Source: an uncultured delta proteobacterium
Lineage (GTDB): Bacteria > Myxococcota_A > Polyangia > Polyangiales > B10-G4
Reading direction: 5' to 3'
Assembly (NCBI GenBank): GCA_963727445.1
Contig: CAVSGI010000010.1
Location: 1,472,001-1,536,000, forward strand
Length of the DNA: 64,000 nucleotides
Shown here: piece by piece, positions 1-64,000 of the stretch
Layout: every line of letters starts with the position of its first letter
How positions within the stretch are numbered: the stretch's first letter is position 1
Position numbers and translations under genes: made by a program
The notes under the pieces: model-generated
Told to the model about the DNA's origin: nothing
Database searches by the model: none
What the model saw: only the letters and a program-made list of their open reading frames with translations

Positions 1-1
1 C

Positions 2-598
2 GCCAACGGCTTCGTCGAAGCGAGCGCGTGGATCTTCAGCTTCTTCGTGCCCCAGGACGTGCCCGCGCTCATCGACCTCTACGGCGGCTCCGATCCATTC
101 CTGTCGCGCCTCGACGCGTTTTACGACGGCGGCCACTTCGACGCCGGCAACGAGCCCAGCTTCCACATCGCCTGGCTCTACAACCGCGCCGGCGCCCCCG
201 CACGCACCCAGGCACGCGTCGCCCAGATCGTTCGGGACGAGTTCGACCTCAGCCCCGGCGGCCTGCCCGGCAACGACGACTCGGGCGCCATGTCCGCGCT
301 CATCGTCCTGTCGATGCTCGGCGTCTACCCCATCGCCCCCGGCGTCCCCGAGTACGACCTGTCGACCCCGCTCCTCGACCGCGTGGTGATCCACCTGAAC
401 CCCGCGCACTACGATGGCGGGACCTTCACCATCGAGGTCACCCGGAGCGACCCCTCCGACATCTACATCCAATCCGCCGAGCTCGACGGCGTGCCCCTCG
501 ACACGCCCCTTCTGACCCACGATCAGATCGCCGCGGGCGGCACTCTTCACTACGTCGTCGGCCCGACGCCCTCGAGCTGGGGCGAGCCGACTCCCTGA
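2..598 (+). CDS. GH92 family alpha-mannosidase, C-terminal part (5' truncated by window edge)
   Basis: Open frame from base 2: FVEASAWIFSFFVPQD...GNEPSFHIAWLY...GLPGNDDSGAMSA..LGVYP, characteristic GH92 motifs. Confidence 0.9.
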   Translation, partial: ANGFVEASAWIFSFFVPQDVPALIDLYGGSDPFLSRLDAFYDGGHFDAGNEPSFHIAWLYNRAGAPARTQARVAQIVRDEFDLSPGGLPGNDDSGAMSALIVLSMLGVYPIAPGVPEYDLSTPLLDRVVIHLNPAHYDGGTFTIEVTRSDPSDIYIQSAELDGVPLDTPLLTHDQIAAGGTLHYVVGPTPSSWGEPTP

Positions 599-610
599 TC
601 TCTCGCGGCC

Positions 611-829
611 TCAGGCCCCGAGGCGCACCAGCGTGATCCACGCCACGATGATCGCCACGCCCACGCCCGCCATCCACCATGGGCTCGGGACGAAGTAGGG
701 GAAGATCATCAGGATCCCACCCGCCGCCATGTGGGGCAGTCGCGACTGCCGCTTGCCGTACACGAAGGCGACGAACCCGATCGAGCTGAGGAGAAGCGAG
801 ATGAGGATCGAGGCGGGATCGAACGACAT
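611..829 (-). CDS. Small membrane protein (72 aa)
   Basis: MSFDPASILISLLLSSIGFVAFVYGKRQ...LMIFPYFV; hydrophobic; 3' end of shadow ORF 611..1669. Confidence 0.75.
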   Translation of the reverse strand: MSFDPASILISLLLSSIGFVAFVYGKRQSRLPHMAAGGILMIFPYFVPSPWWMAGVGVAIIVAWITLVRLGA

Positions 830-925
830 GGTTCTTCCAGTGTAATGCACGAGCGGCAATCGGCATTCCCACATGAGCACACCTGTCGAAAAAGCTTCGG
901 ATGAATGACATGATCGGCGCGCTCG

Positions 926-1741
926 ATGGCCGGCCCGACGCCAAGAGATCTGCTCTACGCGGCATGGGTGCGCGCACGCCCCACCGACTTCCGCGCGATG
1001 AGCCCGACGATGTCGGGCCTGCGCTACGGGCGGCGCCGGCCCGGTGCGATCGATCCCGTCGTCGACGTATACCTGCCCGCCGAAGGAGAGCGTCATCCGT
1101 CGGTGATCATCGTCCATGGCGGAGGCTTCATGTTCGGGAGCCGCGTGATGAAGCCGGTTCGCCTGCTCGCGACGCATCTCTGGCGAAGCGGCTTCGCGGT
1201 GTGCACCGTGGACTACCGCCTCCTCTTCCGCGGAGGCGGCCTCGACGCCCAGCTCGACGACGTCGACGCGGCTGCCGAGTTCTGGCGCGCGCGCTGTGAA
1301 GGGCTCGGATGCGATCCGGCGCGCATCTCGATGTTGGGGCTGTCGTCGGGGGCGAGCCTGATGATGCTCTCGGCCGAACGAGCCACGACGCCCTACCACC
1401 GGCTGGTGAGCCTGTACGGTGTCCTCGACTACAGCCGCGTTCGAGGCCGAACGGCGGAGCTGCTGATCGGGACGGTCCTCGGGACCCATGACCGTCAGAC
1501 GTGGGCGACGCGATCGCCGACCGGCCAGGTGCCCGGAGACCCGCCCCTGCTCCTGATCCACGGCACCGAGGACAAGCTCGTGCCACCGCACCACTCCATA
1601 GACCTGCATGAACGGCGCGCCGAGCTGGGCCTGCCGACCCGCCTCGAGCTCTTCGAGGGGATGCGTCACGGCTGGCTCAACGACGCGTCGCTCCCCGAAA
1701 CCGATCAGGCCGTCAATCTGGTTCTGGAGTTTCTGCGCTAG
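926..1741 (+). CDS. Alpha/beta hydrolase (esterase/lipase)
   Basis: HGGGF oxyanion motif, DYRL, GLSSG nucleophile elbow, HGTEDKLVP, HGW. Confidence 0.9.
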   Translation: MAGPTPRDLLYAAWVRARPTDFRAMSPTMSGLRYGRRRPGAIDPVVDVYLPAEGERHPSVIIVHGGGFMFGSRVMKPVRLLATHLWRSGFAVCTVDYRLLFRGGGLDAQLDDVDAAAEFWRARCEGLGCDPARISMLGLSSGASLMMLSAERATTPYHRLVSLYGVLDYSRVRGRTAELLIGTVLGTHDRQTWATRSPTGQVPGDPPLLLIHGTEDKLVPPHHSIDLHERRAELGLPTRLELFEGMRHGWLNDASLPETDQAVNLVLEFLR

Positions 1742-3572
1742 CGCCGGCGGCGATGTCCTTTCGCCCGGTGACGTAGCGGTTCAGATAGAGCTGGTTGAGG
1801 AGCGCGACCAGGCCCGCCCCGAGCATCGCCCACCCGGTCAGCATCGGGTCGACACATGCCACGACGAACCCGATGGCGAAGGCTGCGGGAGTCAGAAGGC
1901 CGATGGGATGGACGGTCCCGGCGATGCCCGACGCCGCCAGGCTCCAGAGCGCGAGCATGCCGACGAGCACCTGCCGAACCGAGAGCCCGATGGCGGCGCC
2001 GCCGAGACACCAGGCGATGGTCAGGGTCATCAGGAAGACGTTGATGGCGAAGACCGTGCGGTTGAGCCGGGTCTTGAGGAGCCGGCGCATCGAGGGGCCG
2101 ACACCCAGAAGCATCAGCACGAAGGCGACCGCGGTGAAACCGGCGAGCGGATACACGGTGTGCGGTGGATCGAACGCGGACCAGGTCCAGAACACCAGGA
2201 ACACCCCTACGACCAGCGCACCGCCGATGCCGCGCACCCGGTGACCGATCACCGTGTCCGAGTCCGCCGCGAGCTTGCGGAGGCGCGCTTCCTCGCCCTC
2301 CATCTGCCGGACGGTTGCTTCGACGCGCTCACGCAGCTCACCTTCGACCCCGTGCGCTTCCACGAGCGTCAGCGCGTGACGCGGCTCCCCCGACGCGAGC
2401 GCATGCTCGATGCGCATCACGGCGAGCTCGCTCTGACCACGGACGGCGCTCTGGCAATCCTTCCACTCGCTCAGGGCGGTGTTGTAGGCCATCTCCGCCG
2501 CCACCAGGTGACGCAGCGTCGCCGGCTCGTCGGATCGCGCCGACGCTTCTTGCGCGAGCTTTCGCTCCTCGTCACCACGCGCCGCCAGGCGGTTCGCCAC
2601 GCGGTGGGTCGAGAATTCGGCGAGCGCGCGGCGGAAGTCCGCCGCCGTGTCGTAGCGGTCGCCGATCTCGAGCTGCATCGCCTTGTCGACGATCTCGCGC
2701 AGCTCCTCGGCAACGCCGCCCGGCAGAGGGGGATACTCGTGAATGCGGTCGATCATGTCGGCCGTTCGCTGCATGCGCGACTTGCCCTTGTGCGGCTGTT
2801 TCCCCGAGAGCACGTGATAGAGCGTCGCGCCGAGCAAGTAGATGTCGGTCCACGGTCCGATGGTCGCTCCACCCTCGAACTGCTCCGGCGCCATGTACGC
2901 CGAGGTGCCGGCAATCTGGTCGTCCGGGAGCGCGCCGACTCCCGTGTCGGACTCTCGCGTCTCCTGAGCGATGCCCCAGTCGAGCAGATAGACTTCGCCG
3001 AACTTCCCGACCATCACGTTGGTGGGCTTGATGTCGCGGTGGATCACGCCGTGGCTGTGGGCGAACTCGACCGCACGACAGACGTGGCCGAGCACCGAGA
3101 GGTTCCACTCGAGAAGGTCCTCGGCGCCGTAGCCCTCGCGAACCTTCTTCGGGTCCCGCATGAGCTCGGCCCAGGTCTCACCCTCGATGAGCTTGAGCAC
3201 CACCTGCGGCGTTCCGTCTTCCTGGACGAAGATCTCGTGCACCGGCAGGATGTTGGGATGCTCGAGCCGGCTCATCAGCCGCGCCTCTCGGAGCAGATGG
3301 GTGACGTCCTCGGGGTGGTTCGGGGCGATGGTCTTCACAGCGACGGCTCGACCGAGGTTGCGCTGCCTGCCCAGGCGCACCGCCGCCATCCCCCCGCGCG
3401 CGATCTCCGGCCCGAGCTCCACACCGGGCTCGGTCAGGTCCCCTTCGCGCGGATGGTGCGGCCGCTCGAGCGAAGGATTCGTCCAATCCTCGCTGCGCTG
3501 AGCGACCGTCTCGGCGTCCGTCGATCGGACGTGAGCGACCGTCTCCTCGTCCTCGGGCCTCACGGGTCCCAT
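1713..3572 (-). CDS. Ser/Thr protein kinase with C-terminal multi-pass membrane domain
   Basis: ARGGMAAV, VAVK, HRDIKPTN, DWG, GTSAYMAPE; several hydrophobic helices at the C-terminus. Confidence 0.92.
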   Translation of the reverse strand: MGPVRPEDEETVAHVRSTDAETVAQRSEDWTNPSLERPHHPREGDLTEPGVELGPEIARGGMAAVRLGRQRNLGRAVAVKTIAPNHPEDVTHLLREARLMSRLEHPNILPVHEIFVQEDGTPQVVLKLIEGETWAELMRDPKKVREGYGAEDLLEWNLSVLGHVCRAVEFAHSHGVIHRDIKPTNVMVGKFGEVYLLDWGIAQETRESDTGVGALPDDQIAGTSAYMAPEQFEGGATIGPWTDIYLLGATLYHVLSGKQPHKGKSRMQRTADMIDRIHEYPPLPGGVAEELREIVDKAMQLEIGDRYDTAADFRRALAEFSTHRVANRLAARGDEERKLAQEASARSDEPATLRHLVAAEMAYNTALSEWKDCQSAVRGQSELAVMRIEHALASGEPRHALTLVEAHGVEGELRERVEATVRQMEGEEARLRKLAADSDTVIGHRVRGIGGALVVGVFLVFWTWSAFDPPHTVYPLAGFTAVAFVLMLLGVGPSMRRLLKTRLNRTVFAINVFLMTLTIAWCLGGAAIGLSVRQVLVGMLALWSLAASGIAGTVHPIGLLTPAAFAIGFVVACVDPMLTGWAMLGAGLVALLNQLYLNRYVTGRKDIAAGASAETPEPD

Positions 3573-3623
3573 TCTATCGCGGAATGGTCGGCACCGTCGT
3601 GGCAGCCGTCGCCATGGCTTCGC

Positions 3624-5600
3624 TCAATGGGCGAGGAGCGCCTCGGCGGCGTCCAGCAGGGCATCGGCGCCGGACCCCGCGTGGGCGTAGGCGCCGCGAT
3701 CGAAGCGCACCAGGGCTGCGTTCCAGCGGGCGCGCGCGAGAGGCGTGTCCGGTTCGCCGCTTCTCGCCTCACCCCGTGAGTCTCCGCCGCCTGTCCGCTC
3801 GAAGACTTCGATGGCGCGGGCGCGAAGCGCGGCCCGTTCAGCGCGAAAGTCTCGGCCCTCGTGGCAGCTTTCGCAAACGACCGGCGACACCGCGAAGGTG
3901 TGCCCGCCGCCTCGCTCGACGTCCGCTTCTGAGCTGCCGTGACAAGCGAGACAGCCCCCCGAAATCTCCGCGTGAGGTGCGGGCGCTCCGAGCGGGTCAC
4001 CGGAGGCATCGAAGCCTCCGCGCCCCACGACCAGCGCGGTGGCGCTCGCCGTCGGAAGATCGAAGCCCTCCATCGGCGCATGGCAGGTGGTGCAGATCCG
4101 CGCCGGATGCTCGCTCAGGCTCGACGACACGCCGGAGAGGAGAGCAGGGAGCGGTCGGCGGCGCAGGAGCGCAGGACCCGAACCGGCGGCGTGCGGCGCG
4201 TGACAGGTCGCGCAGCCCAGCCCCTCGACCGTGACCTCCCGCGGCGTGCCGTCCTCTGCTCGAACGCCGTGAAGGAAGCCATCGGTCGTATGACAACTCA
4301 GGCACCGCGGGTCGGCGTCGAGCCCGTCGGTGCGCGCGGCTCGGGACATGCGGTTGCCGAGAAAGGCGACGACGTGACCGTAGCGCGGGGGCGCGTCGTG
4401 ACAGGTGGCGCAGACGTCGGTGCGCAGGATGCGCGTGCGCGCGCTCGGCTCCGGGATGGCACCCGGACCATGGCAAGCGGTGCAGCCGACGCCGCTCAGG
4501 CGACGGATCTCCCGCGGAAGTGCGTCGTATGCACCGGCATGGCCACGACCCGGAGCCGCCTCGCCCAGCGCGTCGGCGATGGCGACGAAGCCCCCATCGT
4601 CGGTGCCGGGCTCGCCGAGGGTGTGGCAGCCCATCGCGCAGCCCGGCGTGTAGCTCTCGTCCTCGACGAGGCGTGAGAAGACCGTGGTCATGGGGCTCGC
4701 TGACGCATGCTCGGTCGCCGCGGCGTGACACTCGCTGCGTCCGCAGTCGAGGGGGGTCGAGGCGTGGGAGCCTGCGAAGAGGGAGAGCGCGAGCTCGCCG
4801 CTTTCGTTCACGAAGCTGTAGCGACCAGTCCCGCGCGCGACGAAGCGGCGGATCCCCTCCGCCACCTCTTCGAAGATGGGCGGCTCCGCGTTCGGAGGTC
4901 CCTGAACCGAAGCGAGGTCGCTCCCGCGCACATAGAACGCCACGTGGATCGGCACCGAGGGCATCCCGGTCGCGCGCGCCGCGGCGTGAAGCGTCACCTC
5001 GTCCTGTCGGGTCGCGCCATCGGCGAGCGTGATCGCGAGCTTCAGGGTCCAGGTCCCGCGCGTCCGCGGCGAGATCGCGATCACCCCGTCGCCGCGCGGA
5101 AGCATCCCCAGCGCGGAGGCGAGGGGCGGCATCCGTCCGCGGACGGTCGCACCGTCGGCGTTCAGCTCCGGGAGCTCGGGTCCCTCGCTCCGCCATTCGT
5201 AGCGCGCGCCCTCCATCGTTTCGCATTCGCTCTCCACGCGCAGCTCGAAGCTCTCGCCGAAGCCGATCTGGTCGCGCTCGCCCACGATCTCGTAGAGCGG
5301 CTGGAGCGCGAGGATCGGATCCACCGCAGCCGCGCTCCTCTCCATCACAGCCGGGCAGGTGCGATCCGTTTGCACGCGCACCTCGCCCACCGGTCGAATG
5401 GAGAGCGCCCAGCGCCCTGGGCCGCGCGGCTCGGCCGAGACCAGCGCCTCGCTCGGGATCGTCACCGGAGGCTCTGCATCGGCAGCGCCGCGAAACGCCG
5501 GCACGATCACGTCGACCAGCACCGGAGCGGGCAGCGACTCGTCCGCGCACGCCGCTCCGACGACGAGCCCCAGGAGCAGAAGCGCGCGCCGCCCCCTCAC
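3624..5600 (-). CDS. Multiheme c-type cytochrome lipoprotein
   Basis: GTG start overlapping the upstream stop; lipobox VVGAAC; seven CxxCH plus CX3CH (CAMGCH) and CX4CH (CGRSECH). Confidence 0.85.
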   Translation of the reverse strand: MRGRRALLLLGLVVGAACADESLPAPVLVDVIVPAFRGAADAEPPVTIPSEALVSAEPRGPGRWALSIRPVGEVRVQTDRTCPAVMERSAAAVDPILALQPLYEIVGERDQIGFGESFELRVESECETMEGARYEWRSEGPELPELNADGATVRGRMPPLASALGMLPRGDGVIAISPRTRGTWTLKLAITLADGATRQDEVTLHAAARATGMPSVPIHVAFYVRGSDLASVQGPPNAEPPIFEEVAEGIRRFVARGTGRYSFVNESGELALSLFAGSHASTPLDCGRSECHAAATEHASASPMTTVFSRLVEDESYTPGCAMGCHTLGEPGTDDGGFVAIADALGEAAPGRGHAGAYDALPREIRRLSGVGCTACHGPGAIPEPSARTRILRTDVCATCHDAPPRYGHVVAFLGNRMSRAARTDGLDADPRCLSCHTTDGFLHGVRAEDGTPREVTVEGLGCATCHAPHAAGSGPALLRRRPLPALLSGVSSSLSEHPARICTTCHAPMEGFDLPTASATALVVGRGGFDASGDPLGAPAPHAEISGGCLACHGSSEADVERGGGHTFAVSPVVCESCHEGRDFRAERAALRARAIEVFERTGGGDSRGEARSGEPDTPLARARWNAALVRFDRGAYAHAGSGADALLDAAEALLAH

Positions 5601-6463
5601 CCGCCCTCCACGCAGCTCGAGAGCACGCACCGCCGCCCTTCGGAGCAATCCGGGGTGGTCCAGCACTCCCCGCGCGGCAGACGCTCGGGAACACACACGC
5701 CGCCCGCGCGCACGAGCCCGTCGTCGCAGGGCCCGGCGCCACCGACCGCGCCATCCGCCCCCTCCGATGGCCGGCAGACCCGATGGATCATCGGCCGATG
5801 CTCGAAGTGGCACTCGCTCGCGGGCAGGTCGGCGGGCCGCTGCGGCGAGAGGTCGACGAAGATCTGGAGCGTCTCGCCCGGCTCCTGGCTCGGCGCCTCC
5901 CCCGACAGCCATCCGATCGCGTCGGGCCCGGGCACCACACCGGCCGGCGCGCTCCGCGTGCGACAGAGCACGACCCCGCTCACCTCGGAGCATTCGGTCG
6001 GCCCATCGCTGGGGAGCGCCGGAAAGCGTTGGACGCACGTGTCCGTGTCGCAGGAGAACGGCCGCACCAGCGTCGCCACGCACCGCCGCTCGCTCCCGGT
6101 GCCAGCGCAGCGCCAGCGGGCGTCCTCGGGGAGCAGAAGCGCAGGGACCGGGCGTTCCACCGGGATCACCGCCTCGTCGCGATAGCAGACGCGATGACCC
6201 GCGCCGATGTCCACGCACGTCGCGTCCGCGACGTCGCTGGCCGCGGGCGCCGGGACGGGCACGCCGAAGGCCACGACCTCGGCGTGCTCGACCGGCGACG
6301 CCGGCCCGTCACACCCGACCACGCCGAGTGTGAAGAGCCCTGCGATCAGCGCGGCGAGCAGACGGTTTCGACCGCCGCCGCGCAGTCCCCCACGCTCGCG
6401 TCGACGTCGAGGCTCGGGTCGTGTCCGAAGTTCTGGCAACAGAAGCCGTGAGCCACGCAGCAA
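5597..6463 (-). CDS. Cys-rich hypothetical lipoprotein (true start probably nearer 6350-6390)
   Basis: LLAALIAGLFTLGVVGC lipobox, many Cys, coupled to the cytochrome gene by a GTGA overlap. Confidence 0.65.
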   Translation of the reverse strand: MLRGSRLLLPELRTRPEPRRRRERGGLRGGGRNRLLAALIAGLFTLGVVGCDGPASPVEHAEVVAFGVPVPAPAASDVADATCVDIGAGHRVCYRDEAVIPVERPVPALLLPEDARWRCAGTGSERRCVATLVRPFSCDTDTCVQRFPALPSDGPTECSEVSGVVLCRTRSAPAGVVPGPDAIGWLSGEAPSQEPGETLQIFVDLSPQRPADLPASECHFEHRPMIHRVCRPSEGADGAVGGAGPCDDGLVRAGGVCVPERLPRGECWTTPDCSEGRRCVLSSCVEGG

Positions 6464-7254
6464 TCCGAGTCGTAATAGACGGGCACGTCAATCGGCACCG
6501 GGATGGGGATGCCCGGGTCGTCGCAGCCGTCCGGGATCGTCGTGGTCTCGGTGCAGGCGCCCCAGCTTCCGTCGGGCGCGCATTCCTGCCGTCCCCAGTA
6601 GCAATAGACCGGGTCGTCGCAGTAGCGCCACGCGCCGGGGACGCATCGCTCTTCGCAGACGCAATCTGCGCCCGGCGGGCAGGTGTCGTCGCCGCCGCCG
6701 TCGTCGGTCGTGCCTGGACAATCGCAGCCCGCGTCCGTGTCCATGCAGTCGACGTAGCCGTCGCAGTCGTCGTCGATGCCGTTGCCGCAAACCTCGAACT
6801 CGCCGCAGGAGTCGCCGCACCCGGGCATGGTGCCATCACAGTCCTCGTCAGCGCAGTTGTCGGGGATCTCGACGACCGGCTCCACGTAGCCGTAGCAGGG
6901 GCCCCACGTCGAGAACTCGGCCGAGCTGGCCTCGCAGGTCTGCGATCCGTCGCCGCAGAGGCCCATGTTGCGCTTGGCGGGATCGAGGGGCCAACAGCTC
7001 TGGGTCTCGCCCGCCACGCAAGGACAACCGTCATCCACGCGACCGTTGCGGTCATCGTCGAGACCGTTGCCGCAGGTCTCGCTCGCGGCCGCCGGAGGTC
7101 CACCCGCGTCGCCTCCGGTCGCGCCTCGTCCGGAGCCCATGGTGGAGTCGGGCGCACCCGACGCGTTACAGCCGATGAGGACTGACGACATCAGGAGGAG
7201 CGCTCCCCATCCGGCGCGAAAGGACTTAATCGGGGCTTTTTCGGTGATCTGCAT
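6346..7254 (-). CDS. Cys/Asp-rich lipoprotein with putative metal-binding (MopE-like) repeats
   Basis: VLIGC lipobox; ETCGNGLDDDRNGRVDDGC, EIPDNCADEDCDG, EVCGNGIDDDCDG repeats. Confidence 0.8.
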   Translation of the reverse strand: MQITEKAPIKSFRAGWGALLLMSSVLIGCNASGAPDSTMGSGRGATGGDAGGPPAAASETCGNGLDDDRNGRVDDGCPCVAGETQSCWPLDPAKRNMGLCGDGSQTCEASSAEFSTWGPCYGYVEPVVEIPDNCADEDCDGTMPGCGDSCGEFEVCGNGIDDDCDGYVDCMDTDAGCDCPGTTDDGGGDDTCPPGADCVCEERCVPGAWRYCDDPVYCYWGRQECAPDGSWGACTETTTIPDGCDDPGIPIPVPIDVPVYYDSDCCVAHGFCCQNFGHDPSLDVDASVGDCAAAVETVCSPR

Positions 7255-7303
7255 ATCCCTCTCTCGTGTTCGAGAGCGGAATACGCACGGATCGAGCCAA
7301 CTC

Positions 7304-7888
7304 TCAGGCGCCGCCGTCGGTCGCGTTCAGGACGAAGTTCCCGGAGTTCGAGCTGTAGCCGTCGACGAAGATGTAATAGCTCTCGCCCGCGGTCGCCGTG
7401 ATGGTGACGCTCGACTGGGTGCTGCTCGAGTCGTCGTTGCAATCGACCTCGGTGCCGCTGCAGGTCCCGCTCCGCACGTAGAGCACGGTGTCGAAGTCGG
7501 AGCCGATGGTGTCGAGGGTCCATGTGCCCGTGGTCGGCGCCGACCAGACGATGATCGCTTCGGGCGCGCCATCGCCGCCACAGCTCCCGCCCTGGTTGTT
7601 CTCCAGGCCGAGCGTGCTGCCCCCAGCGATCGCGCCCGCGCCGGCGGCCATGGTGAAGATCGGGCACGCGCCGGGAAGGCCGGAGTCCACCGCATCGACG
7701 CCCGTGTCGAAGGTCACGCTGGTGTCCGGAGCGGTGCTGTCCACGCTGCCGTCCCCCGGCACCGACGAGTCGACTCTGACGGAACCATCGATGCGGCCAC
7801 GCGTGCGGCCTCGATTGTTACAGCCGGCGATCAGCATCGACGCGAGTAGAAGGCAGACGGAGAGAACGACGGGGTAGAGCTTCTTCAC
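7304..7888 (-). CDS. Lipoprotein with PPC-like beta-sandwich domain
   Basis: LIAGC lipobox; GSDFDTVLYVR...CNDD...YYIFVDGY. Confidence 0.8.
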   Translation of the reverse strand: MKKLYPVVLSVCLLLASMLIAGCNNRGRTRGRIDGSVRVDSSVPGDGSVDSTAPDTSVTFDTGVDAVDSGLPGACPIFTMAAGAGAIAGGSTLGLENNQGGSCGGDGAPEAIIVWSAPTTGTWTLDTIGSDFDTVLYVRSGTCSGTEVDCNDDSSSTQSSVTITATAGESYYIFVDGYSSNSGNFVLNATDGGA

Positions 7889-7969
7889 CGGCGCCCATGG
7901 TATCGCGCCCGCCTGGAGGGCCTCAAGCGCTCGCGTTCCTGGTGCCCATCCGGTGGTCTCGAGGCGCTG

Positions 7970-9283
7970 TCAGGCTTCGAGCGCGCCGATGGACGCGGAG
8001 GTCTGCCCCGGACCCGCGCCGAAGCTCGCCGCGGGGACCCCCGCGCCGCGCAGCGCCGTGAGCACGCCTTTGCTCGTGTTCTCGCTGGAGGTCGAGCGGT
8101 AGTGAACGCCCCCACGAAGGCGCCCGTTGCCCTTGCCCGCGATCATGATTGGGAAGTCGGTGTTCTGGTGGGTCTTTCCGTCGGCGAGCTCGGAGGTGCA
8201 GAGGATCGCCATGTGGTCGAGGAGGTTTCCGTCCCCTTCCGGTGTGTCCCGGAGCCGGGTGAGCAGATAGGCGAGCTGCTCCATGGTGTAGGTGGTCGCG
8301 GCGTGGACGATGGGCTGGGCGCCGGCTTCGTCGTGGCAGGTCTGGTGAAGGCTGTTGGTCGCGCCCGCCGGCCAGACGATGACGCCGGAGCCGGAGGGGC
8401 TGAAGAGCACGGAGAAGGCGCGGGTCATGTCGCACGCGAGCGCGAGCGTCAGCAGATCGCTCATCGCGGCGTTCTGCTCGGCGATCTGCTCGTGGCCGCC
8501 GACGTCGGGGAAGTCTCCCGGCGCGTCGGGCGCGGTGCACGCACCCACGCCGGCGGCGAGGCGCGCCTCGAGGGCCCGCACCGAGTCGAAGTGCTGCTCG
8601 AGACGTACGCGATCACGCGCGCCCACACGCGCATTCAGGCGGCGTATCTGTCCGCCCACCGCGTCGAGGACGCTCTGCCGCGCGAGGTCGACGTCGGCGT
8701 CGAGGGGGCGGCCGAAGAGGCGCTCGTAGAGACGCTGGGGCGAGTACTCGGAGGGGTTGGGGTTGTTGGGGCCGTTGTGGCTGAGGTGTTGGAAGGCGGT
8801 GCCCTCGTCGGTGCCGCGAAAGCGCGTGATGCCGATCTCGAGGGAGCGGAAGGGCGCGTCGCCCTCGAAGTGGCGCGCCGCGATCATGTCCACCGTCTCG
8901 CTGGGGCAGGTGGAGATGATGGTGTCGCGGGTGGTGCCCACCTGATAGTAGTGGGCGCCGGTGAGGATGCCGCTGAAACCCGAGTGATGCGGGTGGGTCG
9001 CCGTCTTGATGGCGCAGCCGCTGACGATGCTCACCCAGTCGCGAACACCCGCGAGCGGCACCAGCTCGGGCGACGGCGTGTAACCCGCGCCACGGGTCGC
9101 CGGCACCCAGCGGTCGGGCTTGACGCCGTTACCCCAGAACCAGAGCCCGAAGCGATCGGGCATGGCCGAGCCGTCGGCGAAGGCGGTGCCGTGATCGTTC
9201 AGCGTCAGGTCGAGCACCGGCAGCGCGACGCTCACCGCCGCGCCCCCGAGGATGCCGCGCAAGAAGCCTCGTCGCGTGATCAT
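7970..9283 (-). CDS. DUF1552 domain protein (Tat-exported)
   Basis: TRRGFLRG twin-arginine signal, LPVLD, FWGNGV, LALACDMTR; ATGA-coupled to the DUF1592 gene. Confidence 0.88.
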   Translation of the reverse strand: MITRRGFLRGILGGAAVSVALPVLDLTLNDHGTAFADGSAMPDRFGLWFWGNGVKPDRWVPATRGAGYTPSPELVPLAGVRDWVSIVSGCAIKTATHPHHSGFSGILTGAHYYQVGTTRDTIISTCPSETVDMIAARHFEGDAPFRSLEIGITRFRGTDEGTAFQHLSHNGPNNPNPSEYSPQRLYERLFGRPLDADVDLARQSVLDAVGGQIRRLNARVGARDRVRLEQHFDSVRALEARLAAGVGACTAPDAPGDFPDVGGHEQIAEQNAAMSDLLTLALACDMTRAFSVLFSPSGSGVIVWPAGATNSLHQTCHDEAGAQPIVHAATTYTMEQLAYLLTRLRDTPEGDGNLLDHMAILCTSELADGKTHQNTDFPIMIAGKGNGRLRGGVHYRSTSSENTSKGVLTALRGAGVPAASFGAGPGQTSASIGALEA

Positions 9284-11673
9284 GGCGCACCTCCCACGCA
9301 GGTCACGGCGACGCTGTCGCCGCTGTTCTCCACCGGCCCGAAGCCGCTCACGAAGCCCTCCGAAACGCAGTAGCGTTTGATCGCGGCGTTGCATGCCCCG
9401 CCGATCCGCGTCGCGCTGGTACACGACGGGTGGTGGGTCGCGAGGACGCCGTAAGTGATAGAGCGCGTCTCGGCGTCGCGCACGCAGGTCGCCACCGCGA
9501 CGTCACCGCTGTTCTCGGCCGGCCCGAAGCCGCTGACGAAACCGTTGGCCGCGCAGAACCGGTGGAAAGCGGCGTTGCAGTTCGGCCCCATCCGTTCGCG
9601 CGTTCCGTCGCAGACGTCGTGATGGGTCCTCAGCACCGAGTAGGACGTCGTGAAGCTCTGACCGTCGACGCAGGTGAAGTGGGCGACGGTCCCGGAGCTC
9701 TCGACCGGCCCGAAGCCGCCCGCGCTGCAGCCCGTGGCGGTGCAGTAGCGGCTGATGGCGGCGTTGCAGCTCGGGCCGACGACCTCCGTGACCCCGTCAC
9801 AGCCGGGGTGATGAGCGATCAGGTCGGCGAAGGTCCCTTCGATGAGCCGGGTGCCGAGACCTTCGTCCACCATGCCGTCGCAGTCGTCGTCTGCGCCATC
9901 ACAGGTCTCCGCCGCCGGGGCGAAGGTGCACTCGCCCCACGCGCCGCCCGCGCACACCTGTTCGCCGGTGCCGCAGCTCGCGTCACAGGCCCGGCGCTCG
10001 CCGGTGATGCAGGCGCCTCCGCCGGTCGCGCCCGCCGGCGGAAGCGCGTAGCGGAACCCGGGGCTCAGGACGATCGCCTCCACCAGCGCCACGAAGCGGT
10101 GACCGCTGTCGCGGAATGCATCCGTGAGCGAAGCGACCACGACCTCCTCGCCCTCCTCCTCGAGGTGTCCCGTCGCATAGCGGTAGAGCCGCCGGGCCAC
10201 GCACCCCGCGAGGCGGTCGTCCTCCGCGAGCACCGCACCCAGCTCGGCGGCGTCGGCCACGGCCTCGCCGTCGAGATCGGTCGCGGTGTCGATGGGAAGA
10301 CCGCCCTCCGTCTCGCGGTATTCGCCCAGCGGCCCGAAGCGCTCGAGGGCGAAGCCGATGGGATCCATCCGCTCGTGGCAGCTCGCGCACGCGGGATTCG
10401 CCCGGTGCTCCTCGAGTCGCTCGCGGAGCGTCTGAGGCCCGGTCTCCGCGTCTTCGGCGAGGGTTGTGTCGACGCCGGGGGGCGGGGGCGGGATGTCCTC
10501 GCAGAGCAGCCCCATCCGCACGAATCGCCCCCGCTTCGTCGGCGAGGTGAGCGTCGCGTGGGAGAAGAGCGCCAGGATGCCTGCGCGTCCGAGGAGGCCC
10601 CCGCGCTGCGCTTCGGGCGGAAGGATCGTGCGCTCGAAGTCTTCGGTGGGGGGCGGGAGGTCGTAGAGCGCGGCCAGCTCGGCGTCGACGAAGGTGACGT
10701 CGGTGTCGAAGAGATCGCGGAAGTCGGCTCCGTCGTCGAGCGCGATCTCCGCGAAGAGCAGCTCGAGCTCCTGACGCATCGCCGCGCGCAGGGACGGCGT
10801 CCACTCCGGGTAGAGGTCGGGATCCTTGGCGACGGCGTCGAGGCGCTGGAGGCTGATGAGCTCACCGAAGAAGCTCGAGAGCGCAGGCGCCGCGCGGGGA
10901 TCGTCGAGCATGCGCTGGACCTCGCGCCGCAGCCCGTCGTCGGTGACCAGCGCGCCCCGCTCACCCGCGTCGAGGAGCTGCGCGTCGGGCGTCGAACGCC
11001 ACAGGAGGTACGAAAGGCGGCTCGCCATCTCGGTGCTGGTGTAGCGATAGCGGCTCGTGTCCCCCGGGTCCGCTTCGCCGAGCTCCACCCGGAAGAGGAA
11101 GTCGGGCGACTGCAGGATGGCCACCAGCGTCCAGCGCAGCCCTTCCACGGGTGAGCGCAGGCGCGCACCGACATCGGCGGCGAGGGCCGCGAACGCCGCC
11201 TCTTCTTCGGCAGAGAGCGCGCGGCGGAATGCGCGCCGGCCGAAGTCAGCGATGAAACCGGTGGTGCACGCGTCGTCTGCACTTGTCGGCTCGCAGCCGA
11301 GGAGCGCGCCGCGGCGCCCTTCGTCGTCGAAGACCGCGCTGGCCACCGCGATGGCGGCGTTCTCGTACTGCTCGGCGGCGAGAGGGGGGATGGTGAGCTC
11401 GCTGCCGCCGACGGTGGAGAAGCCGTGGATGAAGGTGTCGACCTCGAGCGCGTCGGGGATGGGCGTCCCCTCGGGCATCAGATCGCGAAGTGTGTTCCGG
11501 TATTCCTCGCGGGTCAGCCGGTGGAGGGTAGCGGGCGCTGGGACGAAGACCTCCCCCTCTGCGGGCCCGGGTTCATCGGGTTCACGACCGGTCCCTGGCC
11601 CCGCGCCGGGGTCGCCCACGTACCCCTTGCAGCCGGTGAGGAGGAGGACGGAGAGGAGGACTGGCGCACGCAT
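9280..11673 (-). CDS. DUF1587/1595/1592/1588/1585-type protein with C-terminal triple Cys-rich repeat
   Basis: LHRLTREEYRNTLRDL, LQSPDFLFRVE, ASRLSYLLW, TSPTKRG, CASCHERMDPIGF; lipobox LLTGC. Confidence 0.9.
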   Translation of the reverse strand: MRAPVLLSVLLLTGCKGYVGDPGAGPGTGREPDEPGPAEGEVFVPAPATLHRLTREEYRNTLRDLMPEGTPIPDALEVDTFIHGFSTVGGSELTIPPLAAEQYENAAIAVASAVFDDEGRRGALLGCEPTSADDACTTGFIADFGRRAFRRALSAEEEAAFAALAADVGARLRSPVEGLRWTLVAILQSPDFLFRVELGEADPGDTSRYRYTSTEMASRLSYLLWRSTPDAQLLDAGERGALVTDDGLRREVQRMLDDPRAAPALSSFFGELISLQRLDAVAKDPDLYPEWTPSLRAAMRQELELLFAEIALDDGADFRDLFDTDVTFVDAELAALYDLPPPTEDFERTILPPEAQRGGLLGRAGILALFSHATLTSPTKRGRFVRMGLLCEDIPPPPPGVDTTLAEDAETGPQTLRERLEEHRANPACASCHERMDPIGFALERFGPLGEYRETEGGLPIDTATDLDGEAVADAAELGAVLAEDDRLAGCVARRLYRYATGHLEEEGEEVVVASLTDAFRDSGHRFVALVEAIVLSPGFRYALPPAGATGGGACITGERRACDASCGTGEQVCAGGAWGECTFAPAAETCDGADDDCDGMVDEGLGTRLIEGTFADLIAHHPGCDGVTEVVGPSCNAAISRYCTATGCSAGGFGPVESSGTVAHFTCVDGQSFTTSYSVLRTHHDVCDGTRERMGPNCNAAFHRFCAANGFVSGFGPAENSGDVAVATCVRDAETRSITYGVLATHHPSCTSATRIGGACNAAIKRYCVSEGFVSGFGPVENSGDSVAVTCVGGAP

Positions 11674-11687
11674 CTCCCCCCGTTCAC

Positions 11688-11703
11688 TGCAGGCTGCGTG
11701 CCG
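11688..11703 (-). promoter_or_regulatory. Putative sigma-54 (-24/-12) promoter
   Basis: Minus strand CGGCACGCAGCCTGCA = GG-N10-GC, about 15 nt upstream of the ATG at 11673. Confidence 0.5.
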
Positions 11704-11829
11704 CGCCGGAAGCGGCGAGAAGTCCCGATTAAGCGGATCGGAAGCCGCGTTCGCGCCCGCGACGACCCCAGTCGCGCGAAGCCGCGTCCAGGGCCTGAAC
11801 GCCTCAGAGCGCCTTCGATCCCACGACCG

Positions 11830-12468
11830 TCACTCCGTATCGGACACGCCGAGGAGCTCGACGTCGAAGAGCAGCATCCCGCCCGGGCGGCCGGGCCGGC
11901 CCTGGTAGGCGAGGTACTCGGGGATGAAGAAGCGACGCACCTCGCCCGGCACCATGAGCTGCATTCCCTCGGTCCAGCCGTCGATGACCTGGTCGAGGCG
12001 GAAGCGCAGGGGAGAGCCGCGATTCACGCTCGCGTCGAAGACGCCGTCCGCGGAGTTCCAACCCAGGTAGTGCACCTCGACGTAGTCGTTCGCGGTGGGA
12101 TGCTGGGAGCCGGTCCCGGCGCGGACCACGCAGGTGCCGAGACCCGAGTCGGTGATGTGGACCCCTTCGGGCATCTCGCTCGCGGGAACCGGCGCTTCGG
12201 GGAAAGAATAGGTGCCTGGGACCTCCTGCATCTCGGCCCCGCTCGGACACAGCTGACCGGCGCGCCCCCGCATCGTCTGGTCTTCGGGACAGCTCCAGCC
12301 GGGATCGGCGGAGATGGTGGCGCACACCACGTCGACAGGCGGATTCGATGCCTCTCGTTCGTCGCCCGCACCCTCGTGCGACTCCGACGCGGTCTCGGGC
12401 TCACGACCGGGAGGCGAGGAGCACGCGAGGAGGAGGATGCCCAAGGTGGGGAGGAGGAGCTTGGTCAT
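11830..12468 (-). CDS. FKBP-type peptidyl-prolyl isomerase, lipoprotein
   Basis: VEVHYLG...FDAS..RG.P..F.L.QVIDGWTEGMQLMVPGEVRRFFIP..LAY..LLFDVELL; lipobox LLLAC. Confidence 0.92.
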   Translation of the reverse strand: MTKLLLPTLGILLLACSSPPGREPETASESHEGAGDEREASNPPVDVVCATISADPGWSCPEDQTMRGRAGQLCPSGAEMQEVPGTYSFPEAPVPASEMPEGVHITDSGLGTCVVRAGTGSQHPTANDYVEVHYLGWNSADGVFDASVNRGSPLRFRLDQVIDGWTEGMQLMVPGEVRRFFIPEYLAYQGRPGRPGGMLLFDVELLGVSDTE

Positions 12469-12527
12469 GACGCTTGGTACGCGGAGTTGGCGCCGAGCAC
12501 AAGATGGGCGAAGGCGACGAGAGGTGG

Positions 12528-14066
12528 TCACTCGGCGACGTCGCCGAGGCTCAAGACCCGGTACTCCCCCGGCCGGAGCACGATCTCCTCGGTGCGCTGA
12601 CGCAGCGGCCCGTAGACCACCGCGATGCTGTGCGGTCCGGCCGCGACCCACTCGGTGAGCGGCGTGACCCCGACGCGCTCTCCGTCGATGAAACACTCGC
12701 CGGATGGGTCGGCGCGAACCTCCAGCTGCGCCCTGCCCTCCACCTCTTCGGGGCCGGCGGTGTTGGGCGCAGGATCTCCGCGCACCGGGACCTGGCTGGG
12801 TTCCATGGGCGCGCCCGCGTCCAGCGGATCCTCGGCGGGAGGTGGGTCGGTGGTCGGGGTGACGACGCTCGGGGGATCGGCGGCAGGCGTCTCTTTTGGC
12901 GAAAGGACGAAGAGCCAGAGGCCGAGCGCCGCGAGGGTCCCGAAGCCGAGGAGGGCCACGCCCGCAAGCGCTCCCACGAGCCACCGGCGATCCTTCGACG
13001 GAGCCCTCCGCTCGAACACCTCGCCACCGCGCGAGGATTGCGGAGGCTCGGACGCGGGCGCTGCCGTCCCCCGACGCGTGGGGACTGGCGAAGGGGGCTC
13101 GGACGCGGGCGCCACGGGGACGTAGCGTGTGGGCGGCGGCTGTGGCTGTGCCGGCGATGACACTTCCGACCCCCACGCCAGGAACTCCGTCTTCTGCTCG
13201 TCTGCCACGGCGGACGCGCCGGATGCGGCCTGGTCGAGTCCTTCGAGGAGCGCGAGCGCCGTTTGTGGGCGATCGCCCGGACGATGCGCGAGGCAACGCT
13301 GGATCACCTCAGAGACCGCTGGCGGGATGTCCGGAGCAACGGCGGCGAGCGAACGCGGCCCTTCCGAGAACATCTTGCCGATCAGCTCGGGAAACGACGC
13401 GGCTTCGTAAGGGGTCGTTCCGGAGAGGCAATGAAAGAGGGTGACGCCGACCGAGTAGATGTCGGCGCGGTGATCGACCCCGGTCTCACTCTGCACCTGC
13501 TCCGGGGCGAGATAGAGCGGGGTGCCGATCACGGAGCCGGTCCCCGTGAGGCGGTCGAAGAAGGGATTGCCCATGTGCTTCGCGATCCCGAAGTCGAGGA
13601 GCTTCGGCGTGACGATGCCGTCGGCCCGCTTCGCGAGAAAGATGTTCGGTGGCTTGATGTCGCGGTGGACCACACCGGCGCGGTGGGCTGCGTCGAGCGC
13701 GGAGAGGATGGGCCGCGCCATCAGCAACGTCTCCTCGAGCGAGAGCCTCTGCTCCCGCTCGAGCCGCTGGCTCAGGTCCTCACCGTGGAGGAGCTCCATC
13801 ACCATGAACGGCGACCCCTCGTGCACGCCCGCGTCGAAGACCTGGGTGATCGCCGGGTGATCGACCTTGCCCGCCGCCACCGCCTCGCGGAAGAAGCGCT
13901 CCACCAGGTCGTTGCTCACGCGGAAGCGCTCCTCCATCACCTTGAGGGCGACCTGCTTGCGGAGCACGCCGTGGGTCGCCACCCACACCCGCCCCATGCG
14001 GCCCTCGCCGAGCGGCTTTTCGATGCGGTATTTGTCCGCGATCACGTCCCCCGGTGCGAGCGGCAC
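12528..14066 (-). CDS. Ser/Thr protein kinase with TM helix and PEGA-like domain
   Basis: LGEGRMGRV, VALK, HRDIKPPN, DFG, GTPLYLAPE; C-terminal ADPSGECFIDGERVGVTPL; start uncertain. Confidence 0.9.
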   Translation of the reverse strand: MPLAPGDVIADKYRIEKPLGEGRMGRVWVATHGVLRKQVALKVMEERFRVSNDLVERFFREAVAAGKVDHPAITQVFDAGVHEGSPFMVMELLHGEDLSQRLEREQRLSLEETLLMARPILSALDAAHRAGVVHRDIKPPNIFLAKRADGIVTPKLLDFGIAKHMGNPFFDRLTGTGSVIGTPLYLAPEQVQSETGVDHRADIYSVGVTLFHCLSGTTPYEAASFPELIGKMFSEGPRSLAAVAPDIPPAVSEVIQRCLAHRPGDRPQTALALLEGLDQAASGASAVADEQKTEFLAWGSEVSSPAQPQPPPTRYVPVAPASEPPSPVPTRRGTAAPASEPPQSSRGGEVFERRAPSKDRRWLVGALAGVALLGFGTLAALGLWLFVLSPKETPAADPPSVVTPTTDPPPAEDPLDAGAPMEPSQVPVRGDPAPNTAGPEEVEGRAQLEVRADPSGECFIDGERVGVTPLTEWVAAGPHSIAVVYGPLRQRTEEIVLRPGEYRVLSLGDVAE

Positions 14067-14139
14067 GACAGCAGGGTACGCGCCGCGAGCGGTCCGTGTC
14101 AGCCAGCGCAAGCCCGTCAGGTCGCGCTATCATCGCGGC

Positions 14140-14868
14140 GTGCGAGCTCGATGCGCCGCGACTCTCCTGGTCCTCGTGTGGGGATGCGCCGACCGAGGCC
14201 TCGAGTGGGATCTCGCCTTCGACTCGCCGGACCTCGAAGCGCAGGCGGTGCGCCTCGACGCCCGGATCCTCGCGGGCCCCTGCCCCGGCACCGACGTGCT
14301 CTGGGACGAGGTGGTGCATCCGACCACCCCGGACACGTTGCCGCCATCCCTGCCGCCAGGGTCCTATTGCTTCGGCGCTCGGGCCGGCAACGCCGCCTGC
14401 GAGTGGTTCGCCTCTGGCGAGCGCACCCTCGAGCTCCCCACCGAAGAGAGGGTGACAATCACCCTCTCCGCGCAGATGGCCACGAGCATCTGCCCGGGGA
14501 CGATGTGCAGCGAGGGGATGTGCGCGAACGTCTCGGGCACCCCGCAAACCTGCATTGGCGGCGGCTGCGTACAGACCTGCGACTCCGACTGCGTGGCGAG
14601 CTGCGCAGGGGGCGGCTGCACGCAGGTCTGCACCGGCGGCGCCGCCACCGACTGCTCCTTCAGCTGTGCCGGTGGCGATTGCACCGTTCGCTGCGAGGAC
14701 TCGACCGATTGCACCGCGTCCTGCACGACCGGCAACTGCGGGATGGAATGCACGGGCGCGATCACCGGCTGCACCTTCCAGTGCCTCGGCGGGGGATGCA
14801 GCTACACCTGCGAAGACCCCACCAACTGCACGACCAGCTGCCTGCCCATGGACTGCAGCGGGCCCTGA
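14140..14868 (+). CDS. Lipoprotein with C-terminal Cys-rich repeat region
   Basis: LVLVWGC lipobox; repeated C.GGGC...C units; start uncertain. Confidence 0.7.
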   Translation: MRARCAATLLVLVWGCADRGLEWDLAFDSPDLEAQAVRLDARILAGPCPGTDVLWDEVVHPTTPDTLPPSLPPGSYCFGARAGNAACEWFASGERTLELPTEERVTITLSAQMATSICPGTMCSEGMCANVSGTPQTCIGGGCVQTCDSDCVASCAGGGCTQVCTGGAATDCSFSCAGGDCTVRCEDSTDCTASCTTGNCGMECTGAITGCTFQCLGGGCSYTCEDPTNCTTSCLPMDCSGP

Positions 14869-14943
14869 CCAAATGGACGAGCCCGATTCCGCGACGTTCC
14901 TCGCTCGTCTGCGATCCTCCGTTCGGGAATCGTGATCGCAGAT

Positions 14944-15879
14944 TCAGGTTTGGAGCGCGCCCAGCTCTCGTGTGCGTTCGAGGATGAAGTCCCAGACCAC
15001 CGCGATCCGCGGCACGTGACGAAGCGCGCGATGCCCGACGAGCCATAACTGCTGGCTCTCGAAGGGCACGAGGGCGCGGCGGAGCGCGGGGCTGAGCTTC
15101 GCCTTCACGAGACCGTGGACGCCTTCGTAGATCGTGGGCGCCACCAACAACCCCACGCCACGCTCCGCTGCTTCGACCTGCGCGCCCATGTGACTGGTGC
15201 GGAGCCAGATCGAGTCGGGATGCACCTGCGACTCGAGCCAGCGTGCCGTCGAGAAATGCGCGAGGTCGCGATCCCACTGGATCCAGCGGGCGTCATCCAG
15301 ACGCCGAAGCGTGCCGAGCTCTTCGACGTAGGTCTTCGAGCCCAGGACGGTGTCCTCCACTTCGCCGATCTTGACGGAGACCAGGTCACCCTGAGTCGGG
15401 CGAAAGGCGCGCAGGGCGATGTCCGCCTCGCGTCGCGTCAGGTCGGCGTAGCCGATACGGCCCTCGAGCTCGAGACGGATGCCCGGATGAAGCGCCCGCA
15501 GCTCGCGCACCCAGGTCGCCACGAAGTGCTCGGCCACACCGGGAGGCGCGGTGACGCGGACGGTGCCTTCGGCCTCGCGCTCGAAGCCTGCGACGCTTCG
15601 AACGAAGGCCTCCACCGAGCCCTCCACCGCCTCGGCGTGGGGCAGCAGTGCTTCGAGGGCGGCGGTGGGCGCGAGCCCCGAGGGCAGGCGATCGAAGAGC
15701 CGAGCGCCGATCGCCTCCTCGAGAGCCTCGAGGCGCCGGCTGACGGTGGAGGCGTTCACGCCGAGGAGCGCCCCCGCTCCCTTGAGCCGCTGCTCGCGTG
15801 CGAGGGCCAGGAGATAGCGCAGGTCGTCCCACCGGAGGTCGGCGAAGGTGGCCGCCAAGGGCGGTGGATGGTCTTGCAT
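14944..15879 (-). CDS. LysR family transcriptional regulator
   Basis: WDDLRYLLALAR...LGVNASTVSRRLEALEEAIGARLFDR; ADLTRREADIALR. Confidence 0.93.
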   Translation of the reverse strand: MQDHPPPLAATFADLRWDDLRYLLALAREQRLKGAGALLGVNASTVSRRLEALEEAIGARLFDRLPSGLAPTAALEALLPHAEAVEGSVEAFVRSVAGFEREAEGTVRVTAPPGVAEHFVATWVRELRALHPGIRLELEGRIGYADLTRREADIALRAFRPTQGDLVSVKIGEVEDTVLGSKTYVEELGTLRRLDDARWIQWDRDLAHFSTARWLESQVHPDSIWLRTSHMGAQVEAAERGVGLLVAPTIYEGVHGLVKAKLSPALRRALVPFESQQLWLVGHRALRHVPRIAVVWDFILERTRELGALQT

Positions 15880-15887
15880 TTCTGCAA
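15874..15887. promoter_or_regulatory. Putative LysR binding palindrome
   Basis: TTGCA-TTTC-TGCAA inverted repeat containing T-N11-A, in the divergent LysR/epimerase junction. Confidence 0.5.
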
Positions 15888-15961
15888 CCAAGAGTCCCGA
15901 TATTGGCGGTTGTTGGCAATCCACGCAACACCCAGATTCGAGGAGAAGGGAGCGAGACGAC

Positions 15962-16933
15962 ATGACCAACGAAAACGACACCACCCGCATCCACACCATC
16001 TTCGGCGCCGGCCAGGTAGGCCGCCTCCTCGCAGACGAGCTGCTGGCCAAGGGGATCGAGGTCCGCATCGTCCGTCGCGGCGAGCCGGGATCGGCCAAGG
16101 CCGGCCTCACCTGGCTTCGGGGCGACATCACGGACGGCGACTTCGCCAAGCGCGCCGCGGAGGGCGCAGAGGTCGTCTACAACTGCACCAACCCGGCCGC
16201 CTACCACAGGTGGGAGACGCTCCTGCCGCCGCTCTATCGGGCGGTCGCGGACGCGGCACAGCACGCGGGCGCCCGACTCGTCACTCTCGACAACGTCTAC
16301 ATGTACGGCGACCGGAAGGGCGCACCCATGACGGAGGAGAGCGAGATGAGCGCCGAGACGAAGAAGGGGCGCCTCCGGGCGAAGCTCTACGCGGAGCTTC
16401 GCGCGCGGGCGGATCGCGGGGACTTTCACTTCACCTCCGGGCGGGCGTCCGACTTCTTCGGACCCGAGGCCAGCCTCGGCGCGGTCTTCTCGGAGCGCGC
16501 GTACGAGCGACTCGCCGAGGGCAAGGCGGTGGAGGTGATCGGCGACCCGGACGTGGTGCACAGCTACAGCTACGTTCCGGACGTGGCGCGCGGGCTTGCC
16601 ATCCTGGGCACGGAGCCGACACCCGAAGGCGGCGTCTTTCATCTGCCCGTCGCCTGGCAGGGCACCACGCGCGCGCTCCTCGACCGCGTGTCCGAGGCGC
16701 TCGGCCACGGCGACGCGAAGATCCGCAAGCTCCCGAGCTGGTTTCTGAGCGGCGCCGGCACCTTCGTCCCCCTCCTCGCGGCGGTGGCGGAGATGACCTA
16801 CCAGTGGGAGAGCGACTTCATCGTCGACGACGCGCGCTTTCGCGAGACCTTCGGCGTCGAGGCCACGCCGGTGGAGGAGGCGGTGAAGCAGACGGCAGCG
16901 TGGGTGAAGGCGCGCGAGGAGAAGGCGGCGTAG
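15962..16933 (+). CDS. NAD-dependent epimerase/dehydratase family (atypical SDR)
   Basis: IFGAGQVG, DNVYMYG, KKGRLR, RASDFFGP, HSYSYVPDVAR; divergent from LysR. Confidence 0.88.
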   Translation: MTNENDTTRIHTIFGAGQVGRLLADELLAKGIEVRIVRRGEPGSAKAGLTWLRGDITDGDFAKRAAEGAEVVYNCTNPAAYHRWETLLPPLYRAVADAAQHAGARLVTLDNVYMYGDRKGAPMTEESEMSAETKKGRLRAKLYAELRARADRGDFHFTSGRASDFFGPEASLGAVFSERAYERLAEGKAVEVIGDPDVVHSYSYVPDVARGLAILGTEPTPEGGVFHLPVAWQGTTRALLDRVSEALGHGDAKIRKLPSWFLSGAGTFVPLLAAVAEMTYQWESDFIVDDARFRETFGVEATPVEEAVKQTAAWVKAREEKAA

Positions 16934-16951
16934 GGCGGAGACGGACTGAGC

Positions 16952-17452
16952 CTACGTCCCGCACATGCCCATGCGACAGCTGAACCCACAATCGCCGCAC
17001 ATCATGCATGTCTCCGTGCCGCAGTCGACGTCGCACGTTGCGCCGAGATCACAGTAGATCATGCAACGCACCATCGTGCGGTTGATGTGGCACTCGGAGG
17101 TGTCCGCGCAGTGATAGCTGCAGGGTGGGGTGGTGCAGGTGAAGTCGCAGATGTCGGAGCCGCTACACGTGATGAGTCCGCCATCCCCAGGGCCCACGTC
17201 GATAGGGCCCTCGTCGGGGCCCACGTCGAACGAGGTCGAGTCCGGCATGAGGGTGTCCATCGCAGTATCTGCCCCCGTATCCGATGGTGCGGTCTCCGTG
17301 AGCGCGGTGTCCATCGCCCCGGTATCGCTCGGCGAGGTGTCTGGGAGCATGGCGTCCAGTCCGGTGTCCGGCGCTTCGTGACTGAACCCGACCCGACACC
17401 CATCCATGCCCAAGACACATGCGAGGAAAACGCGTACGGGGAAGCGGGTCAT
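16952..17452 (-). CDS. Cys-rich putative lipoprotein
   Basis: Signal ending MDGC, DT/DA-rich linker, C-terminal Cys repeats. Confidence 0.65.
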   Translation of the reverse strand: MTRFPVRVFLACVLGMDGCRVGFSHEAPDTGLDAMLPDTSPSDTGAMDTALTETAPSDTGADTAMDTLMPDSTSFDVGPDEGPIDVGPGDGGLITCSGSDICDFTCTTPPCSYHCADTSECHINRTMVRCMIYCDLGATCDVDCGTETCMMCGDCGFSCRMGMCGT

Positions 17453-17565
17453 GAGCGCCTCATCGTAAACCATCCCGGGCAGCCGCACCCCGATGGGTGG
17501 GGTGCGAGCCGGGGACGGCGACGGATCCCCAATGGTACGGTAGTCGCGCCTGGGGAGGCGTGACG

Positions 17566-19617
17566 ATGAGTGAGTGGAAGGGACGGGTCGACGGGGAGGA
17601 CGTGCTCGCCGACTCGAGTGCGGATGAAAGCGAGCTACGGCTGCGCCTCTTGCGCGCCGAAGAATCGTTGAGTGAGCAGGCTGCCCGGTGGCTGTTCGCC
17701 ATCGAGGGCACCGGGGTCGGCGTGCTCGACTGGGATATCCCCACCGGCGCGATGGAGTTCTCGGATCGCTGGCTCGAGATCACCGGCTACTCCCGTGATG
17801 AGATCGCAAACCGCTTCGAGACCCTCACGTCGCTGGTTCACCCCGACGACCTTCCGGCGGCTCTGGCCGACGCCGAGGAAGTCCTCGCCGGGCGCAAGGC
17901 CGTCCATGCGGTCGAGCACCGCCTCAAGCACCGCGAGGGTCATTGGATCTGGGTGCAGTCGCGCAGCCTGGTCACTGCGTGGACCGACGACCGACAGCCG
18001 CTCCGGATGATCGGCACCCACGTCGACATCACCGACCGGAAACGCGCGGAGGAAGCCCTCAGGGAGAGTGAGTCGCGTTTCCGTGCGCTCGCCGACGGCG
18101 CACCGATCGTCCTCTTCGTCGACGACGTGAAGAGCGGCACCCAGTTCGTGAACCGCACCTACTGCGAATATTTCGGCGTCACCTCGGCGCAGGTCGAGTC
18201 GGAAGGTTGGCGCCCGCTGGTGCACCCGGAGGACGAGGCAGCGTACGTCGCGCAGGTGATGAAGGCCGTTCGAGAGCGACTCCCCTTCCGCGCGGAGGTT
18301 CGCGTTCGCAGAGCGGACGGGCAGTGGCGGGTCGCCGAGACGGTCGCCGAGCCCCGCCTGGCGCCGAGCGGCGAGTACGTCGGCCACGTCGGCATCCTCA
18401 TCGACATCACCGATCGCAAACGCGCAGAGCGGGAGCACGCGCAAATGCAGCAACAGCTGCTCGAGTCCCAGAAGATCGAGTCGATCGGCCGCCTGGCGGG
18501 CGGCGTGGCGCACGACTTCAACAACATGCTCGGAGTGATCCTCGGGCACGTGGACCTCGCGCTGGCCAAGGCCGCCGGCACGGAGCTGGAAGACGACTTG
18601 ATCTACGTTCGCGCAGCGGCCGAGCGGTCCGCCAGCCTCACCCGACAGCTCCTGGCTTTCGCGCGCCAGCAGCCGATCTCACCTTTGGCCATCGACTTGC
18701 GTGAAACGGTCCCGCGGACCCTCATGATGCTCGGGCCGCTCATCGGAGAGAACATCGACCTGCAATGGCAGCCGGCCCTGGACCTGTGGTCGCTGAAGAT
18801 GGACCCGAGCCAGGTGGACCAGATCCTCACGAACCTCTGCGCAAATGCCCGCGATGCGATCGACGGAGTCGGAACGATCACGATCGAAGCGCGAAACGTG
18901 TCCATCGACGCCGCGGACTCCGCGGAGCTGGGGGCACCCCCCGGCGAATACGTGCGTCTCACCGTGAGAGACGATGGCTGCGGCATGACCCAGGAGACGC
19001 AGGCGCACCTCTTCGAGCCCTTCTACACCACCAAGGGCGTCGGCCGCGGCACCGGCCTCGGGCTCGCGACGGTCTATGGCATCGTCAAACAGAATGACGG
19101 GTTGTTGCACGTGGAGAGCGCGGAAGGAGCCGGAGCGAAGTTCGACATCTATCTGCCGCGCACGCACGAGGGGGCATCGCCCACGTGGATGCCCGAGCGA
19201 ACGGCAGTCCGAGCGAAGAACGGGGATGCGACGATCCTGTTGGTAGAGGATGAGCCGGCCTTCTTGCGGGTGAGCAAGAAGATGCTCGAATCCTCGGGCT
19301 ACCGGGTTCTCTCGGCCCCTTCTCCGAGCGTGGCGCTCCGACTGGCAGAGCAGCATCGCAGCACGATTCAACTGATCATCACCGATGTCGTCATGCCCGA
19401 GATGGACGGCCGACAGTTGGCTGACCAGCTCAGGCCGATCGTCCCCGAGGCCCCAGTGCTCTTCATCTCCGGTTACGCGGAGGATCACATCGCGCGGCAC
19501 GGCGTGACCGGTAACGCGCTGAACTTCCTGCAAAAGCCGTTCACGAGCACCCAGCTCGCCGCGAAAGTGCGAGCGGCGCTGGCGGAGACCGCGGGCACGC
19601 CAGCTGCACCGACCTAG
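17566..19617 (+). CDS. PAS-PAS hybrid sensor histidine kinase/response regulator
   Basis: Two PAS/PAC domains (VHPDD, DITDRK), LAGGVAHDFNNML H-box, DDGCGM, FYTTKGVGRGTGLGL, receiver LLVEDE...DVVMP...KPF. Confidence 0.95.
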   Translation: MSEWKGRVDGEDVLADSSADESELRLRLLRAEESLSEQAARWLFAIEGTGVGVLDWDIPTGAMEFSDRWLEITGYSRDEIANRFETLTSLVHPDDLPAALADAEEVLAGRKAVHAVEHRLKHREGHWIWVQSRSLVTAWTDDRQPLRMIGTHVDITDRKRAEEALRESESRFRALADGAPIVLFVDDVKSGTQFVNRTYCEYFGVTSAQVESEGWRPLVHPEDEAAYVAQVMKAVRERLPFRAEVRVRRADGQWRVAETVAEPRLAPSGEYVGHVGILIDITDRKRAEREHAQMQQQLLESQKIESIGRLAGGVAHDFNNMLGVILGHVDLALAKAAGTELEDDLIYVRAAAERSASLTRQLLAFARQQPISPLAIDLRETVPRTLMMLGPLIGENIDLQWQPALDLWSLKMDPSQVDQILTNLCANARDAIDGVGTITIEARNVSIDAADSAELGAPPGEYVRLTVRDDGCGMTQETQAHLFEPFYTTKGVGRGTGLGLATVYGIVKQNDGLLHVESAEGAGAKFDIYLPRTHEGASPTWMPERTAVRAKNGDATILLVEDEPAFLRVSKKMLESSGYRVLSAPSPSVALRLAEQHRSTIQLIITDVVMPEMDGRQLADQLRPIVPEAPVLFISGYAEDHIARHGVTGNALNFLQKPFTSTQLAAKVRAALAETAGTPAAPT

Positions 19618-20495
19618 CGGCAGCGGAAGAGCTCGGGCCGGTACTCGAAGTGGAAGGTGTCGTAGTGGTACCAGCGCCCGCCCCAGGCGAAGCCATGGGA
19701 CTCGAAGAGGTCGACGAGGGAGCGCGGCATGTGACTCTGCCACCGTCCCTCGAAAGGCCGCTGCCACCGCCAGTACTCCCCACAGGAGGTGTTGAGGTCG
19801 ACCGCGATGCCGAAGGCATGGGGCGAGAGGCGCTCGGTGCCGCGAATGGTGCGGTGGAAGAACGAGCCGATGGGTGGTTCGACGCAGGGGCGCGCCTCGG
19901 CGGGCAGGCCTGACAGCTCGCCGATGATCTGGCGGAGCGCATCCGCCGCGCCATTGCGCGACGAGAAGCGCACGCTGCCGCCGCCCGGCCAGGGGATGCG
20001 CGTGAGATGCGCGCGAACCGCCCGCTCGCTCGCGCCGTATGCGTTCTCGAGGAGCATCGCGTGTCGAACGCGGCCGGGCTCGACGTTTTCACCAGGCGGG
20101 CTCGGATCGCTGCCCGCCGGATAGGGCTGCGCGAGGGTGTCTTCGAGGTCGGGATCGTCGAGTCGCGTCTCGTAGTCCTTTTCGCGACCGTCGTCCCACG
20201 GCGCCTCACGCCCGTCGGCGAAGACCGCCACCCAAACTCCGTCGCGCTGGACCACCTCTCGGATCGCGTCTGGGTAGCTCTCGGCGAGGCAGGTGAGCGC
20301 GGCGGGCGCCTGAGAGCCCTCTGCGGGAACCTCCTCCGGCTCGCGCGGCCGCGTAGCCGGCTCCACGGACGCGACGGATCTCTCAGGCCGGGGATCGGAG
20401 GTCAGAGGGCCGGGCGGCGCCGTCTCCGCGCATCCCCAGGCAAAGAGCGCCAGGAGCACCGAGAGTCTGACAAACGAGCCTCGCCACCTCAGCAC
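19614..20495 (-). CDS. M15 family (D-Ala-D-Ala carboxypeptidase-like) metallopeptidase lipoprotein
   Basis: SPHAFGIAVDLN, FESHGFAWGGRWYHYDTFHFEYRPEL; lipobox FAWGC; start uncertain. Confidence 0.85.
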   Translation of the reverse strand: MLRWRGSFVRLSVLLALFAWGCAETAPPGPLTSDPRPERSVASVEPATRPREPEEVPAEGSQAPAALTCLAESYPDAIREVVQRDGVWVAVFADGREAPWDDGREKDYETRLDDPDLEDTLAQPYPAGSDPSPPGENVEPGRVRHAMLLENAYGASERAVRAHLTRIPWPGGGSVRFSSRNGAADALRQIIGELSGLPAEARPCVEPPIGSFFHRTIRGTERLSPHAFGIAVDLNTSCGEYWRWQRPFEGRWQSHMPRSLVDLFESHGFAWGGRWYHYDTFHFEYRPELFRCR

Positions 20496-20525
20496 GGATT
20501 CGGTAGCCTCCGCGACGAGGAGAAA

Positions 20526-21020
20526 ATGCGCATGTCTTCGAGGCTCGTCGTCATCGTCATCGCCGCCCTTTTCGCGGCTTCTGGATGCTCCACCGCGATC
20601 GCGCTCACCGACAAGGGGCAGCTGGTCCACGTGGCCAACGACGCCGATCTTCCCATGGGGTGCAACCTCATCGGCGACATCCCCATCGGCCTGCAGGCCG
20701 ACGCCGCGCGGCCACGCACCGAGGACGAGCTGGTCATCCTCATGCGGAACAAGACCGGCGAGCAGGGGGGGACCCACGTGGTCGTCGACTCCAAGGAGCA
20801 GCGCGGCCAGACCGAAGAGGGACGCCGCTGGGTCGGACGTGGCCGGGGATACCGGTGTCCGGCGTCCACGGCCCAGGTGACGCCCTCGGAGGAAGGCGAC
20901 GACGACACCGTGCTCGAAGAGGAGACCTCGGGTGGTGAAGAAGAGGGCGCAGAAGGTGAAGGTGACGGTGACGGCGAAGAAGGCGGCGGCGACACGCTGA
21001 ACGACGAAGACCTTCTCTGA
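20526..21020 (+). CDS. DUF4156-like lipoprotein with acidic tail
   Basis: AASGC lipobox, LTDKGQLVHV...GCNLIG...MRNKTGEQGGTHVV...YRC; E/D/G-rich tail. Confidence 0.7.
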   Translation: MRMSSRLVVIVIAALFAASGCSTAIALTDKGQLVHVANDADLPMGCNLIGDIPIGLQADAARPRTEDELVILMRNKTGEQGGTHVVVDSKEQRGQTEEGRRWVGRGRGYRCPASTAQVTPSEEGDDDTVLEEETSGGEEEGAEGEGDGDGEEGGGDTLNDEDLL

Positions 21021-21027
21021 GCCGCGC

Positions 21028-21942
21028 TCACTCCTTCGCGAGGGCGTCCAGGATCGACTCGAGGTCGGCCGGGATCCCCATCGCGTGGTAGCCCTTGTCG
21101 ACGTGCACCACCGTTCCGGTGATCCCGCGCGCGAGCGGGCTCGAGAGGAACGCCGCCGTCGCCCCGACCTCGAAGGCCTCGAGCGCCTCCGGCAGCGGTG
21201 ATGCGAGCTTATAGAAGTCGATCACCCGCTTGATGAAGCCGATGGCGGAGGCCGCGCGCGACGCGTAAGGCCCCGCGCTGATCGAATTGACGCGGACGCC
21301 CCACTTGCGCCCCGCCTCGAAGGCGAGGGTGCGGGTGTCGCTCTCGAGGGCGGCCTTCGCGGAGCTCATGCCGCCGCCGTAGCCCGGCACCACGCGCTCG
21401 CCCGCGAGGTAGGTGAGGTTGAGGAAGCTGCCGCCGGGACGCATCAGCGGCCCGAGGTGCTGCACGAGCGAGACGAACGAATAGGCGCTCGCGCCGAGGG
21501 CGCCGAGGTAGCCGTTTCGGCTCGTCTCGAGGAGCGGATTCTTCACCTCGGGCCCGTTGGCGAGGCTGTGCACGACGACGTCGATGCAGGCGTCGCCGAA
21601 GTCGCCCTTCATCGCGCTGGCGAGGCCCTCGATGCTGAAGTCCCCGCGGTCGCGGTAGCGCTTGGACTCACGCAGCTCCGCGGGCGCGTCCTCGAGGCGG
21701 TCGAAGTCGGCGTCGAGGGGGTAGATCTTCTCGAAGCTCATGTCCTCGCCGGAGGCGAGCTTCATGTCCATCTTCCCGCGCCGGAGCAGCGTCTCGAAGA
21801 TGGTCATCGCCGGCGGCCAGGTCCCGACGCAGACCGTCGCCCCCGCCTCGATCATCGCCTTGGCGATGGCGAATCCGAACCCGCCGTCGTCGGCCACGCC
21901 GGCGACGAGCACACGCTTACCCGAAAGGTCGATTCCCAGCAT
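21028..21942 (-). CDS. fabI: Enoyl-[ACP] reductase, plant/chlamydial-like FabI subtype
   Basis: AGVADDGGFGFAIAK, VGTWPP, HSLANGPEV..PLLETSRNGYL, PGYGGGMSSAKAALESDTRTLAFEAG. Confidence 0.9.
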   Translation of the reverse strand: MLGIDLSGKRVLVAGVADDGGFGFAIAKAMIEAGATVCVGTWPPAMTIFETLLRRGKMDMKLASGEDMSFEKIYPLDADFDRLEDAPAELRESKRYRDRGDFSIEGLASAMKGDFGDACIDVVVHSLANGPEVKNPLLETSRNGYLGALGASAYSFVSLVQHLGPLMRPGGSFLNLTYLAGERVVPGYGGGMSSAKAALESDTRTLAFEAGRKWGVRVNSISAGPYASRAASAIGFIKRVIDFYKLASPLPEALEAFEVGATAAFLSSPLARGITGTVVHVDKGYHAMGIPADLESILDALAKE

Positions 21943-22014
21943 TTCGGGCGAACCCTCGACGACGCCGGAGGCGCCGTCAAGCCCGACGGCGCCCCCCGAC
22001 GCAGCGGGCGCCCC

Positions 22015-22386
22015 TCACCGCCCGTAGAAGAACTCTTCTTTCACGATCTTCCCGTCTTCGACGGTGAAGAGCCCGACCTCGTCCATCTGCATCCGCTGCC
22101 CGGTGGGACGGTTGGTGACGTCGTAATCGAAGCGGACTGCGAAGCGGTCCTCACCGTGGGGATAAGGCCCCTGGACGCCGGCGGAATGCACCTCGTGGAT
22201 CTCGGCCCACATCTCGTTCTTGCCGCGCACGGCGTCGATGCCCTTGGTGACGCGATCGCCCCCGTTCGGCGGAGGTGCCGCCTCGATGCTCACCACGTCC
22301 TTCGCGTAGAAGGTGTTCACGCACTCGACGTTCTTGCCCTCGCGGCACAGCTCGACCAGGCGCTTTCCGATCTCGTTCGCGTTCAT
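22015..22386 (-). CDS. SnoaL-like / NTF2 family protein
   Basis: LVELCREGK...YAKDVVSIEA...MDEVGLFTVEDGKIVKEEFFY. Confidence 0.85.
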   Translation of the reverse strand: MNANEIGKRLVELCREGKNVECVNTFYAKDVVSIEAAPPPNGGDRVTKGIDAVRGKNEMWAEIHEVHSAGVQGPYPHGEDRFAVRFDYDVTNRPTGQRMQMDEVGLFTVEDGKIVKEEFFYGR

Positions 22387-24679
22387 GTCTGAAGTCCCTC
22401 CTCGCCGGCGGTCGTCGCCGGCTCCATGGAGGTATGCGACAGTGCTCCTGTCAGCGTCGTGTCAGGAGCCTGTCGTGGGGCGACGAGGAGCTTCGAGAGG
22501 CCCTCGGCGAAGCGCAGCATCTCCTCGATCTCGTCGACCGTGGCGCGGCGCATCAGGGTCTTGAAGACCACCAGCTCGTCGCCGTTGCTCTCGACGTGAT
22601 AGACGGGCTCCTCCTCGAAGAACGAAACCAGCGCTGGGCTCATGAGCGCGACGATGGCTCGTTCGTCCGGACCCTTGAGCGAGTACTTCCGCGAAAACGC
22701 AGGGCTGCCTTCGAGCTCGATGTCGTGAAGGCCAGCCAGCTCGAGGGCGCGTTCGAGCAGTCCCTCCTTCTCCATCACCAGCTCCGGGAGCACGAAGGGC
22801 AAGCGGATCACCTGCACCGTGGTGTGATAGACCTCCGGGATCAGCGCACCCTCGTCGAAGGTCACGTCGCAGAGCATGACCTCGAGCTCGTGCTCGCCGA
22901 TGGCGTGGCTGCCGGTCACGACGGTGTCGCGGTACTCGATGGGGTGCATCCGGAAGAACTCGAAGTAGTCGAGGTGCTCCGGGTCCCAGTCACGCCGGGC
23001 ATCGAACTCCCATCCCCGCGCCTTCGCGAGCTCCGCGATCTTCCGCTGCCGCGCGGTGAGCCGGCGCTCGTGCTTGGCGCGCTGCTGCGCGTGCAGAGCG
23101 TCCGGATGATCGGAGATCGCGGTGTGTGATTCGAGCCCGATGAGCTCGAAAGACGCGTCCTTGAACGCCATCAGCTGCCGGCGCCGGAGCTCGTGGCAGT
23201 ACTCGAGGAAGGTCGTGTCGACCAGCGTGGCTGAGTGGAAGTCGAGGACGATCCGCTCCCCCTTGGGCACCTCGGCATAGGCGCGCTTGAGCCGCGGAAT
23301 GGCCAGACAGCTCGCGATACCGCGGATGCGAAGAAGATACGGACCGTCGCCCTCGTGCTTGATCTCGATCTCGGTCTCGCGGAGCAGCCGCCACGCTTCG
23401 CGCGGGGGCAGGCCCACGATGAGGAAGTGGCCCAGCATCTCGGCGAGGAAGCCCACCACAATCCCCCACAGGAGCCCCCAGCTCATGGTGGCCACGACGG
23501 TGACGCCATAGACGATGAAGTGATCAGGCCCCTTGTGAATCGTGTCCCGCACGACGTGGGGCGCGGCCAGCTTGTAGCCCGTGTAGACCAGGATCGCGGC
23601 CAGGGCCGAGAGCGCGATCTCCTCGATCGCAGATTCGAGCAGAACCACGAAGGCGAGGACGATCATGCCGTGGAAGAAGTTCGACCACCCCGTCTTGGCG
23701 CCGTGGTTCGCGTTGACGGAGCTGCGCGCGATCACCGTCAGCACCGGTAGACCGCCGAGCATCCCGGAGACCATCGAGGAGAGGCCCATCGCCACCAGGT
23801 CGCGATCGAGGCCCGAGCGGCGCCGGTGGGGGTCGAGCTTGTCGACGGCCTTGACGCTCACCACGTTCTCGATGGAGGTGACGAGGGTCATCGTCATCAC
23901 GACGAACCAGAACCGCGGCTCACCGATGCGGGAGAAGTCCGGGTGAACGAGGCTCCCCAGGAGATCGTCGGGAATGTGCACCAGGAGCGAATCCGACAAG
24001 CCCGCATGTCGCGTGAACGCCAGGGCCAGGGGCGCGCTGATGATCACCACCCAGAGAGGCGCCGGCACGTAGTGGACGACCTTCGCCTTGATGCGTGGGT
24101 GAACGATCATGACGGTCAGGCTCACGAAGCCGATCGAGCGCGGCCAGCGGCTCGAGCCCCACCACCGTCTCCGGGAAGCGCTCGAAAGACGTCGATGGGG
24201 CTCGCGTGCGGGGCGCTGCCGCCGAAGAGCACGTGCGCCTGCTTGCCGACGATCATGAGGCCGATGGCGGACAACAGCCCCTGCACCACCGCAGCCGGGA
24301 TGAGATCGCCCAGCTTGCCGAGGCGGAAGAGGCCGAGCGCCACCTGCAGCCCACCCGCCACCACCACGGCGCCCAGGACGTGAGCGAAGGCCCCGCGGTC
24401 GTCGCCGAAGGTCGCGAGCCCCACCGCGACGACCACGATGAGGCTGTTGCCGGGTCCGTTGATGGCGAGGTGGCTGCCGCGCAGGAACGTGGCGAGGACG
24501 CCGGCTATCACCACCGAGACCAGGCCCGAGATCGGCGGCGCGCCCGCCGCCGTCGCGATGCCGAGGGCGAGCGGGAGCGCGACCAACGCGACGCTGAAAC
24601 CGGCGATCAGATCGTCGCGCCAGAAACGGGCGAGGCCCCGGAGATCGGTGCGGGGCGGATCCTTGGATGACGGCTTCAA
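22383..24679 (-). pseudogene. SulP/SLC26 anion permease with C-terminal extension, frameshifted near 24135-24175 (possibly sequencing error)
   Basis: N-part in ORF 24122..24679 (DLIAGFSVALVALPLALGIA, GPGNS); C-part in ORF 22383.. (VIARSSVN, LAAILVYTGYKL, STAS-like). Confidence 0.8.
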
Positions 24680-24700
24680 CGCGCTTCCTCTTCGTCCTGA

Positions 24701-26272
24701 CTACGTCGCTCGGGCCGGCTTGTCTGGAGCTGGGGGGCGCTCGGTCAAGGGCTTGGGCGCCATCCGGGCGCGGGGCGTGTGCTTTCCCTGCAGATGCTCC
24801 CACTGGAGTAGGACGGTGCCGCCGCTCGCCTCGTAGGTGTCGCTCCAGCTCTTCATCTGCTCGAGGCACGCGAAGTCGACGTGCACCAGTCGGTCGAGCT
24901 GGACGTGGACGCGCTGACCTCGCGGAAGCGCCTCCAGGGCCTCGGCCAGACGCGGGAGGCTGAGGAAGGTCGCCGCGCCCTCGAGGTGCACGTCGATGCG
25001 ATCCTCGTGGACCTCGGTCTCCACCGAGAGATGACTGAAGGTGTAGATCAGGTGCCCAAAGGACAACACGATGCCGACGATCACGCCGGTGAGCAGGTCG
25101 GTCGCCACGATGGCCGACAGAGTGATCACGGTGATCGCGAAATCGAGCCGGCTACGCCGCCAAACGGCGCGCAGGCCCTCGAGGTCGAGGAGCTTGTAGC
25201 CGGTGTAGACGAGGATGGCGGCGAGCGCCGATCGCGGGATCGTCTCCAGGACGAAGGGGAAGGCGACGACCAGGAGGAGCAGCCACACGCCGTGGAAGAT
25301 GGCGCTCGAACGGGTCTTGGCGCCCGCGTCCACGTTGGCCGACGAGCGCACGATGACGCCAGTCATCGGTAGCGCGCCCACCGCGCCGCAGAGCACGTTG
25401 CCCACGCCCTGCGCGATCAGCTCCTTGTCGTAGCGGGTCCGCGGTCCATCGTGCATGCGATCGACCGCCGATGCACAGAGGAGGGTCTCCGCGCTCGCGA
25501 TGAGCCCGACCGCGAAGCACTCCTCGAGGAACTTTGGATCGCCCAGGAGCGCGAAGCTCTCGGCGGTGGGGATGTTGAAGCCGGCCGTGAGGTCCGCGGG
25601 GATCGCGACGTACACGATGGGGAGCGCGTAGAGGGCGGCGCCAGCGGTGCCCACCACGACGCCGATCAGCGGGCCGGGGACCGCCTTGAGCCTGTCGGGC
25701 TTGAATTGATTCCAGGCGACGAGCGAGGCGATGGTCGCGATGCCCACCATGGCCGCGTGCTGATGGATCCCGGAGGCCGTCGCGAACAGCCCCTCCTTCA
25801 CAGCCGCGGGAATGGTGAACAGGTTCGACAGACCGCTCGCCTTGGGCTCGTCGTCCAACATCACGTGGAACTGGCTCCCCAGGATCAGCGCGCCGATCCC
25901 GGCGAGCATCCCCTTGATGACGGCGGGCGAGACCGCGCGGAACCAGCGCCCGATCCGGAAGAGGCCGGCCAGGATCTGAAGGCCGCCTCCCACCAGGACG
26001 GCGACGCCTAGGGCCGGCAGCCCGTAGTCCTGCACCAGCTGGTAGACGAGCACGGCCAGACCGGCGGCGGGTCCACTCACCTGCAGGGGCGAGCCAGCGA
26101 TGAAGCCGACGACCAGACCACCCACGATCCCGGTGATGAGACCGAGAGCTGGGGGCACGCCGGAGGCGATGGCGATGCCCATGCACAGGGGCAGGGCCAC
26201 CAGAAATACGACGACCGACGCGAGTAGGTCGCGTGGGAAGTTCGCGCGGATGTCTCTTAGCTCTTCGAGCAT
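24701..26272 (-). CDS. SulP/SLC26 inorganic anion permease
   Basis: DLLASVVVFLVALPLCMGIAIASG, QVSGPAAGL, TGVIVRSSANV, LAAILVYTGYKL. Confidence 0.93.
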   Translation of the reverse strand: MLEELRDIRANFPRDLLASVVVFLVALPLCMGIAIASGVPPALGLITGIVGGLVVGFIAGSPLQVSGPAAGLAVLVYQLVQDYGLPALGVAVLVGGGLQILAGLFRIGRWFRAVSPAVIKGMLAGIGALILGSQFHVMLDDEPKASGLSNLFTIPAAVKEGLFATASGIHQHAAMVGIATIASLVAWNQFKPDRLKAVPGPLIGVVVGTAGAALYALPIVYVAIPADLTAGFNIPTAESFALLGDPKFLEECFAVGLIASAETLLCASAVDRMHDGPRTRYDKELIAQGVGNVLCGAVGALPMTGVIVRSSANVDAGAKTRSSAIFHGVWLLLLVVAFPFVLETIPRSALAAILVYTGYKLLDLEGLRAVWRRSRLDFAITVITLSAIVATDLLTGVIVGIVLSFGHLIYTFSHLSVETEVHEDRIDVHLEGAATFLSLPRLAEALEALPRGQRVHVQLDRLVHVDFACLEQMKSWSDTYEASGGTVLLQWEHLQGKHTPRARMAPKPLTERPPAPDKPARAT

Positions 26273-26404
26273 GGTCGAACGTTCTCCTGTTCACGGTTGT
26301 CGACGTCGATGCACCGCCGGCGAATACCGGCGGCGATCGGCAGGCCGAGCCGAGGCCCTTCGCCGACCGAGGTCAGCGAAGGGTGGGCGTGCGGCTCGGA
26401 CCGA

Positions 26405-26728
26405 CTACGCGCGTGGAGGTCGTTCGAACTCGTCTGGTGGAGCGTGCGCCGGGCTGTCGCTCACCGAGGCCAGGATCGGCCGGGAGGAGAGCGCGAAGGC
26501 CGCGGCGACCATCACCGAGGCTTCGTCATCCTCGACCTCGAGGAGGTCGACGGCGTCGGGGCCCGGCTGTTCGAAGTGAGCTCCGTCGGGCTGGTCGTGC
26601 TCGATCGACGCCTCGTCGACGTCGAGGACGCTCTGCGCCGCCACGGCCCCACCGATTTCGAGGGGGAAGAGCGCGACCAGGAGGAGCGCTGCCACGAGCC
26701 GTGACGAGGACGATTGCACCGGCTTCAT
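26405..26728 (-). CDS. Small exported/leader protein ending ERPPRA
   Basis: Signal-like N-terminus, acidic middle, C-terminal RPPRA; directly upstream of the SulP pair. Confidence 0.55.
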   Translation of the reverse strand: MKPVQSSSSRLVAALLLVALFPLEIGGAVAAQSVLDVDEASIEHDQPDGAHFEQPGPDAVDLLEVEDDEASVMVAAAFALSSRPILASVSDSPAHAPPDEFERPPRA

Positions 26729-26752
26729 GTTAACGCCGGCATGGCCAGATAG

Positions 26753-27691
26753 CTAGTCGTCGAAGTGGGCCGCTGTTTGGGGACGGCGATCGACCTCGAA
26801 GCTGAAGACGTCGGGTCTGTTGTAATGGCCGGCGACATCGAGGCTGCGGCGCGATGCGCGCGCTCGATCGGCGTCCACCTCCGCGTAGAGGATGCCCGGC
26901 TCTCCGTCGAGAGGGCCGGCGATGATCCTGCCCCCCGGCTCTGCGACCAGGCTCATCCCGCGGTTGATTCGCTCGTCCGGGTCGGCGAAGAGCTGGTCGC
27001 GCCCCGGAAACCCGCTGGGGACGTCGGATCCGCGCATCGCGCTACAGCAACTGGCCACGTAGCAGCGGCCCTCCCGCGCGATGTGCTGCATCGTGCCGAC
27101 CCAACCGTCGCTGCTGTCCCAGGTCGGCGCGAGGTAGAGATCGATGCCCTGGGCGTACAGGGCCATGCGCGCGAGGGGCATGAAGTTTTCCCAGCAGATG
27201 AGCGAGCCGACGCGCCCTACAGGTGTCTGAACTACGCGAAGGCCCCGCGCATCGCCGAAGCCCCAGACCATCCGCTCGGGATTGGTGGGCATGAGCTTGC
27301 GATGGACGTTGGCGATCGCGCCGTCGTTCTCGATGTGCACGTAGCTGTTGAAGAGCGTCGAGCGACTCTGGGCAGAGTCGATCTCGTCGATGCCGACGAG
27401 GATGTCGACGCCGTGCTTCTCGGCGACGGCCGTGAGTGGTCGCAGGTGACCGGCCGTGAGGTCGACGGCGCTCTTCAGCATCCACGCGTGGATCTCGTTG
27501 GACAGGCCCATGTCGCCGCCGGGACGCAGGCGCCACGCGTAGGTGGGATATCCGGGAACGTATGCCTCGGGGAAGACCACCAGCGCCGCGCCACCAGCGA
27601 CGGCCTCCTCGGCGAGGGAAGCGGCGCGGTCGAGGGTGGCGTCGCGATCTCCGAGAACGGAAGGATGTTGGACGAGCGCGATCTTCGGCAT
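26753..27691 (-). CDS. Nitrilase / carbon-nitrogen hydrolase
   Basis: Catalytic triad motifs FPEAY, HRKLMPT, ICWEN; LDVAGHYNRPD. Confidence 0.93.
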   Translation of the reverse strand: MPKIALVQHPSVLGDRDATLDRAASLAEEAVAGGAALVVFPEAYVPGYPTYAWRLRPGGDMGLSNEIHAWMLKSAVDLTAGHLRPLTAVAEKHGVDILVGIDEIDSAQSRSTLFNSYVHIENDGAIANVHRKLMPTNPERMVWGFGDARGLRVVQTPVGRVGSLICWENFMPLARMALYAQGIDLYLAPTWDSSDGWVGTMQHIAREGRCYVASCCSAMRGSDVPSGFPGRDQLFADPDERINRGMSLVAEPGGRIIAGPLDGEPGILYAEVDADRARASRRSLDVAGHYNRPDVFSFEVDRRPQTAAHFDD

Positions 27692-27733
27692 GCCGCCTTC
27701 TACCATGGGTGACGGAACCCGTATCCTCTGGTC

Positions 27734-28249
27734 GTGAGCCGCGGTTCCTATCGCTTGTTGGCGCTCCTCACGCTGCCCCTGCCGCTGCTGGCGGCCCACC
27801 TGAGCTACGACGCGATCCCCGAATGGCTCCCCGAGGACGTGCTCGTGCCCGCGGCGCTCCTTCGTATTCTCGGGTACCTGCTTCTGGTGCTGCTCTTCGT
27901 GTTGATCTGGGCCTCTCTTCTGGCGCCGCTACGCCGGCGCGCGGGCTTCAGGACGTTGGCGGAGCAGCTTTCCGACCGCAATCTCTCGACGGCGGTCGCC
28001 CGAGCGCAGGTGGCGCAGAAGGAGCGCGCCTCATCGAGCGATCCGAAGGTGCGCGCAGAGCATCACTTCACCTTCGCGCTGGTCAGCGGCCTGATGGGGA
28101 TCGCTGCCGTGGGGATCGGATATGCGCTGTGGCAGGAGGGCTACGTGATGGCCTTCGCCATCGCCGGAATCCTCGTGTGCCCGCCGCTCGCTCTCTACCA
28201 CGGCGTCCAGTGGCTGAGGGCGCTCAGTGCTTCACGACCCCGCTCATGA
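27734..28249 (+). CDS. Hypothetical membrane protein
   Basis: Four hydrophobic segments, GC3-rich codons. Confidence 0.65.
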   Translation: MSRGSYRLLALLTLPLPLLAAHLSYDAIPEWLPEDVLVPAALLRILGYLLLVLLFVLIWASLLAPLRRRAGFRTLAEQLSDRNLSTAVARAQVAQKERASSSDPKVRAEHHFTFALVSGLMGIAAVGIGYALWQEGYVMAFAIAGILVCPPLALYHGVQWLRALSASRPRS

Positions 28250-28577
28250 ATGCGGCGACGAGCGGGATCATCCACACGATGATCAACGACAGAAGCGTGG
28301 TGTCGAGCCGCCCGAGACGACGCGCGAGCGCGTGGGCGACCGGACGCGCTTCTTGGGGCGCCGACGCTCGGTGCTGGACGCCGAGCTCGTTCGCTACCGC
28401 GACCCGGAGCACCGCGAGGGATAGAAGCGCGATCGCGCCCGCGACCAGCAGCCAGGTCCAGATGCTGGCTGCAGCCGCCCCGAGCGCGAAGACGCTCGTC
28501 GTGACGGACCAGAGGATGAATGCGATGGCGATGTAGACGGGGGCGCTCATCACCTTGTTGTCGAGGGATCGTTGCAT
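28224..28577 (-). CDS. Hypothetical membrane protein
   Basis: GGAGG RBS upstream of ATG; three hydrophobic segments. Confidence 0.6.
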   Translation of the reverse strand: MQRSLDNKVMSAPVYIAIAFILWSVTTSVFALGAAAASIWTWLLVAGAIALLSLAVLRVAVANELGVQHRASAPQEARPVAHALARRLGRLDTTLLSLIIVWMIPLVAAFMSGVVKH

Positions 28578-28810
28578 CGTGAGCGCGCCCTCCAGCAATC
28601 CACGTGCCCTCGCGAGTCGCAAAATGCGCGTGCTTCGATCTCGCCGGAACTTTCAACGGGCTCGTGGCGAGAAGAGCAGCGATGCCGCGCCTCGCGGTCG
28701 GGTGTGCATGTCGCGGACGTTCACGAATAGCGGCGCGCTACACGACGAAAAGCGAACCCACGTTCACGCGACTATCTGGCGCGGAGCACCACTCGTTCCG
28801 CCACCTCCTA

Positions 28811-28908
28811 GGGGACGCTAGATTGACAATTGACTTCCGCCTTCTGCAAGGCGCGTTGATCTTCCAGAATCCGGGGTGGCGGAAGTCAATTGTCAACCTA
28901 GCGTCCCC
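28811..28908. repeat. Long palindromic (REP/MITE-like) element, copy 1
   Basis: 31-bp arms GGGGACGCTAGATTGACAATTGACTTCCGCC / GGCGGAAGTCAATTGTCAACCTAGCGTCCCC, 1 mismatch. Confidence 0.9.
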
Positions 28909-28937
28909 GCACTTCGAGGCTCACGACACGGGGCCCA

Positions 28938-29033
28938 GGGGACGCTAGGTTGACAATTGACTTTCGCCTTCTGCAAGGGGTCGGCCTTCCTGAATCCGGA
29001 GGGGCGAAAGTCAATTGTCAATCTAGCGTCCCC
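28938..29033. repeat. Long palindromic (REP/MITE-like) element, copy 2
   Basis: Arms GGGGACGCTAGGTTGACAATTGACTTTCGCC / GGCGAAAGTCAATTGTCAATCTAGCGTCCCC; loop similar to copy 1. Confidence 0.9.
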
Positions 29034-29176
29034 TCTGTCGCCCCCTCTGTCGAGCAAGGGCGGTGCCGAGAATTAATCGCCGAGATCGTTTCGGATCCGG
29101 GTGTGCGGACACGCAACGTTTGCTCGTTCACGCATCCTCGCTGGCCCGTCGCCGGCCGTGCGCTACGGTGCCCGCG

Positions 29177-30193
29177 ATGCGCCTCGCGGTGATCTCTCTG
29201 ACTCTGCTCTGGGCCTGTGGTGGTGACTCGGAACCCGACCCAGCCACGGATGCGAGCACGACGACCGACACGTCGGTCTCGGCGGATGGCGGCGCAGGTG
29301 CGTCGGATGGCGCGCCGTCCGACGGAAGCGCGGCCGACGCCGGCGATGCGTCGGTGACCGATGCGGCCGTGGACACCACGCCCGCGCCCACGTGCAGCTC
29401 GGACCTCGCACCCGGCGCAAGCACCGAGACCATCGACTTCGACGGGCAGACGCGAACGTACAACCTGATGATCCCGACGGCGCACGATGGGACCACTCCG
29501 CTACCGCTGGTCTTCGACATCCACGGCTACACCGAAAGCGCCGAACGCGAGGAGTCGCGCAGCCACATGCAGGAGCTCGGCGAGGCCGAAGGCTTCATCG
29601 TGGTGCAACCCGAGGGCAGCGGTATCCTGCAATCCTGGAACGCGGGGCTCTGCTGCGGAACGGCCGAGGCCGAAGGCATCGACGACGTCGGCCTCATCCG
29701 CGCCATCGCCTCGGACGTCGCGTCGCGCGCCTGCGTGGACCTCGCCCGCGTCTACGCGACCGGCCTGTCGAACGGCGGCTTCCTCTCACACCGCCTCGCC
29801 TGCGAGGCCTCCGACCTGTTCGCCGCCGTGGCGCCGGTGGCCGCCGTCCTCGGCGTGCCGATGGAGACCTGCACACCGGACCACGGCGTCGGCGTGATGG
29901 AGGTCAACGGCACCAGCGACCCGCTCGTTCCCTACGACGGGAACGCCTTCCTCGGCTATCCGAGCGCCATGGCCACCATCGACCACTGGCTCGACCAGAA
30001 CGACTGCACGATGGGTCCCGACGAGACCCTCGCCGTGCGACGCGCCACCTGCCAGACCTGGTCCGGCTGCCGCGACGACGTGAACGTGGTCCTGTGCACC
30101 ATCGAGCGCGGCGGACACGAGTGGCCGCCGGATTCATCCGGCCTGTCCACCAGCGCCGAGATCTGGCGCTTCTTTCAGCGCCACTCGCGCTGA
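29177..30193 (+). CDS. PHB depolymerase / LpqC-family esterase lipoprotein
   Basis: LLWAC lipobox; PLVFDIHG, SWNAGLCCG, DDVG, TGLSNGG, GTSDPLVPY, GGHEWP. Confidence 0.9.
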   Translation: MRLAVISLTLLWACGGDSEPDPATDASTTTDTSVSADGGAGASDGAPSDGSAADAGDASVTDAAVDTTPAPTCSSDLAPGASTETIDFDGQTRTYNLMIPTAHDGTTPLPLVFDIHGYTESAEREESRSHMQELGEAEGFIVVQPEGSGILQSWNAGLCCGTAEAEGIDDVGLIRAIASDVASRACVDLARVYATGLSNGGFLSHRLACEASDLFAAVAPVAAVLGVPMETCTPDHGVGVMEVNGTSDPLVPYDGNAFLGYPSAMATIDHWLDQNDCTMGPDETLAVRRATCQTWSGCRDDVNVVLCTIERGGHEWPPDSSGLSTSAEIWRFFQRHSR

Positions 30194-30203
30194 GCGCTGC
30201 GCC

Positions 30204-32285
30204 TCACATCGGCGGCTCGGGCGCGGATTCACCCTGCACGGGAACGGGGAGCGTGGTCGAGTCGAGGTTGGTCCCGTTGTCGTGGAACGTGACGCCCTCG
30301 TTCACGCGGTCGAGCGCGTATCCGTCCACCTGGATGCAGACGCCGATCGCGCAGCCGCTGACATCGCCGAAGGCGAGATCGAGCTCGGAGCCTTCGGCCA
30401 CCAGTGCGCCGCAGAGATCCGCGTCTTCCACCACGAAGCGGCGCACGTTCGTGGCGCCGCCGAGCCCGGCCACGATGGCGGTCCCGCCGCCTTCTGCTGC
30501 GCATCCCGACGCAGCGCACACTGCAGGCCGCGTTCGTGCGAGCCTGATCTCGCTTCCTTCGAAGGTCGCGCCTGCGCCCAATGCGCCGATGGCGTAATCG
30601 CGGGTGTCCTCCACCACCAGACGGGTGACCATCGCCGAGCCTCCGTCGTCCACCTCGATGCCGCGGCCGTACTTGCCGAGCGCCTCCTGTCCGGTGACGC
30701 CGCGGATCGCCACGTCTTCTGCGACCAGCGAGGACCCGAAGACGATGATCCCGAAGTCGCGGCTGTTCGAGAGCGTGGCGCGCGCGAGCGTGAGCGACGC
30801 GCCCCCTTCGATGCCGATGGACCGGCCGAAGAAGCCGCTCACGGCGTCGGCTTCCGTGTCGATCACCACGATGTCCTGCGCGTCGACCATCGCACCGGTG
30901 GAGACGAAGAGCCCGACGGCGCGGCTCCGCGCTATGTAGGTGCGAACGATGTCTGCGGTGGCGCTCTCGCGAACGATGATGCCGTTGCCGAAGCTTCCGA
31001 TGGCGGGATCGCCGAGGGTGTCGCGTACCACGGCGTCGGCGAGGGTGAGCCGGGCGCCTTCCCCGCTCGCGAAGATCGCCGTCGCGCCGCTGCGCTCCAC
31101 CAGGAGCTGAGAGAGCTCCGCCCGCGCGCCGGACTGGATGTTGATCGCGCGGCCGCGCATTCCGTCGGAATCGCGCGGCCCGGAGTCGCGGATCACCAAC
31201 TGCGAGGCGTGGACGAAGGTGTCGGCGCCGGTGAGAGCCAACGTGACGTCGCGGTTGTCCTCGAAGATCACGCGCTGGATGTCGACCGACGCGCCGTCGC
31301 CGGCCTCGAGGGCGCGTCCGCCGAGGCCGTCCGTCGGCTGGCTCCGCGTGCCCCGCACGGCCACGTCGGCGAGGGTCAGGGTCGTCCCAGCGCCGCCCGC
31401 GTAGAGCCCGAGGTCGAGGTTGTCCTCGATGACCGCGCGCGTGACGGTCGCCTCGCCGTCGCTCACGTTGATGCCTCGTCCGTACTGGCCGTCGGTGGTG
31501 GCCGCTGTGTTGCGCACCACCAGCGCGTGAGCGTCGAGGATGCCACCTCCGTCGATGTAGATGCCGGTGATCGTCGCGCCGTCGACCACCACGCCTTCGA
31601 GGGTCAGCTCGGCGTTTCGCCCCACGTGAACGCCGAAGCGGGGGCTCGCCCCGATGGTCACGTTCTTGATGGTGACGGCGCCGGGCCCGGTGTCGACCAC
31701 GCCCTCCGTGGTGCTGGGCGCGCTCACGGTGAGCACCGTCGCCTCCGCACAAGCGCCCCAAAGTGTCACGCCCGCGCGCGGCCGGACCACCTCGTCGTAG
31801 GTGCCGCGCCCCACCGCGACCACGTCGCCGTCGCCCGCGACCGCGAGCGCGGCCGAGATGGTGTCGAAGGGAGTGGTGACGCTGCCGTCACCGCCCGCCG
31901 CCGCGGAGGCCAGGACGTAGAAGACGCGGCCAGTGAGCGGAAGATCGTCGGCGTAGTCACCGGAAGGACACGCGCCGCCGACCGTCGTGCAGAGCTCCTC
32001 CCCGACGAAGTGGGCTTGGTGGGCCGCGCAGGTGTCGACGCCGCGCATGGGCCAGGGGTCGCAGGAGGCGATCGACGCCTCGATGGGCACCTCACGCCAC
32101 CCGGTCGGGCAGGGGCCGAGGGTCGGAGCGGCCGGGTCCTCGGGCGCGGTGGGGGTCAGGGGCGCCGGTCCGGTGTCCGCAGCGTCCACGCCCGAATCCG
32201 CCGGGGGCGGAGGAGTCGCGTCGTCACTGCAAGCGGCGAGCACCGAGGCCAGGGCCAGGGCGGCAATCCACGCGGGGCGACCCAT
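30204..32285 (-). CDS. Right-handed parallel beta-helix lipoprotein (DUF1565-like N-terminus)
   Basis: LAAC lipobox; GDGSVTTPFDTISAAL...GRGTYDE; repeated VVRDT...GRGI units. Confidence 0.85.
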   Translation of the reverse strand: MGRPAWIAALALASVLAACSDDATPPPPADSGVDAADTGPAPLTPTAPEDPAAPTLGPCPTGWREVPIEASIASCDPWPMRGVDTCAAHQAHFVGEELCTTVGGACPSGDYADDLPLTGRVFYVLASAAAGGDGSVTTPFDTISAALAVAGDGDVVAVGRGTYDEVVRPRAGVTLWGACAEATVLTVSAPSTTEGVVDTGPGAVTIKNVTIGASPRFGVHVGRNAELTLEGVVVDGATITGIYIDGGGILDAHALVVRNTAATTDGQYGRGINVSDGEATVTRAVIEDNLDLGLYAGGAGTTLTLADVAVRGTRSQPTDGLGGRALEAGDGASVDIQRVIFEDNRDVTLALTGADTFVHASQLVIRDSGPRDSDGMRGRAINIQSGARAELSQLLVERSGATAIFASGEGARLTLADAVVRDTLGDPAIGSFGNGIIVRESATADIVRTYIARSRAVGLFVSTGAMVDAQDIVVIDTEADAVSGFFGRSIGIEGGASLTLARATLSNSRDFGIIVFGSSLVAEDVAIRGVTGQEALGKYGRGIEVDDGGSAMVTRLVVEDTRDYAIGALGAGATFEGSEIRLARTRPAVCAASGCAAEGGGTAIVAGLGGATNVRRFVVEDADLCGALVAEGSELDLAFGDVSGCAIGVCIQVDGYALDRVNEGVTFHDNGTNLDSTTLPVPVQGESAPEPPM

Positions 32286-32335
32286 CCAGCCGATGGTAGC
32301 GCGTTCACCGATGGTTTCGTGCCATCATCCCGCCG

Positions 32336-32629
32336 ATGTCGGACGACGTGGAATCAGAGGACGAGCTCAGACAAGACGAGCTCGCGCGATTCGAGCCTTT
32401 CGTGAACGCGGTCATCGACACCTGGACGTCCAAGGGCGTGGTCGAGATCGACGAAGCCCGACGCCCGGAGCTGGTCGAGGAGCTCAAGATGTGCGCCGGC
32501 GACGCCGCCTCGCCGTACAAGATGCTCAAGGCGCTCGCCAAGCAGATCGAGGTCAGCGAGTGCGTCGAGGAGTACTACGCGAGCCGCGAGGAGCTCATCG
32601 ACTTGATCCGCGACCTCGCGGACGGCTGA
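32336..32629 (+). CDS. Hypothetical acidic protein
   Basis: 97 aa, strong GC3 bias, fills the intergenic gap. Confidence 0.65.
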   Translation: MSDDVESEDELRQDELARFEPFVNAVIDTWTSKGVVEIDEARRPELVEELKMCAGDAASPYKMLKALAKQIEVSECVEEYYASREELIDLIRDLADG

Positions 32630-32639
32630 AGCCGAAGCG

Positions 32640-33446
32640 CTACTGACACTCGGACTCGAGCATCCGCACGTGCACCGTGTCGGACTGCACGGCGACCGGG
32701 TGATCGCAGAGGTCCTGCGGCGAGTGGATCCCCGCGGGATTGTCGGCCGGCACCAGGATCCCCGACCCCGCCATGAAGTAGGGGATGAGGTTCACTTGCT
32801 GCGCGCGGTCGGCGGTCGCGGTGATCGACGAAATCGCCACGTCGATGCTCCCATCGGCGAGCGAGGGGAAGAGTCGATCGAAGGGCAGGTCCTGGATCTC
32901 GACCTCGACGCCCATCGCCTGACCGATGGCCTCGATGATCTCCACGTCCACACCGGCGTTCTGTCCGGCCTCGTCGTGGAACTCCATCGGCGCGTACGCG
33001 ACCTCCATGCCCACCGTGAGCTTTCCGTCGGCGAGCTGGGGAACCTGATCGAGAGAGGGCGGGACCTGCGGCGCGCCCTCGACGCTGCCCACTGCGCCCG
33101 CTTCGAGGGCCCACATCTCGAGGATGCGCCGGTAGCTCCCGTCGAGGAGGATGCCGTTCAGGCCGGAGGCCACGAGCGCCGTGAGCGCGGGTGCTTCCTT
33201 ACTGGTGGCGATGGCGTAGGGTGCGACGGCGAACTGGTCGCCAACCACCTCGAGTCGGCCCGCCGACTCGCGCGCCGCGTAGGCCATCGCCGGATAGTCC
33301 CCGAGGACCGCGACCGCCTGGCCGTTGCGCATGACCTGGATGGCGTCGGGTGTGGACGGCGCCGTCTTGAGGGCGTAGCCGCTGCTCCCTCCGCCGCAGG
33401 CCATCAGGAACACGAGAAGGGCGGGAGTGAGGAGCGATCGGGTCAT
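32640..33446 (-). CDS. Polar amino-acid ABC substrate-binding lipoprotein (family 3), circularly permuted
   Basis: FLMAC lipobox; GKLTVGMEVAYAPMEF...FDRLFPSLADGSIDVAISSITATADR lies C-terminal to the DYPAMAYA...YAIATSK...DGSYRRILEMW segment. Confidence 0.85.
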   Translation of the reverse strand: MTRSLLTPALLVFLMACGGGSSGYALKTAPSTPDAIQVMRNGQAVAVLGDYPAMAYAARESAGRLEVVGDQFAVAPYAIATSKEAPALTALVASGLNGILLDGSYRRILEMWALEAGAVGSVEGAPQVPPSLDQVPQLADGKLTVGMEVAYAPMEFHDEAGQNAGVDVEIIEAIGQAMGVEVEIQDLPFDRLFPSLADGSIDVAISSITATADRAQQVNLIPYFMAGSGILVPADNPAGIHSPQDLCDHPVAVQSDTVHVRMLESECQ

Positions 33447-33499
33447 GGCGCAATTCTGGTGGAGCCGCGCCCGATTTGTCACGAGAACGGCGAAAGGGC

Positions 33500-34318
33500 T
33501 CAGGCGCCGTGCCGGATGAAGAGCAGATCCCGCTCGGCCTGCGGCACGTAGGTCCCGCCGCGGCCGTCGGCAAGAAGGGCGCGCCTCAGGGGCGCGAGGT
33601 CCGTTTCGTAGAACGCGTCCAGGAATTCGAGCTGCTCCTGCACCCATGCGGATTCGCGCCGGGCGCGCGGCTTTTCGACCAGGGCCGTCGCGAGCCTGAC
33701 GAGGCCACGGCGGGAGGTGCCGGCGAGCGACGTCTCGAGCTCGGCGAGGAGGGCGGCATCGAGCTGTCTCAGGCCCGTCACGCGCGAGCCGCGGGTCTTC
33801 GGCAGCTCGCCCAGGCGTGCGCGCTTGTCCTCGTGGCCGAGGAGCGCGAGGAGCGCGACCAGGGATTCGTAGGCATCGAGGGTGCGCGGGCGCGAGCGAA
33901 AGCACCCGTACCAGCGCATTTCGTGATCGGCCCATGCGTCGATGTCGGTGGTGAAGACGATCAGCGTGTGGATGTCGCGCTTCGTGACGCCGATGCAGGG
34001 ATAGAGGAACGCGTACTTCCCGTCGACGTTGAAGCGCGGCTCGAGCGAACGGATGAGCTCGTTCTCGAGCGCCAGCGCATCTTCTTCCGTCTCCTGCACG
34101 CGCACTTCCAGGAACGAGGCCGCGCGGACGATGGCGCGCATCTTCCGGTGCGCCTTCTTGCGCGTGGCGTTTCGGTAGCTCGACAGGCGCTTCTTCACGT
34201 TCTTGGCCTTGCCGACGTAGACCACGACATCGTCCTCGTCCCGGAAGAGGTAGACCGCGGGAGAGACGGGAAGGCTGGCGACGAAGTCGGGGCCGAACTT
34301 TCGGTCGAAGCGCTTCAC
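33500..34318 (-). CDS. GIY-YIG nuclease (UvrC/Cho N-terminal-like)
   Basis: LPVSPAVYLFRD...YVGKAKNVKKRLSSY...ALALENELIRSLEPRFN. Confidence 0.88.
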   Translation of the reverse strand: MKRFDRKFGPDFVASLPVSPAVYLFRDEDDVVVYVGKAKNVKKRLSSYRNATRKKAHRKMRAIVRAASFLEVRVQETEEDALALENELIRSLEPRFNVDGKYAFLYPCIGVTKRDIHTLIVFTTDIDAWADHEMRWYGCFRSRPRTLDAYESLVALLALLGHEDKRARLGELPKTRGSRVTGLRQLDAALLAELETSLAGTSRRGLVRLATALVEKPRARRESAWVQEQLEFLDAFYETDLAPLRRALLADGRGGTYVPQAERDLLFIRHGA

Positions 34319-34423
34319 CGGCGGAGACTATAACGGCGCGACGCCCGTCAACGCACGTTCACACCGTGACTCGCCGGCGTCGGAGGCGGTGTCGGGTTGT
34401 GGGGAATTGCGGGCGAAAGCCAG

Positions 34424-34439
34424 CGGCACACGGGCTGCA
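34424..34439 (+). promoter_or_regulatory. Putative sigma-54 promoter
   Basis: CGGCACACGGGCTGCA = GG-N10-GC just upstream of the ATG at 34453. Confidence 0.4.
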
Positions 34440-34452
34440 AAGGTCGAGAGCG

Positions 34453-35364
34453 ATGCACCTTCGCATCGACTCCAGCCGCTCCTTCGCTTTCCTTTTCATC
34501 AGAGCCACCATCGCTTCGCTCACCCTCTCCTCCCTCGCCGCGTGCGGGGGGGGAGGGGGCGGCGCGCGAAGCGTCGGCCGGCCAGCGCTTCGAAGCGAGC
34601 TCACCGTCGGCGAAGAGCGCTCACTCGACGACCCGCGCCTCGGCCCCGAGATGGCGCAGCTCGGGATCTATCATGCAGGCATCTACGTCCGGAGCGCCGC
34701 GCCAGGCCTGCACCTCCTCGGTCCCCACGAGCCCGCACGCACCCCGGTGATCTTCGTGCACGGCTACGGCGGACACCCGCAGCAGCTCTCGACATTGATC
34801 CAGAGCATCGACGAGACACGGTACGAGCCGTGGATATATCAGTACCCGTCGGGCTGGCGCATCGAACGCTCGGCCCGCTCCCTCGACGCCGGCCTCGAAG
34901 CGTTGCGCGAGCGCTACGACCTCCGCGAGGTGCGCATCGTCGCCCACAGCATGGGCGGGGTCGTCGCGCGCACGGCGCTGCGACAGCGCGAAGAGCGGGG
35001 CGCAGCGCCCCTCGTCTCGTCCCTGATCACCCTGGCCTCGCCGCTCGGGGGCATGCCTTCCGCGGCCGAAGGTGCACGGCGCTCACCGATGGTGATCGCG
35101 AGCTGGATCGATCTCGATCCGGACAGCGCGCTCGTGCACTCACTCGCGCGGACCCCGCTCCCGGAGCGGACGCGATGGGTCCTGGTGAGCACCGACGACG
35201 GCGGCGGTGAGGGCGACGGCACCGTGTCCCTCACGCATCAGCTCCCGCCCGCGTGTGTCGCCGACGCCGACCGGCTGGAGCAGGTGCAGGCCACCCACAC
35301 CGGCGTCCTCGCCTCACCCGCCGTCTTCGCGATCCTCCGCGAAGAGCTCGGCGCGAGCAGCTGA
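34453..35364 (+). CDS. Alpha/beta hydrolase (lipase-like) lipoprotein
   Basis: LAAC lipobox; PVIFVHG, VAHSMGG, LITLASPLGG, GDGTVSL, H. Confidence 0.85.
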   Translation: MHLRIDSSRSFAFLFIRATIASLTLSSLAACGGGGGGARSVGRPALRSELTVGEERSLDDPRLGPEMAQLGIYHAGIYVRSAAPGLHLLGPHEPARTPVIFVHGYGGHPQQLSTLIQSIDETRYEPWIYQYPSGWRIERSARSLDAGLEALRERYDLREVRIVAHSMGGVVARTALRQREERGAAPLVSSLITLASPLGGMPSAAEGARRSPMVIASWIDLDPDSALVHSLARTPLPERTRWVLVSTDDGGGEGDGTVSLTHQLPPACVADADRLEQVQATHTGVLASPAVFAILREELGASS

Positions 35365-35425
35365 GGCCGCAGCCCCGGCGACGTGCCCGTCAACTCCGAC
35401 TCATGCGACGTAGACCTCCACGAGG

Positions 35426-36349
35426 TCACGGATGCGCGAGCGCGTAGAGCGTGGTTGCGTCGAGGGGAGCCCGATAGATGCGTACGTCGTCCAGCGCTCC
35501 GTCGAAGAAGTGCACCTCCGTGCCCAGGTCCTCGTCGACCCCCATGAGGACGTCGGTTCCCGTGAACGTGGGGTTCGCCGGGGTGGACCCAAGGAGTGTG
35601 CCGTCCAGGTATAGGGACAGATTCGTTCCATCCCATGTCGCGGCAAGGTGCATCCACACCCCCGCGGCGGCAACACCAGACGCCGATACGCTATCGTCGC
35701 GAGTGCCGTTGTAGCTGCTGACCCTCGGTACCCCGTCGACCAAGTAGAGCTCCCAGGTGTTGTTGGGGCTGCCTGGACCGAGGGGCTTCGCCAAGAGATG
35801 TCGGACGCCGGTGCTCGAACCAAGAACAGGGCGGAACCAGAGGCTCAGGGTGAAGCCGGCTGTGGTCTCGAGCTCCGCCGAGGACGCGACGCGCACGCCT
35901 GCCGAAACTCCGTCGAAGGCGTACGCCGCGCCTAGTTCTCCAGCAACCAACACTGGGCAGGTCGAGCCCACGGTGCAACTCCCCGTGTGGCCGTGACCCG
36001 TGGCGTCGACGACCGACCCGCCGACCGCATCGGCATCCATGGGGTACCACGCGACGAGCAAAGGGTCGCTCGCCCCGGTGTCAACGCTGCCATCCTGCGC
36101 AACGGCGTCCGTTCGGCCATCCGGCCCTGCAGCATCAGTCAGAGGTGCCCCATCGACGAGCCCTGTATCGAGTCCAGGCGTCCTGGCGTCCGTCATCCGT
36201 CCGCCGGCATCATCGGGAACCGTGTCGTAGTCTAGGCGCCCGCAGGCCGCGATTGAGAGCGAGAGTGTGAACGCGAGGCTCCGCAGGAACAGCCGTGCGC
36301 TCCTGTCATCGGCGCCCTCCTCGGCACGTTCATCAAACCGCTTCGACAC
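35426..36349 (-). CDS. LamG/concanavalin-like domain lipoprotein
   Basis: IAACGRLDYD lipobox; LVAWYPMD, FTLSLW, WMHLAATWDGTNLSLYLDG, FDGALDDVRIY. Confidence 0.85.
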   Translation of the reverse strand: MSKRFDERAEEGADDRSARLFLRSLAFTLSLSIAACGRLDYDTVPDDAGGRMTDARTPGLDTGLVDGAPLTDAAGPDGRTDAVAQDGSVDTGASDPLLVAWYPMDADAVGGSVVDATGHGHTGSCTVGSTCPVLVAGELGAAYAFDGVSAGVRVASSAELETTAGFTLSLWFRPVLGSSTGVRHLLAKPLGPGSPNNTWELYLVDGVPRVSSYNGTRDDSVSASGVAAAGVWMHLAATWDGTNLSLYLDGTLLGSTPANPTFTGTDVLMGVDEDLGTEVHFFDGALDDVRIYRAPLDATTLYALAHP

Positions 36350-39128
36350 GTCGAACGATCCCCCCGAGCGCGTAACCCTCGTCGGTGGTGAGGAGGCGCG
36401 TGGGTGTCGATGGATCGTCCTCGATCACCTTGCGCAGAGAGCGGATGGACACGTGCAGTTTGGAGTCGTGCTTGAGGGGGTGGTACTCGGCCTCGCCCCA
36501 GGCGTCGCAGATCAGCTCCTCCTTGCTCGCCTCTCCACCGCGGTCTGCGAGCGTGGTCAGCACGCGAAAGAGGAGCATCTTTCTCTGCAGAGAAACGATC
36601 TTGCCGTCGGGGAGCCAGACGGCCGCGTTGACGGCGTCCAAGCCCCACCCGGCTGCCCATTCCGTGGGGGCACCGCTCACGATCTGCACTGCCCGCCCGT
36701 CCCAAGCGGTGCGGGCCGCGGCGAGGACGAGCTCGTCGCCGGTGTCCAGAGCCGGGTTGCCACCGAGGAGTGCGCGCGCTCTGCGCGCCACCACCGGCGC
36801 AACCGTCATCTGGCTCGCGAGGCGTTCGAGTACGCCAGCTTCGGCGAGGCCTTCGTAGAACGCGGCGTGATGGAGCAGGCGCGCGGAGCCCAACGACTCA
36901 CCCAACGCGGCGATCGCTTCCGTCGTCTCTTCGAGCTCCGAGACGTGCAGGCCGGCCCAGAGCGCGTCCGCCAGCACCAGAAGCGCATCGGCTTCGATCA
37001 AGCGGAGCTCCGCTGTGGCGGCCTCACGCCTCGCGGCGCGCGCCAGATCGATGGCCTCGAGGACGTTGCCGGCGAAGAGCGACGTGCGCGCCTCCTCCAA
37101 GCGCTCCCTGACGTGGACCTCGTCAGCCGGCTCCCACACCGAAGCACCGTCGGTGGTCATGTCGCCGTCGGTCGCGGTATGGCTCTGGCCGTTCAGATCC
37201 TTGAGGCGATCCCCGAGATCGACCAGTCGTCTCGCGACGCCGATGTCGGCGTCCCTGGCCAGCTCGACCCCTCGCTCGAGAACGTCGGCCAGCCCCTCGA
37301 GGTCACCGGTGGCGAGCCTGCGGGACCCGTCGAGCTCGATGACGAACGGCCGGAGGATCGACGTACCCCGCGCGTAGGGCCGGACGAGCTCGAGGAGGCG
37401 TTCGACCTCCGCGAGGTTGCCGAGATCGAGGTGGAGGCGCGCGCGAAGCAACAAGGCCCGACGAGCCACCAGGAGCCGCGCGCGCCCCCCTCGCGGCGTC
37501 GCGAGCACGCGGTCCACGAGTGCGTCGGCGCGCCTTCGCTCGCCCAGTCGATAGTAAGCGGTCGCGACGTCGAGCAGCGCCTCCGGATCTGTCTGCCCTT
37601 CACCCGAAGAGAGCATCGCGGAGCACCGCGCGGCGGCGCCTTCGCCGTCGAGGCACGCGTCGACCAGGACCGACAGCGCACGCAGAGACCAGTCGCCTCC
37701 CGTGGACGCGCCCATGCCCGAGAGCTCGGCTGCGGCCTCGGTGGCGCGGCCGAGGTGGAGCAGACATCGGGCCGCGAGTATGCGGGCTTCCGTGCTCGTC
37801 TCGCAATCGGATGAGCCGTCCGCGATCGAAAGCGCGAGACGTCGCGCCTCCTCCCGCTCGCCGAGAAGGTACTGTGTATGCGCCCACGCGAGTTGGTCGT
37901 CCTCGCTCACGAGCTCGGGTGGATGGACCGCGGAGAGGACGGTCGCGTTGCCGAGCTCGGCGGCACAACGGAGCTGCCACAGCCCCAGCCGCCGGTCCGT
38001 GGCTGCACCGACGATCGCCCACACCCTTGGCGCAAACCCCAACGCCATCAGCTCGTCTCCACGTGCCGTGAGCAGCTCGACGAGGGTGTCGACGTTCCCG
38101 AGCGTCCAGTGAAGACGCAAGGCCTCGAGCGTGGCTTCGGGCTCGGCGCGCTCCGCCAACGCCTGAGCGAGCCGGCCGCGCTCGGCCGCCTCGGCGGCAT
38201 CTCCTCCGTCACCGGAGGGGAAGAGGTGCTCGGCGACGAGATCGTGAACGCTCCAGCCGTCGCCCACCGACACCAGCAATCCGCGCGTGGCCAGCGAGCG
38301 TAGCTCCTCTTTTGGGGGAAGAGCCTGAAACGACGCGATGGTCTCGCTGCTCAGATCGGATTCGACCAGCGTGAGGACGCGCAGGAGGCGACGCGCCTCC
38401 TCGGACATCGAAGACAGAACGCCCTCCCGACTGAGGGCCACTCCCTCGGCCCCGGCAGCCATGTACTGCTTGAGCAGCCACGGCGAACCGGCCGATGCGC
38501 TGATCGCCTGCTGGACGTCGTCGGGCGTCCGGCCCGGATCGATGGCCCGCGCGAGCTCGGCCAGCGTCGCGCCCGCGAGGCGATCGAGATCGAGGCTCCG
38601 ACCTTCGAGCTCCGGGAGCTCACGCCGCGAGCGCGTCGTCACGATCCAGCGGCTCTGGCGCGCATACGAAGCGAGCTGGCGTAGGAGCTCGTCCATCTCC
38701 GCGTCGTCGCTGTGCTGCAGATCGTCGAGGACCACCCAGAGCGACCCTTCTTCTGCGAGATCGAGGGCGAGCGTCGTCAGCTCCTCGGGGTCGCCGCGCA
38801 GACCTGCGATGTCCACGTCGTCGCGCGCGCCGGTGGCCACCGCGAGCACGTGCGCGATTGTGAGCCTCACCTGGTCGGGCGGTTCACCGGGAGGAATCGG
38901 CAGAAACACCGTTCGCTCCACCTCGGCGGCAAAGGCGCTTGCCAGGGTGTGAAGCACCAGGGAGGTCTTGCCGAGCCCGCCCGGCCCCCGTACGAGGGCG
39001 AGGGGCGTTCGTTCGAGCGTAGACACCAGCCACGCAATCTCGTCCTCCCGACCTACGAAGAGCGGAGACGGGTTGGGTAGCCGGTACTTGAGAGGAATGC
39101 CGGAGCGCCGAGAAGACCGCCGCGCCAT
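36333..39128 (-). CDS. STAND-type P-loop ATPase with helical repeats and C-terminal OmpR-type winged HTH (transcriptional regulator)
   Basis: FVGREDE, GPGGLGKT, VVLDDLQH; C-terminal KEELICDAWG...LHVSIRSLRKVIEDDP...TTDEGYAL. Confidence 0.85.
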   Translation of the reverse strand: MARRSSRRSGIPLKYRLPNPSPLFVGREDEIAWLVSTLERTPLALVRGPGGLGKTSLVLHTLASAFAAEVERTVFLPIPPGEPPDQVRLTIAHVLAVATGARDDVDIAGLRGDPEELTTLALDLAEEGSLWVVLDDLQHSDDAEMDELLRQLASYARQSRWIVTTRSRRELPELEGRSLDLDRLAGATLAELARAIDPGRTPDDVQQAISASAGSPWLLKQYMAAGAEGVALSREGVLSSMSEEARRLLRVLTLVESDLSSETIASFQALPPKEELRSLATRGLLVSVGDGWSVHDLVAEHLFPSGDGGDAAEAAERGRLAQALAERAEPEATLEALRLHWTLGNVDTLVELLTARGDELMALGFAPRVWAIVGAATDRRLGLWQLRCAAELGNATVLSAVHPPELVSEDDQLAWAHTQYLLGEREEARRLALSIADGSSDCETSTEARILAARCLLHLGRATEAAAELSGMGASTGGDWSLRALSVLVDACLDGEGAAARCSAMLSSGEGQTDPEALLDVATAYYRLGERRRADALVDRVLATPRGGRARLLVARRALLLRARLHLDLGNLAEVERLLELVRPYARGTSILRPFVIELDGSRRLATGDLEGLADVLERGVELARDADIGVARRLVDLGDRLKDLNGQSHTATDGDMTTDGASVWEPADEVHVRERLEEARTSLFAGNVLEAIDLARAARREAATAELRLIEADALLVLADALWAGLHVSELEETTEAIAALGESLGSARLLHHAAFYEGLAEAGVLERLASQMTVAPVVARRARALLGGNPALDTGDELVLAAARTAWDGRAVQIVSGAPTEWAAGWGLDAVNAAVWLPDGKIVSLQRKMLLFRVLTTLADRGGEASKEELICDAWGEAEYHPLKHDSKLHVSIRSLRKVIEDDPSTPTRLLTTDEGYALGGIVRRVEAV

Positions 39129-39150
39129 GGCGCGCACTATACCGCCGAAA

Positions 39151-40701
39151 TCAATTGAAGCGCGGGAAGCTGGTCGACTTCTCGGGCTCGCGGGTGGCCA
39201 TCGACCGCAATCTCATCGTCGGGCGCGCACGGGGCGCGCGGGTGAGGGAGTAGTGGAGGCGCTGATCGAGGTCTGGCGAGACCTCGACGCTCAGCGGTCG
39301 AAAGCCCACGCGTGACAGGGTCATGGGCACCGGGACCTCCGAGCGGCCCAGCGCGATCTCGAGAGGCGTCTGGCCGCGATCGACCCCGTCGATGGAGACC
39401 GACGCCCCCGGAGGACTGGTATCGACGTGGAGCGTCACCGTGGAAGGCCGCTCTGACTCGGCGGCGCGCTCCGGTCCGGCGGTCCGGGGTGGCACCGATT
39501 CGACGGTCTCGGAGGGAGCAGATGCCGAGTCCTTCGTGGCGACCCAGGTCGCGCCCACCGCGGCGACGGTCGCGATGGCGGCGGCGATGGCCAGGACGAT
39601 GACGACGCGAGGAGACCGTGTCGGGGAAGACGGCGGGGGCTCGGGCAAAGTGGTCACCAAGACCGAGGGGATCTGTACGTCCTTGTCCACCTCCGCTGAC
39701 GGCACCTGGCTCAGCGCACCTCCGATGGACACGCGGCGGAGCATCTCCTGCTTGTCCGCCATGCGGTCGGCGAAGAGCTCCATCATGAGCGCTCCGAGGT
39801 CCCTTTCGAGGTCCCACGGCGCCGAGCTCTGGCGAATCGCGGCGAGGAGCTCGTCGCGCATCGTGGCCATGTCCGGGTACCGGTCCGCCGGCTCACGCGA
39901 CAGCGCCTTCATGCATATGCGCTCGAAGCTCTCGGGGAGGTCCGGGACGATACTGGACGGTTTCGGAATCGCTGCCTCGCGCACCGCGCGCAAGCTCGCC
40001 AGGCGCGTCGCGCGGCGGAAGACTCGACGGCCGGTCATCAGCTCGTAGAGCACGATCCCCAGAGCGAAGACGTCGCTTCGCCTGTCGAGAGGCTCTCCCA
40101 TCGACTGCTCCGGGGACATGTATTCGAACTTTCCCTTGAGCTCGCCCGCCTCCGTGACGGAGATGCTGTCCGCGGCCTTCGCGATGCCGAAGTCCATCAC
40201 CTTCACGTTGCCGCGATAGGTGATGAAGATGTTCTGCGGCGAGATGTCTCGGTGCACGATGTTCAGAGGGCTTCCATCGATGTCGGTCATCTCGTGCGCT
40301 GCATGAAGCCCCGCAGCCGCCTCCGCCACGATGAAAGCCGCCTGCTCGATCCGGAGGGGCACTCCCCGAGAACAGAGTCGACGCTGCAAGCTGGAGAGCG
40401 ACTCGCCCTCGACGTACTCCATGACGAGAAAGAGCTGCACTCCTTCCTGTCCCAGCTCCTGGTGCTGGACGACGTTCGGATGGTTGATGCGCGCCGCGAT
40501 TCGCGCTTCGTCCAAGAACATGTCCACGAAGGTCGGGAGCTCGGCGTACGTGGGGAGGATGCGCTTGATCACCACGGAGCGCTCGAACCCGCTGGGGCCG
40601 GTCAGTCGACCGAGGAGGATCTCCGCCATGCCTCCCTGGGCCAACTTGCCGACCACCTCGTAGCGGCCGATCCTGCTGGGTGCTCCTGCAGGTGCGTTCA
40701 T
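39151..40701 (-). CDS. Ser/Thr protein kinase with TM helix and PEGA domain
   Basis: LAQGGMAEI, VVIK, HRDISPQN, DFGIAK, GKFEYMSPE; TSPPGASVSIDGVDRGQTPL. Confidence 0.93.
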   Translation of the reverse strand: MNAPAGAPSRIGRYEVVGKLAQGGMAEILLGRLTGPSGFERSVVIKRILPTYAELPTFVDMFLDEARIAARINHPNVVQHQELGQEGVQLFLVMEYVEGESLSSLQRRLCSRGVPLRIEQAAFIVAEAAAGLHAAHEMTDIDGSPLNIVHRDISPQNIFITYRGNVKVMDFGIAKAADSISVTEAGELKGKFEYMSPEQSMGEPLDRRSDVFALGIVLYELMTGRRVFRRATRLASLRAVREAAIPKPSSIVPDLPESFERICMKALSREPADRYPDMATMRDELLAAIRQSSAPWDLERDLGALMMELFADRMADKQEMLRRVSIGGALSQVPSAEVDKDVQIPSVLVTTLPEPPPSSPTRSPRVVIVLAIAAAIATVAAVGATWVATKDSASAPSETVESVPPRTAGPERAAESERPSTVTLHVDTSPPGASVSIDGVDRGQTPLEIALGRSEVPVPMTLSRVGFRPLSVEVSPDLDQRLHYSLTRAPRARPTMRLRSMATREPEKSTSFPRFN

Positions 40702-40728
40702 CGCCGTGCCCGCGGTATGATAACAGAG

Positions 40729-41478
40729 ATGACGCGCACCGGGTTCGTGATGGCCACCCTCCTCTTTGGCGTCGTCGTGGTGGTTCCTGCACATCCTGTG
40801 GAGGCGCAAGGTGAACGTGGCGCCGAGGAGCGGGCGCTCGAGCTGACGCGCGAAGCGCAGGCTCGCTACGACGAAGGGGATCTGGAGGCGGCGATCGCGC
40901 TCTTGTTGGAGGCGCGCGAGCTCTATCCGGAGCCGCTGATCTCCTACAATCTCGCTCGCGCATACGAGGCCGCCGGCAACGAGCGCGCCGCCCTCCAAGC
41001 CTACGAGCGGTACGTCGAAGAGCAGCCGGACGCGCCCGATCGCCCGGCGATGGAGGCGCACATCGAGCGACTTCGTGCACAAATGGCGGAGCGAGACAGA
41101 CTCGCACGCGAGCGTGAACAGGAGCGCCGGCGTCGGGAGGCCGCGGAGCGACGAGCGCGAGAACGCGGCGTGAACCCGTGGCCCTGGGTGCTGGTCGCGA
41201 CCGGGGGAGCCGCACTGGGTGCGGGGCTGGTCCTCGGCGTGGTCGCGCAGTCTCAGCGGGACGCAGCCGCCGAGGACCCCGTTCACGTGACGACCGTCTC
41301 CAGCTTCGAGGAAGCACGAGCCTTCGCGACCGCTGCCAACGTGCTCTTCGTCGTCGGGGGAGTGCTGGCCCTGGGCGGAGCAATCTGGCTCGTGGTGAAC
41401 CTCGTCAGCGGGGACGACGAGGAGCGTATCGAGGTCGGGCTCTCGCCCGGCGGTGTCGCGGTGCGGGGCCGATGGTAG
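40729..41478 (+). CDS. Secreted TPR protein
   Basis: Signal peptide; ARYDEGD..AIALL...YNLARAYE...YERYV; hydrophobic C-terminal part ending VRGRW. Confidence 0.8.
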   Translation: MTRTGFVMATLLFGVVVVVPAHPVEAQGERGAEERALELTREAQARYDEGDLEAAIALLLEARELYPEPLISYNLARAYEAAGNERAALQAYERYVEEQPDAPDRPAMEAHIERLRAQMAERDRLAREREQERRRREAAERRARERGVNPWPWVLVATGGAALGAGLVLGVVAQSQRDAAAEDPVHVTTVSSFEEARAFATAANVLFVVGGVLALGGAIWLVVNLVSGDDEERIEVGLSPGGVAVRGRW

Positions 41479-41542
41479 CGACGAAATCTACGTGAGAGGA
41501 ATCAGCCACCGCATGGTTGAGCTGCGCTGAGCACCACCCGAC

Positions 41543-43315
41543 TCATGGCAGGTCGAGGGCCCATGCCGGGACGACCGCACCCCGACCGGCGCACGCGCCC
41601 CCCTCGGCGCTGCTGTAGTCGCCGCGCGTTGGATCGACGAAGACCTCGGCGGTGTTGCCGACGATGTCGCTGTTCAGCTCGTGGCCCAGCCGAGCGCGGG
41701 CTTCGTCGAGCGTGAGGTGGTCGAGGCCCGTGTCGTGGCGCCGGCCGTAGGCGATGAAGTCGGTGACGTCGGTGACGTAGCAGTTGTCGTCGAAGTCGTT
41801 GTCCGTGGCGATCTGCGAATCGGCGATGTCGGCGGCCTGGGGCACCTCACGGACGTACTCGGCCTGGTAGATCAGACCCATGTGGTTGTAGTCGCGTTCG
41901 GCGATGGCCGTGGTGAGGCCCGAGAAGACGTTGCCGCGGATGGTGTGCCCCGTGGCCCACACCCGAAACTCCAGGAACTGGTCGACGCCGATCAGCGTGT
42001 TGTTCCGGGCGGTGAAGTGGTGGCCCATGCGTTCGAAGACCTCGCCCTGGTCGAAGGGGCCGCCCGAGCCACCGAGGCGAATGCGACCGCCACCCACGAC
42101 GAGATTGCCGTCGAAGGTGATGTTCGACGGAGACCATTGCCCGAGGCTGCCGAAGTCGTGGATGACGTTTCCGGAAATGTCGAACGGACCCTCTGCCGGG
42201 TTCTTGAAGAAGAACGCCTGAGGCACGTGGTAGATGTGGTTGTTCCGGATCGTGAGCTCGCCGTTGCCGCCACAGTCTTCGATGTAGGTCTCGCAGGAGA
42301 GGGTGGTGATGGCCCCGAAGTGCTGCCCGTCCGTCGTGGTGCGCCAGTCGTGAGTGACGCCGTCGTCGATCGGGATCAGGTCGTGGAGGATGTTCGACTC
42401 GACGGTGATCGCATAGGGCCCGCCTCCGTCTCCTCGATTCACCCTGACGAGGCCGGGATTGCCGCCACCACTGGTGGCGTACTCGTAGACCTCGTTGCCA
42501 CGAACGACGATGTCGTGCGTCTGGTTTCGCGGATCCGAAGCGTTGCCCGTTCCGCCGCCGATGTTGATGGCGCCCTGGTGGACGGTGATGTTCTCGATGT
42601 TCCAGTACGCCGTCTCCTGAGACAGGCTCCCCACACGGATGTTGCCAGCGCCGGACGCGCATGCGCGTTCGCCGGGAAAGGAGCGCACGGTGATCGGTTC
42701 GCTGGGCGTTCCGGACGCGACGTCGTACGTGGTGCCACCAGCCCATGCGGGGAGACTGACGCGACCGATCGAGAGCAGGCCCCGAACCGTACCCGCACTG
42801 GAATCTCCCCAGCTCACCACCTTGCTGTCGTGCGCGTTCGCGTCATCGTAGACGCCTCCCCTCAAGTAGATGACGTCACCGGGGCCCGCCTGGCGCACCG
42901 CTTCCTGCGGCGTCCTCAAAGGAGCCTCGAAGCTCGCGTCGTTGGCGTCGTCGCCCTCGGGTGAGACGTACCAGCACCGCCCCCCGCCCACGGCTTCGCA
43001 CAGGGCCACGGCCGCTTCATCCCGCTGGGCCGGCCGCTCGGCATCCTCGCAGCCCACGATCGGCGCCCCGCTCCCCTCTCCTCCGGGAGCGCCTTCGGGG
43101 ACCGGGACCATCGTGCTCCCGTCCATCGCGCCATCGGTCGGCACTTCTGCATCGGGCGCCGGCGCGCCGCTGTCGTCGACGTCCCCTCCGCCGTCCGGGG
43201 CTGACGTTCCCGAATCGGGCGATCCTGCGGTGTCGTCACAGCCGACGAGGGTCAGCCCAAGCGACAGTCCGACGATGGAAAGGAGGGGGTTTGCCTGGAT
43301 CCGCATGGTGATCAC
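41543..43315 (-). CDS. Parallel beta-helix (pectin-lyase fold) lipoprotein, paralog A
   Basis: LVGC lipobox; WYVSPEGDD, GDVIYLRGGVY, PITVRSFPGE, repeated N..H turns. Confidence 0.85.
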   Translation of the reverse strand: MITMRIQANPLLSIVGLSLGLTLVGCDDTAGSPDSGTSAPDGGGDVDDSGAPAPDAEVPTDGAMDGSTMVPVPEGAPGGEGSGAPIVGCEDAERPAQRDEAAVALCEAVGGGRCWYVSPEGDDANDASFEAPLRTPQEAVRQAGPGDVIYLRGGVYDDANAHDSKVVSWGDSSAGTVRGLLSIGRVSLPAWAGGTTYDVASGTPSEPITVRSFPGERACASGAGNIRVGSLSQETAYWNIENITVHQGAINIGGGTGNASDPRNQTHDIVVRGNEVYEYATSGGGNPGLVRVNRGDGGGPYAITVESNILHDLIPIDDGVTHDWRTTTDGQHFGAITTLSCETYIEDCGGNGELTIRNNHIYHVPQAFFFKNPAEGPFDISGNVIHDFGSLGQWSPSNITFDGNLVVGGGRIRLGGSGGPFDQGEVFERMGHHFTARNNTLIGVDQFLEFRVWATGHTIRGNVFSGLTTAIAERDYNHMGLIYQAEYVREVPQAADIADSQIATDNDFDDNCYVTDVTDFIAYGRRHDTGLDHLTLDEARARLGHELNSDIVGNTAEVFVDPTRGDYSSAEGGACAGRGAVVPAWALDLP

Positions 43316-43368
43316 TATGCGGATCTCGGGCCCGCACCACCACGCCGACGGTCTTAACCGGGCTTAGC

Positions 43369-44479
43369 TCACCAACGAATCGCCGCTCCGTCGAAGCGTA
43401 CGGTGGCACCGTCGTGCCAACCGGTACCTACGCGAAAGGATCGGATGCCGCGGTTGACCACGTCTTTCGACAGGACGCCGGTTTCACCGGAGAGAACTCG
43501 AAGCGGCACCTGGTAGCGGCGATACCCGACGTTCGCCGCGAGGGTCAGGGCCCCCACGAGGAAGAAATCCTGGCCCGAAGAGGCTGGGGTCGAAATGCCC
43601 AGCTGGGCCCAATAGCCGTGTGCGTCGCTCTCGATCGCGACGTAGAGCTCGAGGAAAGCGAGCTGAAACTGTCCTTCATCGAGGGTCAGTGGGTAGTCGA
43701 GTGCTTCGATGCGGAGGTTCTCCCAGCACGAGGGATACGGCGGGTCCACTGGATCACAGACGGGTCTGCCGTACTCCTCGCCCGACGGGTAGACATCCCG
43801 CGCGCAGTGGGCCGTCCATTCCCAGTAGTGGTCCCCGTCCTGGGCCGAGGCGCTCCCCGTTGCGAAATCGATGCACGTGGGATTCGGAGCTGCGGAATCC
43901 CGCGGACTCGTCAGCCATCGGAAAACCGAGGTCCGCTGGTGGGTTCAGGAGCACGCCGATGACGTCACTGCACGTGACGCGACTGGAGCTGTCCTCGGCG
44001 ACGAGCCTGACGTGGTACTGCTCGGCGGGCGTCAGCTCGAAGAGAGTCGTCGCCACGACCGGGTCCGCGCCCGCGGCGCCCACCAGAAAACTCCGCGCCA
44101 GCTCGGGATTGTCGTCGCTGGTGACCGTTCGAAACAGCTCGCCCGCCAGGAGCTGCTCCTCGGAGGCGGCGATGTCCACCTCGTACGCGAAGAGCTCATC
44201 GAGGTTGTCCGCCTCCCAAGCGATGCGCGCTTGGCTTGCGGTGACCCACTCGACGTGGAGATTCGTGATGGTAATCGCTCCGGGCTCGGCCTCCGGTCGT
44301 CCACAGACCCCGGCCGCACCACGCACGCAGACGTTTGCGCTCCTGTCGCACTGCCACCCAGCCGCGCAGGGACACTCGAGGCCGGTGGTGGGCACGGGCT
44401 CGAGCACGCAGCCCCCGACGACCATCGCGAGGAGTGTCGAGAAGGCGCCGAGGACCTGGGGCAACGGCTTCTTCACCAC
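43369..44479 (-). pseudogene. Fn3-like domain lipoprotein with one frameshift near 43890-43920 (possibly sequencing error)
   Basis: VVGGC lipobox and CPCAAGWQC in the frame of ORF 43754..45124; continues in the next frame as ...HYWEWTAHC...VDPPYPSCWENL to stop at 43369. Confidence 0.65.
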
Positions 44480-44501
44480 GAGCGAAGTATAGCTGAAACC
44501 G

Positions 44502-46331
44502 TCACCGCCGCGGGCAGGCCCACTCGCCGAGGGGATACGCGCCGATGTCGACGGACGCGACGCCGAAGAACTCACCGACGCCAGCGCCGACGGCCGGGCT
44601 CGTGGCCGACAGGTGCAGGTCCGCCGGGGCGCCGACGAAGTCTGGGTCTGCCGAGATGCTGCTGCTCTCCTCGTCGAACTCGCTCCGAAACTCTGGCAGG
44701 GTGTAGGGCGTGCCCGAGTACTCGCCGCCGGTCCAGTTCGGACGCAGATGGATGTCTGCCTGGGTGTTGTCGAAGAAGAGGTTGTTGAAGGAGCTGTAGT
44801 GCCCCACGTAGTCGTCGACCGTGGTGGTCGTTCCGCCGCTGTGGAGGTAGAACCCCGCGTCCAGGCCGGCGAAGATGTTGTTGAAGAAGCGATGGCCGGT
44901 AGGCCCATCGAAGCCCAGGCGGATGCCGACGCCGCCGCCGTAGAAGTCGTTGTTGAAGACCCAATTGTCGTCGCTGTCCTCGGCACTGCCCGGCAGGCGG
45001 ACGCCGACCCGAGCGTTGACCACGACGTTGCCGTAGATCCGCCAGTGGCCCCCTGGTCGATACTCGGCGTCCGTCGGCTGACAGCCGTCGGTGTTCGTCG
45101 CGGACCACACGCAGCGGTAGCCACCTGGCTCGAAAGCCGTGTTCACGTCGTGGATGTAGTTGTAGCGGGCGATCAGGTTGGAGACGCCGCTCTTGACGCC
45201 TATCGCGGCCTGGCCCGGGATGTCGAAGACCTCGTTGTACTCCACGACGTGGGGGTTGTCCGGGTCGGAGACCATGAACGTGATCCCCTTGCTGTTCGAG
45301 ACGCCACCCCAGTAGACGGAGTCGAACACGACGTTGTAGCGGACCAGCGCCCCTCCCGAGCTCCAGATCCGCATGCCGTAGGAGTTGTCGTTGCCGTTCG
45401 AGGTGTGACCGAAGACGTTGCCCTCCACGACGATGTCGTCGGCACCTTCGAAGAAGATGGGCTGCGGCTGCGCGTAGTAGATCTCCAGGCCACGCACGAC
45501 GAGGTGGTCCGACCAGAACCGGCCGAGACCCCGCTGGCTCAGCTCGTACACCTCGTCGTTGGGGTCCTCACCCGCCGGTGGATAGAAGTAGATGAAGCAG
45601 CCTTCGTTGTCGCCGAAGCACTGATTGCCGTCGGCGTCCGCCTTCGTCCAGTGGTCGGGGTCGACCAGGTTCGAGACGTTGTCGTGGTCCCGGCCGCCGT
45701 CGAGGTCCGACTGGTGGGTGACCCGCCGGTCCCCATGGAACATTGCCTTCGGATCGTTTTCGAGGAACCCGGCCGGCGTGCGCCAGATGTTCGCATCGTA
45801 CGACTCCCAGCTTCGTCCCTCCGTGCTCAGCGATCCGTAGATCCGCACGCGCTCGCCCGGGTATCCGCGAATGGTCACGTAGGCGGTCTCGGTCCCGTCA
45901 TCGATGCCGACGTCGTAGGAGGGCTCCTCCATCACGCGGTAGAGGCCTTCGCGAATGGTGAGCGTATCGCCCGGGGTGAGGGCGGACAGGCCTTTTCGGA
46001 TGCTGCGGAATGGCGACTGCATCGTGCCCGGGTCGTCGTCGTCACCGGTGGTGGCCACGAAGTACTCGGTGCCCACGGTGGACAGCGGCGTCGTCTCGCA
46101 CGAAACCGGGTCGATGCAGGCGCCACAGTCGAGGACGCACGTAGTGCAGTCTTCGCCGCCACTACACACGTCGTCGCCGCACATCGGCGCGCCCCCGGCA
46201 TCTGCTCGGCCCGCCGCGTCGGGAGGGTCGCTCGCGTCCGGGAGCGGGCTCGCATCGCCTGCGCTCATGTCATTCGAGGTGGCGCAACCGAGGAGGCACA
46301 CCATCAACGAGCAGTAGCAAAATCGACCCAC
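44502..46331 (-). CDS. Parallel beta-helix (pectin-lyase fold) lipoprotein
   Basis: GGAGG RBS, LLGC lipobox, YFVATTGDDDDPGT..PFRSI, GDTLTIREG, C-terminal DPDFV...DLHLSATSPAV..DIGAY. Confidence 0.87.
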   Translation of the reverse strand: MGRFCYCSLMVCLLGCATSNDMSAGDASPLPDASDPPDAAGRADAGGAPMCGDDVCSGGEDCTTCVLDCGACIDPVSCETTPLSTVGTEYFVATTGDDDDPGTMQSPFRSIRKGLSALTPGDTLTIREGLYRVMEEPSYDVGIDDGTETAYVTIRGYPGERVRIYGSLSTEGRSWESYDANIWRTPAGFLENDPKAMFHGDRRVTHQSDLDGGRDHDNVSNLVDPDHWTKADADGNQCFGDNEGCFIYFYPPAGEDPNDEVYELSQRGLGRFWSDHLVVRGLEIYYAQPQPIFFEGADDIVVEGNVFGHTSNGNDNSYGMRIWSSGGALVRYNVVFDSVYWGGVSNSKGITFMVSDPDNPHVVEYNEVFDIPGQAAIGVKSGVSNLIARYNYIHDVNTAFEPGGYRCVWSATNTDGCQPTDAEYRPGGHWRIYGNVVVNARVGVRLPGSAEDSDDNWVFNNDFYGGGVGIRLGFDGPTGHRFFNNIFAGLDAGFYLHSGGTTTTVDDYVGHYSSFNNLFFDNTQADIHLRPNWTGGEYSGTPYTLPEFRSEFDEESSSISADPDFVGAPADLHLSATSPAVGAGVGEFFGVASVDIGAYPLGEWACPRR

Positions 46332-46537
46332 AGAGACCTCCTGACGTGCTGAGCGGAGGGCAATTTCGGTGTTCGCCAGCGTCTGCCTCCGCTCCCTTCA
46401 CAAAGCGTGATCGCGGTCGCCGCGTCCAGGCATCGCTTCTGAGCTGCTCTGAGCTGGCCTCGGATCGTCCGCGCATCTAAGTGCGGTTAAGCGAGGCGCG
46501 GTGGCTCGCCCCAGCCTCCATCGCCCAGGATGGAGAC

Positions 46538-48304
46538 ATGGTCGAACGAGGGCTTTGTTGCGCACTGGTCGCCTTGTGCGCGTGTACCGGGGGGGTGGTG
46601 GGCTCGACGAGCCCCGAGGACGGAAGCGCGCCGGTACCGGCGGACGGCGGGGTCGACGCCACGAGCAGCGGCCCCGACGCCGCTCCGGATGGGGCGGCAC
46701 GGGACGCGGAGATCCCACGAGATCCGGGGCCATCAGACGCCCCAGGCGGACCGATCGTCGACGCTCCCATCGTCGGCTGCGAGGACGCCGACCGTCCCGC
46801 ACGCCGGCTCGCGAGCCCAGACGAGGTTTGTGAAGCGGTGGATGGCGCGCGCTGCTGGTACGTGAGCCCCGAGGGCAGCGACGATGCTCCCGGTACCTTC
46901 GAGCAGCCGTTGGGCAAAGCGCAGGAAGCCGCCAAGCGCGTCGGGCCTGGCGACATCATCTATCTGCGCGGAGGGGTCTACGACGAGGACAACGCCTTCG
47001 TGTCCAGAGTGAACCAATGGAGCAACCCCGACGCGGGGGTGCAGCACGCCTTCTTCCGCGCGGGGTCGATCTCCTTGCCCGACTGGGCCGGCGGCGACAA
47101 CTACGACGTGGCATCCGGAACCGAGGAAGCGCCCATCGTCCTTCGCTCCTTCCCCGGCGAGCGGGCCTGTGTCTCAGGCGCAGGCGGAATCGGGTTCGGC
47201 AGCTTGAGGACCGAGATCGCCTATTGGAGCGTCGAGAACGTCACGCTCCACGGGGCCGCCATCGGCATCGGGGGCGGCCGTGGCACGGCGGACGCCCCTG
47301 AAAACCAGACGCACGAAATCACCGTGGCCGGCAACGAGGTCTTCGGGGTTCAGGAGAGCTCCGGTCACAACACGGGGCTCGTCAAGGTCGACCGGGGAGA
47401 CGGCGGCGGTCCCTACGACATCACGATCGAGAGCAACATCCTTCATGAGCTCTATTGCCGAGACAGCGATGGGGTGGTGCGTGGATGGGACACGATGCAC
47501 GACGCACAACACTACGCGGCGATCACGACGCTGAGCTGCGAGACCTACTTCGGCGTCGAATGTGGCGGCAACGGTGCGCTCACCGCTCGCAACAACCACA
47601 TCTATCACGTCCCCCAGGCCTTCTTCCTCAAGAACCCGGCGGTGGGCCCGTTCCATCTCTACGACAACGTCATCCACGACATCGGGAGCATGGGGAAGTG
47701 GTCGCCTTCGAACATCACCTTCGAAAACAACCTCGTCTATGGAGGGATCGGTCGAATCGACCTCGGTGGCTCCGGTGGCAGTGCCGAGACCACGGGCGTC
47801 TACGAGCGCATGGGCCGCAATCTGACCGTGCGAAACAATACGTTCATCGGCATGAACACCCTGGTCCACTTTCGGATCTACGCGTCCGGCCACACGGTCG
47901 AGGGCAACATCATCCAAGGTCTGTTCTCCATGGACCAGGCCGACTGGGACCACATGGGGTACATCTTCCAGTCGCAGGGATGGGTCAACCCGGACATGGA
48001 GCCCAACATCGAGCTGTCGCAGCTGGCGCGCGAAAACACCTTCGATGACAACTGCTTCATCACACCGAACCACGACTTTCTCGCCTACGGCCGTCGCTTC
48101 GATCCGGGCACCGGAACGGAGCTCACGCACCTGAGCCTCGAGGACGCCCGTACGCGCCTGTCCTACGAGCTGACCAGCGACGTCGTCGATTCGTTGGAGG
48201 AGGCGCTGGTCGAACCGACGACGGGGGACTACCGCGTACGTGTTGACGGCCCGTGCGCTGGTCGCGGAGCCACGCCGCCCGACTGGGCCAGGTCGATCCC
48301 ATGA
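46538..48304 (+). CDS. Parallel beta-helix lipoprotein, paralog B of 41543..43315
   Basis: LCAC lipobox; shares long motifs with paralog A (AITTLSCETY, RNNHIYHVPQAFF.KNPA, WSPSNITF). Confidence 0.87.
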   Translation: MVERGLCCALVALCACTGGVVGSTSPEDGSAPVPADGGVDATSSGPDAAPDGAARDAEIPRDPGPSDAPGGPIVDAPIVGCEDADRPARRLASPDEVCEAVDGARCWYVSPEGSDDAPGTFEQPLGKAQEAAKRVGPGDIIYLRGGVYDEDNAFVSRVNQWSNPDAGVQHAFFRAGSISLPDWAGGDNYDVASGTEEAPIVLRSFPGERACVSGAGGIGFGSLRTEIAYWSVENVTLHGAAIGIGGGRGTADAPENQTHEITVAGNEVFGVQESSGHNTGLVKVDRGDGGGPYDITIESNILHELYCRDSDGVVRGWDTMHDAQHYAAITTLSCETYFGVECGGNGALTARNNHIYHVPQAFFLKNPAVGPFHLYDNVIHDIGSMGKWSPSNITFENNLVYGGIGRIDLGGSGGSAETTGVYERMGRNLTVRNNTFIGMNTLVHFRIYASGHTVEGNIIQGLFSMDQADWDHMGYIFQSQGWVNPDMEPNIELSQLARENTFDDNCFITPNHDFLAYGRRFDPGTGTELTHLSLEDARTRLSYELTSDVVDSLEEALVEPTTGDYRVRVDGPCAGRGATPPDWARSIP

Positions 48305-48474
48305 CCGTGTCACCCGATTCACCCCGTCCCGAGTGGCTCATGTGCGAAGACTTCGAGGGCGCCGACTGCATCGAAATGATGATGAAGATCAACACGCCCG
48401 GCGCGAGCGACGGGGAGATGGCCTTCTGGATCGATGACGAGCTCGCGCACTCGGAGTCAGCCTCCTGCCGGTGA
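48301..48474 (+). pseudogene. Probable internally deleted remnant of a concanavalin/polysaccharide-lyase-like domain gene
   Basis: ATGA-coupled 57-codon frame joining WLMCEDFE almost directly to CIEMMMKINTPGASDGEMAFWID. Confidence 0.5.
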
Positions 48475-48615
48475 ACCAGGTGGTCCACCTGGTCCGGTGG
48501 TCCACCCTGCGCTCCGCCCCGAGCTTCCGGAAAAGCGTTCGATTCCCGCACCTGAGCTCGTCGGCACGCGCCGTGCTGAATCTCATCGAGCGCGACGACG
48601 CGCGGGAGGAAATCG

Positions 48616-50382
48616 ATGGAAAGAAGCGTGGGGAAAGTGTGGATCTTGGGGGTGCTGCTCGCCGTGGCGGGAGTGGGCTGCATCGAAGTCACACCGTGGC
48701 CGGGGGCAGAGGGCCCGGGCTCGGATTCGGGATCGACGATGACCGATCCCGACGCGGGCACGATGGAGCCAGAGCCCGACGCGTCCTCGGAAGTGGGCGC
48801 GGTGGGCATGTTCCTCCAGATCGGCGACGAGACGCCCTCGCAGCTCTATGAGCTCACGGTCGACGCGGACACCTACGCGGAGATCGTCGACGCCGTGGGG
48901 CACGTGCCTGACGGCTTGATCGAAGGCGAGCCTTCGCGCGAGCCGGGGACCCGGAGCGTCACGCCGGTCGTCTCGTCGGTCGCCGACAGTCGGATCTTCG
49001 AAGGGATCAGCCGGAGCGAACGCGGGGCGTCGACCGATGATCTGGGCAGGATGCGGATCCTCTTCGGTGGCGGCGTCGCCCAACCGATCGGGCTCCTTCT
49101 GCCTGCAGTACAGAAGGTTCGCGCGGCCGCCGCCCGCAGCCACACCACGCTGGACCAGGTCGACTTCGAGCTCACCTTCGAGCTGCCACTCTCGGACACC
49201 GAAGTGTCGACAATCACGTACACGGGGCTCGAGAACCAGCCCCCGCCGAGCCCGCCCCCCTTCGTCGACGTGAGCGGCGACAGCTGGGCTGCCTCACCCG
49301 AGATGAGCGACGAGCTGCGGGCGCGGCAGCTGATCGACGTGGAGACCGATTTCCGGGTCGATGGAGATCTCCGCTTCAGCCGTGCCTCGGATGGCTCCCT
49401 GCTCCTGCAGCCCTGGACCATGGACGAGCCAGACTCGGCCGACTACACGATCTGGCGGGAGACCGGCGGCCAGCGCTCACTCGTGCTGGACATCCAGGAC
49501 CGGATCGGTGGCCGTGTGCTTCACCGTTTCCGCATCCCGCGCGCCGACCTTCCGACGGACATCGACTCCGGGATGATGTCTGCGTCGATGTCCGGCTACC
49601 TGAAGATCGGGGACATCAAGGGCGAGTCCACGGACGCACGTCACGAGATCGAGCTCTTCGACACGCACTTCGTGCGGCCCCCCACGAGCACCGAGTTCGA
49701 TCTGGCGCGCCGGCAGCTCGGGCTGTTGTCCACCCGCAGCACCGCGACTCTTGTCGACAGCTGGACCACCAACCGCGACGCGACCATCCGGGCACTTCGC
49801 GCGGCGAGCGTGCAGGCCAACGATCAGGAAGGGCTCCTCTGCGTGACGATGATGCCCCTCCTCGGAGAGATGATGCTGGCGCTTCAGGCCGGTCTCGACG
49901 ACGGTTCGATCCCGGAGACGCGCGAGCTTCGACGGATCCTCGCGGATTACTACGAAGCCTACGAGCTCCTCGGTGAGCCGGAGCATCACGCGTTCATCGG
50001 CGGCGACCTCGCGTCCGCGGCGTACGACCGTCCCCTCGACGCCGCGGACGCGGAGGTGGCTTGCGGCGCCATCCCGCGCATCATGGGCGTCTGGGACGAC
50101 ACGGACATCGTCCACATCCTCGTCGACTCGGACGCGCAGGCACTCGGTGATGACGGCAGGGACCTGCTCATCGGTGGCAGCGGTCGCTACTTCGACGACC
50201 TGGTCGTGGAGCTCATCGAGCGGTTGGACCGGCTCGCCGCCGATCCCACGAGCGAGCCGGTGGCCACACCGATCGACGCTCTGCTCATCATCAATCGGGT
50301 CGGCGAGACGCTCGACCAGCACCAGTCACTGGCCGTCAGCCGTTACAGGATGTCGGACGTGCTCGTCAGCAGCTACCGCTGA
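48616..50382 (+). CDS. Hypothetical lipoprotein carrying short motifs of unrelated families (mosaic)
   Basis: GGAGG RBS; AGVGC lipobox; embedded IGLLLPAVQKVRAAAAR, YLKIGDIKGESTD, GDDGRDLLIGGSG, TPIDALLIIN, MSDVLVSSY. Confidence 0.8.
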   Translation: MERSVGKVWILGVLLAVAGVGCIEVTPWPGAEGPGSDSGSTMTDPDAGTMEPEPDASSEVGAVGMFLQIGDETPSQLYELTVDADTYAEIVDAVGHVPDGLIEGEPSREPGTRSVTPVVSSVADSRIFEGISRSERGASTDDLGRMRILFGGGVAQPIGLLLPAVQKVRAAAARSHTTLDQVDFELTFELPLSDTEVSTITYTGLENQPPPSPPPFVDVSGDSWAASPEMSDELRARQLIDVETDFRVDGDLRFSRASDGSLLLQPWTMDEPDSADYTIWRETGGQRSLVLDIQDRIGGRVLHRFRIPRADLPTDIDSGMMSASMSGYLKIGDIKGESTDARHEIELFDTHFVRPPTSTEFDLARRQLGLLSTRSTATLVDSWTTNRDATIRALRAASVQANDQEGLLCVTMMPLLGEMMLALQAGLDDGSIPETRELRRILADYYEAYELLGEPEHHAFIGGDLASAAYDRPLDAADAEVACGAIPRIMGVWDDTDIVHILVDSDAQALGDDGRDLLIGGSGRYFDDLVVELIERLDRLAADPTSEPVATPIDALLIINRVGETLDQHQSLAVSRYRMSDVLVSSYR

Positions 50383-50448
50383 AGTCCGAGCGATCGGAGC
50401 CCTCGAGGCGCCCACCGGACCCAGCCTCGTCTGACGGCGAAGCAGGTC

Positions 50449-51762
50449 TCAGCTTCGCGGCGGGATGGCAAGGCCGTGGCGCAAGAGGAGCTTCGCGACA
50501 GGTGAGTCGGGGGCGGAGGCAGCATAGCCGAAAGTCTCTTCCGGGTCGTCCGGATCGCCGCCGAAGAGGGCATAGTGCATGGCTGTCCACCCCTGGTCGT
50601 CGACCGCGTCCAGCTCCGCACCGTGTGTGAGCAGGAGCTCGAGCATCTCGAGATGTTTGCGCGAGGCGGCGACCATCGAGGGCGAGCGCCCATGGCGCTG
50701 ATGGCTCGGGTCCGCTCCGCGGTCGAGCGCGAAGCGGGCGACGTCGATGCGCTTGGCGCGGACCGCGTCGTACAGAGCGCCGTTGGGATTCGGCTCGCGG
50801 TCGAACGCCCACTGAACGCTCGCGATCGGCGCGCCGTAGAGGATGGTCCGCTCCAACATACGCTCGGTACGAGCGCGCCTTTCCCAGAGCAGATCGGCCG
50901 TCTCGGTGTGTGCCCCGCGGAGCGCTTGGAACAGGGGGTCGGACTTCCTCTTCGGGCCGCGGAGCCGCGCGCCCGCGTCGAGCAGACGGCGCACGACGGC
51001 GGTCTGCCCGGTTCGGCTCGCCGCTGACAGCGCAGTCGTGTATCCGTGCGGGTCGGCGTCGTCTGGCGACGCGCCTTCGGACAGGAAGCGCTCGACGGCG
51101 GCGAGATCGCCATCGACCGCCGCATCGATGAGGCGCACGTGGCCGTGCCCGAGCAGCAGTGGGAGGGCCTCGGGCTGCGGATGGAGCGCCACCATCCGAG
51201 CCGTCACCGCATCTTTGGGATCGACGCCCGGGTGCACCCAGTCGGCGCGAGCGCCAGCGGCGAGCAACCGCTCGGTGACCGCCAGGTTGCCCTTTCGCGC
51301 GACTGCGCTCTTCAGTGCCGGGTCGACCGCCATCTCCTCCGGCTTCTTGGCGAGGAGGAGCTCCACCAACTGAAGGTGCCCGTTGTACGCGGCAAGCGCC
51401 AGCGGGCAGAACCCGAAGGCCCCCGCCGGCCGGCGATACTCGTGCAGAAGCACCTCCGCCACCGCCAGGTGGTTGCTCTGCGCGGCGATCGAGAGCGGCA
51501 ACACACCCGCGTATATCTTCTGGTGCGCGTTGGCGCCGTGCAGGAGCAGCAGCGCCGCGAGCTCTGGGTCGTCGTCGTTGGCGGCGAGGTGCAGGCCGCG
51601 GAACTGATTCGGGACGAAACCCGGGGTCGAGAAAGGGCTTCGCGCTCGCCTCGAGCCGATGAGCACGTTCGGATTGGCGCCGAGGCGCAGGAGTCGCTCC
51701 GCCTCCTCGAGGTCATAGTCGAGGATGGCCTGCCGCAAGGCTTGGTCTTCGGCCTGGCCCAT
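50449..51762 (-). CDS. Ankyrin repeat protein
   Basis: Multiple LHLAA..D, PLALAAYNGH, TALSAA..G, GWTAMHYA and LL..GA repeats. Confidence 0.88.
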   Translation of the reverse strand: MGQAEDQALRQAILDYDLEEAERLLRLGANPNVLIGSRRARSPFSTPGFVPNQFRGLHLAANDDDPELAALLLLHGANAHQKIYAGVLPLSIAAQSNHLAVAEVLLHEYRRPAGAFGFCPLALAAYNGHLQLVELLLAKKPEEMAVDPALKSAVARKGNLAVTERLLAAGARADWVHPGVDPKDAVTARMVALHPQPEALPLLLGHGHVRLIDAAVDGDLAAVERFLSEGASPDDADPHGYTTALSAASRTGQTAVVRRLLDAGARLRGPKRKSDPLFQALRGAHTETADLLWERRARTERMLERTILYGAPIASVQWAFDREPNPNGALYDAVRAKRIDVARFALDRGADPSHQRHGRSPSMVAASRKHLEMLELLLTHGAELDAVDDQGWTAMHYALFGGDPDDPEETFGYAASAPDSPVAKLLLRHGLAIPPRS

Positions 51763-51879
51763 TGCAAGGAGCCAGGATACTCCGCCCTCGCTTCGGCGCT
51801 CGTGGCCCCGTCTCTGGGCCGGCCGAGCGCTGCTCTCGTGCTATGCCGACCGAGGAGGCCCCGGCCGCGCCTGACTCGC

Positions 51880-52962
51880 ATGAGCCAAGACAGAAGCGCC
51901 CATACGTTGCTCGAAGAGATCGCCACCGAGGTGGGCGGTGAAGTGAAGACCCTCGCGCAAAGGCCCGAAGCCGTGGTGCTCCGGCTCAGCGACGGCCGCG
52001 TGCCTCTGCTCGGGCGAGGCCTCGGGGCGACCGTGTCGGTGTGGTGTGCGAATGGCCAGAGCGCGACGTCGGCGCAGGGCCCGCTCGAGCCGCAGCGGAT
52101 CGGCGCCTGGGTTACCGCGTGGGCCCAGCAGAAGTCGGTCTCGACGGTCACCATCCTCGAGCGGATGCTCGACGCGAGGGAGACTCTCGAGGCGGCGTTC
52201 GGTGAGCCCTTTGCAGCGCGCATCACCGCGTGCCCGAAGCCGACGGAGGCGTGGCTCCACCCGCCCGTCTTCGAGGCGGCTGCGGTGGGCGTGCTCGAAG
52301 GTCGCTATCGCGTGGTCGTCGATGGCTCGACCCGTCACGTCTCCGCCGGCTCGCGCTCCGAGCTGGTCGAGGGCCGCGCGACGCTCGTAGATTTGGTGCG
52401 GTCGCAGCGCGCGAGCTACGACCGTCATCGCGCTCAAACCGACGCTCTGCGGGCCCTTGCTGATGGGCTGGTCACACGCCTCGCCGCGCGCTTCGAGGGT
52501 GCGTTCGCCGTCCACGTCGCCGGGCCGCCGGCTTCGCACATCGAGCCGTCGCGACTCAACGTCGCATACGACGGGCGGGTGATCGCAGAGCTCGACGTTC
52601 AGGGTGGTCGGTCCCACGTCGTCACCCAGCTTCGAGGAGAGACTGAGCACTCGGTGTTCGACGCCGACCTCGAAACTACGCTAGAGGCCATCGCCGCCGC
52701 GCTGCAGGCCGAGGCGACCCTCCTCACCCTCGACCGCCTCGAACCCGGCAAACGCTACCGCGTGCGCGCGTCCATCCAAGAGCTCGCCGAAGGCGTGATC
52801 GTCACCTATCGCGGGTTCGACGACATCGACAACCACTACGGCAGCCACGACTTCATGTCGGCCGAGGGCAAGCTCGTCTCGGTGAAGGGTGACTACAGCG
52901 TTCCGCACCACCACCCATTCGCCGCGACCCACCACTATCTCGAAGCGATCGAAAGCTCGTAG
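51880..52962 (+). CDS. Hypothetical protein
   Basis: ATG at 51880 within ORF 51046..52962; protein-like composition and GC3 bias from this point. Confidence 0.7.
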   Translation: MSQDRSAHTLLEEIATEVGGEVKTLAQRPEAVVLRLSDGRVPLLGRGLGATVSVWCANGQSATSAQGPLEPQRIGAWVTAWAQQKSVSTVTILERMLDARETLEAAFGEPFAARITACPKPTEAWLHPPVFEAAAVGVLEGRYRVVVDGSTRHVSAGSRSELVEGRATLVDLVRSQRASYDRHRAQTDALRALADGLVTRLAARFEGAFAVHVAGPPASHIEPSRLNVAYDGRVIAELDVQGGRSHVVTQLRGETEHSVFDADLETTLEAIAAALQAEATLLTLDRLEPGKRYRVRASIQELAEGVIVTYRGFDDIDNHYGSHDFMSAEGKLVSVKGDYSVPHHHPFAATHHYLEAIESS

Positions 52963-52979
52963 CGCTCAGCGGTCGAGTG

Positions 52980-53216
52980 CACCACGCACAGGGGACGCTA
53001 GATTGACAATTGACTTCTGCCTTCGGGACCACCACGCACAGGGGACGCTAGATTGACAATTGACTTCTGCCTTCGGGACCACCGCCCGGAAGTCAATTGT
53101 CAATCTAGCGTCCCCTCAGCACGAGTACGGCTACACGCACAGGGGACGCTAGATTGACAATTGACTTCTGCCTTCGGGACCACCGCCCGGAAGTCAATTG
53201 TCAATCTAGCGTCCCC
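52980..53216. repeat. Cluster of the same palindromic element: half copy 52991-53033, full 75-bp copies 53041-53115 and 53142-53216
   Basis: 27-bp perfect arms GGGGACGCTAGATTGACAATTGACTTC around the 21-nt loop TGCCTTCGGGACCACCGCCCG; 50-bp tandem duplication at the left end. Confidence 0.92.
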
Positions 53217-53810
53217 TCAGTGGAGCTCGCGGGTGAAGAGCTCTTCCAGGCGCTGGATGAAGTCGGCGACATCGAGGATCACTTCGGCGTCCACGGGCTC
53301 GGCGAGATGAACGCCCGTCGAGATCTGGTCGGACTCGACGCGGATGTAACTGAGCCCGAGCGAGCGCATCGTCTCGAGGATCTTGGCGTTGACGCGCAGC
53401 TCCCACCCTTCGAGGGTCGCGTTCGGATGGCCGTCGATGATCAGGCCGCCCCCCTCGGCCGGCACCACCGTGCGGCTCATGTACGGCTCCCGTGCACGGC
53501 CCGCGAGGGGCGCGCTGAGGAGGGTTGCGATCGGCGAGAGCGTCGTCGTGGACATGCGCCGCACACGAACCGTTCGGTCAGCGACGAGAACATCGGTGCG
53601 TCGATCCGTTGGCAGCGCGAAAAACCACCAGCGTGCCGAACCGTCCTCGATGAGGGAGGGCTTCGCCGCCGCCAGATCCGCCGCGAGGCGAATTGCCAAA
53701 GCATCGTCGGGCGGGGGCGGGTTCGAGACGTAGATCAGCCAGCTCATGAGAGCGGCGAAGGTGACGAAGGCGAGGACTCCCCAGATCATGGTGGTGGTGA
53801 CTCGCTTCAC
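53217..53810 (-). CDS. Hypothetical membrane-anchored protein
   Basis: N-terminal TM (IWGVLAFVTFAALMSWLIYV); stop codon abuts the repeat; start uncertain. Confidence 0.65.
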   Translation of the reverse strand: MKRVTTTMIWGVLAFVTFAALMSWLIYVSNPPPPDDALAIRLAADLAAAKPSLIEDGSARWWFFALPTDRRTDVLVADRTVRVRRMSTTTLSPIATLLSAPLAGRAREPYMSRTVVPAEGGGLIIDGHPNATLEGWELRVNAKILETMRSLGLSYIRVESDQISTGVHLAEPVDAEVILDVADFIQRLEELFTRELH

Positions 53811-53861
53811 TTTGGCACGAGTCGGCGTTTCGATCAGCTTCCCACCCGCTATCATCTACCG

Positions 53862-54167
53862 GTGGCCCCACGGACGCCCGAAACCCTCACCGAGTTCATC
53901 AAGCGCCTGACCCAGGCGATCGAAGAGGAGCGCGACGAGGTGCGTTTCGGGCAACACCACTTCAGCCACGCCATCTGCATGGAGGACGGCCGCTTCCGAG
54001 TCCGCCGTCTAGAGTCGACTCCGGAGGAGGTAGAGGCCTTCCGGAAAGAGCACGGCTACTTCATGCCGGAGAATCTGGAAGAGATCAGCAAGCCCGGAGA
54101 GCTGGTGCACGAGGCAGAGAACCTCGTCAATCTGCAGGCATGGCTGACCTCTCGCTGGCCGCTCTGA
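53862..54167 (+). CDS. Hypothetical protein
   Basis: 3' 101 codons of ORF 53154..54167 look protein-like; fills the gap. Confidence 0.6.
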   Translation: MAPRTPETLTEFIKRLTQAIEEERDEVRFGQHHFSHAICMEDGRFRVRRLESTPEEVEAFRKEHGYFMPENLEEISKPGELVHEAENLVNLQAWLTSRWPL

Positions 54168-54203
54168 CCGGCGCGCCGCGTCGCTGGTAGAATCGCGGGC
54201 GAA

Positions 54204-55046
54204 GTGTCGACCGCCGATTCGAGTTCCCGATCCCCCGGCCGCTACGATCCGACCATGCGCGTGCGTCGGATGGACTTCGCGTTCCCGCACGAGGACGCAC
54301 ACACCTGGACGCAGGACGACGCGGTATTGAAGTGTCTCCTCGGCGCCCTCTCGGTCGCGTTCCCGCCGGGCGAGCGCTTCTTCATCGAGTCCGTGCGTCA
54401 CTTCCTTCCGGGGATCGAGGACGACACGCTCCGCGCGCAGATCAAGTCCTTCATCGGCCAGGAAGCCAACCACACGAAGGAACACCTGGTCTTCAACGAG
54501 TTCCTCGAGCGCGCCGGCTTCCCCGCGAAGAAGATGGAGGCCTGGGTCACGCGCCGCATCGATCGCATCAAGTCGATGTCGCGCCCCGAGGCCAACCTCG
54601 CGCGTACCGCCGCCCTCGAGCACTTCACGGCGATCCTGGCGAGCGTCTTCCTCGAAAACCCCGAGCTCCTCGACCGGCTCACGCCCGAGGAAGCACGGCT
54701 CTGGGCGTGGCACGCGATCGAGGAGATCGAGCACCGATCCGTCGCCTTCGACGTGTTCGAACAGGCGGTGGATGACGAACGGCTCCGCATCCTCGCCATC
54801 AAGGCGGTCACCGGCATCTTCGTGACCCTCGTCTCCTTCCGGACCCTGCTCTTCATGCACGCTGCCGGCCGCCTCTTCGACACGCGCGCCGCGCTTCAAG
54901 GCTTCGACCTCCTCTGGGGACGCGCGGGGCTGCTCCGCAAGGTACTCCCCCACTACCTCGCGTATTACCGCCCGGACTTCCATCCATCGCAGTACGACAA
55001 CGAGCGCTTCGTCGAACGGGCGAAGGCGCGCTACGCGATCGAATGA
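54204..55046 (+). CDS. Predicted metal-dependent hydrolase
   Basis: LSVAFPPGERFFIESVR, FIGQEANH..EH, TAALEHFTA, WHAIEEIEHRSVAFDVF; start may be 54255. Confidence 0.9.
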   Translation: MSTADSSSRSPGRYDPTMRVRRMDFAFPHEDAHTWTQDDAVLKCLLGALSVAFPPGERFFIESVRHFLPGIEDDTLRAQIKSFIGQEANHTKEHLVFNEFLERAGFPAKKMEAWVTRRIDRIKSMSRPEANLARTAALEHFTAILASVFLENPELLDRLTPEEARLWAWHAIEEIEHRSVAFDVFEQAVDDERLRILAIKAVTGIFVTLVSFRTLLFMHAAGRLFDTRAALQGFDLLWGRAGLLRKVLPHYLAYYRPDFHPSQYDNERFVERAKARYAIE

Positions 55047-55717
55047 ACGTCGTCATCTTCGGAGCGAGCGGACTCATCGGCCAGGGTGTGCTTCTGGAAT
55101 CGCTGGACCATCACACCATCGAGCGGGTGGTGACCGTCGGCCGCCGCCCCAGCGAGATCGCGCACGACAAGCTCGAACACGTCGTTCACTCGGACTTCAT
55201 GGACCTCTCCCCCATCGCCGACCGGCTCGAGGGACTCGACGCGTGCTTCTGGTGCCTCGGCGTCTCCTCGGCGGGCATGAGCGAAGCCGACTACGCCCGC
55301 GTGACCTACGACTACACGGTCGCCGCCGGCGACCTGCTCCACGAGAAGAACCCGGACCTCTGTTTCTGTTTCGTCTCCGGCGCCGGCACCGACGACACGG
55401 AGAAGGGCCGGACCATGTGGGCGCGCGTCAAAGGCAAGGCCGAGAACTACGTGAAGCGCACCTTCGAAAAGAGCTACCTCTTCCGCCCCGGCTACATCCG
55501 GCCGATGCGCGGCGCGCGCTCGCGGACCATGCTCTATCGCGCGGCGAGTCCGCTGCTCTTCGCCGTGAACCCACTCCTCCGCGCCACCAACATGGCGACG
55601 TCGACGGTGGAGATGGGCAAGGCGATGATCGCCGCCGCGAGCGGCCTCGGCGAAAAGCAGATCCTCGACTCGAAGGACATCAATGCCCTCGCCGCGAAGC
55701 TCGACGACAGCGCCTGA
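55043..55717 (+). CDS. NAD(P)-binding epimerase/oxidoreductase (TIP30-like)
   Basis: IFGASGLIG, DACFWCLGVSS, FVSGAGTD, MWARVKG, FRPG. Confidence 0.88.
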   Translation: MNVVIFGASGLIGQGVLLESLDHHTIERVVTVGRRPSEIAHDKLEHVVHSDFMDLSPIADRLEGLDACFWCLGVSSAGMSEADYARVTYDYTVAAGDLLHEKNPDLCFCFVSGAGTDDTEKGRTMWARVKGKAENYVKRTFEKSYLFRPGYIRPMRGARSRTMLYRAASPLLFAVNPLLRATNMATSTVEMGKAMIAAASGLGEKQILDSKDINALAAKLDDSA

Positions 55718-55762
55718 GAGGCCCCACGAGTGCGCCGCGTCAACGCGTGCTAGACCTCCGAG

Positions 55763-56224
55763 GTGAGCGCGCGCGCCGAGTGGGAGAAGCACCCCAACAT
55801 CCACGGGATGGCGGGGTTCTTGCTGCACATCCACGACTCCTTCCGGCGCACCTCCGCCGAGCTCGTCACCCTCTCTGGCGCCGGGGCCGACGCCCTGCCG
55901 CGCATGCGGCGCCTGTTCAGCCCGCTCCTTCACACACTCCACCACCATCATCTGATCGAAGAGCAGTCGCTCTTTCCGCTGGTGCGCACACAGACGGGCG
56001 ACCATCCCGCGCTCCTGGTCGAGGAGCACGGCACGATGATGAGCCGCCTGGGCGAGGTCGCCGAGGCCCTGAAGAACGACGACGTGGACGAGATCGCGCG
56101 GCTCATGCGCCTCCTCGACGAGGAGCTCGTCGCGCATCTCGCGGCCGAGGAAGCGATCGCCATCCCGGTGCTCCTCGAGCTCACCCACGCGGAGGCGACG
56201 CGCCTCCTCTACGGCATCACCTGA
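55763..56224 (+). CDS. Hemerythrin-like (HHE) domain protein
   Basis: HDSFRR, LHHHHLIEEQSLFP, EEH, HLAAEE. Confidence 0.8.
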   Translation: MSARAEWEKHPNIHGMAGFLLHIHDSFRRTSAELVTLSGAGADALPRMRRLFSPLLHTLHHHHLIEEQSLFPLVRTQTGDHPALLVEEHGTMMSRLGEVAEALKNDDVDEIARLMRLLDEELVAHLAAEEAIAIPVLLELTHAEATRLLYGIT

Positions 56225-56237
56225 GAGCCAGCGGGCG

Positions 56238-57200
56238 ATGAAGGCACTCCTCGTCGGCGCGGGCGCGGTCGGTCAGGTCTACGCGCGTCATCTCGCGCTC
56301 GCCGGCGTCGACGTCTCTTTCCTCGTCAAACCCAAGCACGCGGAAGAGGCGCGCCGCGGCTTCACCATGTACCCGCTGAGGAAGCGCGACCGATACGACC
56401 CGGTGGAGCTCCGCGTGAAGCAGGTGCTCACCAGCCTGGACGAGGCCGGGGCAGCGCGGTGGGATCAGGTGTGGCTCTGCCTTCCGACGGACGCGATCGA
56501 GGCGGAGGGTTATCTGTCGTCGCTCGCCGCTGCGATCGGAGAGGCGACCCTCGTGTACCTGCAGCCAGGCGGGCACGTCCCGGCGCGAATGCGGGCGCAC
56601 TTTGCCGAGGCGCGCCTCGTCGCGGGCGCGATCGGCATGGTGTCCTACTACGCGCCTCTCGGCGACGAGGAGGTGCCAAAGCCCGGGGTGGCCTACGCCT
56701 TTCCCCTCGGCAGCAAGACGCAGTTCAGCGGCGCGCGGGCGCACGAGGCGGCGGATCCCCTTCGACGCGGCGGCTGCCCAGCCAAAGTGGTGCGCGACGC
56801 GCGGGTGATGCTCTCGAAGACCGGGGCGATCATCCAACCCTTCGTCGTCTCTCTCGAAGGCGCCGGCTGGCGCTTCGCCGCGCTGTCGAAGAGCGCCCTG
56901 TTGCCGATCGCGCTCCGCGCGATGCGCCAGACCCTGCCCATCGCGGCCGCTCTCGGTGGCTACCGTGCCCCCGCCGCCCGTTTGCTGATCCGGCCTTTCG
57001 TCGCCCGCATCGCCCTGAAGATCGCGCCGTTCCTCGCGACCTTCGACTTCGAGCGCTATCTCCAGGTGCATTTCAGCAAGGTCGGCGCGCAGACGCGCCT
57101 CCTGCTCCCGAGCTACGTCAGCGAGGGCAAGCGCCTGGGCCTGCCGGCCGACGCCGTAACGCAACTGGCCGAGGCGGTCTTCGGCGCCGGAGAGGGTTAG
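56238..57200 (+). CDS. Ketopantoate reductase (ApbA/PanE) family protein
   Basis: MKALLVGAGAVGQVYARHLALAGVDVSFLVK Rossmann start; divergent C-terminal domain. Confidence 0.75.
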   Translation: MKALLVGAGAVGQVYARHLALAGVDVSFLVKPKHAEEARRGFTMYPLRKRDRYDPVELRVKQVLTSLDEAGAARWDQVWLCLPTDAIEAEGYLSSLAAAIGEATLVYLQPGGHVPARMRAHFAEARLVAGAIGMVSYYAPLGDEEVPKPGVAYAFPLGSKTQFSGARAHEAADPLRRGGCPAKVVRDARVMLSKTGAIIQPFVVSLEGAGWRFAALSKSALLPIALRAMRQTLPIAAALGGYRAPAARLLIRPFVARIALKIAPFLATFDFERYLQVHFSKVGAQTRLLLPSYVSEGKRLGLPADAVTQLAEAVFGAGEG

Positions 57201-57234
57201 ACGCGCGCGCGGATCAGGCACTAACCTCCCGCGC

Positions 57235-57828
57235 ATGAAGCAGCTCCATCGCAACGATCTCTTCGGCTGGTCGGTCTTCGACGAGGCGCGAAACCTCGAC
57301 TTTCACGGAACGTACTGGGCGAAGCACGGCGGTGTGCTCGTCGATCCGGTGGCGATGAGCGAACACGATCGCGACCACGTGAAGTCCCTCGGCGGTGCGA
57401 CCACCATCGTCGTCACGAACTCCGACCACCTCCGCGCCGCACGCGAGCTGACCGAGGTCTTCGGCGCGTCGATCGCGGGGCCGCGCGCGGAGAAAGACGC
57501 GCGCCAGCTCGCGGGTGCGCGGCTCCTCGCCGACGGAGACGAGGTCGTGCCCGGCCTGGTGGCCATCGAGCTCCACGGCTCCAAGACCCCCGGCGAGCTC
57601 GCCCTCGTCCTCGAGGGCTCGACGCTCATCACGGGTGATCTGGTCCGGGGGCACGTCGGGGGTCGCCTCGCCATCCTGCCGGAGCCCAAGCTCCGAGACC
57701 CCGCCGCGGCCCGCGCCTCGATCGCACGCCTCGCGGAGCTCGAGGGCATCGAGGCGGTCATCGTGGGCGACGGCTGGCACGTCTTCACGGATGGCGGCAC
57801 GGCGCTCCGCGCGCTCGTCCCGCGCTGA
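57235..57828 (+). CDS. MBL-fold metallo-hydrolase
   Basis: LVDP, VTNSDHLR, GSKTPGELAL, LITGDLV, VGDGW. Confidence 0.85.
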   Translation: MKQLHRNDLFGWSVFDEARNLDFHGTYWAKHGGVLVDPVAMSEHDRDHVKSLGGATTIVVTNSDHLRAARELTEVFGASIAGPRAEKDARQLAGARLLADGDEVVPGLVAIELHGSKTPGELALVLEGSTLITGDLVRGHVGGRLAILPEPKLRDPAAARASIARLAELEGIEAVIVGDGWHVFTDGGTALRALVPR

Positions 57829-57870
57829 GGGCGGCTGGGCTCTCCCTCCCCCGAGGCTTATGCTCGCACC

Positions 57871-58371
57871 ATGAACTGCGAGCACTGTGGCCGGAACCTC
57901 ACCGCCGACGAGATGCGCGGTGAGTCCTGTCGCTACTGCGGCACCGTGCTGCCTCATCGTGCGCGCGCCATGGAGAAGGCGGCGGTGGTGAAAGAGATCC
58001 TCGCCGACGCCGATGGCGACGGGATCCCCGACATCATGCAGCAGCTCGGCAGCGCTGGCGGCGGCGCGCAGGTGCTGTCGAGCGGCGTGGTCGTGACCAG
58101 CAGCACCACCACCACCGCCACGGTGACGAGCGGCGGCTCCGTGCGCCAGCTCTCGGACGAGGAGGCGAATCGGATGCTCGCGGAATTCGGTTTCAGCGGC
58201 CCGGTGGGCGCGTCCAACACCATCGGCGTCGGCTCGGCGGTCCTCGTCACCTGGGCCGATGGCAACCGCTACCCGGGACAGGTGGTCGGCGTGCGCGAAG
58301 GCGAATTCGAAGTGCGATTCGGCGACGGTCGCGTCCTGTGGGTGGGCGCGACGTACGTAGCGCGTAGCTAG
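57871..58371 (+). CDS. Hypothetical protein: zinc ribbon, Ca-binding-like loop, Tudor-like domain
   Basis: CEHCG...CRYCG; DADGDGIPD; GSAVLVTWADGNRYPGQV....FEVRFGDG...WV. Confidence 0.7.
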   Translation: MNCEHCGRNLTADEMRGESCRYCGTVLPHRARAMEKAAVVKEILADADGDGIPDIMQQLGSAGGGAQVLSSGVVVTSSTTTTATVTSGGSVRQLSDEEANRMLAEFGFSGPVGASNTIGVGSAVLVTWADGNRYPGQVVGVREGEFEVRFGDGRVLWVGATYVARS

Positions 58372-58377
58372 CGATAG

Positions 58378-59649
58378 CTAAGGCACGTCCGACGCGAGGC
58401 GGGTCATGTCGGCGCGGGTCGTGCCGGCGGGGAAGCGGGCGAGGTAGCGCTCCGCGACGGCGCGGGTGTCGGCGCGACGGCCGAGCGCTTCGAGGGCGCG
58501 GGCCCGCAGCGCCAGGCCGCGCTCTTCGAAGGGCGAGCCTTCGCCGTCGACGGAGGCTGCGTCGAGGGACGCGAGGGCGCCGGCCGGGTCGGAGAGATCC
58601 GCGAAGCGTATCGAGGCGGCGCGGAAGCCGGCGCCGACGTGTGCGGCGCCTGGTGACACGGCGACGCGATCGTAGACGGGCGCCGCTTCGGCGAAGCGCC
58701 TGAGGGCGCGGAGCGCATCCGCTTCGACGAGGCGATAGGCGAGGTCGCCCGGGCGCTCGGCGAGCGCGCGCCGCGCGGCGAGGAGGGCGGCTTCGGGATT
58801 GCCCGCAGCGATCATCGCCTGGGCTCGTTCCACCGTCGGAGGCGACTCGCGACGCGGGGTGGGAATCGGGGCGGTCACCGCCGGCTCCGCAAGCGCCACG
58901 ACAGGCTCCGCCGGAGCCGCTTCCTCCGGGCGCGGCGCGACGGACGCACGCGCCTCGGCGGCGCGACGGCCGCGCGCGGACAGACGCGCATCCGGCCCGA
59001 AGTCCGTGCCGCTGCTCCACGACTCGCCCTGCGTCAACAGCCGCGGCGCCGCGCCGGCCTCGCCGTCGCGCAGCACCTCGACGCGTCCTTCGTAAACGCG
59101 CACCGTCGTGCCGTCCTCGCGCGCGTCCACAGAGAAGATGGTGCCGAGGACGCGCACCCGGAGATCCCGCGTCTCGACCTCGAAGGTGGCGCCGTCGCCG
59201 AGTCGGGCGACGTCGAAGAGCATCGCGCCGCGGCTCAGGCTGACGCGTCGCTCGGTGTCCGTCATCGACAGCAGCTCGAAGCGGCTGCCTTCGACGGCGG
59301 TGATCCGGTCGCCGCTCGGAAGCGCGAGCTCCATCGGGTCGGCGTGCGCCGGCACCGTTTCGCCCGCCGCGCTCTCGGGCGCCGCCGGCGGAGCGGCGGC
59401 CTGCCCGGCGCTATCGCCCGAAGTCACCCACGCGAGCGTCACGAGCGCCGCGAGCGCCGCCGCGGTCGCCGCGCTCGTCGCCATCACCCAGCGCTGGCGC
59501 CGTCTCGCTCCACGGGCCCGCGCCCCGAGGGTCGCCTGGCGGATCATGCGGCGCGCGTCGGTGTCGTCGAGCGCCTCGGCTTCCGTCTCGCGCGCCAGCG
59601 CTGTCAGGGCTCCGAGGGTGCGCTCCTCGCGTTCGGAGAGCGGCTTCAC
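58378..59649 (-). CDS. FecR-domain anti-sigma factor with TPR-like C-terminus
   Basis: TM helix; LSRGAMLFDV...VRVLGTIFSV...VRVYEGRVEV; YLARFPAG. Confidence 0.87.
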   Translation of the reverse strand: MKPLSEREERTLGALTALARETEAEALDDTDARRMIRQATLGARARGARRRQRWVMATSAATAAALAALVTLAWVTSGDSAGQAAAPPAAPESAAGETVPAHADPMELALPSGDRITAVEGSRFELLSMTDTERRVSLSRGAMLFDVARLGDGATFEVETRDLRVRVLGTIFSVDAREDGTTVRVYEGRVEVLRDGEAGAAPRLLTQGESWSSGTDFGPDARLSARGRRAAEARASVAPRPEEAAPAEPVVALAEPAVTAPIPTPRRESPPTVERAQAMIAAGNPEAALLAARRALAERPGDLAYRLVEADALRALRRFAEAAPVYDRVAVSPGAAHVGAGFRAASIRFADLSDPAGALASLDAASVDGEGSPFEERGLALRARALEALGRRADTRAVAERYLARFPAGTTRADMTRLASDVP

Positions 59650-60242
59650 GACGGCACCTCTTCGCCCAGGAGCGCAGACACGTATGGGTCGGCGCTCAGC
59701 ATCCGCGCGACCTCGCGGCGAGCGTGCATCAAGCGTGACCGCATGGCGCTGGCGCGCGTGCCCACGACCATCGCGGCCTCGAGCGGGCTCAGGCCTTCGA
59801 TGGCGCAGAGCACGAACGCGACGCGGCGCTTCTTCGGCAGCTTGTCGAGGCAGCGATAGAGCCGGCGCAGCGCCTCGCGGCTCATGGCGCGTGACTCGGG
59901 ATCGATCGTGTCCGGCGGCGGCGGCACCAGCTCGATCGAGGTCTCGCGCGGCGCGCGCCGGAAGTAGCGATACGCGACCCGGAGCGCGATCTTGCGCGCA
60001 AAGGTCTCGAGCGATGCGCGCCCCTCGTAGCGCGGAAGCGCATCTGCGATCGCGAAGAGCGCGTCCTGCACCGCGTCGTCGAGGTCGGCGCGCGGGCCGA
60101 GGAGGCGGTGCAGGAGCCGACGAACACCGGGCATGAGCTCGGCGAGCACCTCCTCGACCACTTCGCGCTCCCCGGCGCGAATGGCTTCGTGGCGTGGGTC
60201 GACCACGGCGGGTGCGACCAGTCGCAGCACCGCAGCGATCAT
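59646..60242 (-). CDS. ECF RNA polymerase sigma factor
   Basis: DLDDAVQD, YEGRASLETF..IA, LDKLPKKRRVAFVLCAIEGLS..EAA...MRSRLMHAR. Confidence 0.9.
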   Translation of the reverse strand: MIAAVLRLVAPAVVDPRHEAIRAGEREVVEEVLAELMPGVRRLLHRLLGPRADLDDAVQDALFAIADALPRYEGRASLETFARKIALRVAYRYFRRAPRETSIELVPPPPDTIDPESRAMSREALRRLYRCLDKLPKKRRVAFVLCAIEGLSPLEAAMVVGTRASAMRSRLMHARREVARMLSADPYVSALLGEEVPS

Positions 60243-61408
60243 GGGGCGATCTCCGTGCGCAGGGAGAGCATCCCGAAAGGCGTCGTACCGAAGGCGTCGG
60301 TGTCGTAGACGAAGGAGAGGCCGCCGGCGACGCGAAAGCCGATCGCGAAGGAGTCCGAGAGCTCCCACATGAAGCCGATGTGCGCGCCCGTCACCACGCC
60401 GAAGTAGGGGGCGACCTGCGCGACGCTGGTGATGACGCCGCCTCCCGCCGGCCGGGCGGGGCTAGTGCCGCCGGCGATCAACAGCGCCGCGAAGCCGCCG
60501 ATGTCGAAGCGCCCACTGTGGCTCGCTCCCACGCGGGTGAGGTCGAGGCCGAGGGTGCCCGCGGGCGCGGGCCGGTCGACGTATTGCACGACGCCCTGGC
60601 CGAAGACGTCGAGGCGGAGATACCGGCCCAGGTAGAAGCCGAAGCCGACCTCGGCGCCGGTCGCGACGAAGGCCGTCATGAGGCTCGCGCTCAAGAGCGC
60701 GCCGCTCCGCGGCATCGCCGCCTCTTCGCCGGTCGAATCCTCGGCCGAGGCTCGTGCGGCCGCCTCTTCAGGCGTCGGGGCGTCGACCGCGGCTGCACCG
60801 GTGGGCACGACGACCACGGCCGGCGTGGACGCGTCGACCGGATCCGCCAGCGCGCCCGCCGTCTCTTCGGCTCCGCCGGCGACCGCCTCGACCTCGACGT
60901 CACCGCTCGGCGTCTCCACCTGTACGTGCACGCGCACCGGACCACTCGCCGCCGCCGGCGCGATCACCGGATCGAGGAGCTCGCCAATCAGGCTCGCCGC
61001 GACGGCGGCGAAGGTGCGCGCATCGAGGCTCTCTGCCGGCGCGGGGAGCGGCGCGTCCCGGAGGTGGTCGGTCTCGGGATCCACGACGCGAAGGAGGTCG
61101 CCCGTCTCGGCGCCTGGATGCTCGACCCACACCGCGAAGGCCGCGCCCAGCTGACGCGCCGCGCTTTGCGCTGCGCCCGCACGAAGCAGCGGCGTCGCTC
61201 CAGTGGGGCTCGGCGCGACCACCACCTCCGCGCCTCGCGCGGCGAGCTCCACCTTCAGCCCATCGGCGAGCTCGATGGCGCGAGGCCCATCGTGCAGGAG
61301 GACCACCCGCTGCTGGGCCTGGGGTTGTGCTCGGGCGCTGGCCGCGAGGCTCACCGTCACGAACCCGGCGGCGGCGAAAGCGAAGAGGAGCCGGAATGGC
61401 GAAGTCAT
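60239..61408 (-). CDS. Secreted/outer-membrane protein, first gene of the ECF operon
   Basis: Signal peptide ending ARA-Q; C-terminal alternating beta-strand pattern; ATGA-coupled to the sigma gene. Confidence 0.7.
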   Translation of the reverse strand: MTSPFRLLFAFAAAGFVTVSLAASARAQPQAQQRVVLLHDGPRAIELADGLKVELAARGAEVVVAPSPTGATPLLRAGAAQSAARQLGAAFAVWVEHPGAETGDLLRVVDPETDHLRDAPLPAPAESLDARTFAAVAASLIGELLDPVIAPAAASGPVRVHVQVETPSGDVEVEAVAGGAEETAGALADPVDASTPAVVVVPTGAAAVDAPTPEEAAARASAEDSTGEEAAMPRSGALLSASLMTAFVATGAEVGFGFYLGRYLRLDVFGQGVVQYVDRPAPAGTLGLDLTRVGASHSGRFDIGGFAALLIAGGTSPARPAGGGVITSVAQVAPYFGVVTGAHIGFMWELSDSFAIGFRVAGGLSFVYDTDAFGTTPFGMLSLRTEIAP

Positions 61409-61415
61409 GTCCCCC

Positions 61416-61443
61416 AAGTGCGCGGGCAGCCCCCGCGCGTTCC
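61416..61443 (-). promoter_or_regulatory. Putative ECF sigma promoter
   Basis: Minus strand TTTTTT-GGAAC-N16-CGCACT just upstream of the ECF operon. Confidence 0.35.
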
Positions 61444-61519
61444 AAAAAAGCCGGTGGAGCCTACGGCAGATTCGGCAATCGGCACGCCGCGGCGATTTGT
61501 GGAGGAATCTCGGGGGGGC

Positions 61520-62176
61520 TCACTGGGGCAGCGGGAAATGGACGGCGGCGCCCGGACGGAAGGTCGGGGCGGCGACGTTGATCCCGAGGATGCCGAGGGT
61601 CGTCAGAAGCACCCCCGAGCCGAGGACGATCCCGCCGGCGAGGGCGGTGTCGTCGTCTCCGTTGGAGAGGCCGGAGGGGAGCAGGACGATGCCGGTGATC
61701 GCCGCGGCGACGCCCAGCAGCGTCGCGAGGATGCTGACGACGCGCAGGCCCACGAGACCGTCGTCCCACTCGCCGAGGGCTCGGCGATAGACGGTGGTGC
61801 CTGGGGAGACGTGCACCAACTCGGTGTCGATGCGGTCGCCCCCGCCGACGAGCGGAAACGCCAGCAGCACGTTGCCCGGCGGCATGTCGAGCACACATGG
61901 TGACGCCGGGCAGAGGACCTCGTAGCTCTCGGTGAACCAGTAGGTCTGCCGCCCGTCGGACTTGGTTCGTTCGTTGGCGACCATCGTCACGTGCTCGACC
62001 TGGGTGGGGCCGTTGGCGACATCGACGATGAGCCGCCCCTGCCCCACCACCGGAGGCGGACCCTGCACCGTGGGCGGGGTCGCGTCCGGCATCGCCACCG
62101 GGGGCAGCTTCTTCACGCAACCGGTCGCGAGGCCGACGAGCAATAGCGTGGCGAAGGGGAGGAAGAAACGAAACAT
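61520..62176 (-). CDS. Hypothetical lipoprotein with C-terminal hydrophobic hairpin
   Basis: LATGC lipobox; LCPASPCVLDMPPG. Confidence 0.7.
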   Translation of the reverse strand: MFRFFLPFATLLLVGLATGCVKKLPPVAMPDATPPTVQGPPPVVGQGRLIVDVANGPTQVEHVTMVANERTKSDGRQTYWFTESYEVLCPASPCVLDMPPGNVLLAFPLVGGGDRIDTELVHVSPGTTVYRRALGEWDDGLVGLRVVSILATLLGVAAAITGIVLLPSGLSNGDDDTALAGGIVLGSGVLLTTLGILGINVAAPTFRPGAAVHFPLPQ

Positions 62177-62211
62177 GGGCTAGACCAGAGTCGACGACGA
62201 AGCGGGGGAGT

Positions 62212-63207
62212 GTGAATATTCAACGGGCGGCGCCAGTCGCGCCAGTCTGGAATCAAGTGTCCTGGCACAACGCGCAATACCTTCTGATCGGCGGCTTGGT
62301 GGTGGCCGGGACGGCGGGGTGCGGCGTGCGCATCTCGGGCAATCATCCGGGGCTCACGATCGTGGGTGCGGGGCAGGTTCAGGGACAGGTCCAGGGACAG
62401 GTGCAGGTCCAGGCGCCGCCGCCGCCCGACGTGAACGTGAGCGTCCAGTACGACCAGCCGGTCTCGCTGACCAACGCGCCTGTCGCGGAGTTCTTCGGCA
62501 TCCCCATCGAGGGCGCCCAGGACGTGATCTTCGTCCTCGATCGCTCGGGGTCGATGAGTGGAGCGGCCAGCAGCAACATCGCCGTCGCGGCGCAGCGCAC
62601 GCCGACGCCGCCGCCGATCGGGCCCAACACGACACCGGCGGATTCGAACGGACCCGTGATCGTCGATCCCAACGCGACGAACGCGCCTTACGCGACGACC
62701 GGCACGGGTGCGACGACCACCGGCACCAGTGCGACGACCACCCAGCCCAACGCGGCCCCTGCACCGCCGCCATCGCCTGCGAGGCCGTCGAAGATCGAAG
62801 TCGCGCGCGCCGAGCTCGAGGAGGCGGTGGAACGGCTGCCCGATGGAACGCGCCTGAACATCCTCTTCTTCGACGACGCCCTCGAGGCCGTCGGGCCGAC
62901 ACTGATCACCCTGGAGGCGGGCTCGCGCGAAGCAATCGCGGCCTTCCTCACCGAGGCCACCCCCAGAGGCTCCACCGCCCTCGCCCCCGCGATGCGCACG
63001 GCGCTGTTGATGAACCCGAGCCGCGTGGTGCTCCTCTCCGATGGCCTCGCCAACGTCGGCGGCGACTCCGACGACATCCTGCGCGACGCCCGCGAAGCGA
63101 TGACCGGCGGCGTGCGCATCGACACCGTGGGCCTCGGCGCGGGGCACGACACCCGACTCCTGCGCTCGCTCGCGCAGGAAAGTGGCGGCCTCTACCAGGC
63201 GCTCTGA
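62212..63207 (+). CDS. VWA domain lipoprotein
   Basis: TAGC lipobox; MIDAS VIFVLDRSGSM, GSTAL, VVLLSDG, IDTVGLG, LAQESGG. Confidence 0.87.
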   Translation: MNIQRAAPVAPVWNQVSWHNAQYLLIGGLVVAGTAGCGVRISGNHPGLTIVGAGQVQGQVQGQVQVQAPPPPDVNVSVQYDQPVSLTNAPVAEFFGIPIEGAQDVIFVLDRSGSMSGAASSNIAVAAQRTPTPPPIGPNTTPADSNGPVIVDPNATNAPYATTGTGATTTGTSATTTQPNAAPAPPPSPARPSKIEVARAELEEAVERLPDGTRLNILFFDDALEAVGPTLITLEAGSREAIAAFLTEATPRGSTALAPAMRTALLMNPSRVVLLSDGLANVGGDSDDILRDAREAMTGGVRIDTVGLGAGHDTRLLRSLAQESGGLYQAL

Positions 63208-63217
63208 TCGGAGCGGC

Positions 63218-64000
63218 TCACGACTCGTCGAGCTGAAGCGCCGAGAGATCCGGAAGCTCGTCGAGGTTCGGGACGAGGGCGATCTCGATGCGCCGGTTCT
63301 GCTGGCGCCCTTCCTCGGTGTCGTTGGAGCCGACGGGCTGGGTGTCGGCGTAGCCGGCGGCGGAGAGGCGCTGTGCTCCGAGGCCCTGCTCGATCATCAG
63401 CTTGACGACGTTGACCGCGCGCGCCGTGGAGAGCTCCCAGTTCGAAGGGAAACGACTTGTGTGAATCGGCACGTTGTCGGTGTGGCCCGCGACGCGGAAC
63501 TGGCGGTCCACAATGCTCGCGAGGACCTCCGAGACCTGCTCGAGGACCTCGCGCCCCTCGGGCTTGATCCGGTCTCGGCCGCTGTCGAAGAGGACCGCCT
63601 CGGGCAGCTCGACCACGATCTGGTTGCGCACGACGCGAACGCGAAGGCGACCGGCGCTAATCATCTCGCTGAAGCGCTGCAAGAGCGACCGGTACGTCTC
63701 GAGGCGCGTGCGCGCCAAACGCTCGCGTGCTCGAAGGTCTTCGAGCGCCCGCTGCGCTGCCTCGAGGTCCGCCGAGAACGCCGCCTCGTCTTCGGCGTGC
63801 ATCCGCGCGAGATCGCCCACCGCCGCCTCCGCCGCTTCGAGCTGACGCCGGAGCGTGTCGTTGTCTCGTTCGAGTCGCTCCACCGGCGTGCCCAGCTCGT
63901 TGACGATCCGGCTGAGGTGGTCGAGCTGCTCGTGGGCGCGCTCGACGTCTCGCGCCAGGCCCTGCTCCCGGCCGCGCGCGCTATCGAGCTCGGTCTGAAG
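63218..64000 (-). CDS. OmpA/MotB family protein with coiled-coil N-region (5' truncated by window edge)
   Basis: Frame open from 64000; VLFDSGR, VAGHTDNVPI, SNWELSTARA, AAGYADTQP, NRRIEI. Confidence 0.9.
   Translation of the reverse strand, partial: LQTELDSARGREQGLARDVERAHEQLDHLSRIVNELGTPVERLERDNDTLRRQLEAAEAAVGDLARMHAEDEAAFSADLEAAQRALEDLRARERLARTRLETYRSLLQRFSEMISAGRLRVRVVRNQIVVELPEAVLFDSGRDRIKPEGREVLEQVSEVLASIVDRQFRVAGHTDNVPIHTSRFPSNWELSTARAVNVVKLMIEQGLGAQRLSAAGYADTQPVGSNDTEEGRQQNRRIEIALVPNLDELPDLSALQLDES

Follow-up and report, generated by a model that had tools for sequence, protein, structure and literature searches.

Short linear motifs that bind a common hub exist in bacteria, for example the sliding-clamp-binding peptide present in many replication proteins, and the effectors of pathogens make use of motif mimicry. 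The lipoprotein described here resembles both in carrying short, near-invariant peptides, located on segments that may be poorly ordered, shared with unrelated proteins and selected at the peptide level, and it differs from hub-binding motifs in that its fellow carriers are extracytoplasmic, display two motifs together and are distributed over at least five phyla, including genomes in which the parent families of these peptides were not found. A second precedent is provided by repeats that enter coding genes without breaking the frame, such as the Rickettsia palindromic elements, which likewise place short foreign-looking peptides within unrelated proteins. These elements conserve their DNA, whereas in the present case only the peptide is conserved and the DNA is saturated with synonymous differences.

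The two peptides correspond to segments of DUF1559 prepilins, which form one of the largest gene families of Planctomycetota still lacking an explanation, and of Hcp, the tube protein of the type VI secretion system (T6SS), whose N-terminus is among the most conserved parts of that tube. To our knowledge, there is no published account of why these two peptides are so invariant, and the core of the pilin peptide, LLPAVQ, was not found anywhere within a word in a full-text literature search. Planctomycetales genomes are reported to encode 41 or more DUF1559 genes each (PMC8567305), and neither that study nor other literature mentioning DUF1559 appears to describe the recurring peptides. Here we analyse a protein, P0001, encoded in a window of 64,000 nucleotides from an uncultured delta proteobacterium, in which both peptides are found without their parent domains.

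P0001 represents a small family of lipid-anchored envelope proteins not described before

The gene starts at the ATG at position 48616 and covers 48616..50382 on the plus strand, stop codon included, encoding a 588-residue protein as the preliminary description had proposed; the nine short peptides quoted there were all recovered exactly where they had been placed. Bacterial lipoproteins have a signal peptide ending in a lipobox cysteine, and the N-terminus of P0001 (48616..48681, plus strand) reads in this way, with a hydrophobic stretch (LLAVAGVGC) leading to Cys22, the predicted lipidation site; this call was made by sequence reading, and the Gly at position -3 is atypical. A cysteine follows a hydrophobic stretch in all 6 family members having an N-terminus. 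Next comes an acidic low-complexity tether rich in Gly, Pro and Asp (residues 23-60; 48682..48795, plus strand) with pLDDT below 50, and residues 339-588 (49630..50379, plus strand) are predicted to form a helical-bundle domain, modelled by AF2 with pLDDT mostly of 67-92, in which Cys409 and Cys483 occupy invariant columns of the family alignment. The predicted layout would thus combine an N-terminal mixed alpha/beta part with a C-terminal disulfide-capable helical bundle, in a model with a mean pLDDT of 58 that was built from a 9-row alignment. Prediction of a complex between the bundle (339-588) and the segment containing the pilin motif (140-185) returned "no answer", with a score of 0.00.

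The absence of any recognisable whole domain, already claimed for this protein, was upheld by every search. Pfam gave no whole domain at E<=10, only a sub-threshold T6SS_HCP match and one noise match, NCBIfam returned 0 families, the PDB sequence search gave no match below E 0.5, and Foldseek comparison of the model with the PDB gave 0 matches at E<=0.001. The wide fold search with VIA retrieved only generic helical bundles with Z of at most 9.6, below the level meaningful for helical proteins, and the ESM Atlas held no usable match for P0001 or for an acidobacterial mini-protein discussed below.

Eight relatives of P0001 were identified, one with 79% identity (P0002) and seven distant ones, with identities down to 24%, and in all of them the motifs occupy fixed sites; the prediction that homologs would carry different or reshuffled motif cassettes at equivalent sites therefore failed. 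All the relatives are metagenomic singletons, and a search of 300 further genomes from the order found the family in none of them, so its biology cannot be read from its distribution. A word-indexed search with the family profile retrieved nothing beyond P0002 and two matches due to the motif or to noise, and a metagenome scan with P0001 pointed to one locus that we rejected as spurious, there being no convincing plus-strand ORF at the match. Among sequencing runs, one DNA run matched the locus, at a small share. Two of its short contigs are identical to the window at 48400-48519 and 49139-49297, and three further short matches are unrelated; no contig bridges a motif, and no RNA run matching the locus is listed. 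The independent relative P0002 argues against a misassembly of P0001.

Two peptides of P0001 match DUF1559 prepilins and Hcp beyond chance

The first peptide, IGLLLPAVQKVRAAAAR (49087..49137, plus strand), reproduces residues I17-R33 of the mature pseudopilins of the DUF1559 family, with 16 of 17 positions identical to those of the Fimbriiglobus ORF of locus L015, numbered from the Phe that follows its cleavage site. Scored on a profile of 11 DUF1559 prepilins, the peptide reached 34.0 bits, whereas none of 1000 shuffles exceeded 3.5, with the reservation that these prepilins were retrieved via IGLLLPAVQKVRAAAAR itself and the profile is biased towards it. The local profile matches P0001 at profile positions 25-45 only, and an alanine variant of the peptide is present in real prepilins (loci L006, L007 and L012). 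The proline within this stretch corresponds to the conserved Pro22 of type IV pilins. By these comparisons the pilin peptide clearly exceeds chance, and its earlier attribution to DUF1559 is borne out. It is also the most conserved part of the scaffold family, LLLPAVQK ranking 1 of 497 windows with a mean pairwise identity of 0.93 when P0002 is left out. The Gly-rich lead-in FGGGVAQP (49063..49086, plus strand) directly precedes it, and the same kind of lead-in (GGG..QPIG) precedes the motif in an acidobacterial Hcp-like protein (P0020).

P0001 differs from DUF1559 proteins in having a lipoprotein signal where these have a prepilin leader, and in lacking the membrane helix, the SBP_bac_10 domain and the C-terminal H-X9-DG region. 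The leader with its N-terminal methylation motif (PF07963) gave no match at E<=10, SBP_bac_10 (PF07596) gave no Pfam match, and the FTLIELLVV helix that precedes the motif in 11 of 11 real prepilins is absent before that of P0001. No DUF1559 member was found over the cut-off in this genome, which is 85.6% complete, whereas a Gemmataceae genome gave 71 matches.

The second peptide, YLKIGDIKGESTDARHEIEL (49597..49656, plus strand), is a copy of the N-terminal strand and loop of Hcp. It comprises residues 328-347 and corresponds to positions 1-18 of the Pfam T6SS_HCP profile (PF05638), the match itself spanning residues 328-345 and these 18 of 129 profile positions with 12.8 bits, against a cut-off of 23.5. 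Its GESTDARH part occurs exactly in a Gemmataceae Hcp, a score that 0 of 300 shuffles reached, and on an unbiased profile of four Hcp proteins the score of the peptide was reached by 6 of 1000 shuffles. When the Hcp-like peptide was searched with tblastn in plasmids, 7 of the 8 best places were annotated Hcp N-termini. This peptide also clearly exceeds chance. Within the family it is moderately conserved (rank 97 of 504 windows), with Hcp-like variants in 6 of 8 relatives and loss in P0015, and the relatives hold it in both Hcp registers, YLKIGDIKGES and YLKFDGIDGES.

Further Hcp likeness was found in a colinear chain of four blocks, formed by FGGGVAQP, CGAIPRIM (50062..50085, plus strand), SGRYFDDL (50179..50202, plus strand) and SDVLVSSY (50353..50376, plus strand), weak blocks that match a Bryobacteraceae Hcp. 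The score of the chain, 116, was reached by 0 of 300 shuffles and 0 of 1499 real control segments (maximum 112), and the chain of P0002 scored 122 against the same control; it is significant in these two proteins only, P0003 and the other six relatives scoring 79-92, which is the null level. Taken singly, CGAIPRIM is not significant, SGRYFDDL scores 36 against SGKHFDDL of the Bryobacteraceae Hcp (reached by 2 of 300 shuffles), and SDVLVSSY scores 31 against TDVVVSSY, inside the shuffle range. Both the N-terminal peptide and DVLVSSY had been assigned to Hcp; with shuffled controls the former stands by itself, like the pilin peptide, and the latter is significant only as part of the chain. SDVLVSSY-like peptides are also found beside LLLPAVQKVR in L034 and P0030.

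In P0001 the Hcp peptide is internal in an exported lipoprotein, whereas in Hcp it is N-terminal, and no Hcp domain passes the cut-off. The Hcp fold is a beta-barrel. In the AF2 model (mean pLDDT 58), residues 339-588, which include the later blocks, are predicted as helices and residues 316-338 are unmodelled; the matches listed by Foldseek and VIA include no Hcp, which may still leave room for such a fold. Hcp is cytoplasmic and T6SS-encoded, whereas P0001 has a signal peptide and a lipobox, and no T6SS family was found among 16 scanned ORFs near it; an Hcp gene over the cut-off was likewise not found in this 85.6% complete genome. Both main motifs fall in segments with pLDDT below 50 (152-217 and 316-338) of a model that is poor overall, and these low values may stem from the shallow alignment rather than from disorder.

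The remaining signature peptides do not hold

The other attributions did not survive. The peptide GDDGRDLLIGGSG (residues 511-523), whose end is overlapped by SGRYFDDL, had been read as an RTX-type Ca-binding repeat; HemolysinCabind (PF00353) gave no Pfam match at E<=10, residues 513-519 are modelled as helix, and the peptide is poorly conserved, with rank 398 of 509 and 3 of 13 positions different in P0002. TPIDALLIIN had been taken for a planctomycete dockerin-like motif. PF00404 gave 0 matches in this genome. None of 61 Planctomycetota genomes contained the strict pattern P-x-D-A-L-L-[VIM]-I-N and 3 of the 61 contained a relaxed form, in a search whose positive control on the genome under study worked. 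Residues 552-587 are modelled as helix. MFLQIGD, TITYTGLE, PPFVDVSGD and GVWDDTDIVH matched no family and show conservation at or below the family median. Of the preliminary description as a whole, the ORF, the positions and the two main peptides are retained, and the assignments to RTX and dockerin are dropped along with several of the quoted peptides.

The same peptides recur in unrelated exported proteins

A phmmer search with P0001 among 1.84 billion representatives gave 30 matches, 22 of them outside the scaffold family, of which 21 contain the pilin peptide in 2-8 copies and the remaining one has the Hcp peptide 15 times. A Lewinellaceae lipoprotein has only these two peptides in common with P0001, in reversed order, and neither Hcp nor DUF1559 was found over the cut-off in its genome. 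Small acidobacterial proteins also combine the two, mini-proteins among them joining the Hcp N-terminal peptide to the pilin helix and to a stretch of the form ADGSV..HPGGVN. A second orphan lipoprotein of the genome under study (C17) contains degenerate versions of both peptides, again in reversed order; its search in 300 genomes produced only 3 weak matches (E 8e-5 to 8e-4), and for P0032 a search of 200 further genomes from its order found none.

Tandem-repeat exoproteins (P0004, P0006 and others) hold the same peptides without parent domains in LIG[LM]LLPAVQKVREAAAR slots. They are built of beta-solenoid-like repeats, with 2-8 copies and Planc_extracel-like N-termini, whereas P0001 is a single-copy, non-repetitive lipoprotein scaffold of a probable myxobacterium. 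In some of them, the slot usually occupied by LIGLLLPAVQKVREAAAR holds signature peptides of other families: P0029 presents the zinc-site peptide of metzincins (Astacin E 6.6e-4) but lacks their protease domain, and in P0024 there are pieces of DUF1559 and baseplate V. In a further protein, P0027, a prepilin is broken exactly at the motif by repeats that recur identically in a part of P0011; this could be an assembly chimera at a repeated word. The AF2 model of one tandem-repeat protein has a pLDDT of 53.5, with the motif segments as its least confident parts. One member, P0016, was found in 0 of 151 sampled Planctomycetota genomes.

The pair is present in unrelated exported proteins of Bacteroidota and Acidobacteriota as well as in tandem-repeat exoproteins, and, as expected of a short linear motif, it is more conserved than its flanks, a near-invariance that is partly ascertainment because motif-bearing proteins were retrieved through the motif. 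For the DUF1559 and Hcp peptides, the proposal that signature peptides occur stripped of their parent domains is confirmed, and P0001 belongs to a wider class of exported proteins studded with them. This recurrence suggests that a docking or mimicry signal has gone unrecognised.

The peptide, rather than its DNA, is under selection

The 15 copies of LLLPAVQKVR are encoded by 15 distinct DNA strings, with a median difference of 7 of 30 bases; even three copies within one gene differ at 3-7 bases, and between P0001 and each of the other copies 6-13 of the 30 bases are different. This indicates selection on the peptide, and nothing points to a recent capture of DNA. In P0001 the codons of the two motifs have a GC3 of 0.71 and 0.90, compared with 0.87 for the gene on average (ranks 36 and 391 of 571 windows). 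The Bacteroidota copy of the pilin motif uses host-type, low-GC leucine codons, and its GC3 likewise falls within the range of its gene.

Among the 16 ORFs scanned between 36 and 63 kb of the window we found no reverse transcriptase (RT) or recombinase, and no enzyme gene adjoins P0001. The genomic contexts of motif carriers differ in every genome examined, with no candidate partner or conserved neighbour. A promoter and terminator scan of 48200-50520 gave no promoter-like site and no terminator flanking the gene ends; two overlapping terminator-like matches lie on the minus strand at 48393-48409, upstream of the gene.

Discussion

We tentatively propose, as a reading that has somewhat less than an even chance of being right, that the two motifs are docking or mimic peptides that selection keeps in P0001. 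According to this proposal, P0001 would show two short linear motifs on segments that the model cannot order, the first imitating the pseudopilin alpha-1 helix around its conserved proline (I17-R33 of DUF1559) and the second the N-terminal strand of Hcp. A factor that recognises these segments in pseudopilins and in Hcp would also bind P0001, which would either ride on that recognition or compete with it. Given that neither parent family was found in this genome, the partner is likely to be either a conserved envelope factor that has so far been tied to neither motif or a protein of other bacteria, which may be competitors or prey. The peptides, their significance, fixed position, conservation, peptide-level selection and recurrence in unrelated scaffolds are observed, whereas the exposure of the motifs, the presence of a partner and the mimicry function are inferred. 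The preliminary description had offered mimics, decoys or epitopes as one option, and some form of this idea is the best available reading.

P0001 might instead be the relic of an old fusion or rearrangement between a pseudopilin-like and an Hcp-like protein, in which fold-critical peptides survive as a structural core and no partner is involved. The colinear blocks of P0001 and P0002, both above the control maximum, fit such a history, as does the GGV.VA.GDV stretch that distant relatives hold about 45 residues after LLLPAVQ, which is reminiscent of GGVNLALGDASV at the C-terminus of a genuine DUF1559 protein and occurs in the same order; the acidobacterial mini-proteins that join the Hcp N-terminal peptide, ADGSV..HPGGVN and the pilin helix point the same way. 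However, the Lewinellaceae and C17 lipoproteins have the two motifs in the opposite order, tandem arrays place up to 8 copies on varied linkers, the region of the later blocks is predicted with fair confidence to be helical and not a beta-barrel, and the chain is at null level in P0003 and the other six relatives. A relic should also decay together with its flanks, whereas here the flanks decayed and the motif was kept, and we consider this origin unlikely. Less likely again is that the peptides are sites of a modifying or processing enzyme (for example a side-chain N-methyltransferase, an anchor-shedding protease or a cross-linker) common to its substrates. Directly upstream of a Bryobacteraceae Hcp-like gene with three LLLPAVQKVREAA copies lies a gene for a 513-residue SAM methyltransferase (MTS E 1.3e-10, with QPPF), a weakly similar 531-residue frame (E 3.6e-6) is located about 4.5 kb from the two Hcp genes of that genome, and tandem copies on low-complexity linkers (P0025, P0031) resemble multi-core precursors. 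Against this, P0001 itself has no such neighbour, no full-length relative of the methyltransferase was found in this genome (the best frame, of 294 residues, covers query residues 141-260 only), none was found in the Lewinellaceae genome, and a near-invariant stretch of 15-17 residues exceeds the typical length of a protease or methyltransferase site.

The mechanism originally put forward, in which an RT or recombinase inserts short segments of foreign genes in frame into a surface scaffold and swaps them as cassettes, has very little to be said for it in P0001, where relatives with as little as 24% identity keep the motifs at the same sites, the motif DNA is diverged from every other copy, the GC3 of the motif codons is within the range of the gene, the Bacteroidota copy has host-type codons, and the scanned neighbourhood lacks the expected enzyme. 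It finds its best examples elsewhere, in the peptides of other families in the LIGLLLPAVQKVREAAAR slot (P0029, P0024) and in the prepilin P0027, broken exactly at the motif by repeats identical to those of P0011. Chance resemblance, with P0001 an ordinary orphan lipoprotein and its signatures the product of pattern-seeking in 588 residues, does explain MFLQIGD, TITYTGLE, PPFVDVSGD, GVWDDTDIVH, the RTX and dockerin readings, SDVLVSSY taken by itself and the C-terminal-half peptides, which sit in predicted bundle helices; as an account of the whole protein it is scarcely credible, being ruled out for the pilin and Hcp N-terminal peptides by the shuffles and by their joint recurrence in unrelated proteins.

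A broader version of the docking or mimicry proposal, which we regard as improbable, is that members of at least five phyla display, on exported proteins, invariant copies of assembly-critical peptides of other cells' machines as decoys or caps, interfering with these machines or hitching on to them; the targets of P0001 and of the Lewinellaceae lipoprotein would then be competitors or prey, and the tandem slots would be a general peptide-display scaffold, able to present the signature peptides of further families too. If selection keeps the two peptides stripped of their domains in unrelated exported proteins, each of them is probably read by something, and they would provide two baits of 17-20 residues with which to find the reader. 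If the proposal is true, it would also provide an instance of motif mimicry between bacteria, which is rare, in contrast to mimicry directed at eukaryotic hosts.

A small lipoprotein family with two short peptides at fixed sites

The gene for P0001, the 588-aa protein under study, runs from ATG to stop at 48616-50382 of the window (+ strand), with a base composition (GC 0.67, GC3 0.87) like that of neighbouring genes. We read its product as a putative lipoprotein because a hydrophobic stretch leads up to Cys22, with an atypical Gly at position -3, and a Cys likewise follows the hydrophobic stretch in all 6 relatives with an N-terminus; an acidic low-complexity tether comes next. All nine short peptides quoted in the preliminary description were located in P0001 where it had placed them, and the view that no whole domain is recognisable was borne out by Pfam, NCBIfam and PDB sequence searches. 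NCBIfam returned no family, Pfam at E<=10 gave T6SS_HCP below its cut-off (12.8 against 23.5 bits; residues 328-345 on profile positions 1-18) plus one noise match, and the best PDB match had an E of 0.57. This last match, which is not significant, pairs GDDGRDLLIGGSGRYFDDLVVELIERL (window 50146-50226, aa 506-537) with a conserved N-terminal stretch of phosphoglucomutase 7piz and overlaps the Hcp-like block SGRYFDDL.

An exhaustive phmmer search with P0001 against 1.84 billion representatives gave 30 matches at E<=0.001. Eight, all metagenomic singletons, align along the scaffold, namely P0002 (about 80% identity to P0001), P0003 (35%) and P0005, P0008, P0012, P0014, P0015 and P0028 (24-27%), and the other 22 share motifs only. 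The family was not found in 300 other genomes of the order, one of the same genus included. When windows were ranked by conservation over eight scaffold sequences, P0002 being left out, LLLPAVQK, from the pilin peptide (aa 158-174), came out as the most conserved anywhere in the protein (rank 1/497, mean pairwise identity 0.93). The Hcp-like peptide (aa 328-347) is moderately conserved (rank 97/504), and its variants (YLKIGDIKGES, YLKFDGIDGES, YMKVKDIDGES, YIRMGEVDGEV) all stay within Hcp-like sequence space. TITYTGLE is middling (rank 196/497), and MFLQIGD, PPFVDVSGD, GVWDDTDIVH, GDDGRDLLIGGSG and YRMSDVLVSSY fall below the median. Homologs had been expected to carry different cassettes at equivalent sites; instead, the scaffold relatives keep the same two peptides, apart from P0015, which is missing the Hcp-like one. 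The alignments thus indicate a small but real family with its motifs at fixed sites.

From an alignment of 9 rows, AlphaFold2 gave a generally poor model of P0001 (pLDDT 58). Residues 339-588 are modelled as a helical bundle (pLDDT mostly 67-92) with generic helical-bundle matches only (Z of 9.6 or less) and none in Foldseek at E<=0.001. Most of GVWDDTDIVH, GDDGRDLLIGGSG, TPIDALLIIN and DVLVSSY lies within modelled helices of the bundle. The pLDDT stays below 50 in the segments that contain the two conserved motifs (152-217 and 316-338), which is weak evidence that these motifs may be exposed, the alignment behind the model being shallow.

Directly upstream of the gene are two divergent right-handed beta-helix (NosD / Beta_helix) lipoproteins of about 608 aa (44502-46331, - strand; 46481-48304, + strand), one of them with a Cys-rich N-terminal stretch. 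The other neighbours are an ankyrin-repeat protein, a Ser/Thr kinase with a PEGA domain, a STAND NTPase, a FecR-like protein and several family-less ORFs. The reverse transcriptase or recombinase suggested as a co-occurring partner was not found among the 16 ORFs scanned (36-63 kb of the window), nor were T6SS or pilus genes.

Resemblance to DUF1559 prepilins and to Hcp

A genome scan for IGLLLPAVQ gave at least 637 stretches. The loci examined among them encode canonical DUF1559 prepilins from Planctomycetota (Gemmataceae and others) and Fimbriimonadaceae, and the pilin peptide corresponds to residues I17-R33 of their mature form. On a profile of 11 such prepilins, biased in that its loci were retrieved through the peptide, P0001 158-178 scores 34.0 bits against a maximum of 3.5 in 1000 shuffles. 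Despite this bias, the identity of the peptide with the prepilin stretch is evident, as first proposed.

The match to the Hcp N-terminus likewise beats shuffled controls. Of the eight best places found by tblastn among 72,556 plasmids, seven correspond to annotated Hcp N-termini (E 0.5-8 each), GESTDARH occurs exactly in a Gemmataceae Hcp with a score reached by 0/300 shuffles, and an unbiased 4-Hcp profile places its best match at P0001 328-346, on the profile N-terminus, with a score that 6/1000 shuffles reach. Among the further blocks, SGRYFDDL against SGKHFDDL is equalled by 2/300 shuffles. DVLVSSY, also assigned to Hcp, is not significant alone (SDVLVSSY against TDVVVSSY is within the shuffle range). 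When four blocks, this one included, are chained in colinear order against a single Bryobacteraceae Hcp, however, P0001 scores 116 (shuffles 82.6 +/- 5.5, 0/300 reaching 116; maximum of 112 in 1499 real control segments). P0002 scores 122. The remaining seven relatives, P0003 among them, stay at the null level with scores of 79-92, so Hcp-likeness of the C-terminal domain is a trait of the P0001/P0002 lineage only, and it rests partly on ancestral scaffold residues (invariant C483, A485, R524 and D538; near-invariant D527).

Two further attributions failed: neither the RTX reading of GDDGRDLLIGGSG nor the dockerin reading of TPIDALLIIN has a profile match. The supposed planctomycete dockerin-like motif was found in 0/61 sampled Planctomycetota genomes in its strict form and in 3/61 in a relaxed form, by a pattern search whose positive control worked.

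The same peptides in unrelated proteins

In 21 of the 22 motif-only matches, [IV]G[LM]LLPAVQKVR[ED]AAAR occurs 2-8 times with no prepilin context. Adding P0032, a Lewinellaceae (Bacteroidota) lipoprotein, brings the total to 92 copies in 22 proteins; P, V and Q hardly vary among these copies, an observation subject to ascertainment since the carriers were found via the motif. Most multi-copy carriers are built from repeats that recur about every 47 aa, the pilin peptide lying between Asp/Gly-rich strands; in a low-confidence AlphaFold2 model of one, beta-strands are formed and the motif segments are the least ordered. P0010 has 15 Hcp-N-like peptides in tandem, and a further Hcp-like piece stands behind each of them (T6SS_HCP E 1.6e-10). 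The pattern first imagined for P0001, signature peptides from varied families in one scaffold, occurs in this other class, the tandem-repeat exoproteins: the slot that the pilin peptide normally takes sometimes holds other peptides, such as a metzincin zinc-site peptide, without the protease domain, in P0029 and DUF1559 plus baseplate-V/gp5-like pieces in P0024. In P0021, Hcp pieces (T6SS_HCP E 3e-20) occur together with FG-GAP-like pieces and one from the DUF1559 C-terminus. P0018 is likewise a metagenomic exoprotein of this kind. In P0027, a true prepilin, repeats identical to a part of P0011 break the sequence precisely where LLLPAVQKVREAAAR should meet the CNNNMKQ motif, either through recombination at the shared peptide or because a chimeric metagenome assembly was joined at a repeated word.

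P0032 (336 aa; L014 5569-6579) has only AMSGYLKIGDIKGEST and IGLLLPAVQKVR.AAARS in common with P0001, in reversed order, and no relatives among 200 genomes of its order. It also has 'AIHNY...SFPP', which resembles the next conserved DUF1559 stretch ('LAAHNYHD...LPP' in L015, a Fimbriiglobus prepilin). Three acidobacterial genomes encode a conserved 126-aa protein (L037, L038 and L039, about 1501-1878, + strand), without a Pfam family, that consists almost wholly of the Hcp-N peptide, an 'ADGSV...HPGGVN' stretch and a longer pilin stretch, IIAILIGLLLPAVQKVR. Its neighbourhood, shown for two of the three (L040, L041), is conserved and housekeeping, with signal peptidase / mannose-1-phosphate guanylyltransferase-like genes and secreted proteins as flanks. 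At locus L034, YKLTDVLVSSV is paired with IGLLLPAVQKVRES. The source genome of P0001 itself encodes a second orphan lipoprotein (240 aa; contig 17, 95364-96083, equal to L048:2365-3084, + strand) with degenerate versions of both peptides, GYARIDGID (Hcp-like) and then ALLLPAVQSAREA (pilin-like), and three weak matches only in 300 genomes of the order.

The source assembly (9.47 Mb, 27 contigs, 85.6% complete), whose gene content points to a probable myxobacterium, has no PF05638 match besides the P0001 peptide and no PF07596 match over the cut-off, and neither Hcp nor DUF1559 was found in the Lewinellaceae genome. A Gemmataceae genome gave 71 matches to DUF1559 and 3 to Hcp; in the Bryobacteraceae genome, DUF1559 is represented by one gene and Hcp by two. 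A full-text literature search for 'LLPAVQ' anywhere in a word had no match, and one for 'H-X9-DG' gave nothing related; the accessible part of PMC8567305 describes expansion and fractionation of the N_methyl + SBP_bac_10 family and does not describe motif sharing.

Selection on the peptide and possible roles

The identical decapeptide LLLPAVQKVR, present in 15 copies in the window and ten loci, is encoded by 15 different DNA strings (median difference 7/30 bases). The copy in the window differs from every other by 6-13 bases, and three copies inside one gene differ by 3-7. In the Bacteroidota copy the leucine codons are low in GC, and its GC3 equals that of the gene it lies in; the P0001 motif windows have a GC3 of 0.71 and 0.88-0.90 against the gene mean of 0.87. 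This diversity, with host-like codon use, means that selection acts on the peptide, and no trace of recent DNA capture is seen. The in-frame capture first envisaged is very improbable as an origin of the motifs. Chance resemblance, given the shuffled controls, is more improbable still.

That the peptides are a relic or a structural core is unlikely, and that they serve as tags for an enzyme somewhat more so. The latter has one concrete lead, a SAM methyltransferase of 513 aa that has a 'QPPF' motif (L005 4304-5845, + strand) and lies directly upstream of a 190-aa Bryobacteraceae Hcp-like protein with three LLLPAVQKVREAA copies (L005 6028-6600, + strand); however, this methyltransferase has no full-length relative in the source genome of P0001. 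About 4.5 kb from the two Hcp genes of the Bryobacteraceae genome there is a reading frame of 531 aa with weak similarity to the methyltransferase (E 3.6e-6). The remaining probability belongs to explanations other than these and the one we tentatively prefer, namely that the two peptides may be short linear motifs, retained because some factor recognises them, the same one that recognises their counterparts in pseudopilins and Hcp. Carriers whose genomes have neither parent family would then point either to a partner of a general kind or to targets that belong to other bacteria.
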